From the NCBI GenBank assembly GCA_963809895.1, contig CAWELD010000010.1:352001-416000 (forward strand): DNA of 64,000 bases. Direction: 5' to 3'. The stretch is from an uncultured Gemmatimonadales bacterium. GTDB taxonomy: Bacteria > Gemmatimonadota > Gemmatimonadetes > Longimicrobiales > Gaopeijiaceae. The notes under the pieces are model-generated. The model did not search any database. It had not been told where the DNA came from and saw only the letters and a list, made by a program, of their open reading frames with translations. Within the stretch, counting starts at the first letter, position 1, and the number at the start of each line of letters is the position of its first letter. Made by a program: the position numbers and the translations under genes. Of this stretch, positions 1-64,000 are shown in pieces.

Positions 1-2059
1 GTACGGAGGGTTCGTCATCCACCACGAGGATGACCTCGCCGTTCCCTCGACACGTGGGCTCGGTCGTCGGCACCGACGCAGTCGTCGCAGCGCCCCCATC
101 ATGCACCGGCAGGTAGACCCGGAAGGTGGAGCCCCGCCCGGGGACGGAATACACCCGGATGAAGCCGCCGTGGCCCTTGACGATGCCGAGTGCGGTGGCG
201 AGGCCGAGTCCGGTCCCTTTGTCCGCAGCCTTGGTGGTGAAGAACGGATCGAAGATGCGATCCAGAATCTTCGGCGGAATGCCGGTGCCGGTGTCGCTGA
301 CCTGCAAGACGAGATACGGGCCGGGCGTGACGTCGAACGCGTCAGCGTCCACACCGGCGTCGAAGTCCTTCCGTTTGACCTCAACAGATAGCGTACCGCC
401 ATCCGGCATGGCGTCGCGGCCGTTGAGCAACAAGTTGAGCAACACCTGGTGCAGTTGGGTGACGTCGCCCAGGATGGCAGGAAGTTCCTTTGGGCAATCG
501 ACGCGGAGTTCGATACTCTTTGGGAACGTGCTCCGGGCCATGCGCTCCACCTCGATGAGCAGCGGCCCGACCCTGACCGGCAGCCGGTCGCCTTCGGCGC
601 CCCGGGCGAAGGTGAGGAGCTGTGTCACCAGGTCTGCGCCGCGCTTGGCCCCGCCTTCGATGAGGTCGAGATCGGCCATCGCGCGGTCTGGCAACTCCGA
701 CCGCAACAGTTCGGCGGCCATGAGCACTGGGGCGAGCGCGTTGTTGAGGTCATGCGCGATTCCACCGGCCAGCGTGCCGATGCTCTCCATCCGCTGGGCG
801 CGCCGCAATTGAGACTCCAGCCGCTGCTGTTCGGTGACATCCCGCTTGACGGCAACGAAGCTGACCGTCTTCCCTGCAGCGTCACGCATTGGCGAGATGG
901 TGACCTCTTCGTCGTAGAGCGTGCCGTCCTTCCGCTTGTTGGTGAGGCGCCCGCGCCACACCCTGCCGTCGGTCAGCACGGTCCACATCCGCCGGTAGAA
1001 TTCCGCGTCATGCATACCGCTCTGGAGGAAGCGTGGATTCTGGCCCACGGCCTCCTCGCGACTGTAACCGCTGGTCGTTTCAAACGCCGGATTGACGTCC
1101 TGGATGATCCCGTTGGCGTCGGTGATCAGGATGGACTCGGCGGCCTGCTGGACAGCCATCGCCAGCCGGGCTGCGGACGCTTCCGCCCGCTTGAGTGGGG
1201 TGATGTCGAGATAGGTGCCGAGAACGCCGGAGATTTCCCCCGTGGCATCGCGGAGCGGGACTTTGCTCGTCAGTAGCGTGATGGTCGCCCCATCGGGCGT
1301 CGTCTGCGGCTCTTCGACGAGGAGACTCGCCTGGCCGCTCTCGATCACCTTGCGATCATCCTTGCGATAACGACTCGCCTGGTCGCGCCAGGCCAGTTGA
1401 TGGTCCGTCTTTCCGATGACGTCCCGCGGATCGGCAAGACCCGCATCGTGGGCAAAGAGAGCATTGCAGCCCAAATACACCAGGTCCCGGTCTTTCCAGA
1501 AGACGCGCGCCGGAAGCGCGTTGATGATCTCGTTGGTGAGGCGCTGGGACGCCTCGAGAGCCGCCTTCGCGCGTGCGGCCGCGGTCATGTCGCGGATGTT
1601 ACACTGGATCACCCGCCGTGCGTCCACCAGATAGACGTTGCTGACGAACTCGACCTCGATCCGTCGTCCGTCAGAGGTCTCCAGCGCCTTGTCGTCGTAG
1701 CGGACGTACTCGTGCTCCGACAATTCGAGAAAGTTGTCCCGATTTGCCACGATGTCTCGGAGGAAGCCCAGATCCCACACGTGCTTGTCGCACATTTCCG
1801 CGTGCGAATAGCCCAGCAGCTCCGTCAGAAATGGATTCACGTCCGTGATCATCCCGGTCTCGGCATCGAGGATCAGGATGCCGTCCTTGGCGGACTCGAA
1901 GAGGCGGCGATAGCGCAGTTCTGAAGCGCGGAGCGCCTCGTCATCCCCTGCGGGGCCCTGGCGCCCCGCGGCAGGTGGCTCGTCGGCGGAGGCGAGGCTC
2001 GCCCGGAGTCTCGCCAGGAGCTCCAGCCGCTCGGCGAGCGAGAGGTCGGAGATATTCAC
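1..2059 (-). CDS. Multi-PAS hybrid sensor histidine kinase with receiver domain (3' end outside window)
   Basis: Manual translation from GTG at 2059 gives three PAS/PAC segments, H-box GIAHDLNN, N-box QVLLNLLLNGRDAM, G boxes DTGTGI / FFTTK / GTGLGL, then the start of a receiver (ILVVDDEP). Not in the ORF track because no stop codon falls in the window. Confidence 0.92.
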   Translation of the reverse strand, partial: MNISDLSLAERLELLARLRASLASADEPPAAGRQGPAGDDEALRASELRYRRLFESAKDGILILDAETGMITDVNPFLTELLGYSHAEMCDKHVWDLGFLRDIVANRDNFLELSEHEYVRYDDKALETSDGRRIEVEFVSNVYLVDARRVIQCNIRDMTAAARAKAALEASQRLTNEIINALPARVFWKDRDLVYLGCNALFAHDAGLADPRDVIGKTDHQLAWRDQASRYRKDDRKVIESGQASLLVEEPQTTPDGATITLLTSKVPLRDATGEISGVLGTYLDITPLKRAEASAARLAMAVQQAAESILITDANGIIQDVNPAFETTSGYSREEAVGQNPRFLQSGMHDAEFYRRMWTVLTDGRVWRGRLTNKRKDGTLYDEEVTISPMRDAAGKTVSFVAVKRDVTEQQRLESQLRRAQRMESIGTLAGGIAHDLNNALAPVLMAAELLRSELPDRAMADLDLIEGGAKRGADLVTQLLTFARGAEGDRLPVRVGPLLIEVERMARSTFPKSIELRVDCPKELPAILGDVTQLHQVLLNLLLNGRDAMPDGGTLSVEVKRKDFDAGVDADAFDVTPGPYLVLQVSDTGTGIPPKILDRIFDPFFTTKAADKGTGLGLATALGIVKGHGGFIRVYSVPGRGSTFRVYLPVHDGGAATTASVPTTEPTCRGNGEVILVVDDEPSV

Positions 2060-2463
2060 ACTCGTTCCTGCGCTCGGTGCGCGTGGGGAAGACGGCACGT
2101 CAGGACCCGTCGCCAGCACACGGCGCGGGCATCGGACTTGATCGTGCTTGGCCGACGCTCGGTTCGTGGCCGCACGATACGACAGGCGCACGGCCAAACG
2201 GTCTCGCGCGACCAGCTCCGCTTCCTCACCATGCACCCCTCATCTGTGATGGGTTCGACAACACCCGCGCCGCCACGCATCGAACGCGGGACGGATTCAC
2301 CGAAGGGTAAAGGTCCTGTTGTGAAGTCCAGGGCAAGAGGGGATCGGCTCCAATCGCTCAAAGGGGTAAAGAGCGACGTGGCACACTTGAAGGGTATCTG
2401 TCTGCCGTGGGTAGCGAAAGCCTCATCAGCCATGAGATAGCTGGCTTCTTGAGGACTCAGTGA

Positions 2464-3215
2464 GCTTCGCCGAATCCGGGCCGGTTCTCATCCGGCCGTC
2501 CCTCCTTCGGCTCCCGACAACGACGAAGGCTCCTCGACCGATGTGGTCGAGGAGCCTCAGTCGGGACGGCCGGATGGAGCTGCGGTGGCCGCTGGCGCGG
2601 CCATCCTCGCTCGCCTCGCGACGGGGGGCGGGTGGGCCTGACGGGGTGGCTAATTGGTCGCTCGGCTCGAACCGGCGATCCGTCTTCGGCTTCGCCGAAT
2701 CCGGGCCGGTTCGAACCGGGGGAGAATGAAGAGAGGCCCGCGGCAGTCGCCGCGGGCCTCGTAATCGGGACGGCCGGATGGAGCTGCGGTGGCCGCTGGC
2801 GCGGCCATCCTCGCTCGCCTCGCGACGGGGGGCGGGTGGGCCTGACGGAGTAGTGAGTCGGTCGCTCGGCTCGAACCGGCTACCCGTCTTCGGCTTCGCC
2901 GAATCCGGGCCGGTTCTCATCCGGCCGTCCCTCCTTCGGCTCCCGACAACGACGAAGGCTCCTCGACCGATGTGGTCGAGGAGCCTCAGTCGGGACGGCC
3001 GGATGGAGCTGCGGTGGCCGCTAGCGCGGCCATCCTCGCTCGCCTCGCGACGGGGGGCGGGTGGGCCTGACGGGGTGGCTAATTGGTCGCTCGGCTCGAA
3101 CCGGCGATCCGTCTTCGGCTTCGCCGAATCCGGGCCGGTTCGAACCGGCGCGGCTCGAGAACGAAGAAGGCCCGCGGCGAGTCGCCGCGGAGCCTCGTAA
3201 TCGGGACGGCCGGAT
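2464..3215 (-). repeat. tRNA-linked tandem repeat array (about 3.5 units; 429-bp higher-order period)
   Basis: CGGGACGGCCGGAT (tRNA-Pro 3' end on - strand) starts at 2562, 2766, 2991 and 3202 (spacings 204, 225, 211). Sequence from 2464 recurs from 2893. Each copy is followed on the - strand by a GC-rich hairpin. Confidence 0.92.
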
Positions 3216-3274
3216 TCGAACCGGCGACCCCCTGAACCCCATTCAGGTGCGCTACCGGGCTGCGCCACGTCCCG
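3201..3274 (-). tRNA. tRNA-Pro (GGG)
   Basis: CGGGACG acceptor stem, anticodon arm CCTGA-ATGGGGT-TCAGG, T-loop GGTTCGAATCC; no encoded CCA. Confidence 0.96.
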
Positions 3275-3310
3275 AGACGGGCAGAAGTATAACCGGCGCC
3301 CATGGCGCCC

Positions 3311-4132
3311 TCAACCCTGGGCGAGGGCCGGCGTCAGTGCGGTGTCAGGGGCGTCGAGACGGTACCCTACGCCCCGGACGGTCGTGACGAGCTCCGCCTC
3401 TGGCTGCTTCTCGTCGAGCTTGCGTCTCAGGCGGTGAACCGTAGCATCCAGTACTGCCTCGGTTCCCTTGTCCTGACCCCAGATGTCGCGCAGGAGCACT
3501 TCTCGCGGTACCACCTCGCCCTTGCCTTCCATCAACCGCACCAGCAGCTCGAATTCCCTTCCGCTGAGCGTCAGGGGGTCCTCACCGTCGAGCACCTGTC
3601 GGCTGGTCAGGTCGATGGTGAGCCCTCCGATCATGACCCGGTGTCTCAGCGGCCTGTTCGGGGCTGGAGTCCCGCTGATCTGTCGCAACAGGACCTGACG
3701 ACGCATCAGAATGGCACGGGCGGAGTGTGGAGGACACACGAGGTCGTCGGCACCGGCGGCGAGCGCTTCGTCGGTGCACTCGGGGTCTGCGCAGGATGAC
3801 AGGAGAAGGCGGACTGCACGGGATCCTCCCTTCTCGAGGGAGCTCAGGAATTCAAGGGAATCTCCCGCCGTCGGGTCCGCGCCCACCACGATGGTGTCGG
3901 GGCGAATACGGTCGGCGTCCTCCATCGCTCGAGCGAAGGTGGTGGCGGTCGCAACCGCGTGACCCGACTCCCGGCAGGCTTCGGCGAGGCTCGCCGCGTT
4001 GCGGCCGATGCCAGCGAGGAGGATCATCCCTCGCTCGACGGCGGGCCGGCCGTCGCCCCGAATCGGACGCTCGCCGCCGGGATGGGCCGCTGTTGCATGC
4101 TCGAGCTGGTTGATATCACGTCTGATCAACAT
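3311..4132 (-). CDS. OmpR/PhoB-family winged-helix regulator with degenerate receiver domain
   Basis: C-terminal LSGREFELL...VHRLRRKL...TVRGVGY; ATG at 4132 has GAGGA upstream; receiver lacks the usual acidic pocket and Lys. Confidence 0.88.
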   Translation of the reverse strand: MLIRRDINQLEHATAAHPGGERPIRGDGRPAVERGMILLAGIGRNAASLAEACRESGHAVATATTFARAMEDADRIRPDTIVVGADPTAGDSLEFLSSLEKGGSRAVRLLLSSCADPECTDEALAAGADDLVCPPHSARAILMRRQVLLRQISGTPAPNRPLRHRVMIGGLTIDLTSRQVLDGEDPLTLSGREFELLVRLMEGKGEVVPREVLLRDIWGQDKGTEAVLDATVHRLRRKLDEKQPEAELVTTVRGVGYRLDAPDTALTPALAQG

Positions 4133-4305
4133 CTCAAATCCTCTCAGCAAGAGGTGCGCTGTGCACCTCTGATATCTTCTTCATAGGCGTCGCCGCAGGG
4201 GTGACGTTGATCCTACAGCACCGAGGACCCACAGGGTCCGGGAAGTGTTGTCGGGCCGCGGCAATCCTCCGGGGAACCCACCCGAACAAGCGGGTGTTCG
4301 GAGGG

Positions 4306-4335
4306 TTGACACCCCCCTGGCCGAACGGGTATACT
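4306..4335 (+). promoter_or_regulatory. sigma70-type promoter of the tRNA array
   Basis: TTGACA (4306-4311), 18-nt spacer, TATACT (4330-4335), 11 nt before the first tRNA. Confidence 0.85.
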
Positions 4336-4346
4336 TGGGGCCCTGT

Positions 4347-4420
<74 letters not shown>

Positions 4421-4494
4421 TTTTGGAGCGCCGCCGGGTCTGGGCGGCGTTTCCCACGTTTGAGAGTCACGCCGAGGCGCCGGAGAGATCGACG

Positions 4495-4617
4495 ATGCCG
4501 TTTTCCCTGAGTCCGCGAACGACCGAGCGTGCGCGCACGGACGCGTCGCAGGCCCGTGGGTTCACGGTGGCGGACACCTGGTCTAGCCAGCATCGGGTGG
4601 GGGTTGGCGAGCGGTAG
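4495..4617 (+). CDS. Putative 40-aa leader peptide inside the tRNA array
   Basis: GGAGAG RBS-like motif at 4482-4487; MPFSLSPRTTERARTDASQARGFTVADTWSSQHRVGVGER*; 3' end overlaps a potential antiterminator. Confidence 0.5.
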   Translation: MPFSLSPRTTERARTDASQARGFTVADTWSSQHRVGVGER

Positions 4618-4645
4618 CATTGCGACCGTCTTCGCTTGAAGAGCC

Positions 4646-4679
4646 CCGCCCGAGCCCGAGTGGCCGGGCGGTTTTTTTT
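4646..4679 (+). terminator. Intrinsic terminator (attenuator-like) directly before tRNA-Phe
   Basis: CCGCCCG (4646-4652) pairs with CGGGCGG (4665-4671), inner GCC/GGC pairs, then 8 T (4672-4679). Confidence 0.8.
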
Positions 4680-4681
4680 CC

Positions 4682-4754
4682 GGCCAGGTAGCTCAGTTGG
4701 TAGAGCACACGACTGAAAATCGTGGTGTCGGCGGTTCGATTCCGTCCCTGGCCA
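4682..4754 (+). tRNA. tRNA-Phe (GAA)
   Basis: GGCCAGG/CCTGGCC acceptor stem; CACGA-CTGAAAA-TCGTG anticodon arm. Confidence 0.96.
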
Positions 4755-4792
4755 TGAAAAAGCAGGACGACACCGCCCCGAGCGGAGTCCAG

Positions 4793-4865
4793 AGGTCCGT
4801 AGCTCAATTGGTAGAGCACCGGTCTCCAAAACCGGCGGTTGGGGGTTCGAGTCCCTCCGGGCCTG
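4793..4865 (+). tRNA. tRNA-Trp (CCA)
   Basis: CCGGT-CTCCAAA-ACCGG anticodon arm; GGTTCGAGTCC T-arm. Confidence 0.96.
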
Positions 4866-4907
4866 TGATACGGCCGGAGTGTGGCCTGCCCCTGGGGGTG
4901 GGTAGAG

Positions 4908-4979
4908 GCCCCCATCGTCTAACGGCTAGGACACCACTCTTTCAAGGTGGCGGTCGGGGTTCGATTCCCCGTGGGGGCA
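4908..4979 (+). tRNA. tRNA-Glu (TTC)
   Basis: GCCCCCA/TGGGGGC acceptor stem; CCACT-CTTTCAA-GGTGG anticodon arm. Confidence 0.96.
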
Positions 4980-5008
4980 TTGATCAACGTTGGAATTGCA
5001 GGGAGTTT

Positions 5009-5082
5009 GGGGCTGTAGCTCAGTCGGTTAGAGTGCCGGTCTGTCACACCGGAGGCCGCGGGTTCGAGTCCCGTCAGCCCCG
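5009..5082 (+). tRNA. tRNA-Asp (GTC)
   Basis: GGGGCTG/CAGCCCC acceptor stem; CCGGT-CTGTCAC-ACCGG anticodon arm. Confidence 0.96.
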
Positions 5083-5165
5083 CTGGACGTTGTTTGAAAT
5101 CTGGTGCGAGCGGTCGATCCTTTCGGGGATCCCCTCGTGCTTTCGGGTCATCGGAATGAAAGGCT

Positions 5166-5238
<73 letters not shown>

Positions 5239-5278
5239 CTGGTCCGCGGGTGCGCCGTGAGGCGTGCCCCGGTGCCGG

Positions 5279-5362
5279 GCTCGGGTGGCGGAATTGGTAG
5301 ACGCGCAGGATTCAGGATCCTGTGGGGGCAACCCCGTGAGGGTTCGAGTCCCTCCCCGAGCA
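5279..5362 (+). tRNA. tRNA-Leu (CAG)
   Basis: CAGGA-TTCAGGA-TCCTG anticodon arm; long variable arm. Confidence 0.96.
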
Positions 5363-5429
5363 CTGCTTCGGTTCGCTTGAGGCAGCGTCGGTCACCCTCG
5401 CCAGGTGCCGACAAACCGATAGGAAGGTC

Positions 5430-5513
5430 GCCCACGTGCTGGAATTGGTAGACAGGCTGGTTTGAGGGACCAGTGCCGGAAACGGCGTACAGGTTCGAGT
5501 CCTGTCGTGGGCA
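5430..5513 (+). tRNA. tRNA-Leu (GAG)
   Basis: CTGGT-TTGAGGG-ACCAG anticodon arm; long variable arm. Confidence 0.96.
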
Positions 5514-5527
5514 CTCCTGGCGGGCGC

Positions 5528-5601
5528 GCGCCCGTAGCTCAATTGGATAGAGCGTTTGACTACGGATCAAAAGGTTGGGGGTTCGAGTCCTCCCGGGCGC
5601 A
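5528..5601 (+). tRNA. tRNA-Arg (ACG)
   Basis: TTTGA-CTACGGA-TCAAA anticodon arm. Confidence 0.96.
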
Positions 5602-5629
5602 TCTCGTGTTGAAGGGCACAAGGGGATTC

Positions 5630-5703
5630 GGGCGCGTAGCTCAGTTGGTTAGAGCGCTACGTTGACATCGTAGAGGTCAGAGGTTCGAGTCCTCTCGCGC
5701 CCA
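5630..5703 (+). tRNA. tRNA-Val (GAC)
   Basis: CTACG-TTGACAT-CGTAG anticodon arm. Confidence 0.96.
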
Positions 5704-5713
5704 TGCGAAGGCT

Positions 5714-5786
<73 letters not shown>

Positions 5787-5796
5787 CTCCAGACCT

Positions 5797-5869
5797 GCCA
5801 CCATAGCTCAGCTGGTAGAGCACGTCACTCGTAATGACGGGGTCGTCGGTTCGAGTCCGACTGGTGGCT
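5797..5869 (+). tRNA. tRNA-Thr (CGT)
   Basis: CGTCA-CTCGTAA-TGACG anticodon arm. Confidence 0.96.
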
Positions 5870-5903
5870 CTGGCCGGTCGGGCGAAGCCCGGCTCTGATG
5901 TGG

Positions 5904-5976
5904 TGCCCCGTGGTGTAATTGGCAACACGCCGGATTCTGGCTCCGGAGAGTCTAGGTTCGAGCCCTAGCGGGGCAA
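5904..5976 (+). tRNA. tRNA-Gln (CTG)
   Basis: CCGGA-TTCTGGC-TCCGG anticodon arm; TGCCCCG/CGGGGCA acceptor stem. Confidence 0.95.
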
Positions 5977-6015
5977 TCTTCACCGCCGACGTCGGATGGA
6001 TCGGCGGAATCCTGG

Positions 6016-6101
6016 GGAGGGATGGCCGAGTGGCTTAAGGCGGCGCCCTGCTAAGGCGTTGGGCCGAAAGGCCCGCGTGGGTTCGAATCCCACTCCCTCC
6101 G
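6016..6101 (+). tRNA. tRNA-Ser (GCT)
   Basis: GCGCC-CTGCTAA-GGCGT anticodon arm; long variable arm. Confidence 0.95.
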
Positions 6102-6146
6102 TTCGATTCCTTCTTCGGGATCCCGTCTCGAGGTTGGATGCTTCCT

Positions 6147-6230
6147 GGACGGGTGGCCGAGCGGCTTAAGGCGCACGATTGGAAATCGTGTGGGCGAAAG
6201 CCCACGTGGGTTCGAATCCCACCCCGTCCG
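6147..6230 (+). tRNA. tRNA-Ser (GGA)
   Basis: CACGA-TTGGAAA-TCGTG anticodon arm; long variable arm. Confidence 0.95.
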
Positions 6231-6285
6231 TTGCTGATCGAGAAAGCGGGAGTGAGAGTGGGCTTCTCACCCACGGAAGGCTGTT

Positions 6286-6359
6286 CGGGGCGTGGCTCAG
6301 TCCGGTAGAGCGCTGCGTTCGGGTCGCAGAGGTCCCCGGTTCGAATCCGGGCGCCCCGA
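6286..6359 (+). tRNA. tRNA-Pro (CGG)
   Basis: CTGCG-TTCGGGT-CGCAG anticodon arm. Confidence 0.96.
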
Positions 6360-6378
6360 CTTTGGTTGGTTCAGGCAG

Positions 6379-6464
6379 GGAGGGGTGCCGGAGATGGTCG
6401 AACGGGCCCGCCTCGAAAGCGGTGCGTGCGAAAGCACACGGGGGTTCGAATCCCTCCCCCTCCG
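6379..6464 (+). tRNA. tRNA-Ser (CGA)
   Basis: CCGC-CTCGAAA-GCGG anticodon arm; long variable arm; GGAGGGG/CCCCTCC acceptor stem. Confidence 0.93.
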
Positions 6465-6572
6465 TTGCGGGTAGCGTGCTTTTTCATTGCGATGATCCGA
6501 CACGACGTCCAACGCCCCCTGCCGCATTCCGGTAGGGGGCGTTCTTGTGTTGGGGGAGCCTGGAGGTCGGCT

Positions 6573-6959
6573 CTACGAGTCGTCTTGGGCGCGCCGGGCG
6601 AGCGCTCGCTGCACGGCGGCCCGAACCCCGTCGACCGTGAGGGGCTTCTGCAGCGTCTCCACGGCGCCGATCATACCCGCGTCCTTGAGAACGAAGTCCT
6701 TGTCGGCGAAGCCACCGCCGGAGATGGCGATGATGGGGACGTCGGGATTGAGCTCCTGATACGTGATCAGGAACTCGATTCCGTCCATCTCGGGCATGTA
6801 CACGTCGGTGATCACCGCGTCCACCGTGTACTGGCGCCCCAGGTCCAGAGCCGCTCGCCCGTCGGCGGCTTCCAGGACCTCGTGACCGTCGAGCTGCAGG
6901 ATCTTGGTGAGAGACCTGCGGACGGCGGGTTCGTCGTCGATTACCAGGATCGTGGCCAT
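6573..6959 (-). CDS. Single-domain response regulator (CheY-like)
   Basis: ILVIDDE, TDVYMPEMDG, QKP receiver motifs. Confidence 0.92.
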   Translation of the reverse strand: MATILVIDDEPAVRRSLTKILQLDGHEVLEAADGRAALDLGRQYTVDAVITDVYMPEMDGIEFLITYQELNPDVPIIAISGGGFADKDFVLKDAGMIGAVETLQKPLTVDGVRAAVQRALARRAQDDS

Positions 6960-7089
6960 GAAGTCGCGTGGGGCCGAGTCGAGTGCGCCTGCGGGAGAGC
7001 GACCCCTGAAGTATACTGCAAGGCTTCGATCAGGACAGGTTCACGACGCTTTCATCGATCTTCGCCCTCTTGATTCCGCGGGAGGAATC

Positions 7090-8229
7090 ATGCCGGACCC
7101 GGAACGCGAGACATCCCCCAAGTCGGCGGATACCGCCGCGCGAATCCGCGAGCTGGAGTCGCGCCTCGCGAGCGCGCGCCGGATGGAAGTGCTGGGTCGG
7201 CTGGTCGGAGGCGTGGCGCACGACTTCAACAACGTGCTGTCCGTGATCACGACGCTCAGCGAGTTGCTGATCCGCTTCGCGCCGGACGACGATCCCGATC
7301 TCGAGGATCTGGAGGAGATTCGCGCCGCCGCCCTCCGCGGATCCGAGTTGACCCGCCAGCTCCTGGCCTTTGCCAGGGCGGACGTGGGAGAGCCGGTGGC
7401 GGTGGATCTCAACGAGCGCGTACGCCTGGCGGAGAAGCTCTTCCGAAAGCTGCTTCCGGAAGACGTGACTCTCACGGTGGACGTTGCGGACGACGTTCCC
7501 CGGGTGCGAGCCGACCCCGTGGAAGTGGATCAGGTGATTCTCAACCTCGCGGCGTATGGGCGTGAATGCCTGCGAGAGGGTGGGACCATCCGCCTTTCCA
7601 CGACCACGAGCCCCGAAGGCGAGGCTGTGATCGAGGTCCTCCTGGAAGGGCGCGCGGGGGCTCCCGTGGACATGCGCCCGGATACGCCGGCATCGGCGCG
7701 GGGCGGCGTCGTCGAGCCGGGGCTGGAACCCATCGAGGAGACGCTACTCCTGCGCGGGGGTGAGCTGCGCGTGGAGAATCGGACGATCTCGGTGCTCCTC
7801 CAGCCTGCCGAGGAGCCAGCGGGAGGCGAGGAAGCCGTGGTCGCCGGGAACGGAGAGGCGATCCTCGTGGTCGAGGATCAGGCCACGGTGGCGGAGGGTG
7901 TCGTCCGGACCCTGGAGGCGCTCGGGTACAACGCCCGGGCGGCGGGTACCGGCGAAGAAGCTCTCGCCGCCATGCGCGAACGGGACGCGCTCTCGTTGGT
8001 GGTGTGCGACGTGGTGCTGGAGGACTGCTGGGGAGCGGAGCTCGAGCGCCGGGCGGCGGCATCCGACGGCGCCGGCATGCCGTTCCTCTTCTTTTCGGGC
8101 CACGAGCAGCATCCGGCTTTGGCCGAGTTGCGCGCAGCGGGCCGCCCGGTGCTCCGCAAGCCCTTCACCCAGCAGGTCCTGGCCGCCGCCGTGGCGGACG
8201 CCCTGCGAGGGACTCGCGCCGAGGGCTGA
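7090..8229 (+). CDS. Sensor-less hybrid histidine kinase-like protein (HisKA, degenerate ATPase, receiver)
   Basis: GGAGGA RBS before ATG 7090; GVAHDFNN H-box; C-terminal ILVVED...CDVVL...RKPF receiver. Confidence 0.85.
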   Translation: MPDPERETSPKSADTAARIRELESRLASARRMEVLGRLVGGVAHDFNNVLSVITTLSELLIRFAPDDDPDLEDLEEIRAAALRGSELTRQLLAFARADVGEPVAVDLNERVRLAEKLFRKLLPEDVTLTVDVADDVPRVRADPVEVDQVILNLAAYGRECLREGGTIRLSTTTSPEGEAVIEVLLEGRAGAPVDMRPDTPASARGGVVEPGLEPIEETLLLRGGELRVENRTISVLLQPAEEPAGGEEAVVAGNGEAILVVEDQATVAEGVVRTLEALGYNARAAGTGEEALAAMRERDALSLVVCDVVLEDCWGAELERRAAASDGAGMPFLFFSGHEQHPALAELRAAGRPVLRKPFTQQVLAAAVADALRGTRAEG

Positions 8230-8231
8230 GC

Positions 8232-10340
8232 TCAACCCTCCGTCACGGTGGTCTCCGTGAGGCTACCCAACCAGTCGCGGATGGCAGCCTGGGACCGCAT
8301 GGGGGGCGCACCGCCGTTGGCGATGGCGTTCGTCCCGCCCTCGTCGATGATGCGGGCCTTTCGGGTATCGGCCAGCTCGAGCTCGAGTCCGTGAATGACC
8401 TGTGAGCGGAGCGTGGGATCCAGAACCGGAAACGCGACCTCGATCCTGCGGCTGAGATTGCGGTGCATCCAGTCCGCGGAGCTCAGGTAGACCGCGGGAT
8501 CCCCACCGCCGGCGAAAACGTAGATCCTCCCGTGTTCGAGATAGCGGTCCACGATGGAGCGCAATTCGACGTGCTCGCTCCATCCCGGGACGCCGGGGAT
8601 CATTCTGCAGATGCCGCGCACGACCCCTCGGATCCGAACGCCGGCTCGAGCCGCCTCGTAGAGCCGGGTGATCACGGCCTCGTCTTCCAGAGCGTTCAGC
8701 TTGAAGGTGATGCCTGCGGGCAGGCCCCTCCGGGCCTGCTCCGTCTCTTGGTCGATCATCTCGTAGAGCCGGTCCCGCAGGTCGAACGGTGCCACCATCA
8801 GAGAGCGGAATAGCGGGACGATCTCGTGGGATCCAGCGAGGATCTGAAAGACCCTTTCCAGGTCTTCGGTGATGTCCGCGCGCGAGGTCAAGAGTGCGTA
8901 GTCCGTGTAGAAGCGGGCGGTCTCCTCGTTGAAGTTCCCGGTGCCCAGGTAGGCCTGCCGCCGTCGCACGCCGCCCTTTTCGCGGATGACGAGCGCGAGC
9001 TTGGCGTGCACCTTGAGATCGGGCATCGAGTACAGGGTCACGATACCCGCCCGCTCGAGCCGCTCGGCCCAGGCCAGGTTCGTCGCCTCGTCGAAGCGCG
9101 CCTTCACCTCCACGAACACCCGGACCAGCTTTCCCCTTTCCGCGGCGTCCAGCAGGGCGCGCAGCACCGAGGACTCCCTCGAGACCCGGTATACGGTGAG
9201 CCAGATCTCCGTCACGTCGGGGTCCTGGGCCGCCTCGGTCAGGAAGCGGACCACCTGATCGTAGCTCTGATACGGAAAGTGCAGGAGCTGGTCCTCGCGC
9301 TCGACGACGTCACTCACGGAGGGCGACCGGGTCAGCACGGGATGCGGCACGGGAGGCCACGGCTCGAACTCCTCGCCGCGAACACCACACCGGGGAAAGG
9401 TGCGCAGATCGTGGAGATTGTGATACCGGCCGCCGGCCACCAGATCCTCGGGCTCCAGCCCCAGGACTTCGCGCAGGCGCTCCATGACCACGATCGGTGT
9501 GGCCGGATCGTAGAGGAAGCGAGTGGGCGCGCCGGTCTCGCGCTTGCGGAGGCTCTTGCGAATCGCCTCGACGACGTCGCCGGCGAACTCGTCCTCCAGG
9601 TACAGCTCCGCGTCGCGTGACAGCTTGACTGCCCACGACCCGGCGACCTGACGATCCGGGAACAGCTCGGACAGATGGAGGCGCAGCACGTCGTCCAGGA
9701 ACATCACGTGGTGGCGGCCCTGGTGAGGTCCCAGAACGACGAAGCGGTCCAGGGGCGGTGAAGGCACGGGCACCAGGGCGAGCTCGGGCTGCGACGGAGC
9801 CACGGGCACCGCGCCGTCGGGGTGCAGCTCGACGACGAGGTAGACGGTGCGTCCGTCGAGGAACGGTGGGTCTTCGTCCGGAGTCGGGAGCGCCGGCACG
9901 GCGAGGGGTCGGATCCTGTCTTCGAACAGCTCGCGGAGCGTCTCCCGGTCCCCGTCATCGAGCTCGTCTCCCGCGGTCAGATGGATGCCGCGGGCTTCGA
10001 GGCCCGGGAGGATGCGATCCTGGAAGATGTCGCGGAACTGCGCCTGCTGCCGGTCCACTTCGCCCCGGATCGCGCTCAGGATCTCGATGGGATCCACGGA
10101 GAGGCGCCGGACCCGCTTCTTCTTGAGTCGGAGCAGGCTTCGCAGCGAAGCCACCCGCACCCGGAAGAACTCGTCCAGGTTGGACGAGAAGATGCCCAGG
10201 AAGGCCAAGCGCTCGAAGAGGGGGACGCTGGGGTCGGCGGCCTCCTGCAGGACCCTGGCGTTGAACGCCAGCCAGCTCAATTCGCGGTCGGCGAGCGGCG
10301 GTCGGTCCGTCCCGACTTCTTCTTCAGTCCCGTCGCTCAT
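8232..10340 (-). CDS. ppk1: Polyphosphate kinase 1
   Basis: [45 protein letters not shown] motifs. Confidence 0.97.
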
Positions 10341-10882
10341 GGCTCGTGGAGGTCCGGGTCCGGCAGATCCCTGGGTCGGACGAAGCGCACCAGGTGTCCC
10401 GTGGCCGGGGCCAGCGACTCCCAGCCATCGCCGGGGAGCTCGAGCTGGACGAGGGCACCGGTGGGCAGCTTTCTTCGCAGACGCTCTTCGGCAGGGTCGC
10501 CGGGCGTCGGTATGGTGAGAACGGCCGCCAGCTCATGCAGCCCGGGATTGTGGCCCAGGACCATGAGTGTCCCGACATGTTCGTCCACGGCCCTGATCCT
10601 CTCCAGGAGAGCCGCCACCGAAGCGAGATAGATGTCGTCGCTCCAGGTGACCGGGGCCGTGCGTCCGGCGGCGCGGGTGAGCCTCGCCCAGGTCTGACGC
10701 GTCCGCGTCGATGTGGACGAAAGCACGAGATCGGGCCAGGGTCCGTGTGCACCAAGCCAATGACCCAGGGCCGTCGCCGCGCGCTCGCCTCGGGGCGAGA
10801 GCGGACGCTGGTGGTCCGGGAGCTCGTGATGATCCCAGGACGACTTCGCGTGGCGAAGGAGAAGGAGGGTGGGCGAAGGCAT
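10337..10882 (-). CDS. sixA: SixA-family phosphohistidine phosphatase
   Basis: LLRHAKS and LGHNPGL motifs; stop overlaps the ppk1 start (ATGA). Confidence 0.9.
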
Positions 10883-10998
10883 GGTCCGCTGAGCCAGGGC
10901 GTGAATCCGTTCAGAGCGTGCAGCGCCGGGAATGTACCGGACTGCGCCACATGGGGCACCCGAGAGGGGTCGGCGGCGCACCCAGGGGCGCATAGGGA

Positions 10999-11030
10999 AG
11001 GGGGGTCGGATGTCCGATCCCGACCCCCCT
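10999..11030 (-). terminator. Hairpin after the histone H1-like gene
   Basis: Perfect 11-bp stem AGGGGGGTCGG/CCGACCCCCCT; weak T tail. Confidence 0.55.
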
Positions 11031-11059
11031 CGTTGGAGCGACTGCTACGTGCGGTGCCC

Positions 11060-11464
11060 CTATTTCTTCTTCCGCGTCGAAGCCTTCTTGGCGGCCTTCT
11101 TCGCAGGGGCCTTCTTCGCGGCCTTCTTCGCCGGCGCCTTCTTGGCGGCTTTCTTGGCCGGCGCCTTCTTGGCAGCCTTCTTCGCCGGGGCCTTCTTGGC
11201 AGCCTTCTTCGCCGTCTTCTTGGCCGGCGCCTTCTTGGCCGCCTTTCGGGCCGAGGCCTTCTTCACGGTCGTCTTGCGTGCGGCCTTCTTGGCTGGAGCC
11301 TTCTTCTTCGACGCGCTCTTTCGCGCCGGGGCCTTCTTCGCCGCCTTCCTGGCGGGAGCCTTGCGTGCGGCCTTCTTGGCCGGGGCCTTCTTCTTGGCGG
11401 ACTTCTTGGCGGCGGGCTTCTTCTTCGCCGCCCCCTTCTTGGCACCGGTCTTCGCTGCAGCCAT
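11060..11464 (-). CDS. Histone H1-like Lys/Ala-rich protein (134 aa)
   Basis: [18 protein letters not shown]... with tandem KKAPAKKAA repeats (27-bp DNA repeats); no acidic residues. Confidence 0.85.
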
Positions 11465-11650
11465 GGATTCATCCTCCGGAGGAAAGGTGTCACTGCGCGT
11501 CGACGCGATTACGAATACAGCCTGTCCGCTCACGATCCGCAATCCTTTTGTTCGCGCATGCCCCAGCATCTCGTACTGCGATTGTCGCGGCCTACGACAT
11601 GTGGCGCCCTTTGACGGCGGGGCGAGGCGGTGTAACGTGAAGGACGTGGA

Positions 11651-12475
11651 GTGCTCCCTGCGGCCCGGTTGCGGCCGCTCACGACCTGTCTGGATACGCC
11701 CTTGGAACGGACTGCAGATCAGATTCTCGCTCTCCTCCGCGAGCGCGGTGCCCGCTCGTTGCGGCGGGTGTCGCTGCGCGAGAACCGCTCCACCATCTGG
11801 TCTCTCACCCAGGGGGGCAGGGCGCTGAATCTGCATGTGGCGTATCGCGGGGCCCCGGTCCGAATCCTCGCGCACTTCGCGACCATCGTTCGAGAAGCCC
11901 GAGCGCGGACCACGGCGTATCGGACCGCGTGCCGCGAGGTGGCCGAATGGCCTGGTCTGGAGCCCGAACTGCGCCGCATCCGAGCCCGGTCCCGCAAGGT
12001 CCGGGCACCGGTCCGCAGGGGGCCCGGGGTGGGACCCTGCTGTGCGACTCCCGGGCAGCGGGCCTACCTGAGGCGTCTGTATCGCTACCTGAACGCGACT
12101 CGCTTCGGAGGTCTACTCCCGGCCAGCGTTCCCCTGCGTCTCTCGCGTCGCATGACCACCCGTCTCGGCCAGATGGTGCCGGGAACGCTGGACGGCAGGC
12201 GCGTGGTCCTGGAGATCGCCCTCAACCTGGATCTCATGTTGGAAGGCAACGGGCGTCAGCGATTGGACACCCTGTTGCACGAGATGGCTCACGCGGCGGA
12301 CTACCTGGTCCACGGTGAGACGGGCCACGGAGAAAGCTGGCGGCGTTGGGCTGCCCGGGCGGGCTGCGACGGACGGGCCGTCTGTCACGCCCCGATCCGG
12401 AGGCGCCGACGTCGTCGGGATGCGGTCGAGCGGGTACCGCCGCTGCCGGCCGGCTACCGGGAGTTGGCCGCGTAG
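11651..12475 (+). CDS. SprT-like zinc metalloprotease
   Basis: TLLHEMAH plus GHGESWR motif; start codon uncertain. Confidence 0.82.
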
Positions 12476-12483
12476 GCGCGAGC

Positions 12484-12873
12484 TCATTGCCCGAGGGCCT
12501 CCTTGACGGCCTTCGACAGATCATCGAGAGAGAAGGGCTTGGGCATGAACGGCTGAGGTGGCTCACCTGGTGGGCGGCCGAACTCACGAGTGGTGTATCC
12601 GGAGGTGAAGAGGATCTTCTGATCGGGGCGTATGGCCTTGAGCCGCTCGGCCATCTCGATTCCCGAAATCCCCGGCATCACCACATCCGTGAGCACGAGG
12701 TCGAAATGCTCGTCCGCGTCCTCGATGATCTCGAGAGCCTCGTTGCCGTCGGCGGCAGCGCGGACGTCATATCCGAGCTTCTGGAGCAGGCGCCCGGTCA
12801 CTCGTCGGACGGTTTCTTCGTCGTCGACGAGCAGAATCCGGGCTCCATTGGGCCCTGGCGGGTCGCTGGTCAC
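12484..12873 (-). CDS. Single-domain response regulator
   Basis: ILLVDDE, TDVVMPG, KPF motifs; GTG start inferred. Confidence 0.88.
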   Translation of the reverse strand: MTSDPPGPNGARILLVDDEETVRRVTGRLLQKLGYDVRAAADGNEALEIIEDADEHFDLVLTDVVMPGISGIEMAERLKAIRPDQKILFTSGYTTREFGRPPGEPPQPFMPKPFSLDDLSKAVKEALGQ

Positions 12874-12998
12874 GTAAGAGGCGGCGGAAGACGAGAGTAC
12901 GACATTGGAAGGGCTGATGGGTGCATCCTCTGAAAAATGCGAGACCGGCGCCCGAATCGCAAATGGTTCGCCGATCGTCGTCGAGAGGGAGTGGTAGT

Positions 12999-14993
12999 TT
13001 AGACGCCGCGCAACTCGTGGATCAGGCCCACCACGGCCTCCGCCGTCACGCCGAGCTCCTGGAACAGCACCTCCGCAGGTGCAGACGCTCCGAAGCGGTC
13101 CACTCCCACCGCCGCACCGGGTCTGCCGGTCCATCGCTCCCAGCCTCGGGTGATTCCCGCCTCCACGGCGACACGTAGCCTGACGTTGGACGGCAATACC
13201 GACTCCCGGTAGTCGGCGTCCTGCATCTCGAACAGGTGCCAGCTCGGCAGGCTGACGACGCGGGTCGGGATGCCCTCGGCTTGAAGGGTTCGGCGCGCGT
13301 CCAGCGCCACCGCGACCTCCGAGCCCGACGCCAGCAGGAGCGCCTCGGGCGAGCCCCCGTCGGCTTCGGCGAGAACGTAACCGCCTCGGCGCAGCCCGCC
13401 GGCCGAAGCCAGGGAGTCGCGGTCCAGGGCCGGCACCTTCTGCCGCGTAAGCGCGAGAAAGGAGGGGCCGTCGGCCGCCATGGCCATCTCCCACGCCACC
13501 GCGGTTTCGGCCGGATCGGCGGGCCGAAGGTCCGTGAGGCCCGGGATGCAGCGCAGGCTCATGAGTTGCTCGACGGGCTGATGGGTCGGACCATCCTCGC
13601 CGAGGCCGATGGAATCGTGGGTGAAGACGTAGACGACGGGCTGCCCCATGAGGCTCGCCAGGCGGATGGCGGGACGCATGTAGTCCGAGAAGATCAGGAA
13701 GGTCCCGCCGAAGACGCGCAGCCCTCCGTGTAGCGCCAGGCCGTTCAGGATGCCTCCCATGGCGTGTTCCCGGATCCCGAAGTGCAGGATCCTCCCGCCG
13801 GGGTTGTCGGCCTCCAGGTCGCCGCCACCCTTGATGTCGGTCTTGTTCGACCCACTGAGATCCGCCGACCCTCCGATGAGCTCGGGAATGCGGTCGGCCA
13901 GGCCCTGGATGACCTTGCCCGAGCTGCTCCGGGTGGCATCGGGCTCATGGAGCTCGGGAAGGCCCGCCCGCCAATCCCCCGGCAACTCGCGCCTCATGAC
14001 CGTGCGCTCGAACTCCTCGGCGAGGGCGGGGTGCGTCTCCCGGTACGCGTTCCAGCGCTCCCGCCAGCCGGCTTCCAGCCCGGCGCCCCGCTCGCGGGCC
14101 TCGAGCCACTTGGCCCGTGCCTCGTCGGGGACGAAGAAGGGTTCCTGCGACGGATACCCCAGGTTCTCCTTGGTACGACGTACCTCTTCGGTACCCAACG
14201 GCGACCCGTGCGCCGCGGCGGTATCCGCCTTGCCCGGGCTTCCCCAGGCGATGGTGGTCCGCAGCACGATCAGGGTGGGTCGCTCCCGCTCGGCCCGCGC
14301 TTCGGCCAGCGCCTGATCGATGGCGGCCAGGTCGTTGCCGTCGTGCACGTGGAGGACCTGCCAGCCGTAGGCCTCGAAGCGCAGGGCGTGATCGGTGGAA
14401 GTGGCGAGGTCGGTGTGGCCCTCGATGGTGATGTGGTTGTCGTCGAAGACCCAGGTCAGCTTGCCCAGGCGTTGGTGCCCGGCGAAGGCGGCGGCCTCGT
14501 GGCTGATCCCCTCCATCAGGTCGCCGTCGGAGCAGAAGGCGACGGTGTGATGATCGACGATGTCGTGGCCCGGGCGGTTGAAGTGCGTCGCCAGCCATCG
14601 CTCGGCCAGCGCCATCCCCACGGAGTTGGCGACGCCCTGGCCCAGGGGGCCCGTGGTGGTCTCCACGCCTGGTGTGTGGCCGTACTCGGGATGTCCCGGG
14701 GTCCGGGAGCCCCACTGGCGGAAGTTCTCGATCTCCTCGAGAGGGAGGTCGTATCCGGTCAGGTGGAGGAGGCTGTACAACAGCATCGACGCGTGCCCGC
14801 ACGACAGGACGAACCGGTCCCGGTCCACCCAGTCCGGGTTGGCGGGGTTGTGCCGGAGGTGTCTCGTGAAGAGCGAGAAGCCCGCCGGCGCCAGCGCCAT
14901 GGGCGTTCCCGGGTGTCCAGAGTTCGCTTTCTGGACAGCGTCCATGGAGAGGACGCGCACCGCGTCGATGCAGAGACGTTCGAGATCCGTCAT
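12999..14993 (-). CDS. tkt: Transketolase
   Basis: [27 protein letters not shown] motif, [11 protein letters not shown] at 14993 overlaps the leuS stop. Confidence 0.97.
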
Positions 14994-17480
14994 GAACCCA
15001 CCACGAAATTCAGGAGTCGGTCGGGCACGTGGATCACGCGCCGCACCGTCGCGCCCTCGAGATAGCGCGCGACATTGTCTTGCGTCCGGGCTTCGGCCTC
15101 GGCCACGTCCTGGTCGGCTCCCCGGGGCAGCGCCACCGTGGCGCGCAGCTTGCCGTTCACCTGCACGGCGACCTCCACCGTGTCTTCGCGCGCCTTGTCG
15201 GCGTCGAAGGCCGGCCAGTTGGCACCCTCGAAGATGCTGCGCTCGTGGCCGAGCACGGACCAGAGCTCTTCGGCGACGTGCGGTGCGAAAGGGGCCACCA
15301 TGACCACCAGGGCCTCGACCTCGGACCGGGTCGCGGTGCGCCCGCCCGCCCGCACCACGTTCAGGTACTCCATGAGGGCGGCGACCGCCGTGTTGTACTG
15401 GAGCTCGGGCAGTTGCGCGGTCACCTGGCCGATGGTCTGGTGGAGCTTCCGTTCCACCTCGGGATCGGGGTCGCCGTCGCTCGCGCCGTGGACCGTGTCC
15501 CACAGCCGGTGCAGGAAGCCGAAAGGCCCCTGGATACCCTCGTCCCGGTAGTCGCCGCCCTCTTCGAAGGGCCCCAGGAACATGAGGTACAGGCGAAACG
15601 TGTCCGCCCCGTATTCCTCGATGATGGGGTCCGGGACGATGACGTTCCCCTTGCTCTTGGACATCTTCGCCCCTTCGCGGATGATCAGGCCGTGGGCCCG
15701 GAACCGGGTGAAGGGCTCCTCGAAGTCCAGGTGTCCCAGGTCGTGCAGCACCATGGTGAGGAAGCGGCTGTACATCAGGTGCAGCACGGCGTGCTCGTTG
15801 CCGCCGATGTAGGTGTCCACAGGCAGCCATCGGCGGGTGATGTCGGCGTCGAACGGGCGGTCGTCGAAGTCCGTGGACGGGATAGCGCAGGAAGTACCAG
15901 CCCGAGTCCAGGAAGGTGTCCGACACGTCGGTCTCCCGGCGCGCCTCACCCCCGCAGCGCGGGCACTCGGTGCGGTACCACTCCTCCACGCGGGCCAGCG
16001 GCGACACGCCCGTGTCGTCGGGCTTGAAGTCCTCGACCCGAGGGAGCACCACCGGCAGGTCCTCTTCCGGGACCGGCACGGCTCCGCACTCGTCGCAGTG
16101 GATGATGGGGATGGGGGGCCCCCAGTAGCGCTGGCGGGAGATGCACCAATCGTGCAGACGGTAGTTCACGCGCAGCTCGCCCAGCCCGCGCTCTGCCAGC
16201 CACTCCGTGACGGCGGTGATGGCGTCGTCCTTGGTCAGCCCGTCGAAGCGCGCGGAGTTCACCAGGACGCCGTCGTCGGTCCACGCCTCCTCCAGGGGCG
16301 TGTCGGCCCCATCGCCGGGCCCCGCGACCACCCGGCGAATGACCAGTCCGAACTCGCTCGCGAACTCGAAGTCCCGGCTGTCGTGACCGGGCACCGCCAT
16401 GATGGCTCCCGTTCCGTACTCCATGAGCACGTAGTCGGCGATCCACACGGGGATGGCCTCGCCCGTGGCCGGATTCCGGCAGTGGCCACCGGTGAACACG
16501 CCCGTCTTCGTCTTGTCCGCCTTCTGCCGGGCCACCAGGTCCATCTTCTGGGCCTCGGCACGGTACGTCTCGACCTCGTCGCGACGGTCTGACGTGGTGA
16601 GCCGATCCACCAGGGGATGCTCGGGCGCAAGCACCATGAAGGTCGCGCCGAACACCGTGTCGGGGCGGGTGGTGAAGACCCGGATGCCAGGCTGGTCGTC
16701 GGACGCGGTCACGGTCTCCGGGGCCACCGGTGACGGCGGCATTCCGCCATCCAGCAGCGGAAAGACGAGCTCCGCCCCCTCGCTCCTGCCGATCCAGTTG
16801 CGCTGGGCCTTGGTGGTGGTCTCGGACCAGTCGAGGCCGTCCAGGTTGTCGAGCAGCCGCTGGGCGTAGCGGGTGATCCGGAAGAACCACTGGGCGATGC
16901 GCCGCTGCTCCACCGGCGTGTCGCACCGCTCGCAGCGTCCGCCGATGACCTGCTCGTTGGCCAGCACCGTCTTGCAGGACGGGCACCAGTTGACCGGAGC
17001 TTCCTTGCGCTCGGCCAGGCCGGCCTCGAAGAGCTTCAGGAAGACCCACTGGGTCCACTTGTAGTAGGCCGGATCGGTGGTGTCGACGGTGTGGGACCAG
17101 TCGAACATCCCCCCGATCCGCCGGAGCTGACGCGTGAAGTTCGCCACGTTGCTGGGGATGAGGTCCATGGGATGGAGGCCCATCTTCAGCGCGAAGTTCT
17201 CGGAATGGATGCCGAAGGCGTCGAAGCCGATGGGCTCGAACACCTGGCGACCCCGCAGGCGCTGGTAGCGCCCGTGGACGTCGGCGCCGGTGAAGGCATA
17301 GATGTTCCCGACGTGGAGCCCCTCGGCGGAGGGGTAGGGGAACATCATCAGGTTGTAGAAGGGCCTCTCGGTCTCGCGCAGCCCGTCCAGGGTGAACCGG
17401 TTCGTGCCGCGCTCGTCCCAGGCTTTCTGCCAGGTCCGCTCCACCTCGGAGGGGACGTAGGCCGTACCGTCGTGCGCCAT
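14990..17480 (-). CDS. leuS: Leucine--tRNA ligase (frameshift near 15878, probably sequencing error)
   Basis: MFPYPS..LHVGN (HIGH), editing domain FTTRPDT / [25 protein letters not shown] lies in the second frame (14990-15949). Confidence 0.95.
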
Positions 17481-17657
17481 GACTCGCGTTCCAAGTGGCG
17501 ACGGTCCCGGGCTCGAGACCACCCGATGGGTGGCGTCGGCGGGCGGGACCGTCGCGGGGTTCCGTTCCGGAGTTCCGAGAAACCGTAAGCTAAAGGGGGT
17601 GTCCAGCCCATACAACGGACCTGTCGGCGTCTCGCGTCCGTCCGTGGGTCGCTCGAC

Positions 17658-18089
17658 TCACCGCATCCGTTCCTCCACCCGCTGCTTCAGGATCAGATCG
17701 TGGTGCGTGAACGCCTGATGCATCCGCTCCAATAGCGAGTCGCGGAGGAGAACCGAGAGCCAGCCGGTGAAGCGCTCGCCGTGATGGAGGCGGGTCCCGC
17801 CTCCCGGGCGGGGATCCAGCCGGAAATAGTGTGTACCGGTGAACAGGACCGGGAGGATCTCCCAGCCTCGCCAGGCGAGCTTTCGAGGTGGTTCCCAGGC
17901 CACGATCCTCACCCGGTAGCTCCGCGACAGAGGCGTCACCTCCACCGTCACGCGCTGGTCGAGCGCGGCGATGCCCTCGACGGAGCCGATCAGGGGATTC
18001 CACTCCGGATACGCCTGGAAGTCGGTGAGCACCTCCCAGACGCGCGCGGGCGGGGCCGCGATGTCGATGCGGGTAAGGTATTCCCTCAT
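17658..18089 (-). CDS. SRPBCC/START-domain protein
   Basis: IDIAAPPARVWEVLTDFQAYPEWNP signature. Confidence 0.87.
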   Translation of the reverse strand: MREYLTRIDIAAPPARVWEVLTDFQAYPEWNPLIGSVEGIAALDQRVTVEVTPLSRSYRVRIVAWEPPRKLAWRGWEILPVLFTGTHYFRLDPRPGGGTRLHHGERFTGWLSVLLRDSLLERMHQAFTHHDLILKQRVEERMR

Positions 18090-18192
18090 GGGCGGGTGCC
18101 GTGCGGTGCAACGCGGACAGGTTCCTGGCAGCGACCCACGGTACGTCGGAACCCTTGCGGTCGTCCAGGGACATGTGGGAGGTTCGGGCTCC

Positions 18193-19530
18193 ATGCAGAG
18201 TCCTCCGGGTTCCGCCGATCTGCCTCGTCGTCTGGGCACCTTCTCCCTGGCCAGCGCTGCGGTCGGGCTGATCATCGGCAGCGGAATCTTCCGCGTTCCC
18301 AGCAGTGTGGCCGCCGATGCGGGCTCGCTGACGGGCGTGGGGCTGGTCTGGCTGTTGGCGGGCCTGACCTCGCTGTGCGGCGCCCTGGCGCTCGCCGAGC
18401 TGGCCGCGCTCTTTCCGCGCACCGGGGGGGTCTACGTGTTCCTCCGTGAGGTCTACGGGCCCCTGGGCGGCTTCCTGTACGGCTGGGCGCGGCTCACGGT
18501 CCTCATGCCCACGACGCTGGGAGCGATCGCCCTCATCTGTGCGGCGTATCTCCGTGAGCTCCTGCCCTTCGCCCTGCCGGGCGATGGATGGGTCGCCGGC
18601 GGGCTGATCGCCCTGCTGGCCGCGGTCAACTACCGATCGACCATCTGGAGCGTGGTGCTCGAGAACGCCACCACGGTCACCAAGCTGGGGGCGCTGGCCG
18701 CCGTGTCCGTGGCGATCTTCTGGCTGGGCGACCGTTCCACCGGTGCCCTGGCGCCCTCGGCCGACCCCGGCGCTCTGGCAGCGCAGGGGGCCGGACTGGC
18801 GCTGGTGACTGCCATGTGGACGTACTCCGGATGGGCCACGGCATGCAGCATCGTCGGAGAAGTGCGCGACCCGGGCCGGACGATTCCGCGGGCGCTCATC
18901 GGCGGATTGGTGGCTGTCACGGTGGCGTACCTGCTGGTGAACGCGGCCTACCTGTGGGTCCTCCCGCTGGACGTGGTGGCGCGCTCTCCGGCGGTGGCCG
19001 TGACCGCCATGTCCGAGGTGGCCGGGGCCGGCGGAACCCGGCTGGTCGCGTTGCTCGTGGTGATCTCGACGCTGGGCGCGTTGAACGCGGCGATTCTCCT
19101 CGGACCCAGGGTCTTCTTCGCCATGGCGCGGGACGGCCTTCTCTTTCGCCGGGTCGGCGGGGTCCACCCGGTGCATCACACCCCCCACGCGGCCACCATC
19201 CTGTCCGCTCTCCTGGGCGTGGCCTATCTGTCCGTGCAGACCTTCGAAGAGCTGGCTCAGGCCTTCATTCTCGGGGCCTGGCCTTTCTACGTGGCGGCTG
19301 TGGTCGGCGTCTTCATCCTGCGCAGGCGTCGGCCCGACGCGCCCCGCCCCTACCGGGCGTGGGGGCATCCCTGGACCTCGGGGCTCTTTCTCCTGGTGTC
19401 CGGGGGGATGCTGCTGAACTCTCTGGTCGCGCGACCCGGCCTGACCTTGTTCGGCTTCGGTCTGATCCTGGCGGGCGTGCCGGTCTACGCACTCGTGCGC
19501 CGGCGCTCGGCGACGACACGGCCGAGTTAG
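18193..19530 (+). CDS. APC-family amino acid permease
   Basis: IIGSGIF, AELAALFPRTGG, YSGW, GEVRDPGRTIPRA; many transmembrane helices. Confidence 0.93.
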   Translation: MQSPPGSADLPRRLGTFSLASAAVGLIIGSGIFRVPSSVAADAGSLTGVGLVWLLAGLTSLCGALALAELAALFPRTGGVYVFLREVYGPLGGFLYGWARLTVLMPTTLGAIALICAAYLRELLPFALPGDGWVAGGLIALLAAVNYRSTIWSVVLENATTVTKLGALAAVSVAIFWLGDRSTGALAPSADPGALAAQGAGLALVTAMWTYSGWATACSIVGEVRDPGRTIPRALIGGLVAVTVAYLLVNAAYLWVLPLDVVARSPAVAVTAMSEVAGAGGTRLVALLVVISTLGALNAAILLGPRVFFAMARDGLLFRRVGGVHPVHHTPHAATILSALLGVAYLSVQTFEELAQAFILGAWPFYVAAVVGVFILRRRRPDAPRPYRAWGHPWTSGLFLLVSGGMLLNSLVARPGLTLFGFGLILAGVPVYALVRRRSATTRPS

Positions 19531-19548
19531 CGGCGCGCGAAGGGACCG

Positions 19549-21150
19549 CTACCCCGTGGGGATGGCCACCGTGGTCACGCTGTGAGCGGCGACCGTGACC
19601 TGGACTTCGTCACCCGACACGGGCTGGGTCGCCGCGATGGCCTTCCAGCGCTCCTCGCCCCAGGACGACTCGCCGGTCACGGTGCCGGTGGCCTGAGCGC
19701 CCTGCAGGCGGACCCGGACAAGCCGCTCCTCGTTGGTGTTGTTCACCACCACCACCACCAGACGCCCGTCTCGGGGATCCCGGAATCCGGTTGCGATCAC
19801 GCGCGCGTTGTCGCTGTCCGTGCCGATCCGCACCGCACCCGGCGCGAGCCAGCGCGCGTAGTGGCCGATGGCGCGCGCCACGCCGGTGATGAGGATCTTC
19901 CCCTGGTCCACGTCCACCAGGACCAGATGGCTGTGTTGGCTGAGGAAGGACACGCCCTGTCCGCCGAAATGCTCCTCGTGGGTGCGCGAGTCCCAGAGCA
20001 CGTTCATGCCGAAGAAGGCCGAGGCACCCGCGTACACGAAGTTGTCGTGGATGTGGATGGCCCGGGCCAGGAGGTTCTCCATGGCGCCGAAGGGATAGTC
20101 GTCGTTGCCGGGCCCTTCGGAGACCTCCGTGAGCCAGACCGGAAGCCCGTATTGGTCGCCCAGGGCGCGGAGTTGCTCCATCTGCTGGACCGCCACAGGG
20201 TCGGGGTTGCCGCTCCCTGAGGTGTCGAGGATGCGTTGGACGCTGGAGTACGTGGATTCGTAGGGGTAGGGGTGATAGCCGATGACTCCCACGTATTGGC
20301 GCGCGTCGGGGTCGGCCAGGATGGCGGAGGCCACCTGCAGTGTCCGGCTCGCGGTCTCCTCGTTCGGCACGATGAACTTCACGTCTCCGTAGCCGGCCGC
20401 CGCGAGCCGCGCCCCGACCGCTTTCACCAGGTCGACCACTTCGGGAATCGACGTGGTGGTGAGCTCCTTGTTTCCCGAGGTCGGCTCGTTGAACAGCTCG
20501 AGTCGTTTCGGGCGCAGGCCGTAGACGTCGGTCCAGCGCTGGACCGTGGCCAGCACGTGCTCGGACGCCTCGTCGAGATAGCGCTGATAGTCCTGGGACC
20601 GGATGTCGGCCAACCAGGTCTGGATCCAGCGCATGCTCACGGAGGGCCCCAGCGTCGCATCGCTGTAGCCGTACGCGCGAGCAGGCTCGACGAGCTGGTG
20701 GTAGGTGTCGTCCGCGCCCTCCCAGTTGAATCCGTCCGGAGCCATCACGAAGGGGTCGTCGTTGTCGTTTCGGCGCTGGCCGAACGGGTCGGACGCCCCT
20801 GCCGGCGTCTCCACGATTCCCGACGACAGGAGGCCCAGCGAAACCCCCACCTCCTGATAGGCGGCTCGCACCGCGTCGTCGCGGTAGGCCCCGAGATGAT
20901 CATCGTCCCCGTAGACCAGTGAGATGGCGTTTCCCCCGAATCCGTCCAGGGTCTGATGGGTCGCACCGGCGTTGACCGTGATGATCGCGGTGTCCGAGGG
21001 CTCCGTCGTGGGCGGCTCCGGAGTGGGCTCGGTGATGCCGGCGCTGCTGCACGCTTGCATGACGAGAACCAGCGCCACCGCGACCGGGAACGGCCCGGCA
21101 CGGCGGGTGGCGCCGGCCGGAGCCGGTTTCGGAGGATGGCGTGGCGTCAT
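19549..21150 (-). CDS. GH30-like glycoside hydrolase, probable lipoprotein
   Basis: Lipobox-like MQAC; QTLDGFGG, FNEP (acid/base), VWLTE (nucleophile); C-terminal beta-sandwich. Confidence 0.78.
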   Translation of the reverse strand: MTPRHPPKPAPAGATRRAGPFPVAVALVLVMQACSSAGITEPTPEPPTTEPSDTAIITVNAGATHQTLDGFGGNAISLVYGDDDHLGAYRDDAVRAAYQEVGVSLGLLSSGIVETPAGASDPFGQRRNDNDDPFVMAPDGFNWEGADDTYHQLVEPARAYGYSDATLGPSVSMRWIQTWLADIRSQDYQRYLDEASEHVLATVQRWTDVYGLRPKRLELFNEPTSGNKELTTTSIPEVVDLVKAVGARLAAAGYGDVKFIVPNEETASRTLQVASAILADPDARQYVGVIGYHPYPYESTYSSVQRILDTSGSGNPDPVAVQQMEQLRALGDQYGLPVWLTEVSEGPGNDDYPFGAMENLLARAIHIHDNFVYAGASAFFGMNVLWDSRTHEEHFGGQGVSFLSQHSHLVLVDVDQGKILITGVARAIGHYARWLAPGAVRIGTDSDNARVIATGFRDPRDGRLVVVVVNNTNEERLVRVRLQGAQATGTVTGESSWGEERWKAIAATQPVSGDEVQVTVAAHSVTTVAIPTG

Positions 21151-21216
21151 GAGGAGGGGCGCTCGGTGGCGGGTGGCAGGAGGGAGGTCTCAGGATGCCG
21201 CTTCGACGGTTCGCAG

Positions 21217-21233
21217 TGCAATGCCCGTGCCGG
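21217..21233 (-). promoter_or_regulatory. sigma54 -24/-12 promoter upstream of the GH30-like gene
   Basis: CCGGCACGGGCATTGCA on the - strand (GG-N10-GC) in the intergenic gap. Confidence 0.65.
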
Positions 21234-21240
21234 CTGGAGA

Positions 21241-22362
21241 TCAGGGGAGCGAGTCTCCGGGCAGCGGGGCGTCCCGGGGAAGCAGCTCGAACGGGTCGGC
21301 CACGGTCTTCACGCCGCTGGTGAGGTCCGCTACGGCCCGTTCCAGGCTTCCGTGGGCTTCGAGGTAGGCCGCGAAGTCCGGGAGTCGGTGGTAGTAGCGC
21401 ATCTGGCCGAGGAGCACGGCGTTGTTGAGCGGGCGGTCCAGGAATCCCCCGAATCGAAGCGACTCGAAGGTGGGAGCCACCTCGGTCTCGAAGCGGGTCC
21501 GGTGGCGCTCGTAGACGGCCTGCCGCTGGTCCAACTTGGCCTGATACGTCAGCGTGCTGTCGCTGTACACCGCCTGCAGGTCCGCCACCAGGCCGTCGAG
21601 GAATCGGCTGTACCGCTGCGCGTCGCGCCAGCGGGCCTGGGCGCGGAGACACTTGGCCGTGTCGGGTCCGCCTCCCTGCCTGCGGCAGAAGAACGCCACG
21701 GATCCGGCCCGCCCCACGAAGGTCGCGAAGCTCTCGTTGAACTGCACCCGCCCGGGAACGAACAGGTGGTTGTGGGAGAGCTCGTGGATGATCGTGCTGA
21801 CCAGTTCTACCGCATCGCGACCGAGGATCGAGGACAGGAGCGGGTCCGCGAACCAGCCCAGGGTGCTGAACGCCGAGGTGGGCCGCAGGAGGGTGTCGAA
21901 CCCGTCCTTGTCCAGATCCTGCTGCGCGTCGAGTGCGTCGCCCTCGTCGAAGAAGCCGCGATAGGGAACGTGGCCCACGATGGGGAACCACCAGGTCTTG
22001 GGCACGAGACGGTCGCGGTAGGACGCGGACAGCACCAGGGCCAGCGTATCCGAATCGAGCTGGGTGAAGCTGGTGTAGCTGTCGCCCACCCGAAGGTGCA
22101 GGCTATCCCGGGCGAACCTGCGGGCCTCCATGGCGAAGGTGAGGAGATCCCGGGTCTCGGGTGGGGTCTCCGGGTCCAGGATCACCTCGGGAATCGGACG
22201 GCGAGCCGCCAGGATCCTGGCCTCCGCGATCCCGGCCTTGATGACGTAGATGGGCGAGCAGCCCGTGACCGCCACGCCGGCGGCGGCCGCCGCGGCGAGG
22301 CCGAGAGCGGTGAGCGACAGGCGACGTCGCAGTCGTCGGGGCTTGGATCTCGTGGTGCTCAC
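21241..22362 (-). CDS. Putative zinc aminopeptidase (HEXXH), probable lipoprotein
   Basis: VTGC lipobox; FPIVGHVPYRGFF, AFSTLGWFADP, IHELSH, FNESFATF. Confidence 0.82.
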   Translation of the reverse strand: MSTTRSKPRRLRRRLSLTALGLAAAAAAGVAVTGCSPIYVIKAGIAEARILAARRPIPEVILDPETPPETRDLLTFAMEARRFARDSLHLRVGDSYTSFTQLDSDTLALVLSASYRDRLVPKTWWFPIVGHVPYRGFFDEGDALDAQQDLDKDGFDTLLRPTSAFSTLGWFADPLLSSILGRDAVELVSTIIHELSHNHLFVPGRVQFNESFATFVGRAGSVAFFCRRQGGGPDTAKCLRAQARWRDAQRYSRFLDGLVADLQAVYSDSTLTYQAKLDQRQAVYERHRTRFETEVAPTFESLRFGGFLDRPLNNAVLLGQMRYYHRLPDFAAYLEAHGSLERAVADLTSGVKTVADPFELLPRDAPLPGDSLP

Positions 22363-22448
22363 GAACCCTGATACCACGACGGGTGCGCCGGGTTCGGCGC
22401 ACCCGTCACGCGCGGGCGTGAGTGGCGGACCGAGGGCGCGGGCGGTTG

Positions 22449-22895
22449 TCAGCCGTAGATGAGGGCCCAGAACGAGTCGGCGGTGTGCTCCAGCCAGTTG
22501 TTCCACGGCCAGGCGGTAATCCAGCCCCACAGCTCGACGGGCGACCAGGCCCACCCCAGCGGGACGAAGATCACATACCAGATCACTGCCGCCCAGGCGA
22601 TCTCGCGGAGCATTCGGCTCCCGGTCACGCGGGTCTGCTTGCGCCGATCCGACTCTTCGGGATCGCGCCCGTTGACGGCATCGATGGTCATGACGAAGCC
22701 GCGCCGGTAGAACGAGATCGCGTCCCGGAGCGTGCGTGCCGCTTCGGTGGGGTGTTCCCCGTCCATGGTCGCCTGCACGAGCGTCACGGAGAAGCGGACC
22801 ATGGCGCGAACGAGCAGCGGGATCCAGAAGACGAGTCCGATGACGCCCCACACCCCGAGGCAGACACCCAGGATGCCGCGGCCAAGAACCCACAA
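22449..22895 (-). CDS. Hypothetical membrane protein (N-terminus may extend to 23022 across a frameshift)
   Basis: Trp-rich hydrophobic helices; strong GGAGGAG RBS before ATG 23022 in a different frame. Confidence 0.55.
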   Translation of the reverse strand: MWVLGRGILGVCLGVWGVIGLVFWIPLLVRAMVRFSVTLVQATMDGEHPTEAARTLRDAISFYRRGFVMTIDAVNGRDPEESDRRKQTRVTGSRMLREIAWAAVIWYVIFVPLGWAWSPVELWGWITAWPWNNWLEHTADSFWALIYG

Positions 22896-23052
22896 GGCAT
22901 TGTCAGCGCCCGCCGTGCGGGTGTCTTCGGCAGGCGCCTCCTCCTCCGCAGGGTGCTCTCGGTAGTGGAGCGTCGGAGGCTCGCGTCTAAAGACGCTGTC
23001 CGATGTGCGGATCCATGTTCATCTCCTCCTCCGGTGCGAGGGTCTGCGGCCA

Positions 23053-23703
23053 CTACCGGCTGCCCTTCGGACGCCCCGAGCCGGTGGGGCGGGAGAGGGG
23101 CTCTGCGTGGAGTCCGAGGGCATCATCGACGCTGCCAATGCCCGAGCTGTCGAGGCCCATGCCGATCTGGCTCTCCCCTTGCGCGTCGGCGAAGACCAGG
23201 TTTGCCTCGTCGGCGCTCGTGAGGCCCAGCACGGCCCTGGGCACTCCCCTGCCGTCGGCGAAGACGAGCGTCGTGGTCTGGTCCGGAAGAAGGCCGAGCA
23301 CGGCACGCCGTTGACCGGTCTCGTTGACCAGGGCAATCCCGGGAAAACCGCGGATTGAAGGACCGTCAGGTTCAGACGTTGCTGGCCCTGGCGATCCATG
23401 AGGGTGAGACGCGCATCGCCCCGCTCATCCACTCCCCATTCACCGCGGGCGCGGCCTTCGACGTCCAGGAGCCGGATCCGCTGGGTTTCGAGGAGCTCCC
23501 TGGAGTAGTCCAGACCGAACAGGTCGGGTCGAGCGGATTCCGAGAGCGAGCAAGGCCATCAGGAAGGTGAACCCGAATCCCATGAGCCGCAGGCGGCTGC
23601 GTAGGCGTTCGTTCTTCTGCTCCAGCACCGAAAGGCGGGCCCGGATGCGGTCTTCGATCTCTCGCAATGCGCCGAGGTCGGTGGGGCGTGTGGGGTCGGT
23701 TCA
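23053..23703 (-). CDS. Hypothetical membrane-anchored protein (frameshifted; coiled coil, TM, beta-repeat region)
   Basis: Fragments in different frames: IRARLSVLEQKNERLR..FGFTFLMALLA; DARLTLMDRQGQQRLNL; TTLVFADGRGVPRAVLGL. Confidence 0.55.
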
Positions 23704-23724
23704 CGAGGTCATCTCCGCCGGTCG

Positions 23725-25082
23725 TCATGGAAGGAATGCCGGCCACGTACTCCTCTTCGACGGTGAGGAAGTACGATCGTGCGGCCCGATGCAGCAGCTC
23801 GGGTGCAAGGCGAGGGGCCTCGCCACGGAAGTCCGCCACCGATTCGATCTGGTGGAGTAGATCCCGAGGATGGCAGCCGCGGGGTCGGAAACCGAGGCGG
23901 TCGTAGTAGTCGTGAAAAAGCAGGTCCACGGCCGATGGATCATAGGGTATGTCGCGGTCGAGACACTCCATTCGGAGGATCTCGTCGAACGCGTCCCGAT
24001 CGGGACTCCGGACCTCGACCTTGAACTGGATCCGGCGCAGGAAGGCCTCATCGACCAGGTCTCGTGGATTGAGGTTCGTGGCGAAGACCAGGAGACAGTC
24101 GAACGGCACCGGGAATTTCGTGCCCGTGTGCAGGGAGAGGGTATCGAAGTGCTTTTCCAGGGGGACGATCCAGCGGTTGAGAAGCTCGGCGGGCGGCATG
24201 CGTTGTCGGCCGAAGTCGTCCACGACCAGCACGCCGCCGGTGGCTTTCACCTGGAAGGGCGCCTGATAGACCTTCGAGTGCGGATCGTACTTGAGGTCGA
24301 GCTGATCCAGCGTGAGCTCACCTCCCACGAAGACGGACGGTCGCCTCACGTGCATGAAACGCCGGTCCCATGCGGTGTCCTTCGCGCAGGAGCGCCTCTC
24401 CCGTTCGGGCATTTCCGGACGGTGCCGACCGATGGTAGATCGGGTCCTCCATGACGATGACGTGGGCAGCGACCATCAGGGCACGAGGGAGGTAGACGGC
24501 CTCGGAAGTGAGGGATCCCAACCGCTCCGCGATCGCGGTCTTACCGTTCCCGGAGCTCCGTGCAGGAAGATGGAGCTCCCGGAGTTGATGGCCGGGCCCA
24601 GCCCGTCGAACACGGCGTCCGGGAACACCAGATCGGAGAACGCGGCCCGCAGCACCTCCCTTCGTACCCTGACGTTCCTGACGGATTGACGCCGGACCCA
24701 CTCCCGAAAGGTCTCGAGGGTCACGGGAGCAGGGCCCACGTACTGGCTCGAGTCCATGGCCCTGCGCGCGCGATGCCGTACCCTGATCCGTGAGGCCGAA
24801 GGTGTAGCCGGATCGCCCGTGCCCCCGAGTGGCGAGGACCTCGAGAAAATGTCGCTGCTGTAGCGTGAGCAGGAGGTCGTCGATCACGGGATAGGCGAGG
24901 GCCATGGCCAGCGCGAGCTCCTCTCCGGTAAGGGCACCTCGCCGGAAGAGGATCTTCATGGCCAGATCCGAGATATGGCCTTCCGTCAGTCCGGTGTCGG
25001 CGACGGTCAGGGGGCTCGGCGGCGCGTCGATGGCATCGCCTTCGGGGTCCCGTCGGTCCTCAATGACGCTGATCGAGCTCAT
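23725..25082 (-). CDS. AAA+ ATPase (frameshifted) downstream of the Tad genes
   Basis: Reconstructed Walker A LHGAPGNGKT; VLVVDDFGRQ Walker B; LNRWIVPLE, FATNL, DEAFLRRI; N-terminal winged-helix-like segment. 3' end approximate. Confidence 0.8.
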
Positions 25083-25513
25083 GGGACATCTCCCTTCGAC
25101 CGAAGCTGCACCCCTGACGGTGTCGCGGCCGGTCGCGTCCGGCGGACGGACAGACTGCGGGGCGGAAGCCAGGTCAACTCGTCGCCAGTCGTGGTTTCCG
25201 TGGCTTCGATCGTCCCTGCCGGCACCTCGAGAACGTAGTGGGCACTGGTCACACGCTTGGGTTTCTCCCAGGGACGGACGCGGGGAATGGAGCGCAGCAC
25301 CCGCCCCGAATCATCCAGGAAGATCAGGTCGAGGGGGAAGCGCATGCCGTACGTGTGCACAGAGTTGCAGGGGACGAGCAGCATTCCTTCGCCTTCCGCA
25401 GGGCTCGGCCTGCCGAGATACCCTCTCATTCGGCTCCAGAACGTGTAGGCCACGCGAATGCGCGAGCCCAGAACCGTTCCCCGGGTTCGGTTGATGATGC
25501 GCACGCCGCTCAT
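25079..25513 (-). CDS. DUF192-family protein
   Basis: VAYTFWSRMRGYLGR, GMLLVPCNSVHTYGMRFPLDLIFLD, YVLEVPAG. Confidence 0.85.
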   Translation of the reverse strand: MSGVRIINRTRGTVLGSRIRVAYTFWSRMRGYLGRPSPAEGEGMLLVPCNSVHTYGMRFPLDLIFLDDSGRVLRSIPRVRPWEKPKRVTSAHYVLEVPAGTIEATETTTGDELTWLPPRSLSVRRTRPAATPSGVQLRSKGDVP

Positions 25514-26431
25514 CCGAGTCCGCTCAACGTCTGGAAGATCTGGATGAGGGCCGGCCCGAGGATCACGACGAACAGAGCCGGAAAGATGCAGAGGGCGAGC
25601 GGGAAGATGAGCTTGATCGTGGTCTTGGCCGCTGCCTCTTCCGCGCGCTGCTTCCGCTTGGTGCGCAGGCTTTCCGAATGCACCCGCAGCGAGCGTGCGA
25701 CCGACGTGCCGAACCGCTCGGTCTGGATGAGCATCGTCACCAGGGAGCGACGTCGCGCACGCCGGTTCTGTCGGCCATCCCCATGAGTGCGCGTTCCCGG
25801 GGCGTGCCGGCCCGCATCTCGAGATTGGCCTGAGCGATCTCCTCCGTGAGGAGCATGGCTGACGTGGCGCATTTCGGTGGCGACGCGCAGGAGGGCCTGG
25901 TTCAGGCCCAAGCCCGCTTCCACGCAGATCACCAGGAGGTCCAGGGCGTCGGGAAGCGCCTTCTGGATGGTGCGCTGTCGGCGCCGGATCCTGATGCTGA
26001 GGAGGAAGCTCGGCACTACCCAACCCACCGTGGCGCCCCAGAGACTCATGAGCAGGACGGAGTTCCGGTCCACCCGGCGCGGCTGAGCAGAGCGGTGCAG
26101 CCCACGAACAGTCCGGCGGCCGCGGTGAGGCGAATTCCCAGATAGAGGGGAAGCGCCACGCTTTCGCGATAGCCGGCATGAATGAGGCGGGCGCGCAATG
26201 GGCCCCAATCGCGGCTCATGGGCTGAACCTTCTCGCCCAGGACCTGGAGCAGGTCCTGAAGCCGGCTCTCCCGACGTCGCCGCGACGCCTGTCCGTCGTC
26301 ACGGCCATGGAGACCGAGCTCCACCATGCGCGCCCGCAGTGTTCGATTCTGTGCAGGCAGGACGGCCAGGAACATCCGAAGACCAGGAGTCCCGTGGCCA
26401 GCGCCACCGTGACGACGATGAGATAGAGCAT
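25510..26431 (-). CDS. tadC: Tad pilus platform protein TadC (T2SS-F family), frameshifted
   Basis: LPDALDLLVICVEAGLGL, QTERFGTSVARSL, AEEAAAK..KLIFPL. Confidence 0.87.
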
Positions 26432-26440
26432 CGGGGCTCC

Positions 26441-27436
26441 TCAGATGTCGATCTTGATGATGGAGCGGATCCACAGCACGCCGAGGACCTGCAGAAAGAC
26501 GGCCGTTCCCAGAAGGGCCAGCCCCCCGATATTGCCGAAGAGGACCATCATGTAGTCGGGCTCCATCAGGAAGATCACCGAGCCGACGAAGACCGGCAGC
26601 GACCCGAGAATCCATCCGCTCATCCGGCCCTGGGCCGTGTAGACCCGGAGCTGACGGCGGATGTAGAATCGGCCGCGGATCGTGTGAGCGAGATTGTCCA
26701 GGATCTCGGCGAGGTTGCCGCCCACGTCCCGCTGGATCGAGGACGGCGGTGACGAAGATGCGGACGTCCACCGAGTCCATGCGGTCCACCATGCACAGCA
26801 GGGCGTCCTCGAAGGGGAGGCCGAAGCGCTGCTCCTCGAAGACTGTGCCGGAACTCGTCGCCCACCGGGTTCGGGCACCTCTTCGGCGACCATGCGGATT
26901 CCGGCCGAGACGGGATGGCCGGCCCGGATGGCGCGCGCCCAGCAGGTCGATGGCCTCGGGAAACTGCTCCTCGAAGGCCCGCAGCCGCGGCCGCTTCTGC
27001 GCCTCGCAAGCACAGATAGGGGAGCCATGCGCCACACCGCGGCCGCGATTGTCGCGAGAATGATCGAATGGACCAGCAGGAGAAGGCGATGCCGCGCCCG
27101 CAGCCACCGCGACCGTGAGGAGCAAGGAAGGTCTCGACGCCCAGGTCCACATCGCGCCTGCTCGCAACAGGTCGCTCGGCCGTTCGCATGCCCGGGAAAC
27201 GCCGTCGACCAGCTCCATGGCGAGTGTCCCGTCCGAGGCGGCACCGGCATCACGGACCAGAGCCTCGTGCTCCGCTGAGCGGGCGCGGCCTCGCCCATGC
27301 AGTCGGTCGATGCGTCGGCGTGTCTTTCGCCGTCGCGACCAGTCCCGCAGCGCCTCCCAGAGGAGCGCCACCGAGAGCGTCGCCGAAGACCGGCAGCGAT
27401 GAAGGCCAGCAGCGGCCGGAAGCCATGGACGGCCAT
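26441..27436 (-). CDS. tadB: Tad pilus platform protein TadB, frameshifted
   Basis: FEEQFPEAIDLL, RAIRAGH, QRDVGGNLAEIL, TAQGRMSGWIL across frames. Confidence 0.85.
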   Translation of the reverse strand: MAVHGFRPLLAFIAAGLRRRSRWRSSGRRCGTGRDGERHADASTDCMGEAAPAQRSTRLWSVMPVPPRTGHSPWSWSTAFPGHANGRATCCEQARCGPGRRDLPCSSRSRWLRARHRLLLLVHSIILATIAAAVWRMAPLSVLARRRSGRGCGPSRSSFPRPSTCWARAIRAGHPVSAGIRMVAEEVPEPGGRRVPAQSSRSSASASPSRTPCCAWWTAWTRWTSASSSPPSSIQRDVGGNLAEILDNLAHTIRGRFYIRRQLRVYTAQGRMSGWILGSLPVFVGSVIFLMEPDYMMVLFGNIGGLALLGTAVFLQVLGVLWIRSIIKIDI

Positions 27437-27438
27437 CG

Positions 27439-28830
<1,392 letters not shown>

Positions 28831-28834
28831 TCCC

Positions 28835-30048
28835 TCACTTTCCGGATCGCTTCTGACGCAGGGACTGGATGAAGGGCAGGATGCCCGACTTCGCTTCCTC
28901 GTCTCCAGCGGACCCGGCGAGACGCTTGCCCATCTTCGACATCGCTTGTGCGAAGCGGGAGCGGCCGCGCACGGCGGGTTGACCGAGGTTCAGGCTCTGA
29001 ACCACCGATTCGCCGTCCCACTCCAGCGTGGCGAAGATCTTGGTGCCCAGGGCCTCCGCGACTTCGCGACCGGAGACGCCGGTGCCGTCGCGGAATTGAT
29101 TGAGCACCACCTTCGCGGGTCCGGCTCCGTTGGTGGCGCCGCTCGGATCAGCTCCAGCGCTCTCTTCAGGTTGCGCAGCGTCGGAAGCTCGGGAGTGGAC
29201 ACCAGAAGCCGTTCTTCCGATTCCCGCAGGACCTCCAGGACACCAGGATTCATGTCCGATCCCGCATCGACGACGACGAAGGCGAAGTGCCGTTGACAGA
29301 GGCGCACGAGGCCCAGCATCTGTTCGGCGCCGGGCTGGCTTCCCGTGGTGACGAGGGGTCGGGGACGACAGCACTGAGACCCCGGAGGAATCGACTTCCA
29401 GGAACGACTTGAGGAGCTCGGCGTCCATGCGATGGAAGTTCTGGACGACGTCGAGATAGGAGTACCGCGGACGCAGGCCCAGGACGAGCGCCGCGGTTCC
29501 GAGTTGCGAGTTCAGGTCCAGAAGGAGCGTCCGCTCCTTGGTATGGGAGGCCAGGTAGCTCGCGAGATTCGCCGCCACCGTGGTCACCCCTGTGCCTCCC
29601 TTGGCGCTGAAGACCGAGATCAGGCGGCCGCGGGCGGTCGGCGCCTCGGGCGACGGTGGTGCCAGGCGCCGCCGGACGCGCTCGAAGGCCGACGCGACGT
29701 CTTCGGGGTCCAAGGGACGCGGGAGGTACTCCGGGCCGCCCCGGAGCGCATAACCTCCAGGAGCGCCTCGGCCCCGAGCGCCGGTCCAGCGACGATGAGC
29801 GTCATGTCGGGAGCGTCCTGGCTCAGGACCTTCATGACGCGCAGCCCCGTGGTCGAGGCGTCGCCCAGGTCGATGAACGCCACCTGCGGGTCGGCGCTCA
29901 GGATCTGGCTTACGGCCTCTCGCGGGAGCTCGTCCGCGAACTGGTGAGATCGAGGGCGACGCGCAGGTGCACATCCGGGCGGTGCGCCAGTTCGGCGACC
30001 TGGCGCCGAAATGCTTCGTCGCGAGAGATCAGCACGCAATCTCAGCAC
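28835..30048 (-). CDS. cpaE: CpaE/TadZ pilus localisation ATPase (receiver-like plus MinD-like), frameshifted
   Basis: SAKGGTGVTTVAANLA deviant Walker A; VVVDAG; ELPTLRNLKR. Confidence 0.85.
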
Positions 30049-30067
30049 GAGGACTCGCTCCTTCGAC

Positions 30068-31295
30068 TCAGAGCCGCAGGAAGAGGACCAGGGTACCGGT
30101 GGTGGGCCCGCCACCCGAACCGGTGGCCTGCGGATGAAGCGACCATTACGGGCGCCTGCGGGCTGGCCTGACTCCTCGATGAACATCAGGGCGAAGTCGT
30201 TGAACTTGATGGTCTGCATGCCGGAACCGTCGAGCTCGCCGGGCGGGAAGAGGGCGATCTTCACAACCCGCGGACTGTCCATCCAGTTGGGGCCGTACTG
30301 TGCCTGATCCCAGTTCACCACGCCTCCGCGCCCGCCGTTGGCCGTAGGATCCCACTCCGCGTTGGGATCGGCATCGATGAGCTCGCCGATGCCCTGAGCC
30401 GTGGGACCGATCATGTTCCGGGCTCGATCTCGTACTCGGTGCCGAGCTCCACGTCGCTTGCGTTGCAGGAGCAGATGTTCCGGCGATAGACGGCGCCGCC
30501 CTGCTCGCTGCCGCCACCCCCCTTGGTGCACTCCGGCATGTCCGGGTCTTCGGGAATGCGCCAGGGCAGGAAGACGCCCGGTGCGGGCACGTACGTGTCG
30601 TTGGGATCCGCCGCCTTGAGCTGGATGGGGCGGCCGTAGTCCTCCAGGAAGGCCGGGTTCCCGTAGTTGTCCCGGAATTCGCTTCCGTAGCTGGTGGCGC
30701 TCTGGTTCTCCAGGTCGGACTTGTCGGGATCGTACTTCTGATAGCGGTCCACGTCGGGGTTCCACTCCCAGTCCTCGTCGGGATCCCAGATGCGGTTGCC
30801 GTCGTCGTTGTCGTTGTCCTGCCACATGTCCGGCACCGCGAAGGGCTTGAGGCAGCTTCCTTCGCCCGCTTCGGAGGCCTGCGCGGCTGCCTTGGCCGCC
30901 ACGTCCACCGCGTTGATGCCGAGCACCCGTGCGAACCAGGTGCCCAGGCCGTTCCTGCGGATCCAGACCCGTACCTTGCGCTCGTCGGGCAGCACCTGGA
31001 CGGTCACCTCCGACGAGTCCACCTGGACATTTCGCACCACGTTGCGGAGGGCGTAGTCGTAGGCCCGTGCCCGCGCGGTGTCTTCCGCTTCGTCAGCGGG
31101 CAGATCGAGGAACGCGCTGCCCCCGGCCAAGGCCGCGGCATCGGCCACGCGTTGGGCCTCGCTCCGGGCGGTAAACGCCATGCCCAGGTCCACGGCGAGG
31201 GCGATCATCGCCAGCAGCGCGATCATGCTGATGGCGACGAGGACCAGGGTGGCGCCTCGTCTCGGGTCGTGGGCCGGGTGGGGGGTCGTGGGCAT
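30068..31295 (-). CDS. TadG-like minor pilin/adhesin, frameshifted
   Basis: RRGATLVLVA..ALAVDLG..AQRVADAAALAG Tad N-terminus; Asp-rich C-terminal region. Confidence 0.82.
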
Positions 31296-31310
31296 CGTCT
31301 CTCCTGGGCT

Positions 31311-32688
31311 TCAGCGCGGGCCCCCGCCCCCGTTCGGGGGGGCGGCGGTGGTATCGGCGCGGTTCCGGATCCAGTCCCCGATGTGCCCGTCCCAGTCCCA
31401 GGACTCGGGAGTCCCGGTCGGAAGGGCTGGCGCGGGAAGGTCGTCGGAGTCGAGGATGTACGGGGTCACCAGGACCAGGAGCTCGGTTCGGTTCTGGCGG
31501 ATACTCTCGGACCTGAACAGGTAGCCGAGGATGGGGATGTCCCCGAGGATGGGGAGCTTGTCCACGTCCTTGAGCATGGTGTTGTCCAGGAGCCCGCCGA
31601 TGGCCAGGGTCTGGCCGGATTGGAGCTCCACCGACGAGGTCACTCGGCGGGCGAGCACGCTGGGAATCTGGTAGCCCTGAAGGTGAGGCCGTTGGCGAAG
31701 TCCAGCGAGGAGACCTCCGGCTCCACCGTCGAGCCGGACGTTCCCGATGTTGGTGACGCCGGGCGTGAAGTTCAGCCGTATTCCGTACTCCTTCCAGGTG
31801 ATGGTGACGGTATTGTTCTGCCCCCGCCCTGAATGGAGCGGGAAGGGGAACTCGCCTCCGGCCAGGAACGGTCGCCTCCTGGCCCTCGATGGTCACCAGG
31901 TTGGGCTCAGCCAGACTCTTGAACTCACCCGAGTTCTTCAGCAACCGGATGACCGCATCGAGGCGTGAACCGTCGCCCTCCGCCATCAGCGTGACGATGC
32001 CTCCCGAGACCGTTTCGATCTCGTGGGTGTCTTCCTGATCGAATGCGTGATCCAGCGTCTCCGGGTTGAGGATATCCAACATGTCGGTGCCGAACTGCTT
32101 CATCACCGATCGGTTCACTTCGGCGAACTCCACGTGGAGGAGGATCTGCTCCGCTGCCGGCGCCGAAATGTTGTCCACGATGGGCACCTCGAGCGTGTTC
32201 GCCAGGTCCAGCGCCTTTCGGCGGACCGCGGGGTCCCGGACCTGGCCTGTGAGCACCACCGTCTGCCCGGTGGAGTTCACCTGGATGTCGTTGTCCGGAA
32301 AGAGGTCCACCAGTTGCCGCCTCAGGGACTCGATGTCGGCCGTTACCTCGATGGTGAACAACCTGGGAATGGAACTCGCTCCCCAGAGGATGAGCGTCGT
32401 CGTGCCGACGCTGATCGCGTTGACGATCACCTGATTGGGCTGATCGGAAGCGATCTGGACATCCGCGATCTGCGGGTCGGCGATGGAAACCCGCCGCAAG
32501 CTGTCCGGGCGCGTGATCACCGCGCTGGACCCTCGAGAAATGGAGATCACACCCTGGACTTCGGTCTGGATCGTCTCCTGACCCCGCAGAGCCTGGGGGG
32601 CCATCAGCGGCGCGAGCACGGCCAGGAGCACGGCTGAGGCACCGCGTCTGGCAGCCCGGATTCGCAGGACTTCCCGGATCTCGATCAT
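31311..32688 (-). CDS. cpaC: Pilus secretin CpaC/RcpA, frameshifted
   Basis: SIADPQIADV N-domain, QILLHVEFAEV, LAEPNL, KLPILGDIPILGYLF, ELLVLVTP. Confidence 0.88.
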
Positions 32689-32739
32689 GGATTCACGTGC
32701 CTTGTGTTTCGGGAAACGCGTGGGTCGTTCATCGGGTCA

Positions 32740-33566
32740 TCAGTACGAGATGAGGGTACGCACACCACCCTTGTAGATCTCGATGATGCCCGGGCGGGTC
32801 GGAGTGCTCGCGGTGCCCGTGCGGACCGTCCCCGAGGCTCGACGCTCACCGGTCGAGGAGGCCCGAAACCCGCTCACCGGGCGTGTCCACTTCGTCCAGG
32901 TCCAGCATGTTGCGGAGCGCCATCTGGATGCGGCCCTGGGTCGATGCAAGAACCAGCTTCTCGGCTTGCTCGGGTGTGACCAGAACCGTCACCACCGTCA
33001 CCGTCATGGGCTTGCCGTCTTCGTCGCGGCGGATCTCCTGCCCTGCCGCCAGAGCACGGATATTCTGGAGAATGACCTTGCTGCGGGCATCGGACGATCC
33101 ACTGGGCGTGATGGTGAGGATCACGTCGACCCGGGTTTGTGGAGTCACGAAGCCCGCTACGCCGACCACTTCGTCCACACGGACGCTGAGCGCACGCATC
33201 CCCGGCGGAATCAAGGGCGGCAATCCGCCGCCTTCCGCGGCATCGGCGAGCTTGGCGTCCAGGATGGGCTCGTTCGTGCGATACTTCGGCCACCAGCCCG
33301 CGGCCCACGACATCGCTCACGGCGCGGGCGTAGCCGTCGGGAACGGCCCCCGCTGGCCAGTCCACCAAGCGGATGTCGTCGTCGGTGATCACCTCGCCCA
33401 GACCCATGTCTCGTGCGGCGATCACGACGGGCAGCGTCGAGCCTCCCGACTCCGCTGCCACCAGCCTCGTGGGTCGTTGGCGCAGGAAGGTGAGAATTGA
33501 ATACCCGGCCACGGCTCCCGAGAGCACCGCGAGCAGGAGAATGAGCGGAAGTCGCTTCGGTCTCAT
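32740..33566 (-). CDS. cpaB: Flp pilus assembly protein CpaB/RcpC, frameshifted
   Basis: SAF domain VVIAARD; GMRALSVRVDEVVGVAGFV; RVDVILT; VTPEQAEKLVLA. Confidence 0.9.
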
Positions 33567-33582
33567 GGCATCATGCTCCCGG

Positions 33583-33993
33583 CTACTCGTTTCTCATGAC
33601 GATTTCACTGGTCAACGTCAGCACATTGTCTCCCTGAACCAAGGCTACCAGTGCACCGATCCACGCGAGCTGGTAGTCGTACTCGATCTTCACGGTGGTG
33701 GGGTTGCCGGTTCCGGAGCGGAACCCCGTGATGGTGACCGTAGCGGAGTCGATGCTCGCCCTCTGCAGCGCGGCTCCGATGACGGCCCGGACGCTGTCCT
33801 CGCTCACGCCTGTATCGTCGACGACCGCGGTGCGCGCTCCCTCGCGCGCAGCGTCGGTGATCACCTGGAAGACGTTCCAGGCCCGGGCGAAGTCCACCAG
33901 TCCCAGGATCAACATCAGGAGGATGGGGACCACCAGCGCGAACTCCACCAGCGCCTGTCCTCTGCGGCGGTCGCCGCGCCGGGCGCGTCTCAC
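33583..33993 (-). CDS. tadE: TadE-family pseudopilin
   Basis: RGQALVEFALVVP..GLVDF..AAREGAR motif. Confidence 0.9.
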   Translation of the reverse strand: MRRARRGDRRRGQALVEFALVVPILLMLILGLVDFARAWNVFQVITDAAREGARTAVVDDTGVSEDSVRAVIGAALQRASIDSATVTITGFRSGTGNPTTVKIEYDYQLAWIGALVALVQGDNVLTLTSEIVMRNE

Positions 33994-34533
33994 CGGAGTC
34001 CCTGGAGCAGTCCAGGGAAGAACCAGGCCGCCAGGCCGCCGACCGCGATGGCGACCCCGTAGGGAACGGGCGAGTGCCCCGACGTGGTAAGCGTCCTCCG
34101 TCGTCCGGCCCGGCCGAAGGTCACCACCCAGACCATCAGGTTCTGGGTCGCCAGCAGGACCGGCCCGATGGTGCCGGTACGGAGGGCCCATGCCAGGGTC
34201 AGCAGCCGCGCCGGCGATGCCGCCGTACAGAGCGGTGAGCACCAGACCCGTCGGGCCGAGGAACGCTCCGACTGCGGCCAGGAGCTTGGCGTCGCCGGCC
34301 CCAAGGGCGCCCAGCGCGAACAATGGAAAGCCGATGCCGAGTCCCAACGCCATCCCCGCCAGTGCCGACAGCGGAAGGCCGTGCGCCTCGAGGATGCCGA
34401 AGGCCAGACCCACCAGTACCCCCGCGCCCGTAAGCACGTTCGGAATACGGCGATCACGGATGTCCAACGCCGCCGCGGTCAGCAGCAGCAGGGTGAAGGC
34501 CGTGAGCTTGATGGACAGGATGGGGCTCGACAT
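33990..34533 (-). CDS. cpaA: Prepilin peptidase CpaA/TadV (A24), frameshift near 34210
   Basis: DIRDRRIPN, GAGDAKL; C-terminal VPYGVAIAVG in the second frame. Confidence 0.88.
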
Positions 34534-34573
34534 TTGGACAGGTGGAAGGAGTCAGAGGGAAGACTCAGGACGA

Positions 34574-34594
34574 CCGGGCCCCGACGGGGCCCGG
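34574..34594 (-). terminator. Hairpin immediately after the Flp pilin gene
   Basis: CCGGGCCCC-GAC-GGGGCCCGG 9-bp stem; no strong U-tract. Confidence 0.5.
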
Positions 34595-34616
34595 CCATCC
34601 TGAAAAGCAATCCCCG

Positions 34617-34811
34617 TCAGGTCGTTGAGTAGCCGGAACCCGGGGCATTTCCGAGCCTGTCCGAAATGTTCTTGAAGACGTCCCCGATGGCGTCCCGGAA
34701 CACGATGAGGATCGCGATCAGCCCGATGGACACCAGCGCGATGATCAGCGCGTACTCGGTGAGGCCCTGACCCGACTCATCGGTCCAGAACCGCTTCATG
34801 AGATCCTGCAT
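34617..34811 (-). CDS. flp: Flp-family type IVc major pilin
   Basis: DESGQGLTEYALIIALV Flp motif; 64 aa; AGGAG RBS. Confidence 0.95.
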   Translation of the reverse strand: MQDLMKRFWTDESGQGLTEYALIIALVSIGLIAILIVFRDAIGDVFKNISDRLGNAPGSGYSTT

Positions 34812-34956
34812 GGTCGCTCCTTTCGGCCCGCGGGCCGAGGTGAATGAGCCCAGGCGACCCTCGTTGGCCGCCCCGTGGCGTGGTCCCGGTCGTCAATTCG
34901 ACCGGACGACAAGGCCCAGCGCCCGTTTCGGGGGGGCCTGTGCTGCCAGGTCGTGT

Positions 34957-34973
34957 ATCACGGGGCGTGCCAA
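34957..34973 (-). promoter_or_regulatory. Putative sigma54 promoter of the flp/tad operon
   Basis: TTGGCACGCCCCGTGAT on the - strand: ideal -24 box, -12 box GA instead of GC. Confidence 0.5.
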
Positions 34974-35190
34974 GAGGGCGTCAATTCCGTAAGTGATTGT
35001 TTTTGCAGTTATTTAGATCGATGGACCGGTTCGCCGGATCGTGGGGCTGTAATGCCGCGTTACACCTCGCCTCCGATCCGGTGTTACAGATGACGGTGCT
35101 TTGACGGCCGCAATGGCTGTTGGTGCGCGAGTCAAGGGTGCATGCGGTGACCCAAGCGGCCCGGGACATCGCCGGGGAGAAGGGGAGGGG

Positions 35191-35706
35191 TCAGATCTCC
35201 GCGCACGCGTGAGGATCGCGGTGTGATTGACCGCGATGCGATCCATGACCTCCCCGTTCTCGCGGACCGTCACGGAGCGGAGGGGAACGAAGCTCGGATT
35301 GGAGTCCAGATAGTCGGACATGCGCTGCTCGTCGGCGATGTTCAGCCGAACGCGGAGTCCCAGGTCACCCAGCCACTCCAACTCCACCTCACGAGACTCT
35401 CGGTGGGACGATGGCGGAGGACAGGGACAGAAAGGGATCCTGTGGCACGATCCACACGATCTGGGAGATTCGGATCGCGAGGTGGGGGAGCGAGCCCTCA
35501 CCGCGACCGTCCAGCCATCGTACCGAGGTGAGGTTGAGGAAGGCCTTTCGAGAGTCGAGAAAGCCGATGAGGGACTGCCCTTCCGCTACGTGCATGACCC
35601 CCTCGAGGGCTCGATTCCCGCGCAGGAGGAGGCGAACGGGGCGCTGGTGCAGGTAGACCCACCGCGGTCGCGGCGGAGTACGGCTCGGGGGCGGGGAGGA
35701 GGGCAT
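35191..35706 (-). CDS. Hypothetical protein with two similar beta-rich repeats, frameshifted
   Basis: LEGVMHVAEGQSLIGFLDSRKAFLNLTSV..HLAIRISQI and LRVRLNIADEQRMSDYLDSNPSFVPLRSV..RIAVNHTAI. Confidence 0.6.
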
Positions 35707-35723
35707 GGACGGCCTCGGCGAAG

Positions 35724-37103
35724 TCAGGTCACCAGGCGATGACGGTCGATCATACGGTCGAGCCTCGGCCGTGAGATGTCCAGGATGCGCGCCGTGGCGC
35801 TCTTGTTTCCGCCGGTCTGCATCAGGACACGCTGGACATATCGGCGCTCGATGCCTCCAGGCTTCCCCGGTCGTTTCCTCGTCGCTCGGCACGGCCTCGT
35901 GGGCCTCCAACGCGTCACCCGAGAATACCTGGCCCTCGAGACCGCCCACGTCCTTGAAGGTGAGCGCGGGCCCCCGGCACAGGGCGACCGCCCGCGTGAG
36001 GATGTTCTCGAGCTCCCGTACGTTGCCCGGCCAATCGCGTCTCACCAGCTCCGCCATCACGGTCGGGGGCACCACCGGAACCGGGCGACCCAGGGTGTCG
36101 CCGGCCGCGCGCCAGCAGATGGCTGACGAGCAGAGGGATGTCGGAGCGGCGTGCCCGCAGGGGCGGGACGTGAATCTCGATGACCTGAAGTCGGAAGTAG
36201 AGGTCCTCGCGGAACTCCCCTGCTCGTACCAGCTCTTCCAGGGGCTGGTGCGTGGCGGCGATGACCCTGGCCCGCGTCCTTCGCAGATCCTCACCCCCCA
36301 GCCGGTAGAACTCGCGCTCCTGAAGCACGCGGAGGAGCTTCGCCTGGAACGCCAGGCTGGTGTCGCCGATTTCGTCCAGGAAGATGGTGCCGTCGCCAGC
36401 CAGTTCGAAGCGTCCGAGCCGGTCGGCGCTCGCCCCGGTGAATGCGCCCTTCACGTGTCCGAAGAGCTCGGACTCGAGAAGGCTGTCCGGTACCGCCGCG
36501 CAGTTCACCGGGACGAAGGGCTCCGACGCGTAGGCCGAGTTTTCGTGTATGGCGCGAGCCACCAGCTCCTTGCCCGTTCCGGTCTCACCCCGGATCAGCA
36601 CGGCCGCGCGACTCGACGCGAGCGTGCCGACCGTCTTGTAGAGCTCCATCATTACGGGATCCCGCCCGACCAGCCCGCCCGCCGTGCCCTGTAGACAGGG
36701 CGGAGCCGCGCCGTCTTGTTGGGTGCTGCGCTGCTCGGAGAAACAGCGGCGCAGGATGTCGTCGAACTGGTCCAGGTCCAGCGGCTTCACCAGGTAGTCG
36801 TAGGCCCCGTCCTTCATGGCGTCGATGGCGCCCTGGATGCCGGCGAAGCCCGTCACCACGACCACCTCCACCCCGGGGGCGTCGGCTCGGATGCGGCGCA
36901 GGAGCTCGAAGCCCGTCATCTCCGGCATCTGGATGTCCGTGATCACGACCTGGGGTCGGAATTCGTCGATCCGGGCCAAGGCCCGGAGGGCGTCCTCGAC
37001 GGCCATGACCCGGTAGCCCTCGCGGGTCAAGATGTCGCTCCAGTGTGAGGCGGTGCGCCTCGTCGTCTTCCACGAGGAGAATGCGTTGCTCGTGCTCGCT
37101 CAT
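35724..37103 (-). CDS. sigma54-dependent response regulator (NtrC/AtoC family), frameshifted
   Basis: Receiver ILLVEDDE..TDIQMP; GETGTGKE; GAFTGA; FLDEIG; WPGNVRELEN; Fis-type HTH GGNKSATARILDIS. Confidence 0.93.
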
Positions 37104-38884
37104 GACAACCCGCGCTGTGGTTCGGGGCGAGAAACGGTGCGACCCGCGATGGAACGGTCGGGCCCCACCGTCATCCATTGGGGCAGGTACACGCGTGACG
37201 TCGACACCTGCTCGGAGGCGACCGCGGCAAGGGGCACCTCCACGACGAACTCGGCGCCGCTCTCCGTCTCCGGAAGCTCGGCCAGGTAGAGATCGCCGCC
37301 GCCGTCGCGCATGGTCCGTTGCGCGGCCGCGAGGCCGATTCCAGAGCCATTGCCTTTGGTCGTGAAGAACGGTTGAAAGATCCGGTCTCGGAGCCTGGGC
37401 GGAATGCCGGAGCCGGTGTCTCGCACGTGGATGGCGACATTGGGTCGTCCGTCGCCCGAGACGGCGAGGCGTGACGAGATCACGATGGCGCCGCCTTCGG
37501 GTTGGGCCTCCACGGCGTTTACCAGCAAGTTCATCAGGACGCCCTTGAATTGGCCCGGAACGGCCAGGACCCGGTCGGCCGCGGGATCCAACTCGACGTT
37601 GATGTCCACACCGGCTTCGCGGCACTGTTCAGCCATGAGCTGGACCGCTTCCTCCACGATACCGAGGACGCTCACCTCGACGCGCTGGCCGCCCGAGTTG
37701 GCGCCGAGCCGCAGCACCTGATTGACCGAGCTGGCGAGGCGATCGACCTCACGCAGGCTCAGCTCCATCAGCTCCCGGGAATCCTCGGGGACGCGGCCGT
37801 GACGCAGATCCCTGTCCAGGACCTGGAGGTTCATGCGGATGGAGCTGAGCGGGTTGCGGATCTCGTGGGCCAGGTAGGACGTCAGCCGGCCCACCACTGC
37901 CAAGCGGCCTTCCTGGTCGACGCGTTGGATCATCTGGCGGAGCCGCTCGAGCATCTGGGCGAACGCCATGCTCAGGCGGCCGACCTCATCGTTGCCGGGG
38001 GGCGGTAACCAGGGGTCGAGGTCGCCGTCGCCGATCCGTTCTGCCGCCTCGGTGAGCCTCTCCAGGGACCGGACGAGCTCGCGCAGGAGCACCGAAAAGG
38101 CCAACGCCGTGCTCAGTGTCAGCAGCAGGACGAAGAGCCAGTAGGAGCGCTGGATCTGGTCCAGGGGATCGAGGACCGCCGCCCGGGCCATGGAGGTCGC
38201 GGCGACCCAGGGCCGGTCCGCCAGCGGTTGGAAGCTCGCGAATCGGTCCGCGAAGCCCGAATCGTCCGCGCTCGGTCCCCCGTCCGCCGCCGCGAGCAAC
38301 GCGTGGGCGTTGGACTGGCACGGCGAGGCGAGGACCACGGTCCCGCTGTTGGCGTCGAAGACCGTGTACGTGCGGGACCGGTCTTCCATGGACGGCAGAC
38401 CCAACCCGTCCGGCCATACGCCCGCGCGAATCGAGAGGCGATCAGCCCCCTGCGGGGGTCGTGAGAGCTCGCTCAAAGTGGCGAGGCGGTCGCTTCGGCA
38501 TCGGGTGGCCTCGTCGGGAACGGAGCCCCAGGAGCGAATCACCGTACCGGATCGGAGGATCTGCACGTACGCCAGGGCGTCGGGTGGCAGCCCGAGTTCG
38601 GTCGCCCAGCCGGCGAGCTCGCCCGGCATGGTCGTGAGGGAATCGTCGTGGACCCCAGAGGCGAGGTCGTCGAGGCGATTCTCCACGCGCACGAGCGCCT
38701 GGTCCAACTCCGACGAGAGACGTGAGGCCGAACCGCTCAGGACACCCATCATGACCTGCCCGACCAAGCCTTCCGCCTGGCGTGCGCCGAACGCGGCGAC
38801 GCCCAGGAGCGGAAGGATGGCCAATCCCACGAAAAGCAGGATGATGCGACCCCGAAGGGACATTGGGCGGGACTCCTCGAACAT
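37100..38884 (-). CDS. Membrane sensor histidine kinase (HAMP, HisKA, HATPase)
   Basis: Two TM helices, HAMP, AHEIRNPL, NLLVNAVEA, DTGSGI, FFTTK, GSGIGL. Confidence 0.93.
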   Translation of the reverse strand: MFEESRPMSLRGRIILLFVGLAILPLLGVAAFGARQAEGLVGQVMMGVLSGSASRLSSELDQALVRVENRLDDLASGVHDDSLTTMPGELAGWATELGLPPDALAYVQILRSGTVIRSWGSVPDEATRCRSDRLATLSELSRPPQGADRLSIRAGVWPDGLGLPSMEDRSRTYTVFDANSGTVVLASPCQSNAHALLAAADGGPSADDSGFADRFASFQPLADRPWVAATSMARAAVLDPLDQIQRSYWLFVLLLTLSTALAFSVLLRELVRSLERLTEAAERIGDGDLDPWLPPPGNDEVGRLSMAFAQMLERLRQMIQRVDQEGRLAVVGRLTSYLAHEIRNPLSSIRMNLQVLDRDLRHGRVPEDSRELMELSLREVDRLASSVNQVLRLGANSGGQRVEVSVLGIVEEAVQLMAEQCREAGVDINVELDPAADRVLAVPGQFKGVLMNLLVNAVEAQPEGGAIVISSRLAVSGDGRPNVAIHVRDTGSGIPPRLRDRIFQPFFTTKGNGSGIGLAAAQRTMRDGGGDLYLAELPETESGAEFVVEVPLAAVASEQVSTSRVYLPQWMTVGPDRSIAGRTVSRPEPQRGLS

Positions 38885-38916
38885 GCGGACAGGTCATGCG
38901 AGGAACACCCGACCGT

Positions 38917-38933
38917 GGCAACTCCGGTGCCAG
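38917..38933 (-). promoter_or_regulatory. sigma54 -24/-12 promoter of the two-component operon
   Basis: CTGGCACCGGAGTTGCC on the - strand, near-consensus TGGCAC-N5-TTGC. Confidence 0.78.
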
Positions 38934-39130
38934 GGGCGCCAAGGACCCGTCAAACGTGGCGTTCGCAGGAAAAAGCGGGAACATCTGGCGTCAGCCAGCC
39001 CCGGAAACCGGCAAAATGCCGCGCGAAGTGTAGTGATCACGCCACATTATGTTGCAGTGGGGCGTCGAGTCAAGGATCCTGATTCGGGCGTTTATGCAAG
39101 ATTTCTGCAGAAAGCAGCGTGTCTGACCGC

Positions 39131-39337
39131 CTAGCCCTTCCCACCGTCCAGGAAGGAGCGCCCGTCGGGGTCGGGGGCCGGACGCACCTCGACCAGGTCC
39201 CCACGGACGCGCACCTCGCCGGGAAGCTCCCGGGCCGCGGCCGCCAGCGCCTCGCCGATGTCGGTGGCCTCCACGGCGAAGGTGTGGTAGCGGACCGGAC
39301 GCTCACCGTATCGAACCGTCACCTGATAGCGTTTCAT
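39131..39337 (-). CDS. Small hypothetical protein (68 aa)
   Basis: MKRYQVTVRYG... fills the intergenic gap with protein-like composition. Confidence 0.6.
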   Translation of the reverse strand: MKRYQVTVRYGERPVRYHTFAVEATDIGEALAAAARELPGEVRVRGDLVEVRPAPDPDGRSFLDGGKG

Positions 39338-39389
39338 GGCTCGGGCTACCCGGCTTCCCCCCCGGCGTTTCTGCCTCTACACTCCCCCC

Positions 39390-40691
39390 ATGACCTTTGC
39401 CGAAAGCCTCTACCGCGCCGCGCTGGTCACGGTCAGGGTCGGCTCACCTCTGCTGCGTGGGGGCGATTCGAAGCTGGCCAGGGGTCTGCGGGGACGGCGG
39501 GACACGGTGGACCGATTCGCTGCCTGGGCCGCCGAGGCCCGGGACCCGAGCCGCGCCCTGGTGTGGTTCCACGCCCCCTCGGTCGGAGAGGGTCTCCAGG
39601 CCCGGGCCGTTCTGGAGGAGCTCCGTCGGCTCCGTCCGGACGCACAGACGGTGTTCACGCATTTCTCGCCCTCGGCCGAGGCCCTGGCCCGGGCCCTGCC
39701 CGCCGACGTCGCCGACTACCTGCCCTGGGACCTCGGGGGCGACATGCGGCGCATGCTCACTGTCCTGGATCCGGCGCTGATCGCCTTCACCAAGACCGAG
39801 GTGTGGCCCACCCTGTCCGCGCTGGCGGCGCGAGCCGGGGTGCCGACGGCGCTGGTGGCGGCGACGCTCCCGGACGCTTCGTCCCGCCGGGGCCCGCTGG
39901 CGCGCTGGCTGCTCGGTCCTTCGTACCGGCGCCTCGAGGCGGTGCTGGCCATCGCCCGCGAAGACGCCACCAACCTGGAGGCGCTGGGAGCCCGCCCGAC
40001 GGCGCTCCAGGTGACCGGCGACCCCGGGATCGACTCCGCGGCGCAGCGCGCCCAGGCCGCGGATCCCACGAGCCCGTTCCTGGCACCGTTCCTCACCGAC
40101 CCGGCGCCCACGCTCGTCGCGGGCTCGACCTGGGCCGACGACCACGCCGTGCTCGTGCCGGGGGGCTCGATCCTCCGACGTGACACCCCCGATCTGCGCC
40201 TCGTGGTCGCGCCGCACGAGCCCCATGCCGCCGAGGTGCGTGCCGTGAGCCAGGCCCTGGCCGCCGAGGGGTGGCGGGTGTCCACCCTGGGCGAGGTGGA
40301 GGAGCGCGGCGCCGTGGACGACGCCACGGCGGTGGTGGTGGACCGGGTCGGTGTGCTTGCGCATCTCTACACCGTCGCCGCGGTGGCCTACGTCGGCGGG
40401 GGATTCGGCAGCGACGGCCTCCACTCGGTCCTGGAGCCCGCGGCGGCAGGCGTGCCGGTGGCCTTCGGTCCCCATCATGCCAACGCCCGCGCGGCCACGG
40501 ACCTGCTCCGGGAGGGTGGCGGTGCGGAGGTCCACGACCCCGGGTCACTGTCGTCGGCGCTGGGCCGCTGGCTGGCGGACGAGGACGCGCGCATGTCCGC
40601 ATCCGAGGCTGCCCGGGGTTATATTGCACGGCACCGGGGAGCAGCTCTCCGGTGCGCCGAATCGCTGTCCTCTCTCATGCCTTCCGCCTGA
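39390..40691 (+). CDS. waaA: 3-deoxy-D-manno-octulosonic acid (Kdo) transferase
   Basis: WFHAPSVGE, YLPWD, EVWP, AGSTW, YVGGGF..HSVLEPAA. Confidence 0.9.
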   Translation: MTFAESLYRAALVTVRVGSPLLRGGDSKLARGLRGRRDTVDRFAAWAAEARDPSRALVWFHAPSVGEGLQARAVLEELRRLRPDAQTVFTHFSPSAEALARALPADVADYLPWDLGGDMRRMLTVLDPALIAFTKTEVWPTLSALAARAGVPTALVAATLPDASSRRGPLARWLLGPSYRRLEAVLAIAREDATNLEALGARPTALQVTGDPGIDSAAQRAQAADPTSPFLAPFLTDPAPTLVAGSTWADDHAVLVPGGSILRRDTPDLRLVVAPHEPHAAEVRAVSQALAAEGWRVSTLGEVEERGAVDDATAVVVDRVGVLAHLYTVAAVAYVGGGFGSDGLHSVLEPAAAGVPVAFGPHHANARAATDLLREGGGAEVHDPGSLSSALGRWLADEDARMSASEAARGYIARHRGAALRCAESLSSLMPSA

Positions 40692-40707
40692 TCCGTTTCA
40701 AGCCATC

Positions 40708-41058
40708 GTGACCCATTCCGACACCGGTGCCGGCATCCCCGAGATGACGGTCGACGAACTCAAGCAACGCATGGACGAGGAGCAGCCGTTGCTCCTCGTG
40801 GACGTGCGTGAAGCCTTCGAGAGTGAGATCGCGGATCTCCCGGAATACGGGCAACACCGCATTCCGCTGGGGGAATTCCCGGCGCGGCTCCACGAACTGG
40901 ACAAGGACCGGCCGTTGGTCGTGTACTGCCGTACCGGCAACCGCAGCGCCTGGGCGGTCCAGTTCCTGCAGCATCGCGGGTTCGAGAACGTCTGGAACCT
41001 GAGCGGAGGGGTCATGGCATGGCGCGAGGAGGTGGATCCATCGCTCCAGCAGTACTGA
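40708..41058 (+). CDS. Rhodanese-like domain protein
   Basis: LVDVRE, VVYCRTGNRS, NLSGGVMAW. Confidence 0.9.
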   Translation: MTHSDTGAGIPEMTVDELKQRMDEEQPLLLVDVREAFESEIADLPEYGQHRIPLGEFPARLHELDKDRPLVVYCRTGNRSAWAVQFLQHRGFENVWNLSGGVMAWREEVDPSLQQY

Positions 41059-41078
41059 GGAGCGCGCGATTCGCCGTC

Positions 41079-42546
41079 GTGGTCGGCGCCCTCTGGCTAG
41101 GGGGCGCGGCCTGCGGCGGGTCCGGAGGCGACGTACCCGCTGGCGACCCCGCGCTGGATGGCGTCGCCGACGCCGAAGCGACCCCTCGGGCGCCGGCCAG
41201 CGCTGAGCAGGTGGCGCGCGCGGGGGCGGACTCCGATGCGTCGTCCCAGGCGCCCGCCGATGCGCCGTCTGCCAGCGCCGGCGACTCCGCACCGGCCCAG
41301 GTGGTGCCACGCGATCCCCCTCCGCCCGTCGAGATCCCCGACGAGCCTCCGGTCTTCGAGCGTCCAGAGCACATCCGGGGCATCTACCTGAACGCCTGGA
41401 CCGCAGGCTCGAGTCGCCGTGTCGGCCAGCTCCTGGAGCTCGCGCGCCGGACCGAGATCAACACCTTCGTCATCGACATCAAGGACGCGTCGGGATACGT
41501 GAGTCACGCCAGCGCCGTGGCGGCGGTGCGAGATGTCGGCGCCACCGGCGAGCTGCGCATCCACGACCTGCCCGCGCTCCTCTGGCGCCTGCACGACGCC
41601 GGCATCTATCCCATCGCCCGCATCGTCATCGTCAAGGATCCCGTGCTCATCCAGGCCCGGCCCGAGCTGGCGGTGCAGGACACCGCTGGCGGCGCGTGGG
41701 TGGACTCCAAGGGATTCGTGTGGCTGAACCCCTACGACCGGCGCGTCTGGGAGTACCACGCGGATCTCGCGGAGGAGGTCGCGCGCCTGGGATTCCCGGA
41801 GATCCAATGGGACTACGTGCGCTTTCCGGATGCGCCGGCGGCGGACATGGCCCGCGCTCGCTTTCCGGGTGACTCGGTCGGGGTGCGAACGGAGGCCATT
41901 CGCGGCTTTCTCGGGTTACGCCCGCGAGCGACTGGCCAAGCTCGACGTGCGCATGATGGCCGACGTGTTCGGGGTCACGACGTCGTACCACAACGACGTG
42001 GGCATCGGGCAGTTGTGGGAGCGCTTCATCGACCGGGTCGACGCGGCGCTGCCCATGGTCTACCCCAGCCACTACTGGCCCGGCGCCTACGGGTTCGAGA
42101 ATCCCAATGCGCACCCGTACGAGGTCGTGCTCCAGGCCCTCGACGACGCCACGGCTCGCTCCGCCGCCGTGCCCGACGCGGGTGCGGTCGTGCCCTGGCT
42201 CCAGGACTTCTCCCTGGGGGATCCCGACTACGGCGCGCCCGAGGTGCGGGCCGAGATCCAGGCCACGTACGACGCGGGGATTCAGGACTGGGTGCTGTGG
42301 AACCCCGGGAGCCACTACACCGAGGCGGCCCTGGAGCCGACCGGGGGATTCCGCAGCGAACCCAGGATCCTGGTGGCGGGGCGTGTCGTGCCGGTCTCCC
42401 AGCGCCGCACGGTCCTGGCCCAGGTCGAGGCCGCGCGGGACAGCGCCCGCGCCGCGGCGGAGGCCCGGAAAGCGGCCGCCGACTCGGCCAGGACGGCCCG
42501 GGACAGCACCGTGGCGGACACGTCGAGGGTCAGGCGGCGGCGCTGA
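41079..42546 (+). CDS. Putative glycoside hydrolase (DUF4015-like) lipoprotein, frameshift near 41915
   Basis: GAAC lipobox; RGIYL, VIDIKD, EIQWDYVRFPD; second frame ADVFG, PMVYPSHY, PWLQDF, LWNP. Confidence 0.75.
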
Positions 42547-42557
42547 TCTCTTCCCGG

Positions 42558-44363
42558 TCACGCCGCCGGGCGGGTGGCGAACTGGAGCTCGTGCAGGCGG
42601 GCGTACAGACCACCCCGCTCCAGCAGCTCCTGGTGGGTACCCTCTTCGCACAGCTCGCCGTGGTGCATCACGAGGATGCGGTCGGCATTCACCACCGTGG
42701 ACAGACGGTGCGCGATGACCACCGAGGTGCGGCCGCGCATCAGCTCGTTGGTGGCCTCCTCGATGTGCGCTTCGATCTCCGAGTCCACGGAGCTGGTGGC
42801 CTCGTCCAGGACCAGGATGGGCGGATCGAAGGCCAGGGCGCGTGCGAAGGAGACCAGCTGCCGCTCGCCCACGCTCAGGCTGGCCCCACGCTCGCCGAGA
42901 GGCTGGTCGTAGCCGTGCTCCAGTCGCTCGATGAAGGGGGCGGCGCCGATGCGTTCCGCCGCTTCCCGGATGCGCTCGTCGCCGATGGCCGGGGCTCCCA
43001 GGCGGATGTTGTACGCCACGTCCTGACTGAAGAGGAAGACGTCCTGTAGGACCAGGCCGATGCGTTCACGCAGGTCGTCGAGACGCACCCGATCAATGGG
43101 CACGCCATCCAGCAGGATCTCACCCCGCTGCACGTCGTAGAAGCGCATCAGCAGGTTGATGATGGTGGTCTTGCCGGCGCCCGTATGGCCCACGATCGCC
43201 ACCTTCTCGCCCGGCGCGACCCGGAAGCTCACGTCCTTCAGGACCCAATCCCACGCGTCGTCGTCGGTCTTGCCGTAGGCGAACCAGACGTTCCTGAACT
43301 CGATTTCGCCCCGGGTGTCGGAAGCGAGCTCAACCGGGTCCGCGGGATCGACGATCTCCACGTCACGGTCCAGCAGCTTGAAGATGCGCTCCGACGAAGC
43401 CATGGCGCCCTGGAGCAGGTTGTATTTCTCCGAGAGATCCTGGATGGGACGGAAGAAGCGGCGTGCGTACTGGAGGAAGGCGGCGACCACGCCCACGGTG
43501 ACCGCGCCGGACAGGACCTCGCGCCCTCCGGCGAAGATGATGAGCGCCAGCGCCACGGAGGTGAACACCTCGATGACCGGGAAGAAGAGGGCGTAGTAGG
43601 TGATGGAGCGCAGGTGCGCGTCCAGGTAGTCCTCGTTGATGTCCCGGTGACGCTGCGCGTCGGCCCCTTCGCGGTTGAAGAGCTGCACGACGCGCATGCC
43701 CGTGAAGCGCTCGTGCAGGAAGGCGTTGATGCGCGCGAGGCGGACCCGGATGTCCCGGTACGCGTCCCTGATGCGCGCGCGGAACAAGAAGGCCGCCCAG
43801 GCGACGAAGGGGAGCACCGAGAAGGTGATGAGCGCCAGCTTCGGGTCCATCTGAAGCATGGCGGCCAGGATGAAGACCAGGGTGAACACGTCGCCGAACA
43901 CGGACACCACGCCCGACGAGAAGAGCTCGTTGAGCGTCTCGACGTCGGAGGTGATGCGGGTCATGAGGCGGCCCACCGGGTTGCGGTCGAAATACCGCAG
44001 ATCCTGGCGCTGGAACTTGCGGAAGATCTCCTCCCGCAGGTCGTACATGACGGTCTGGCCGAGCCAGGTGGTGAGAATCCCCTGTCCGTACTGGAGGCCG
44101 AAGCTCAGCACGAGGGCGATGCCGTACCCGACGGTCAGGTATCCCAGCAGTCCGACGTCGCCCTGAGGGATCGCCTCGTCCAGCGCCCGCTTGGTGAGCC
44201 ACGGGCCGACGATCTCCAGGGCCGAAGCGCCCATGAGCAGCACGATCGCCAGAAGCACCAGCCACCGGTACGGGCTCAGGTAGCGCAACAAGCGACGCAT
44301 GAGGCGCGCGTCGTACGCCTTGCCCAGGACCTCTTCTTCGTGGATGCCGGGAGTGGGACTCAT
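42558..44363 (-). CDS. ABC exporter, fused permease and ATP-binding domains (MsbA/MdlB-like)
   Basis: TM domain; [32 protein letters not shown]. Confidence 0.95.
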   Translation of the reverse strand: MSPTPGIHEEEVLGKAYDARLMRRLLRYLSPYRWLVLLAIVLLMGASALEIVGPWLTKRALDEAIPQGDVGLLGYLTVGYGIALVLSFGLQYGQGILTTWLGQTVMYDLREEIFRKFQRQDLRYFDRNPVGRLMTRITSDVETLNELFSSGVVSVFGDVFTLVFILAAMLQMDPKLALITFSVLPFVAWAAFLFRARIRDAYRDIRVRLARINAFLHERFTGMRVVQLFNREGADAQRHRDINEDYLDAHLRSITYYALFFPVIEVFTSVALALIIFAGGREVLSGAVTVGVVAAFLQYARRFFRPIQDLSEKYNLLQGAMASSERIFKLLDRDVEIVDPADPVELASDTRGEIEFRNVWFAYGKTDDDAWDWVLKDVSFRVAPGEKVAIVGHTGAGKTTIINLLMRFYDVQRGEILLDGVPIDRVRLDDLRERIGLVLQDVFLFSQDVAYNIRLGAPAIGDERIREAAERIGAAPFIERLEHGYDQPLGERGASLSVGERQLVSFARALAFDPPILVLDEATSSVDSEIEAHIEEATNELMRGRTSVVIAHRLSTVVNADRILVMHHGELCEEGTHQELLERGGLYARLHELQFATRPAA

Positions 44364-44483
44364 GAAGGTGCCGTGCGACTCACGGGTGTCGGGAGAGCGG
44401 GAGGCCGCACCGCGTACACGGCGCCTGTGAGCCGGTTCCGGCGTCGCCGGGAGGGCGCGGCGCCCGCGCTGCCGTGCCGCCGC

Positions 44484-45108
44484 TCAGCGTCGGCGTGTGG
44501 CGAGCACAGCCGCGCACGTCGTCGAGCGACAGGCCGGCGGCGTCCAGCGCCACGAGCAGGTGATAGACCAGATCCGCGGCCTCGGCCGCCGACTGGTCGT
44601 GCTCGCCCCGGGCCAGGGCGAGGATGAGCTCCGCCGTCTCCTCGCCCAGCTTCTTGAGGCGCAGGTTCTCGTCTTCCAGGAGCTGCACCGTGTAGCTGTT
44701 CTGGGCCCCGGAGCGGCCACGCTCGCGTATCACGGCGCCGATCTGGTCCAGCACATCGGTGGGGTCGAGCCCGACGTCGCCGAAGCAGCTGCCGTCACCG
44801 GTGTGGCATGCCGGTCCGGTGGGCCGGACCAGAGCGAGTACCGTGTCGCCGTCACAGTCGGCGTGCAGGGATACGACCTCCAGAAAGGAGCCGCTGGTGG
44901 CTCCCTTGTGCCAGAGCTCGCCACGGGAGCGAGACCAGAAGTGCATCTGGCCCCGCGCGAGCGACAGCCGCAGGGCGTCGAGGTTGGCCCACGCCACCAT
45001 GAGCACGCGGCCGCTGCCGGCGTCCTGGCAGACCACGGGCAGGAGGCCCCGGTCGTCGAAGCGCAGGTCGACCAGGGCGTCGCCGTCGCGAAGCGTGCGA
45101 TCGGTCAT
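44484..45108 (-). CDS. hisIE: Bifunctional PR-AMP cyclohydrolase / PR-ATP pyrophosphatase (probable frameshift in last codons)
   Basis: WHKGATSG, DCDGDT, PACHTG; SYT..KKLGEE..EAADLVYH. Confidence 0.92.
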
Positions 45109-45860
45109 CGAACCGGTACTCCCCAGCCCCGGAGGGCCGCCTTGAGGCTCGCCACGGTGGTGGTGGCGTCGTGCAGGATCCCGGCCACCAGCGCGGCCGA
45201 CGCATGGCCCTCGTCGAACGCAGCCCGCAGGTGGGCCGCCTCACCCGCGCCGCCGGACGCGACCACCGGCACCGACACGCGGTCCGATACGGCGCGCGTG
45301 AGCTCGAGGTCGTAGCCCGTGCGGGCGCCGTCGCGGTCGATGGAGGTGAGCAGGATCTCGCCGGCGCCACGCCGGGCGCACTCTTCGGCCCACGCCACCG
45401 CATCGAGTCCCGTGTCGGTGCGCCCGCCGTGGGTCCAGTGACGCCAGGAGCCGTGACCGTCGTCGGCCGCGTCGACGCTGGCGACGATGCACTGGCTCCC
45501 GAAGCGGCGGGCGCCTTCCGCCAGCAGATCGGGATCGCGCACGGCGGCGGTATTCACGCTGATCTTGTCGGCGCCGGCGCGCAGGAGCGGACCGATGTCG
45601 TCCACGGAGCGCACACCGCCTCCGACCGTCAGGGGCACGAACAGGACTTCGGCGGTGCGCTGCACGAGATCCAGCAGCGTGCCGCGCCCCTCGCGAGAGG
45701 CCGAGATGTCCAGGTACACGATCTCGTCAGCGCCTTCCGCCTCGTAGCGCGCCGCCAGCTCCACCGGATCACCGACGTCGCGGAGATCCTGGAAGCGCGT
45801 GCCCTTCACGACGCGGCCGTCTCGCACGTCGAGGCAGACCACCACCCTGGGCTTCAGCAC
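45105..45860 (-). CDS. hisF: Imidazole glycerol phosphate synthase cyclase subunit
   Basis: [33 protein letters not shown]. Confidence 0.96.
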
Positions 45861-45861
45861 G

Positions 45862-46401
45862 TCAGTCCTCCCAGGTGAGCCGCACCGAGCCCTTGGTGCT
45901 GAAGACGGTGTCCCCCTGTCGGAGCGCCTGGCGCAGCGCCAGACCCACGGCCTTGACGGCGGCCTCCACCACATGATGGCGGTCGCGCCCACGCTCCGCG
46001 GTCACGTGGAGGGTGGCGCCCAGGTTGGTCGCCAGGCTGTGGAGGAAGTGCTGGTAGAGGGCGCTGGGGAGGGTACCCTCGTACCACGGCCGGCCGCCCA
46101 CGTCGATGGCGGCGGACACCAGGGCGTCGTCCATGGGCACGACGGCCCACCCGTAGCGCTGCACCTCGGCGGGGATCTCGCGCGCCAACGCCAACCCCAG
46201 GGTGATGGCGACATCCTCCACCAGGTGATGGCGCAGGTCGCCCCGGGCCTCGAGCTCGAGCGTGAGCCCCGCGTAGCGCGCCAGGGTCTCGAGCATGTGG
46301 GTCAGGAAGGGCTCGTCGGTGGTGATCCGTGCGGGCCCGGCGCCGACCGTCACGGTCAGCGCGACGCGGGTTTCTCCCGTCTCGCGTATCAAGCGTGCCA
46401 T
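45862..46401 (-). CDS. hisB: Imidazoleglycerol-phosphate dehydratase (monofunctional)
   Basis: RETGET, FLTHML, HHLVED, PMDD, HHVVEA, STKG. Confidence 0.93.
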   Translation of the reverse strand: MARLIRETGETRVALTVTVGAGPARITTDEPFLTHMLETLARYAGLTLELEARGDLRHHLVEDVAITLGLALAREIPAEVQRYGWAVVPMDDALVSAAIDVGGRPWYEGTLPSALYQHFLHSLATNLGATLHVTAERGRDRHHVVEAAVKAVGLALRQALRQGDTVFSTKGSVRLTWED

Positions 46402-46423
46402 GATGCCTCGGGTTGAGCGCGAC

Positions 46424-47137
46424 TCATCCGCCCCAGCGGGCGGCCACGTCGTCGGGGTCGAGAACGGCGGTGTAGAGGGCCATGCCCAGGACGGCGCCAG
46501 CGGCGCCGGCCTGCTCCAGGGCCTCCAGGTCCGACGTGCGGGTGATTCCCCCGGAGATCCACACGGGGTGGGCAGAAGAGCCCACGACGGCGGACATGGC
46601 CGCCAGGTCGATGCCCTCCATGCGACCCTCCCGCGCCGCGTCGGTACAAAGAATGCCCGCCAGGGGCAGCTCGTCGAGGCCGGCCAGAAACTCCTCCACC
46701 GCCAGCGGCGACTTCTCGGTCCACCCCCGGCGCAGGACGCGCCCGTCGCGCACGTCGGCGGCCACCACGACTCGCTGCTGGTGACGCCTGGCCAGTGCTT
46801 CCAGCCAGGGACGGTCGTCCACGGCGCGGGTTCCCACCACGACCCGATCGGCGCCGGCGACCAGGAGCTCGGCGGCCCGGCCATCGTCGCGGATGCCTCC
46901 TCCCACCTGGGTGGTGGCCGGCGTGGCGGTGGCGACCCGGGCCACGAGGGCGCGGTTGTCTCCGGTTCCCAGCGCCGCGTCCAGGTCCACGACGTGCAGC
47001 GTGCGGAAGCCACGGTCCCACCAGTGGCGCGCCATGGCCACCGGGTCGGGAATCGAGACGGCCTCCTCTTCGGGGACTCCCCCGACCAGCTGCACGCAGC
47101 GACCTCCTTTCACGTCCACGGCGGGTGCGACGATCAT
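46424..47137 (-). CDS. hisA: ProFAR isomerase
   Basis: PAVDVKGGRCVQL, LHVVDLD, QVGGGIR, SGGI. Confidence 0.95.
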   Translation of the reverse strand: MIVAPAVDVKGGRCVQLVGGVPEEEAVSIPDPVAMARHWWDRGFRTLHVVDLDAALGTGDNRALVARVATATPATTQVGGGIRDDGRAAELLVAGADRVVVGTRAVDDRPWLEALARRHQQRVVVAADVRDGRVLRRGWTEKSPLAVEEFLAGLDELPLAGILCTDAAREGRMEGIDLAAMSAVVGSSAHPVWISGGITRTSDLEALEQAGAAGAVLGMALYTAVLDPDDVAARWGG

Positions 47138-47754
47138 CGGACCCCTCCCTTGCCGGCAGAGGCCGCCAGGGCGAGGAAGTTCGCCAGCAGTCGGCGGCCC
47201 GGGCCGGAGCTCTTCTCCGGGTGAAACTGGACGCCCCAGGTGTTCCCGGAGCGCACCGACGCCACCAGGCGCCGGCCTTCGTACGTGCTCCACGCGATGA
47301 CGGTCGAGGGATCGTCGGGCCGGCACACGTACGAGTTCGCATAATAGGCCGGCATGGCCTCCACCCCCTGGAACAGCGGGTCGCCCGCCGTCTCCACCTC
47401 GTTCCATCCCATCTGGGGGACGCGCTTCGCCTCCAGGCGCTGGACCGATCCGGAAATGACGCCGATGCCGCGTCCCTCTCCCTCTTCGCTACGATCCATC
47501 AGGAGCTGCATGCCGAGACAGATGCCCAGGCACGGGAGCCCGCCCACCAGCGCCTGGCGGAGAGGGCTCGGGTCGGAGGGCAGCGCCTCCACGGCCGCCG
47601 AGAAGGCGCCGACGCCGGGCAGGACCATGGCGTCTGCGCCGTCCAGCGCCCGCCGCCAATCCGTGGTGACCACGACCTCGGCGCCGGCACCTTCCAGCCC
47701 CTTGCGGAGAGAGTGCAGGTTCCCGACCCCGTAGTCCAGCAACGCCACCTTCAC
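47134..47754 (-). CDS. hisH: IGP synthase glutamine amidotransferase subunit
   Basis: DYGVGNL, LPGVG, GICLGMQ, QFHPEKS. Confidence 0.96.
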   Translation of the reverse strand: MKVALLDYGVGNLHSLRKGLEGAGAEVVVTTDWRRALDGADAMVLPGVGAFSAAVEALPSDPSPLRQALVGGLPCLGICLGMQLLMDRSEEGEGRGIGVISGSVQRLEAKRVPQMGWNEVETAGDPLFQGVEAMPAYYANSYVCRPDDPSTVIAWSTYEGRRLVASVRSGNTWGVQFHPEKSSGPGRRLLANFLALAASAGKGGVR

Positions 47755-48851
47755 GGCCGGCCTCCGGCGGGCTCATCGGCGGCCGCCAGCGTATCCAGCG
47801 CCCCCAGAAAGCGCTCCATGAGCGGCCAGGGACCCACGGTCACCCGAAAGGCGTCGCCCACGTCGGGGCAGCTCGGGAACGGGCGTACCGCCACTCCCTG
47901 GTCGCGAAGGGCGGACGTCCACGCCTGGGCCGAGCCCGACGCCACCGGAACCAGGACGAAGTTCGCCCGTGAGGGCAGGGGCCGGAGCCCGCGCCGGGCC
48001 AGCTCGCCGTGGAGCCGCTCCCGGTTCTCGATGCACTCGCCCACGGTTCGGACCACCCACCCGGACTCGTCACGCAGCGCCGCGCTGCCGGCGGCCTCGG
48101 CGATGCGGCTGACCTTGTAGGGACCGCGACTCTTCTCCGCCTCCAGGACCAGACCGGGATCGCCGATCCCGAAACCGACCCTCATTCCGGCCAGGCCGTA
48201 CGCCTTGGAGAGCGTGCGCACCACAAGCGCCCGCGGGTGCGCCAGAGCCGCCTCGACGGCGGAGACGCCGGCGAAATCGGCGTAGGCCTCGTCGAGGATC
48301 ACCACCGGACCGTCCTCGCCGGCGCGATCCAGAAGCTCGCGTATCCAGGCCAGCCCCGAGAGGTGGCCCGTGGGGTTGTTGGGGCGGCACACGTAGACCA
48401 GCACCGGATGGTCGGCCAGGAGGCGGCCCGGATCGTCCAGAGCGGCCGACCACGGCACCGGGCGCGCGCTACGCCCGTTCATGCCCGTGAGCGGCTCCAC
48501 CATGGAGAAGGTGGGTGCCGCGAAGCGCACCACGCCGCCGTGTTCCGCGACCGCCCGCCACGTCGAGTCCAACACGTCGTCGGACCCGCATCCGGTCGTG
48601 ACATGCTCGGGAGCGACGCCGAAGCGTGCGGCGGCGGCCTCGCGGAGCTCGTCGGCGTACAGCGACGGATAGCGCGCCAGCGCGTGGATGTCGGCGTCGC
48701 GCACCACGGACAGGGCGTCGGGATGCGCGCCCCACAGGTTGGTATTGTCACACAGATCCACCGGCACCGGTCGCCGGTCCGGCGTATACCGGGTGAGCGG
48801 CCGGTAGTCGGGTCTGGGGAAGCGGCCTTCGCCGGGCTGGTCGGTACTCAC
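47751..48851 (-). CDS. hisC: Histidinol-phosphate aminotransferase
   Basis: RYP, GSDD, PNNPTG, DEAY, RTLSKAYGLAGMRVG. Confidence 0.94.
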   Translation of the reverse strand: MSTDQPGEGRFPRPDYRPLTRYTPDRRPVPVDLCDNTNLWGAHPDALSVVRDADIHALARYPSLYADELREAAAARFGVAPEHVTTGCGSDDVLDSTWRAVAEHGGVVRFAAPTFSMVEPLTGMNGRSARPVPWSAALDDPGRLLADHPVLVYVCRPNNPTGHLSGLAWIRELLDRAGEDGPVVILDEAYADFAGVSAVEAALAHPRALVVRTLSKAYGLAGMRVGFGIGDPGLVLEAEKSRGPYKVSRIAEAAGSAALRDESGWVVRTVGECIENRERLHGELARRGLRPLPSRANFVLVPVASGSAQAWTSALRDQGVAVRPFPSCPDVGDAFRVTVGPWPLMERFLGALDTLAAADEPAGGRP

Positions 48852-50164
48852 GATTCCCCTCCGGAGGACTCCAGGGGGGGCCGGCGCAGCCGCGCGGCCG
48901 CCGCGTGGGCCGGCAGTCCCTCGGCTCCGGCCAGCGCCACCACGCCGTCCACCAGCGCGGCGGCGGCCGTGGGGGTGAGCTCCTGCCAGGTATAGGAGCG
49001 CATGAAGTCCAGCACCGACAGGCCGCTGAAGCTTCGACTCGTGCCCGCGGTGGGCAGCACGTGGTTGGCGCCGGTGAGATAGTCCCCGAACGCCACCGCC
49101 GACGGCTGCCCCAGGAACACGGTGCCGGCGGTGCGGACGGCCCCCAGGTGGATGCGCGGCTCCCGCGTGTAGAGCGCCAGATGCTCCGCGGCGTAGTCGT
49201 CGGCGAAGGCCAGCGCCTGATCCAGGTCTTCGGCCAGGAGGAGTGCCCCCGATCCGGCCAGCGCCTCCGCGACCACCGCCCTTCGGGGTGCCTGGTCGAG
49301 TTGTGCCGCCAGCGCCGTGCGCACCGAGGCCAGGAGGTCTGCCGAGGGCGTGACCAACGCCACGCATGCGTGGGGGTCGTGCTCGGCCTGGGCCACCAAC
49401 TCCGCCGCCACCAGCTCGGCGTCGGCGCTGTCGTCGGCCACCACCAGGACCTCGGACGGACCCGCCGGGGAATCGATGAGCACCTGGCCGGCGACCTGGC
49501 GCTTCGCCTCCAGGACCCAGCGGTTGCCCGGTCCCACCACGGCGGCGCAACGGGGCACGGAACGGGTCCCGAACGCCATGGCGGCAACGGCCCCGGCGCC
49601 CCCCAACGAGAAGAGGCGGGTCGCTCCGCTCAGGGCGGCGGCGGCCATGACCACCGCAGACGGGCGCCCGTCGGGACCGGGGGGTGAACAGACCACGATC
49701 TCCTCGACCCCCGCCGCGCGGGCGGGCACCGCTCCCATGAGCACCGACGAGGGATAGGCGGCCCGGCCCCCCGGCGCGTAGACGCCCACGGCGGGCAGCG
49801 GCAGGAACCGGCGGCCCAGCGTGAGCCCCGGCTCCACCTCCATCCGGAGCTCGCCGGGGAGCTGCGCGCGGTGGAAGGTCTCGATGTTGGCGGCGGCGCG
49901 CTCCAGGGCGCTGCGCACGGTTCGGGGGATCGACGTCAGTGCCTCGTCCCAGATCTCCTTGGGCACCTCCAGCTCCTGGAGCTCCACGTCGTCGAGCTCC
50001 CGGGCGAGGGCACGCAGCGCGTCGTCGCCCTGGTCGCGCACCCGTTCGATGATGGCCGCGGTGGCCGCGGCCGCTTCTCGCGTGTCGGCCGGCTGGCGCT
50101 CCAGGAGCATGCGCCGTTGGTCGGAGGTCAGCGCCGCCAGGGATCCCTCCACCGCGATCCTCAT
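48848..50164 (-). CDS. hisD: Histidinol dehydrogenase
   Basis: YAPGGRAAYPSS, GPGN, PAGPSE, QAEH, GDY..GANHVLPT. Confidence 0.96.
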   Translation of the reverse strand: MRIAVEGSLAALTSDQRRMLLERQPADTREAAAATAAIIERVRDQGDDALRALARELDDVELQELEVPKEIWDEALTSIPRTVRSALERAAANIETFHRAQLPGELRMEVEPGLTLGRRFLPLPAVGVYAPGGRAAYPSSVLMGAVPARAAGVEEIVVCSPPGPDGRPSAVVMAAAALSGATRLFSLGGAGAVAAMAFGTRSVPRCAAVVGPGNRWVLEAKRQVAGQVLIDSPAGPSEVLVVADDSADAELVAAELVAQAEHDPHACVALVTPSADLLASVRTALAAQLDQAPRRAVVAEALAGSGALLLAEDLDQALAFADDYAAEHLALYTREPRIHLGAVRTAGTVFLGQPSAVAFGDYLTGANHVLPTAGTSRSFSGLSVLDFMRSYTWQELTPTAAAALVDGVVALAGAEGLPAHAAAARLRRPPLESSGGES

Positions 50165-51024
50165 GGCATGAGTCTCTCGATGCGGGTCACCAGGATGCCC
50201 TCGGCGCCGAGGGCCTTGAGCCGCGCGATGGTCTGGAAGACCCGATCGGCGTCCACCACGGCGTGCGCGGCGACCCAGTCTCCCGAGTCCTCGACTTCGA
50301 CGATGGTGGGGCCGTTGATGCCCGGAAGGACCGCTTTCACCTCGGTGAGGCGGGCCCGGGGAACGTTGGCCATGAGGTAGCGCTTCGCCCGGGCGCGCAG
50401 CACGGACTCCAGCGCCGTCACGACCTCGGTCATGGTGTGCCGGCGCCCCTCGTCTTCCCATGCGGCGCGATTCGCCACCACGCGGGCGGTGGACTCCAGG
50501 ATGGTGGCGATCTCGCGGAGGTTGTTCACCCGCAGCGTGGATCCCGTGCTGACCAGATCCACGATGACGTCGGCCACGCCCAGATGAGGGGCGATCTCGG
50601 TGGCGCCGGTCACCGGCGCGATCTCGATGGACACGTCCATGGCGTCGAAGTAGGAGCGCGTCAGGTTCGGGAACGAGGTGGCGATGCGAGATCCGGGGGC
50701 GATATCGGCCGGATGCCGGATCCCGCTGTTGTCGGGCACCGCCACGGCCAGGTGACAGCGGCCGAACCCCAGGTCCAGCAGCTCCTTGACCTCACGTCCG
50801 TTCTCGGCCACCAGATCGGCCCCCGTGACCCCGAGGTCGGCGGCGCCGTCGGCCACGAACTCCGGTATGTCGGCGGCCCGCACGAAGATGGCCTGACACG
50901 TGCCTCCCAGCTCCGCGACCAGGGCGCGCTCGGAGCTGAACTCGGCTCTGAGGCCCGCCGTCTCGAACAGATCCAACGCCTTGTCGTGGAGGCGTCCCTT
51001 GTTCGGCAGTGCGATTCTCAACAC
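50161..51024 (-). CDS. hisG: ATP phosphoribosyltransferase (long form)
   Basis: IALPNKGRL, ADLGVTG, DLVSTGSTL, C-terminal regulatory domain. Confidence 0.96.
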   Translation of the reverse strand: MLRIALPNKGRLHDKALDLFETAGLRAEFSSERALVAELGGTCQAIFVRAADIPEFVADGAADLGVTGADLVAENGREVKELLDLGFGRCHLAVAVPDNSGIRHPADIAPGSRIATSFPNLTRSYFDAMDVSIEIAPVTGATEIAPHLGVADVIVDLVSTGSTLRVNNLREIATILESTARVVANRAAWEDEGRRHTMTEVVTALESVLRARAKRYLMANVPRARLTEVKAVLPGINGPTIVEVEDSGDWVAAHAVVDADRVFQTIARLKALGAEGILVTRIERLMP

Positions 51025-51045
51025 GAAAATGTCCTCTTCGGAATG

Positions 51046-51085
51046 AAAAAACGCCGCGGCCCGTCCTTGTCGACGGGCCGCGGCG
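51046..51085 (-). terminator. his attenuator terminator
   Basis: - strand CGCCGCGGCCCGTC-GACAAG-GACGGGCCGCGGCG-TTTTTT; 14-bp stem, 21 nt before hisG. Confidence 0.9.
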
Positions 51086-51113
51086 CGGAGTGATGCGGGT
51101 GCTGGACGGCGTG

Positions 51114-51197
51114 CTAGGCGCGTACCCCCGACTCCACGGTGCCCGTTGGAGCGCCGTGATGGTGATGGGAATGCCGGAAGTGCCGGGTGCCGTTCAT
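51114..51197 (-). CDS. hisL: his operon leader peptide (27 aa)
   Basis: MNGTRHFRHSHHHHGAPTGTVESGVRA*; six His codons, four in tandem, upstream of the terminator and hisG. Confidence 0.85.
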   Translation of the reverse strand: MNGTRHFRHSHHHHGAPTGTVESGVRA

Positions 51198-51314
51198 GCC
51201 GGGAAAGGTAGCTCGGTGCCGGACGAGGTCAAGACGGGGCGCCACTCCCTCGTCACCCTTCCAGTAGCGCATTTCGCCGGAACTCCGCCGCCCGGCGGGG
51301 GTTCGGTCCGTGCT

Positions 51315-54173
51315 ATGGACGATGTCATCCGGATCCGCGGTGCGCGGCAGAACAACCTGAAGAACCTGGATCTGGACCTGCCCCGGCGGGCCCTCACCGT
51401 CGTCACGGGTCCATCGGGCTCGGGAAAGTCCTCGCTCGCTCTCGACACGCTCTTCGCCGAGGGGCAGCGCCGCTACGTGGAATCCCTCTCCACCTACGCC
51501 AAGCAGTTTCTCGAGCGCATGGAGAAGCCGCTGGTGGACGCGGTGGAAGGCATCGCGCCGGCGGTGGCCATCGAGCAGAAGAACCCCACCAAGTCCAGTC
51601 GCTCCACCGTGGGCACCGCCACGGAGGTCTACGACTACCTGCGCTTGCTGTGGGCCCGTGTCGGACACACGCACTGTCCCGAGTGCGACCGGCGCGTGAT
51701 CCCGGACACCGTGCCCGGCGCCGTGGACACCATTCTCGAGCTTCCGGAGGGCACGCGCTTCCAGGTGACCTTCCCGCTCCGGCACGGGGGCGAGATCACC
51801 CACGCGCAGCTCGTGGAGAACCTGCTGGCCATGGGTTTCGTGCGGGCCCTGGCCGACGGCCGGCCCGTGGACCTGGGAGAAGAAGACGCCGCCGACCCGG
51901 GCGCGCTGGGTCTCGATCTGACGCTGGCGTCGGAGCTCCTGGTGGTGGTGGACCGTCTCTCCATCGGCAGCGATGGGCTGGGCGACCGCCTCGCCGATTC
52001 GGTGCAGACCTGTTTCTCGGAAGGCGAGGGAGAGTGTGTCGTGGTGACCGCGGGCCGCCGGGGCGGGGGCCAGGACGAGGTGCCCGAACGGCTCACCTTC
52101 ACCGAGCACTTCCGCTGTCCCGAGCACCCGGACATCGACTTCCCGGAGCCGACACCGCAGCTGTTCTCGTTCAACAATCCCTACGGATCCTGCCCCACCT
52201 GTACCGGTTTCGGCGCGACCCTGGAGTACGATCTCGATCTCATCGTGCCCAATGCGACACGGTCGCTGGACGACGGCGCCGTGGATCCCTGGACCAAGCC
52301 CCGCTACAACAAGGAAAGGGATCGGCTGCGGGCCTTCGCCAACGAGCGCGGCGTGTCGCTCTACAAGCCCTGGACCGAGCTGCCGGAGGACTTCCGCGAG
52401 GCCGTGCTGCACGGGGGGCACGGCTTCAAGGGAGTGGTCCCCTTTCTCCGCAGTCGTGAGAAGAAGCGCTACAAGCAGTACATCCGCGTCTTCCTGCGTC
52501 AGTATCAGAGCCCGGTGACCTGTGCCACGTGCGGCGGCGCCCGCCTGCGCCCCGAGGCGCTCCGCATCCGGGTCGGCGGGCGGCGCATAGACGAAGTCTC
52601 CGATCTGCCTCTGGAGGATCTCGAGCGGTGGCTCGAGGAGCTCGAGCTGGAGGGTGCCGACGCCAGGGTTGCCGAGACCATTCTCCGTGAGCTGCGGGCC
52701 CGGGTGGGATTCCTGGTGAAGGTCGGACTGGGATACCTGACGCTGGCCCGTCAGACCCGCACGCTCTCGGGCGGCGAAGCCCAGCGCATCAACCTGGCGA
52801 ACTCGCTGGGCTCGTCGCTCGTCGACACGCTCTACGTGCTCGACGAGCCCACCGTGGGACTCCACCCCCGAGACACCGATGCGCTCCTCTCGCTCCTCAC
52901 GCGCCTCCGCGACGGCGGAAACACGGTCGTGGTCGTGGAGCACGACCCGGCGGCGCTCAGGATCGCGGACCACATCGTCGAGCTGGGGCCCGGCTCGGGT
53001 GAGCGCGGGGGGGCGGTGGTGTTCGAGGGCACCCCCGATGCCCTGGCCGCGGCCGACACCGTCACCGGCAACTACCTGTCCGGGCGCCGGCCCATCGCCG
53101 TGCCGGAGCGTCGGCGCCCGGTGAGTGGGCCGTGGCTCAACCTGCGCGGTGCCCGCCTGCACAACGTGGACGAGGTCGACCTGGAGATCCCCCTGGGCAC
53201 CCTCACGGTGGTCACGGGGGTCTCGGGTTCGGGAAAGAGCACGCTGGTGCACGACGTTCTGTACCGAGCCCTGGAGAAGGAGTTGGGCGGCGGCGAGACG
53301 TCGGCGAAAGAGCACCTGGGTGAAGCCGTGGGTGCCTACGCCGAGCTCGAGGGCGTGTCACGGCTGACGGAAGTGGTTCTCGTGGACCAGAGCCCCATCG
53401 GCCGCACGCCCCGCTCGAACCCGGTGACCTACATCAAGGCATGGGACGAAGTGAGGCGCATCTTCGCCGATCAGCCCCTGTCCCGGCAGCGCAAGTACGA
53501 TCCCGGTACGTTCTCGTTCAACACCAGTGGCGGCCGCTGTGAGGCGTGCAAGGGTGCGGGCCAGGTGGAGATCGAGATGATCTTCATGGCCGACGTGTAC
53601 GTGCCCTGCGACGTGTGCCGGGGCACCCGCTACAAGCCCGAGACGCTGGAGGTGACCTACCGGGGTCGCAACATCGCCCAGGTGCTCGAGCTCACCGTCG
53701 ACGAGGCGATTCGCTTCTTCCTCAAGGAAGACCGCCTGGGGCAGATCCTCTGGCAGCTCCAGCAGGTGGGACTGGGGTATCTGCGCCTCGGCCAGCCGGC
53801 GCCCACGCTGTCGGGGGGTGAGGCACAGCGCCTGAAGATCGCCCGGGAGCTCGCCGGCGCTTCGGGGCGCAAGGGACGCAAGCTCTACCTCCTGGACGAG
53901 CCCACCACCGGCCTCGCCGGCGAGGACGTCAAGAAGCTCCTCAACGTCCTCGATCGCCTCGTGGAGGCAGGAAACACCGTCGTGGTCATCGAGCACAACC
54001 TCGATCTCATCAAGACCGCCGACTGGGTGGTGGATCTCGGCCCGGGAGCCGGCGTGCGCGGAGGGCGGATCGTCGCAGCGGGCCGCCCCGAAGAGGTCGC
54101 CGCCGTACCCGAGAGCGCGACGGGGCGCTACCTGAGAGAAGTCCTTTCCAACGGAGTCGCAGGGGCGGGCTGA
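51315..54173 (+). CDS. uvrA: Excinuclease ABC subunit A
   Basis: GARQNNLKN, two ABC cassettes (GPSGSGKS, GVSGSGKS, LSGGEAQR), zinc fingers. Confidence 0.97.
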   Translation: MDDVIRIRGARQNNLKNLDLDLPRRALTVVTGPSGSGKSSLALDTLFAEGQRRYVESLSTYAKQFLERMEKPLVDAVEGIAPAVAIEQKNPTKSSRSTVGTATEVYDYLRLLWARVGHTHCPECDRRVIPDTVPGAVDTILELPEGTRFQVTFPLRHGGEITHAQLVENLLAMGFVRALADGRPVDLGEEDAADPGALGLDLTLASELLVVVDRLSIGSDGLGDRLADSVQTCFSEGEGECVVVTAGRRGGGQDEVPERLTFTEHFRCPEHPDIDFPEPTPQLFSFNNPYGSCPTCTGFGATLEYDLDLIVPNATRSLDDGAVDPWTKPRYNKERDRLRAFANERGVSLYKPWTELPEDFREAVLHGGHGFKGVVPFLRSREKKRYKQYIRVFLRQYQSPVTCATCGGARLRPEALRIRVGGRRIDEVSDLPLEDLERWLEELELEGADARVAETILRELRARVGFLVKVGLGYLTLARQTRTLSGGEAQRINLANSLGSSLVDTLYVLDEPTVGLHPRDTDALLSLLTRLRDGGNTVVVVEHDPAALRIADHIVELGPGSGERGGAVVFEGTPDALAAADTVTGNYLSGRRPIAVPERRRPVSGPWLNLRGARLHNVDEVDLEIPLGTLTVVTGVSGSGKSTLVHDVLYRALEKELGGGETSAKEHLGEAVGAYAELEGVSRLTEVVLVDQSPIGRTPRSNPVTYIKAWDEVRRIFADQPLSRQRKYDPGTFSFNTSGGRCEACKGAGQVEIEMIFMADVYVPCDVCRGTRYKPETLEVTYRGRNIAQVLELTVDEAIRFFLKEDRLGQILWQLQQVGLGYLRLGQPAPTLSGGEAQRLKIARELAGASGRKGRKLYLLDEPTTGLAGEDVKKLLNVLDRLVEAGNTVVVIEHNLDLIKTADWVVDLGPGAGVRGGRIVAAGRPEEVAAVPESATGRYLREVLSNGVAGAG

Positions 54174-54181
54174 CACGGTGC

Positions 54182-54198
54182 CTGGCATGGCTCCTGCA
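54182..54198 (+). promoter_or_regulatory. Putative sigma54 promoter
   Basis: CTGGCATGGCTCCTGCA (GG-N10-GC), 80 nt upstream of the OMP gene. Confidence 0.55.
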
Positions 54199-54278
54199 GA
54201 CTGTTGCCGGTCCGAGCGCGGCTCGCGGTCCCGATTCGCGGGCCGCGCCCTGAAGAATCGAATGGAAAGGAGCGCATC

Positions 54279-54872
54279 ATGAGACGTCTCCTCGCGACTA
54301 CCGTGGCCCTCGCGGGCCTTGCCGCTGCCTCGGCGCCCCAGGTGAAGGCGCAGACGGCCCTCGTCAATCTCGGCGCGGACTACACCGCGAGCTTCGTCGG
54401 GGACGATTTCGACGGACTGGACGGTGGCATCGGCGTGCAGGGGGGACTCCTGTTCCCTCTGGGCCCCATGTCACACATCGGTGGTGAGGTGAACTGGACC
54501 GGCATCGATTTCACGAGCGACCTCGCCGATGACGCCGCGGACGCCAGCATCCTGGATATCGTGGGCGACGTGAACATCGGCCTCTCCGACGGCACCAGCG
54601 CGCGTCCGTACATCGACCTGCGCGCGGGCTACAGCCGTATGGCCTTCCAGGTCGGCGACGTCGACGGATCGGTGGACGGCCCCACGGCCGGTGGCGGACT
54701 GGGTGTCCGTCTCCACGCCGGCGGCATCATGGTGGACCTCCACGGCCGCTACCAGCACCACTGGTACGGCGATTTCAACGACGACAACCTGATCTTCAGC
54801 GAGAAGACCACCGGCGGCCGGCTGGTGTTCGGCGCCGGCATCAGCATTCCCATGGGCGGCGGTGGAATGTGA
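54279..54872 (+). CDS. Outer-membrane beta-barrel protein (OmpA/OmpW-like, small)
   Basis: AAGGAG RBS; signal peptide; alternating amphipathic strands (PYIDLRAGY, GGGLGVRL, VFGAGISI). Confidence 0.78.
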   Translation: MRRLLATTVALAGLAAASAPQVKAQTALVNLGADYTASFVGDDFDGLDGGIGVQGGLLFPLGPMSHIGGEVNWTGIDFTSDLADDAADASILDIVGDVNIGLSDGTSARPYIDLRAGYSRMAFQVGDVDGSVDGPTAGGGLGVRLHAGGIMVDLHGRYQHHWYGDFNDDNLIFSEKTTGGRLVFGAGISIPMGGGGM

Positions 54873-55058
54873 TCCGCTGACGATCACTGCGAAGGCGTAG
54901 CGGCCGATCCCACGGTCGTCGCGTGATGGGCGGGTCGGAGGGAGACGCTCCCTCCGGCCCGTTCGCGCGTCGGGGGGTCGCGTGGCGCCGTGGCGGAGAG
55001 TCGCACCGGGCGCGTACCTTCGGCGCATCCCTCCATCCCCGTGTCGCAGGAGGCCCTC

Positions 55059-57317
55059 GTGCGAATCGCCCGTACCGTCGCCGCATGTGTCGCCGTTGCC
55101 GTTCTCGGCGCGCCGTCACCGTCTCTCCGCGCTCAGGAGCTCAGGCCCTTCAGGGTGGACGACGCCCTGCGCGTCCGATCGGTCTCCATGGCGGACGTCA
55201 CCGACGACGCCCGCTGGGTGGCCGCGACGCTGTCCACGCCCGAAAGCCGCATGGGCACCGATCACTTCCGGTTCGGCGATCCGACCTACGTGGCCCCCTC
55301 GCGGACCGAGGTGCTCGTGGTGGATGCCGCCGACGGCTCCAGCTGGAGCCCGTGGGACGGCGAAGTCCAGGTTCGGGGCGCTACCTGGTCACCCGACGGG
55401 ACGCGCCTGGCCCTCTTCCGCTATCTGGACGACGGCTGGCACCTGGACTTGCTCGATCCGGAGAGGCGCCGCGTGCGCGAGGTGGACATCGACGGCGCGC
55501 CGGTCCTTTCGTCGGCGTCGCCGCTGGTGTGGACGCCCGATGGCGCGGGCGTGGTGGTCGGCGTGCGGACACCCGGATGGGCGGACGCCGCTCGGGCCGC
55601 CTACGACTCGCTGACGGTGGGCCCCATCGTGGTGCAGGACGGATCCCGGCCTTTCCTGGCCTGGGACGCCGTGCGCATGCGCGGCGACGAACAGCGCCTG
55701 GCATTGGTGCAGGTCGCATCGGGCGCGATCCGGATGCTCACGCCGGCCGACGCCTACGGCGACGTGCGGGTGTCCGACGACGGCGCCCACCTCACGTACA
55801 CGCTCACCCACGCGCTGCGGACCTCGTACGAGCGAGGCGAGGGCACGGAATACGAGTACCTGTCGCTGGCGTTGTCCGGTGATGCCGAACCCGTGGCGCT
55901 GCTGGACAAGGGCGAGCGACGCTTGCGTCTCCAGTTCCAGCCCGATGGGGACACCTTCGCCTGGAGCGACCGTGGTGACATCTGGGTGAAGGGTCCGGCG
56001 GCCGACAGCGCGCGCAAGCTGACGGAGGAGTTGCGCGTGCCCCTCTCGGAGAACGATTCCACGAAACGCTCGTTCTCGCTGGAGCAGTGGCGGCCCGATG
56101 GCGGCGCTCTCCTGGCCCGCGCCCAGGACGGCTACTGGGTGCTCGACCCCGCCACCGGGGCCGGCGAGCGGGTGTGGGCGTTCCCCGAAGACAAGGAGGC
56201 CCGCGAGGCGATGCCCCGCCTCGACGTGGTCCAATGGACCGAGGACGGACGCTGGCTGTACGCGTCGCGCTCGGCCCGGGACGAATGGCAGCGGGGTCTG
56301 GTGCGCTACGATCTGCAGTCGCGCCGTGAGGAGACGCTGGTGGCCGATGCCGACCTCTACCGGGACTGGCATGTGGCCGACGACGGCTCGCGCATCGTGG
56401 TGCGCCGCTCGGACGGTGACCATCCCGACGAGCTGTGGGCGGCCGACGGACGGTTCGGCGAGGCCCGCGCCCTCACCGACCTGAATCCCTGGCTCAACGG
56501 CGTGCAGTTGGCCCGCAGCGAGCTCGTCACCTATCTGGACGTGGATGGCGAGGAGCTCCACGGAGTCCTCCACTATCCGGCCAACTACCAGCCCGGGCAG
56601 CGCTACCCGCTGGTGGCGGAGATCTACGAGGATTTCTTCGACAACGGATGGAACTACGGCGCCCAGATCCTGGCCGCCAACGGATGGTTCGTGCTCCACC
56701 CGTCGGTGGAGCTCGAGGAGGGATACCCGGGTGAGGCCTGGGAGAAGGGGGTGACGACCGCCATCAACGACCTCATGGATCGGGGCCTGGTAGACGGCGA
56801 CCGCCTGGGCGTGCACGGCACCAGCTACGGGGGCTATGCCGTCAACCTCCTCATCACCCAGACCGACCGCTTCGCCGCCGCCGTCAACATCTCGGGCAAG
56901 GTGGACATCATCAGCTTCCTGGGGGATTCCGAGAAGATCACCACCCGCAACTACAGCGCCGCCGAGGAAGGCCAGGACCGGATCGGCGCCACGCTGTGGG
57001 AGCAGCCTCAGAAGTACATCCAGCATTCGGCCGTCATGTTCGCCGACCGCATCGACACGCCGCTGTTGCTTCTCACGGGCCAGGGGGACTGGAACGTGCC
57101 CGAGACCAACACCCGCGAGATGTACTACGCGCTGCGGCGGCTCGGGAAGGAAGTGGTGTGGGTGAACTACATGAGAGCGGGCCACGGCGCGGGTCGGGCG
57201 GGTACGCGCGAGGACTTCCTGGACCACTGGAGCCGCATGATCGACTGGTACGGCAGCCACTTCCAGAAGGCCGCGGACAAGAAGGCGGCGGCGGAGGAGC
57301 AGGCGGGAGGCTGGTAG
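55059..57317 (+). CDS. S9-family (prolyl oligopeptidase-type) secreted peptidase
   Basis: Signal peptide; beta-propeller WSPDG repeats; GTSYGG nucleophile; GQGDWNV Asp; AGHG His. Confidence 0.9.
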   Translation: MRIARTVAACVAVAVLGAPSPSLRAQELRPFRVDDALRVRSVSMADVTDDARWVAATLSTPESRMGTDHFRFGDPTYVAPSRTEVLVVDAADGSSWSPWDGEVQVRGATWSPDGTRLALFRYLDDGWHLDLLDPERRRVREVDIDGAPVLSSASPLVWTPDGAGVVVGVRTPGWADAARAAYDSLTVGPIVVQDGSRPFLAWDAVRMRGDEQRLALVQVASGAIRMLTPADAYGDVRVSDDGAHLTYTLTHALRTSYERGEGTEYEYLSLALSGDAEPVALLDKGERRLRLQFQPDGDTFAWSDRGDIWVKGPAADSARKLTEELRVPLSENDSTKRSFSLEQWRPDGGALLARAQDGYWVLDPATGAGERVWAFPEDKEAREAMPRLDVVQWTEDGRWLYASRSARDEWQRGLVRYDLQSRREETLVADADLYRDWHVADDGSRIVVRRSDGDHPDELWAADGRFGEARALTDLNPWLNGVQLARSELVTYLDVDGEELHGVLHYPANYQPGQRYPLVAEIYEDFFDNGWNYGAQILAANGWFVLHPSVELEEGYPGEAWEKGVTTAINDLMDRGLVDGDRLGVHGTSYGGYAVNLLITQTDRFAAAVNISGKVDIISFLGDSEKITTRNYSAAEEGQDRIGATLWEQPQKYIQHSAVMFADRIDTPLLLLTGQGDWNVPETNTREMYYALRRLGKEVVWVNYMRAGHGAGRAGTREDFLDHWSRMIDWYGSHFQKAADKKAAAEEQAGGW

Positions 57318-57350
57318 CCGGCTCGGGGTCGCGCGCGATCCCTTAACGAA

Positions 57351-57385
57351 AGGGCGGCGGGCCGGAACGCTCCGGCCCGCCGCCT
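57351..57385. terminator. Bidirectional terminator between convergent peptidase genes
   Basis: GGCGGCGGGCCGGA...TCCGGCCCGCCGCC stem flanked by GAAA and GTTT. Confidence 0.7.
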
Positions 57386-57412
57386 CGTTTCATGCCCGCT
57401 CGGGGCTCCGCG

Positions 57413-59009
57413 TCAGTTGCAGCGGAGGTTCTTGCCTCGGACGCTGCAGCGGATCGTCTGGGTGGACTGATCGGTCGAGCTGCCGTCACCCACCAACAGC
57501 ACCACGCCGTGGTTGCCTGCGGCGGTGTACGTGTGGCTCGTCGTCACGCCGCTGCCGGTGGCACCGTCACCGAAGTCCCACGAGTAGCTGGTGATGCTGC
57601 CCGTGGAGCTGCTGGCGTCGAACGAGCAGTCAGCCGCGTGGCAGCTGTAGCTGAAGCTGGCGGTGAGGGGATCCGACGGTGGCGGCGGGGGCGGAGGCGG
57701 AGCGCCACCGCTCGTGACTGCGGCGTAGGTGTTCAGCCGCCCCGCTCCGAAGTGGAACGTGTCGCCCAGGTCGTCGGCGTTGTCCAGGATGCGGGAGCGC
57801 AGCGACGACGCACTCATGGAGCCGTTCACCGCGACCACCACCGCAGCGGTTCCCGTCACCTGGGGCGCAGCCATGGACGTGCCCTGGTAGTAGGCGTAGC
57901 CGCCGGGCACGGAGCTGTAGATTCCCGCCTCCTCGGTGGTGTTCGAGTACATCTCGCCACCGGGTGCGCTGATGTCGAGGCCGTTGCCCCAGTTGGAGTA
58001 GTAGCTCAAGCCGTCCTGCCAGTTGGTGGCGGCCACGGAGATGGCGTTGGGATCACACGCCGGGCAGCTCACCGTGCTGGTGCCGTCGTTGCCGGCCGAG
58101 GCGATGACGAGCGCCCCCTTGGAGAGCGCGTACTGGATGGCGTCGGCCTCACCCTGCGACTCGGACCCGCCCCCCAGGCTCATGTTCATGGCCACCACGC
58201 CATCATCCGCAGCGGCGCGAATGGCGTCGATGATGGCGCTGGTGGGGCAGCCGATGCTGCCGCACACGCGGTAAGACGTAGACCGTCACCTTGGAAGCGG
58301 CGCCGGCCACGCCTGCCACGCCCACGTTCCTGCCCACCATGGTGCCGGTGGTGTGGGTGCCGTGGCCCTCGGTGTCGGTGGGATCGCTGTCGTTGTCGTA
58401 GAAATCGTAGCCAGCGACGACGTTCGCGCTGCCGATGCCGCTGAACTCGGCATGGTTCATGTCCACGCCCGTGTCGATGCTGGCGATGGCGACGGAGTTC
58501 GACGCACCGCTCGCATACCCTTCCGGGCTGTTGTCCTCGTCGGCATCGTTGGTGGACTTGTAGGAATTGACCGGTTTGCCCTTGTTGCGGCCACGGGTGT
58601 AGGCGATGGTCAGATTGCCGGGGTTGTAGAACGCCCACAGCCTGTCGTCGATCTGGGTGGGCTGACGCAGATAGTCGGGCTCGGCCCAGACCACGCGGGT
58701 GTCTCCGCGGAGCCGGGCGGCCAGCGCGCGCTCGTTGCCGGCGGCGCCGCGGAAGGCCACGTAGCCGCGGCTCACGCGGCCCAGGGCGAGGCCGTGGCTG
58801 TTGCCGACCTCGGCCGGATCGGCGCCGTCCTGGAGACGGGCGAGCACCCGGCCGGGCACGACCCGCTCGGCCTGCTGGGTGCGGAGCGAGACGTCGGCTG
58901 GAGTGAGGGGGGCCTGAGCAGGCTCGGGGGTGACGGGCTGGTCCATGTCCTGACACGCTGCCAGAAAGGCGAGCGCGCCCAGAGCGACCAGGGGGAGGGT
59001 ACGTCGCAT
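57413..59009 (-). CDS. S8 subtilase with C-terminal PKD domain, lipoprotein-type signal (frameshift near 58270)
   Basis: LAAC lipobox; IDTG, HGTH, GTSMA triad; AGND; SYSWDFGDG PKD motif. Confidence 0.9.
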
Positions 59010-59254
59010 ACCGCGGTACTCCTGGACTGAGAGGGACATTCCACGTGGTCCCTCCTTCACCCGTGACTGCCCCTTCCGCCATCGGAACCACCCTTCCAAG
59101 CTAGAACCGGCCTCTCGGCTTTCACAATGACGTCGTTTCTGGCGCTCGTCCGGAACGGCTCCGGGAAAGGGTGTGGGTTCGAGGCTTGCGTCGTTCCCAC
59201 GCGGGGCCGAGCATGCCCTGGCTTCGCGTCCCTCCATTCCTCAGCGGTGCTGCC

Positions 59255-62200
59255 ATGACAGACATGCGGGGCCCGGGAGGCTTCGGCGCCGACGAGGCGC
59301 GCGCCCTGCTGCCCGACCTGTACGGCGTCGACGGGTCCGTGACGCCCCTGCCCGGCGATCTGGACGACAACTTCGCGGTGGTCGAGCCCGACGGCGCGCG
59401 CTCGGTGCTCAAGGTGATGCACGCCGGTGCGTCGGTCCGCGACGTGGAGCTTCAGGTCGCGGTGCTTCGGCATCTCGCCCGGGCCCGCTTGCGCCTGGCC
59501 GTCCCGGACGTGCTGCCCACCTCGGCCGGAGACGATATGGGGCGCGTGCAGGACCGGGATGGACGGGAACGCCTGGTGTGGCGATCGAGCTGGCTCCGAG
59601 GCCGGCCCCTGTCCGAGGTCGCACCGCGCTCGGAGCAGCTTCTGGAGCACCTGGGCGCCAGCCTCGGTGAGCTGGATCGCGCGCTGGCGGACTTCAGCCA
59701 TCCCGCCGCCGGCCAGCGGCACCTGCGCTGGGATCCGGCCCGGCCCGGCTGGCTGTCCGAAGAGGTATCGGACATGGCCGACCCGGAGCTGCGCCGGCTC
59801 GTCCGCGAGGTGACGGACCGCTTCGGTCACCTGGACGACCTCCTGAAGGCGCTGCCGCTCCAGGTGATCCACGCCGACGCCAACGATCACAACCTGCTGG
59901 TGGACGAGGACCCCGAGCCGACCCGGGTGGTGGGTCTCTTCGACTTCGGCGACCTGATCGGCACCCGGCGGGTCTGCGAGCCGGCCATCGCCGCGGCCTA
60001 CGCCGCCTTCGGCTCGTCCGATCCCATCGGCGTGGCGGCCCGCCTCGCCCGCGGCTATCACCTGGCGTTTCCGTTGACGCCCCCCGAGTTGGACGCCTTC
60101 GTGCCGCTGATGGCGGTCCGGCTCGCCATCAGCCTGGTCTTCTCCGATCGCAGGCGGCGGGAACGGCCGGGCGACGCCTACGTGACGGTGAGCGAGGACG
60201 GCGCGCGGACGACGCTGGCGCTTCTCCTGGAGGTGCATCCACGCCTGGCGGCCGCCCGCCTGCGACGGGCTTGCGGATTTGCTGTGAACGATCGCGCCCC
60301 CGCCGTGGAGGCGTGGCTCGACGACCCGGACCGCGACTTCGCGCCTGTGCTGGGCGAGCCCCTGGAGCCCGGGGACTGGACGCTCATCGACCTGTCCGTG
60401 GGTAGCCTCATGCTCGGGGCGGATCCCACGAACCTGCGGTGCGAGCCGTGCGGACAGCTCATCGAGGACGTGATGCGGGCCCGCGGGGCGCGGGTGGGCG
60501 TCGGACGTTGGAACGAGGCGCGCGCCATCTATCTCGGCCCGGCGTTCGCCGCCGGGGACCACGCCATCGACGAGCACCGCACCATCCACATCGGCGTGGA
60601 CCTGTTCGCGCCGGCGGGGACGCCGGTGCACGCTCCCCTGGACGGCGTGGTCGCATCGGCGGGCGAGCATCCCGAGGCCGGCGACTACGGGCCCGTCATC
60701 CTCCTGGAGCACCGCACGGACCAGGGAGACCCGTTCTGGACGCTGTACGGACACCTGGACCGGGCCTCGCTGGACGACATGACACCCGGAAGGGCCGTGG
60801 CGGCCGGCGAGCGCTTCGCGTCGCTGGGTGCTCCGCCGGTCAACGGGGACTGGCCGCCCCACCTCCACCTCCAACTCGTCCTCGACCCGCTGGACCGGGG
60901 CCACGACGTGCCCGGGGTGGCCGCACCACGCGAGCGTGGGGCGTGGACGGCGCTGAGTCCGGACCCGTCGCGGCTGGCGGGACTCCCGGCGGGGGCGGCG
61001 TCGGCCCCGCAGCCGGATGCCGACGAGCTGCTGGAGCGGCGGAGGCGGCATCTGGGTCCCAACCTGAGCGTGTCCTATCGCCGTCCCTTGCACCTGGTCC
61101 GGGGCTGGAGGCAGTTCCTCTACGACGCCGACGGCCGCGGCTACCTCGACCTCTACAACAACGTGGCTCACGTGGGTCACAGCCACCCGGTGGTGGCGGA
61201 GGCCGTCGCGCGGCAGACGGCGCTGCTCGCCACCAACACCCGCTACCTGGACGAGAACCTGCTCCGCTACATGGAGCGCCTGACGGCCACGCTCCCGCCC
61301 CAGCTCGAGGTGGGGTGGGTGCTGAACTCCGCCAGCGAGGCCAACGAGCTGGCGTTGCGTCTGGCCCGGGCTCATACGGGACGGCGCGATGTCATCGTCC
61401 TGGAGGCGGGCTACCACGGCCACACCACCACCCTCATCGACGTGAGCGCCTACAAGTTCGCGGGACCGGGCGGCGAGGGCGCCCCTCCGTGGGTGCGCGT
61501 GGCCCCCCTCCCGGACACCTACCGGGGGCCGTTCCGGCGCGACGTTCCCGATGCCGGAGCGCGCTACGCTGCGGCGGTGGGAGACGTCGTCGACGACATG
61601 GTGGCGGCCGGGCGGCCCCCGGGCGCCTTCCTGGCCGAGACATTCCCCAGCGTCGGCGGCCAGATCGTGCCTCCGGACGGCTACCTGCGCCATGTGTACC
61701 GGCGCGTGCGGGCCGCGGGCGGTGTCTGCATCGCCGACGAGGTGCAGACCGGCTTCGGCCGCCTGGGCGAGGCGTTCTGGGGCTTCGAGATCCAGGACGT
61801 GGCCCCCGACGTCGTGGTGCTCGGGAAGCCCGCCGCCAACGGATTCCCCCTGGGGGTGGTGGTCACCACCCGGGCCATCGCCGAGTCCTTCGACACCGGC
61901 ATGGAGTTCTTCAGCACCTTCGGAGGGAATCCCGTCGCGTGCGCCGCCGGCCTGGCGGTGCTGCAGGTGCTCGAGGACGAGGGCCTCCAGGAGAACGCAC
62001 GCACGGTCGGTGCGCGGCTGCGGCGCGGGCTGCAGGAGCTGCGGGCTCGCCATCCTCTCCTGGGCGACGTGCGCGGGATGGGACTCTTCCAGGGAATCGA
62101 GCTGGTACGGGAGGGCGACGCGCTGGAGCCGGCGGCGCGGGAAGCGCGTTACGTGGTGGACCGCCTGCGCGAGCGTGGCGTCCTCACCGGGACCGACGGT

Positions 62201-62314
62201 CCCTTCCACAACGTCGTCAAGCTCCGTGGCCCACTGGTTCTGGAGCCCCGGGACGTGGATCGCTTCCTGGGCGAGCTCGACGCGGTGCTACACGAGAGCC
62301 CGCTCCGCCGCTGA
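59255..62314 (+). CDS. Fusion: APH-like phosphotransferase, M23-like domain, class III aminotransferase/phospho-lyase
   Basis: HADANDHN and DFGD (kinase); HIGVD and HLH (M23); YNNVAHVGH, ADEVQTGFGR, LGKP (PLP Lys), FSTFGGNP. Confidence 0.9.
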   Translation: MTDMRGPGGFGADEARALLPDLYGVDGSVTPLPGDLDDNFAVVEPDGARSVLKVMHAGASVRDVELQVAVLRHLARARLRLAVPDVLPTSAGDDMGRVQDRDGRERLVWRSSWLRGRPLSEVAPRSEQLLEHLGASLGELDRALADFSHPAAGQRHLRWDPARPGWLSEEVSDMADPELRRLVREVTDRFGHLDDLLKALPLQVIHADANDHNLLVDEDPEPTRVVGLFDFGDLIGTRRVCEPAIAAAYAAFGSSDPIGVAARLARGYHLAFPLTPPELDAFVPLMAVRLAISLVFSDRRRRERPGDAYVTVSEDGARTTLALLLEVHPRLAAARLRRACGFAVNDRAPAVEAWLDDPDRDFAPVLGEPLEPGDWTLIDLSVGSLMLGADPTNLRCEPCGQLIEDVMRARGARVGVGRWNEARAIYLGPAFAAGDHAIDEHRTIHIGVDLFAPAGTPVHAPLDGVVASAGEHPEAGDYGPVILLEHRTDQGDPFWTLYGHLDRASLDDMTPGRAVAAGERFASLGAPPVNGDWPPHLHLQLVLDPLDRGHDVPGVAAPRERGAWTALSPDPSRLAGLPAGAASAPQPDADELLERRRRHLGPNLSVSYRRPLHLVRGWRQFLYDADGRGYLDLYNNVAHVGHSHPVVAEAVARQTALLATNTRYLDENLLRYMERLTATLPPQLEVGWVLNSASEANELALRLARAHTGRRDVIVLEAGYHGHTTTLIDVSAYKFAGPGGEGAPPWVRVAPLPDTYRGPFRRDVPDAGARYAAAVGDVVDDMVAAGRPPGAFLAETFPSVGGQIVPPDGYLRHVYRRVRAAGGVCIADEVQTGFGRLGEAFWGFEIQDVAPDVVVLGKPAANGFPLGVVVTTRAIAESFDTGMEFFSTFGGNPVACAAGLAVLQVLEDEGLQENARTVGARLRRGLQELRARHPLLGDVRGMGLFQGIELVREGDALEPAAREARYVVDRLRERGVLTGTDGPFHNVVKLRGPLVLEPRDVDRFLGELDAVLHESPLRR

Positions 62315-62387
62315 GCCACGGACCTCGCCCGGGGGCAGGGGCGTAGCAATCCGGCGGATCTCGAAGCACGAACCTCAGGAGTCTCGC

Positions 62388-63779
62388 GTGTCCGGTCGTC
62401 TCTCTGCCCTGTTGCTCGTCGCCGCGGTGGTTCTGTGCGTGGGGATCGCACGGCCGGTGCGTGCCCAGACTGCGGAGGGCTTCCGGATCCCCGACCTGCC
62501 CGTGGACACCTTCAGCCTGTCCAACGGCCTCCGGGTGGTGGTCTCCGAGGATCACTCGACCCCCGTGGTGGCGGTGAATATGTGGTACTACGTGGGCAGC
62601 GCCCACGAGGAGGTCGGCCGCTCGGGATTCGCCCATCTCTTCGAGCACATGTTCTTCGAGGAGACGGAGCACCTGGCCCGCGGCGACATGGATCGCCTGG
62701 TGAACCGCGCCGGCGGGATCTACAACGGCACCACCAACACCGACCGCACCGCCTATTTCGAGGTGCTGCCCGCCAACCGCGTGAACCTCGCCCTGTGGCT
62801 CCACGCCGAGCGCATGGCCCGTCTGCGGGTGAGTCGGGAGAACTTCGAGAACCAACGGAGCGTGGTGAAGGAAGAGCGCCGGATGCGCATCGACAACCAG
62901 CCCTACGCCGTCGCACAGCTCACGGTGGACACGCTGGCGGAGCGCGACTATCCGCCCTACCGCCACACCGTCATCGGCTCCATGGACGATCTGGACGCGG
63001 CCTCGGTAGCCGACGCCCAGGCCTTCTACCAGCGCTACTACGCCCCCAATCACGCCGTGCTCACCGTCGTGGGTGACGTGACCGTCGACGAGGTGCGGGA
63101 GCTGGCCGAGACCTACCTGGGCGGAATCCCCCGGGGCCCGGAGCTGCCGCCGCTCCCCGCTCCGCCGGCGATCCCCCGCAGCGACGGTGAGCGCCGGGCG
63201 GAGATCGACGCGCCCCTGGCCCAGCTCCCCCTCCTGTGGATGGCCTTCAACCTGCCTCCGGCCGGAAGCCCGGACCACTACGCGCTTCGCCTGCTGTCGG
63301 AGATCTTCTCCACCGGAGAGAGCTCCCGTCTCCGCCAGCGACTGGTGGACCGGGAGCAGGCGGCGCTGGACGTGATCTCGCAGGTGGACCAGCGCGTCGG
63401 TCCGGGGCTCATTCTCTTCGGCGCGATTCCCAATCAGGGCGTGGGAGTGGACCGTCTCGAGGCGTTGATGCAGGACGAGATCCAGCGGCTGCAGCAGGAG
63501 GGGGTGAGCGACCGGGAGCTGGACAAGGCGAAGAACCAGGTGCGAGCACAGGCGGTAACCGATCGCATGACCGTGCAGAGCAAGGCTTCGCTCCTGCAGA
63601 GCCTCGCGCTCTACCAGGGATCCCCCCTCGCCGTGAACCACGAACTGGCACGCTACGAAGAGGTGACCGCCGCCGACGTGCGGCGGGTGGCGCGGACGTA
63701 CCTGGTGCCGCCCAACGAGACCGTGGTCGTGGCCCGGCCCCCGACCTCGGCGGGTGGCGGAGAAGGGGGGCGGCCATGA
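62388..63779 (+). CDS. M16 family zinc peptidase, secreted
   Basis: LSNGLRV, GFAHLFEHMFF (HXXEH), NGTT..DRT, YYAPNHA. Confidence 0.93.
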   Translation: MSGRLSALLLVAAVVLCVGIARPVRAQTAEGFRIPDLPVDTFSLSNGLRVVVSEDHSTPVVAVNMWYYVGSAHEEVGRSGFAHLFEHMFFEETEHLARGDMDRLVNRAGGIYNGTTNTDRTAYFEVLPANRVNLALWLHAERMARLRVSRENFENQRSVVKEERRMRIDNQPYAVAQLTVDTLAERDYPPYRHTVIGSMDDLDAASVADAQAFYQRYYAPNHAVLTVVGDVTVDEVRELAETYLGGIPRGPELPPLPAPPAIPRSDGERRAEIDAPLAQLPLLWMAFNLPPAGSPDHYALRLLSEIFSTGESSRLRQRLVDREQAALDVISQVDQRVGPGLILFGAIPNQGVGVDRLEALMQDEIQRLQQEGVSDRELDKAKNQVRAQAVTDRMTVQSKASLLQSLALYQGSPLAVNHELARYEEVTAADVRRVARTYLVPPNETVVVARPPTSAGGGEGGRP

Positions 63780-64000
63780 GGCCCGGAAGGGGTGGGCGCG
63801 CTGTGGTCGGGACGCTCGCCGCCTGTCTCGCCTGCGCCCGGGCGCTGGCGGCCCAGGCGACGCCCCCGCCACCCCTTCCGCTCGATCGGGTGGAGCTCCC
63901 CCGGTTCCAGGAGCGGAAGCTGGCCAGCGGTGCGCAGCTGATCGTGGTTCCGCAGCACGAGGTCCCCTTCGTCACCGTCAATCTGGTCCTTCCCGGAGGG
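63776..64000 (+). CDS. Second M16 family subunit (partial, runs off window)
   Basis: ATG overlaps the previous stop; signal peptide then ERKLASGAQLIVVPQHEVPFVTV. Confidence 0.75.
   Translation, partial: MRPGRGGRAVVGTLAACLACARALAAQATPPPPLPLDRVELPRFQERKLASGAQLIVVPQHEVPFVTVNLVLPGG

Follow-up and report, generated by a model that had tools for sequence, protein, structure and literature searches.

The spacer between the tRNA-fMet and tRNA-Phe genes of a tRNA operon in the window (the whole 64,000-nucleotide stretch of DNA that was analysed) probably holds a ribosome-dependent, leader-peptide transcription attenuator, as judged from the sequence of the locus and of its relatives. In the proposed mechanism, a single promoter would drive tRNA-fMet, a translated 40-codon leader and then a strong terminator that touches tRNA-Phe, and a G-rich segment 2 at the end of the leader would choose between segment 1, located behind a conserved Trp codon, and segment 3, the 5′ arm of the terminator. 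A ribosome reaching the stop codon would leave segment 3 free, in which case the terminator would form and only tRNA-fMet would be made. An untranslated leader, in which the 1:2 hairpin forms first, would likewise leave segment 3 free and yield tRNA-fMet alone. A ribosome that dwells while decoding Asp-Thr-Trp(-Ser) would instead cover segment 1 and free segment 2 for the 2:3 antiterminator, and RNA polymerase would then enter the downstream array of 16 elongator tRNA genes.

Organization of the tRNA operon

All features described here lie on the plus strand. The operon starts with a tRNA-Met(CAT) gene (4346-4421, found with ARAGORN), located upstream of the putative switch, which we take to be the initiator tRNA-fMet on account of its three G:C pairs beside the anticodon loop and its unpaired 1:72 position. 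Beyond the spacer follows tRNA-Phe (4682-4754), the first gene of the array, which extends over 4682-6464 and, according to ARAGORN, comprises tRNA-Phe and 15 further genes in the order Phe, Trp, Glu, Asp, Ala, Leu, Leu, Arg, Val, Ala, Thr, Gln, Ser, Ser, Pro and Ser. Each of the 16 is the sole gene for its anticodon in the genome, and the only Phe, Trp and Asp tRNAs of the genome are among them; the array genes adjoining the terminator are single-copy and indispensable. A terminator-like hairpin (6511-6543) closes the operon.

A sigma-70-type promoter for the whole operon, TTGACA-18-TATACT, with 11 of 12 consensus matches, is found at 4306-4335. In all 115 related loci the tRNA-Met/fMet gene immediately precedes tRNA-Phe, and a promoter-like site is present at the same place upstream of tRNA-Met in 61 of the 115. 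A separate promoter before tRNA-Phe, which the earlier note on this locus had named as an observation that would refute its reading, was seen in none of the 115 Met-Phe spacers. With a spacer devoid of a promoter-like site and 16 single-copy tRNAs behind it, transcription of the array appears to need read-through of the spacer. Directly 3′ of tRNA-fMet, folding places a further element (Hairpin 1) that ends in a weak TTT tail and precedes the conserved box CCAYGTT (4425-4453); Hairpin 1 is kept in the spacers of the window's family (f1). An Rfam scan of 3000-7500 at E <= 10 returned only tRNA-derived matches, and nothing credible in 4422-4681. Among public sequencing runs, the 22 with matches contain at most 24% of the sampled words, presumably from the conserved tRNA parts, and the spacer was found in none.

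The leader ORF and its conserved motif

The three elements that the earlier note had pointed out in the spacer, namely an RBS-like GGAGAG, a 40-codon ORF and a terminator with U8 ending 2 nt before tRNA-Phe, are all present where it had placed them. The Shine-Dalgarno-like GGAGAG (4482-4487) lies 7 nt 5′ of the ATG at 4495, and the ORF (4495-4617) encodes 40 residues and ends in TAG. The frame of the leader ORF is open over 4201-4617. Since the same frame is open already from 4201, an ORF of such length in 69% G+C DNA is meaningless alone, and it is the conservation in relatives that marks the leader ORF as real. ORFs on the minus strand across the region were dismissed, because they run through tRNA genes.

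A motif-bearing, in-frame small ORF occupies the Met-Phe spacer in 32 of the 55 f1 loci and spans 14 genera. The conservation in relatives on which the earlier note had made its reading depend is thus found, with the coding frame kept and preceded by SD-like sequences: an SD-like core together with an in-frame start occurs in 26 of the 32 orthologues, and such cores precede 34 of 75 in-frame starts versus 10 of 68 out-of-frame start triplets. Reading frame and stop position are kept in 32/32 despite indels, the distance from the Trp codon to the stop is 10-12 codons in all 32, and that from the stop to the terminator is fixed. The N-terminal part of the ORF, on the other hand, varies in length between 9 and 34 codons and is little conserved in sequence, and some of the orthologous ORFs have just ~20 codons. 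We infer from the retained frame and the start signals that the leader ORF is translated.

The core common to the orthologues reads [W/F]-x-x-[A/S]-D-[T/S]-W-S, and the putative sensor motif in the window is F-T-V-A-D-T-W-S-S (4561-4587), with the Trp codon at 4579-4581. Among 26 distinct cores, the Trp is found in 26, the Asp in 25 and the Thr in 22, the order of the residues is fixed (peptide alignment A1), and the motif holds one codon of each kind, without the tandem runs typical of classical attenuators. The Asp is encoded by GAT in 15 cores and by GAC in 10, and the Thr by ACG in 16, ACC in 5 and ACA in 1, while position -6 is occupied by Trp in 16 of the 26 cores and by Phe in 5, an exchange of one aromatic residue for another that takes two base changes. 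The entropy of the core at codon positions 1, 2 and 3 is 0.52, 0.10 and 0.98, respectively, so that the third position is the most variable and the second the least, and with a pN/pS of 0.34 the substitution pattern is of the coding type. Asp, Trp and Ser are decoded by the array whatever the codon; the Thr codon is ACC in 5 of the 26 cores, the window included, and ACC is decoded in this genome by a tRNA outside the array.

A peptide profile search of 301 genomes of the phylum gave strong matches in f1 only, and the 18 best-ranked matches (E <= 3e-4), bar three without a tRNA, all fall within the Met-Phe spacer, with a single match in each genome. Degenerate versions of the ORF occur in family f3, where the variants (DSWPG, ADSRTGW) diverge from the motif considerably. 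A DNA-pattern scan of the genome contigs yielded at least 120 matches and is uninformative on a wider distribution or on presence before other genes. Of the 120 matches listed, 3 are in a Met-Phe context, and the others are due to chance in G+C-rich genomes. The leader peptide had no match in NCBIfam and no credible one in Pfam, where a single GATA match was obtained with E = 0.12 in 1 of 26 members. In a protein database of 5.8 billion entries it matches six unnamed proteins; gene callers almost never annotate the ORF.

The earlier note had further proposed that the codons of the ORF match the tRNAs of the array. Its counts stand, with 28 of the first 32 codons decoded by the array (27 of 31 without the ATG, and with the cut at codon 32 chosen post hoc) and 15 of the 16 array tRNAs having a cognate codon in the ORF. 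The enrichment over the entire ORF is nevertheless weak: 29 of 39 codons are array-decoded against a genome baseline of 59.0% (p = 0.035). Most of the excess follows from amino-acid composition, with 236 observed where 219.7 are expected given the peptide sequences. In relatives, 9-15 of the array tRNAs have a cognate codon, mostly with P > 0.1. With its modest enrichment and unconserved tRNA coverage, codon matching over the whole ORF was rejected as a conserved feature.

Alternative RNA pairings and ribosome position

The putative intrinsic terminator (4646-4679) consists of the hairpin CCGCCCGAGCC/GGCCGGGCGG (4646-4671), with a core of -19.4 kcal/mol, and a T8/U8 run (4672-4679). Runs of this kind are rare in the 5.3-Mb genome, which has 45 of T>=6 and only 3 of T>=8. 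By a uniform criterion the terminator is recognized in 31 of 32 orthologues, with compensatory changes in the stem, and in the orthologous loci the hairpin and U-tract end 0-12 nt before tRNA-Phe; it is likely both functional and conditional.

Three segments would decide its formation. Segment 1 (4575-4584), the 5′ strand of the protector, pairs with 4589-4599 (-11.5 kcal/mol in the window), and the register 4575-4581/4593-4599 is present as well. In most relatives the segment is AGCCCGCG, placed right behind the Trp codon, and the 1:2 hairpin has a median of -13.6 kcal/mol, while in the window's own genus it is weaker and uses another partner. Segment 2 (4593-4602), the G-rich 5′ strand of the antiterminator, lies in the 3′ end of the ORF, begins at a median distance of 9 nt downstream of the Trp codon and is a nearly invariant GGGYGGG (alignment A2). 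Segment 3 (4644-4653) can pair either with segment 2, in 10 contiguous pairs with one G.U, or, as the 5′ arm of the terminator, with segment 4. Two inner helices of the antiterminator (4606-4610/4632-4636 and 4611-4615/4625-4629, together 4606-4636) surround the stop codon. The earlier note had read the ten-pair antiterminator, its inner pairs and the protector at 4575-4581 correctly, and the 1:2, 2:3, 3:4 layout that it proposed proves to be conserved over 14 genera, with mutually exclusive pairings; in the orthologues, the Trp codon is followed at once by a hairpin, and a G-rich segment can base-pair with the 5′ arm of the terminator.

In the alignment, 84.7% of the cells of helices 1:2 and 3:4 are paired, compared to 31-55% with the partners slid, and for helix 2:3 the figures are 77.7% (30 sequences) versus 39-54%. 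As to the covarying stems that the earlier note had suggested looking for, double changes occur at six pairs of 1:2 and 3:4 and at three pairs of 2:3, and the 1:2 pair 34-39 occurs as CG, GC and UA, but most stem positions are invariant and the covariation therefore rests on few columns and related sequences. The 2:3 pairing is reached by 1 of 500 shuffles, and cognate 2:3 duplexes are superior to non-cognate ones (permutation p = 0.016, 14 genera). The duplex is superior to composition-matched shuffles at <= 0.05 in just 10 of 32 sequences; G-rich strands pair with C-rich ones anyway, with a mean of -23.4 for the duplex versus -19.0 kcal/mol for the shuffles. The whole-spacer minimum free energy fold of the window is exactly the antiterminator form, and its stability is ordinary (z = -0.92; 32 of 200 shuffles fold as well).

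The 32 sequences were also folded with a ribosome footprint whose limits are assumptions. With the A-site at the stop codon the terminator is predicted in 30 of the 32 and the antiterminator in none, whereas with the A-site on the Trp codon the antiterminator is predicted in 22; without a ribosome the minimum free energy folds are divided 15 to 15 between terminator and antiterminator. The predicted termination has its minimum (0.25) at the Thr/Trp codons, and under two other assumed footprints this minimum stays within Asp to Ser+1. Family f3 (11 loci), tried as an independent replicate of this profile, has only a weak trend, without a sharp minimum at Trp. In this model, a pause of the ribosome at the motif would be the event that flips the switch. 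A TnaC-like stall at the stop codon was considered as the regulatory step and rejected, as a ribosome there favours the terminator in this geometry.

Interpretation and relation to known attenuators

The conserved D-T-W-S sequence occupies the very position at which a pausing ribosome would throw the switch, which fits the sensing of tRNA supply and equally fits arrest by the nascent peptide. As the cause of the pause we tentatively prefer a short supply of aminoacylated tRNAs for Asp, Thr, Trp and Ser, the array itself encoding most of them; if so, the element would provide feedback on the output of elongator tRNAs relative to the initiator tRNA. A pause within the same architecture caused by the nascent peptide, with [W/F]xx[A/S]D[T/S]WS acting in the ribosomal tunnel in the manner of TnaC, SecM, SpeFL or the Erm leaders, is regarded as unlikely; the signal in that case might be a small molecule or translation stress instead of tRNA supply. 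Such a pause would account for the conservation of amino acids rather than of particular codons, as seen for Asp and Thr, for the aromatic exchange at position -6, for the single codons in place of runs and for the fixed order of the residues. However, the peptide bears no likeness to known arrest peptides in Pfam or NCBIfam, there is no evident candidate effector, and the f3 variants alter the motif considerably; in addition, the array supplies tRNAs for every amino acid of the motif, and codon sensing therefore predicts the same conservation.

Two other explanations dispense with the ribosome as a switch. The ORF could be an independent gene for a small protein that shares its transcript with tRNA-fMet, and the hairpin a constitutively leaky terminator or processing signal that sets a fixed initiator:elongator ratio, with the 2:3 complementarity a by-product of similar G+C-rich hairpins. 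Family f2 (24 loci) and genus g19 (18 loci), whose Met-Phe spacers lack the ORF, indeed have terminator-like hairpins there, with a hairpin and T-run in 15 of the 24 f2 spacers and in 17 of the 23 non-ORF f1 spacers, so that a merely leaky terminator can suffice, and shuffled G-rich sequences, too, form good duplexes with the C-rich arm. This explanation is nonetheless improbable, given that the conservation is limited to the motif beside the 1:2 hairpin while the N-terminus varies, that past Trp+2 the changes in the peptide track the RNA pairing, as at pair 34-39, that the spacings between Trp and stop and between stop and terminator are constant, and that the footprint profile places the switch point on the conserved codons; the near absence of the ORF from gene calls also speaks against it. 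Still less likely is an untranslated ORF in a spacer that works purely at the RNA level, for instance as a leader bound by protein or RNA or as a platform for processing, with the frame being incidental. The frame is indeed open from well before the ORF in this G+C-rich DNA, and an undescribed RNA is compatible with the absence of an Rfam match, but the codon-position pattern and pN/pS of the core, the enrichment of SD-like cores before in-frame starts and the retention of frame and stop in all orthologues despite indels all speak for translation.

A leader-peptide attenuator in the Met-Phe spacer would closely resemble those of the amino-acid operons (trpL, hisL, pheL, thrL, leuL and ilvL) and of pheST (pheM), which likewise combine a short ORF behind an SD with the three mutually overlapping hairpins 1:2, 2:3 and 3:4, an intrinsic terminator directly 5′ of the regulated genes and control codons placed where a paused ribosome masks segment 1; pheM already ties attenuation to a component of the translation apparatus. 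In contrast to both, the regulated genes here would be 16 tRNA genes and not enzymes or a synthetase. Moreover, the switch is located within the operon, behind a tRNA gene, the putative sensor is a fixed D-T-W-S with one codon each instead of a run of codons for one amino acid, and the stop codon lies after segment 2 and not before it. The arrest leaders TnaC, SecM, SpeFL and ErmBL/ErmCL resemble the element in the conservation of a peptide motif that includes an invariant Trp, in the constant spacing between this motif and the ORF end and in a ribosome position that sets a downstream RNA event, whereas the leader peptide described here is without sequence likeness to them and without a known effector; TnaC, in particular, stalls at the stop codon and acts on Rho, while here a stop-codon stall would favour termination. 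The whiB7 leader of actinobacteria is a uORF attenuator that senses general translation stress, in which slowed ribosomes lead to read-through past an intrinsic terminator. It has in common with the present element a uORF, an intrinsic terminator and an output that adjusts the translation machinery, but belongs to another phylum, encodes another peptide and has a transcription factor, not tRNA genes, as its target. T-box riboswitches also report tRNA status through a choice between terminator and antiterminator and control genes of the translation apparatus, yet they bind tRNA directly and need no ORF, and Rfam covariance models (3000-7500, E <= 10) gave no T-box match in the spacer.

In the textbook view, bacterial tRNA output is set at the promoter, via growth-rate and stringent control, and how individual tRNA levels are matched to decoding demand is an open question in the field. 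A leader-peptide attenuator in a core tRNA operon would let the speed of the ribosome feed back directly, in cis, on tRNA transcription, and would uncouple the control of initiator tRNA from that of the elongator tRNAs. No published case of such an attenuator of a tRNA operon was found in the literature available outside subscription journals, and in those sources this type of control has so far been described for amino-acid genes and not for tRNA genes. Given the small size of the element, its conservation in many genera and the natural ORF-less controls in sister lineages, the idea should be simple to test with reporter fusions. It is conceivable, as a speculative extension, that the element acts as a ratio-keeper of the tRNA pool, in which the initiator is always made and the leader, which needs the initiator and quick decoding of Asp, Thr, Trp and Ser codons, decides on the 16 elongators. 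As such it would be the first case of ribosome-mediated attenuation in a cellular tRNA operon, with decoding speed feeding directly into tRNA gene transcription. To our knowledge, almost no gene regulation has been studied in Gemmatimonadota, and the attenuator would extend classical attenuation to this phylum.

Organization of the tRNA operon and its leader

The tRNA operon in the window begins with a sigma-70-type promoter (TTGACA-18-TATACT, 4306-4335), followed by tRNA-Met(CAT) (4346-4421), a spacer of 260 nt and tRNA-Phe, which starts at 4682 and precedes 15 more tRNA genes reaching as far as 6464, with a terminator-like hairpin past the array at 6511-6543. An unpaired 1:72 position and three G:C pairs by the anticodon loop are hallmarks of initiator tRNAs, and the tRNA-Met(CAT), which displays both, is presumably the initiator. 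The elements that an earlier note had described in the spacer are all present: a Shine-Dalgarno-like GGAGAG (4482-4487) is located 7 nt ahead of the ATG (4495) of a 40-codon leader ORF with its TAG stop at 4615-4617, and a terminator hairpin (4646-4671) is followed by a T8 tract (4672-4679) ending 2 nt ahead of tRNA-Phe. Segment 2 of the leader (4593-4602) can form ten consecutive pairs, including one G.U, with segment 3 (4644-4653), and this putative antiterminator (2:3) is accompanied by two inner helices, while 4575-4581 can pair with 4593-4599 as a protector (1:2). The antiterminator is exactly the minimum-energy fold (MFE) of the complete spacer; unusual stability of the whole-spacer fold was not found (z = -0.92), an Rfam search of the spacer gave no match, and no public sequencing run was found to contain it. 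In DNA of 69% G+C a 40-codon open frame carries no weight on its own, as this one is already open from 4201.

None of 115 related spacers contains a separate promoter-like site ahead of tRNA-Phe in a scan limited to sigma-70-type criteria, which detect a site at a fixed distance 5′ of tRNA-Met in 61 of the 115 loci. The window's genome has a single gene for each anticodon of the 16 array tRNAs, among which are its only Phe, Trp and Asp tRNAs. Over both strands of this genome (5.3 Mb, 69.4% G+C) there are 45 runs of at least six T and three of at least eight, so the U8 behind the hairpin is no accident of composition; canonical U-rich terminators seem to be rare in the organism.

A further hairpin (hairpin 1) with a weak TTT tail lies directly 3′ of tRNA-fMet, followed by a CCAYGTT box conserved across the window's family (together 4425-4461), and may serve in RNA processing or as an early, weak stop. 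Outside the operon, a divergent tRNA-Pro(GGG) (3200-3275, minus strand) has its own promoter-like site (3286-3314, minus strand), and contig C3 of the assembly has a second Pro-GGG call by ARAGORN, with an atypical length of 88 nt.

Distribution and coding character of the leader ORF

A search with the spacer returned full-length or partial matches in the window's genus, with the same order of tRNA-Met, about 200-270 nt and tRNA-Phe. With tRNA-Phe as the anchor, matches were obtained in 163 of 201 genomes of the order Longimicrobiales, and further sequence retrieval yielded a set of 115 distinct loci (one, L021, from a genome flagged unpublished), in all of which tRNA-Met(CAT) lies directly 5′ of tRNA-Phe. 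In the window's family, f1 (55 loci), a [D/E][T/S/A]W motif marks an in-frame ORF at 32 loci spanning 14 genera; four genera, g19 (18 loci) among them, lack the ORF, and at two loci it is degenerate. Eight ORFs match the motif pattern in the 36 spacers of the family f3, where a ninth match (L087) seems spurious and about ten further degenerate forms (DSWPG.AG*, ADSRTGWAHR*) can be recognized by eye. The 24 spacers of the family f2 are mostly 46-116 nt long and carry a G+C hairpin and a T-run without an ORF. When a profile of the peptide alignment was run against 301 genomes of the phylum, strong matches were confined to f1, and those with nearby tRNAs all lie in the Met-Phe spacer, one per genome, including that of the window. 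Outside the order but within the class, four genomes have a solitary tRNA-Phe with its own promoter, and one has it in a Met-Asn-Phe array with short spacers.

The ORF-less spacers have features of their own. Those of g19 (e.g. L124, L121, L119; ~105-162 nt) retain hairpin 1 and have a conserved terminator, CCCGGTCGG plus TTTTTGTCGG, ~20-25 nt ahead of tRNA-Phe, the 5′ side of which begins with GGCCAGG, identical to tRNA-Phe bases 1-7; such spacers may represent a distinct kind of leader, consisting of RNA only. Four f2 spacers (L036, L038, L040, L041; 49-57 nt) have a hairpin and TTTTTGTT between C5 and G5 runs, which could extend the stem across the U-tract. In L098, L072, L077 and L086 (f3) and L109 and L117 (f2), the terminator and the genuine tRNA-Phe are separated by partial copies of the tRNA-Phe 5′ part (GGCCAGGTAGCTCAGTTG...), which in L072 and L077 lie inside tandem duplicated blocks. 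The copies may have been left behind by recombination or integration at this gene.

The f1 ORFs share the peptide consensus ...W-T-x-A-D-T-W-S-S-P-R-x-R-A-G-x-x-R-R, and the substitution pattern points to a coding frame. Among 26 distinct cores the Trp codon is invariant, Asp is found in 25 (GAT 15, GAC 10) and Thr in 22 (ACG 16, ACC 5, ACA 1), and at position -6, 16 cores have Trp and 5 have Phe. Entropy over the four core codons is 0.52, 0.10 and 0.98 for codon positions 1, 2 and 3, and the pooled pN/pS of the core codons is 0.34. An in-frame start preceded by a Shine-Dalgarno-like core is found in 26 of 32 orthologues, and such cores precede 34 of 75 in-frame start triplets versus 10 of 68 out-of-frame ones (Fisher p = 1e-4, for related sequences). 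The N-terminal part, about 9 to 34 codons, is poorly conserved. No match to the peptide was obtained in Pfam or NCBIfam, and a protein database of 5.8 billion entries holds six relatives, all unnamed.

Alternative pairing and predicted switching

The arrangement of the 32 ORF-bearing f1 spacers is nearly constant: the stop codon is always 10-12 codons 3′ of Trp, and 0-12 nt separate tRNA-Phe from the end of a G+C hairpin and its T-run. A G-rich stretch of the ORF, GGGYGGG, nearly invariant in the nucleotide alignment, starts a median of 9 nt past the Trp codon and is predicted to form duplexes of -15 to -35 kcal/mol with the terminator 5′ arm and a few bases upstream, and of -13.6 kcal/mol (median) with the stretch just 3′ of the Trp codon, the 1:2 region; the medians for the terminator core and the folded 2-to-3 region are -19.8 and -37.6 kcal/mol. 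In the MAFFT alignment, which was not fitted to any structure, 84.7% of cells are paired in the 1:2 plus 3:4 helices (31-55% when slid), with double-sided changes in six pairs, and 77.7% in the 2:3 helix (39-54% slid), with such changes in three. Only 1 of 500 shuffles equalled the observed 2:3 pairing. The terminator alone does not account for the covarying 2:3 columns 47-98 and 48-97 (AU versus GC), since they are placed at the foot of its stem or beyond it. When segments 2 and 3 come from the same sequence, their duplex is on average 1.5 kcal/mol better than with non-cognate partners (permutation p = 0.016; 14 genera, each represented by one sequence); compared with mononucleotide-shuffled versions of the G-rich strand, the 2:3 duplex is better at the 0.05 level or below in only 10 of 32 sequences. 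The covariation is limited by most stem columns being invariant and the sequences being kin.

To mimic a ribosome, the first A-site base was kept single-stranded along with 15 nt on its 5′ and 12 nt on its 3′ side, these limits being assumed. With the A-site at the stop codon, the predicted MFE contains the terminator in 30 of 32 spacers and the antiterminator in none; at the Trp codon the numbers are 8 and 22, and without a ribosome 15 and 15. Codon by codon, the terminator fraction is ~0.5 ahead of the motif, falls to a minimum of 0.25 at the Thr and Trp codons and climbs to 0.8-1.0 starting at Trp+3, and with two alternative footprints the minimum stays inside Asp..Ser+1. Thus, the switch would be flipped by a ribosome pausing exactly on the best-conserved codons. 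Of this profile, the 11 f3 loci show just the increase toward the stop codon.

A model for ribosome-dependent attenuation

Among described systems, the attenuators of amino-acid operons and pheM-pheST come closest. By sequence, conservation and thermodynamic folding, on which all statements here about translation, termination and pausing rest, the element is probably a ribosome-dependent attenuator within a tRNA operon, although we hold this with some reserve. Transcription would terminate after tRNA-fMet when a ribosome reaches the stop codon, or when the leader is untranslated and 1:2 forms, whereas a ribosome lingering on Asp-Thr-Trp(-Ser) would let 2:3 form and allow read-through into the array. 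A free-standing small protein followed by a merely leaky terminator fits the conservation pattern poorly and appears improbable, and an untranslated RNA element, which fits it poorly as well, is still more so.

The cause of the pause is likewise a matter of weighing. The earlier note had the codons of the ORF matching the array, whose tRNAs can decode 59.0% of the genome's codons. In the window the enrichment is modest, with 29 of 39 codons array-decoded (p = 0.035), 27 of 31 among the first 32 without the ATG (p = 7e-4, with a cut picked after the fact) and cognate codons for 15 of the 16 tRNAs (P = 0.016). Summed over 14 genera, array tRNAs decode 236 of the 316 codons up to Trp+2 versus 186.5 expected, but the peptide sequences alone predict 219.7, the homologous core being counted repeatedly, and the relatives' ORFs cover 9-15 tRNAs, mostly at P > 0.1 and usually without Leu-CAG; the ORF in its entirety is thus rejected as a readout of the array tRNAs. 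Conservation singles out the D-T-W-S motif as the putative sensor, and minor, wobble-read codons are frequent there (window 4573-4587 and orthologous codons): 15 of the 25 cores with the conserved Asp encode it by GAT, versus about 25% of Asp codons genome-wide, and in the window's genus the codon immediately after Trp is TCT, whose usage is 2.2 per thousand codons. The frequency of such codons, together with Asp, Thr, Trp and Ser all being served by array tRNAs, fits tRNA supply, our tentatively preferred cause of the pause. Arrest mediated by the peptide itself, in line with the conserved identity and order of the residues and with the interchange of Trp and Phe at position -6, is a less likely cause, though one to be taken seriously. 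In the portions of the full-text literature covered, including parts of PMC3082878 and PMC2965389, no leader-peptide attenuator of a tRNA operon was found.

A hairpin with a T-rich tail separates tRNA-fMet from tRNA-Phe in 97 of the 115 spacers and in all three families, which makes a stop signal after the initiator tRNA an order-wide trait, and the ORF-bearing spacer is, judging from these comparisons, an elaboration of it.
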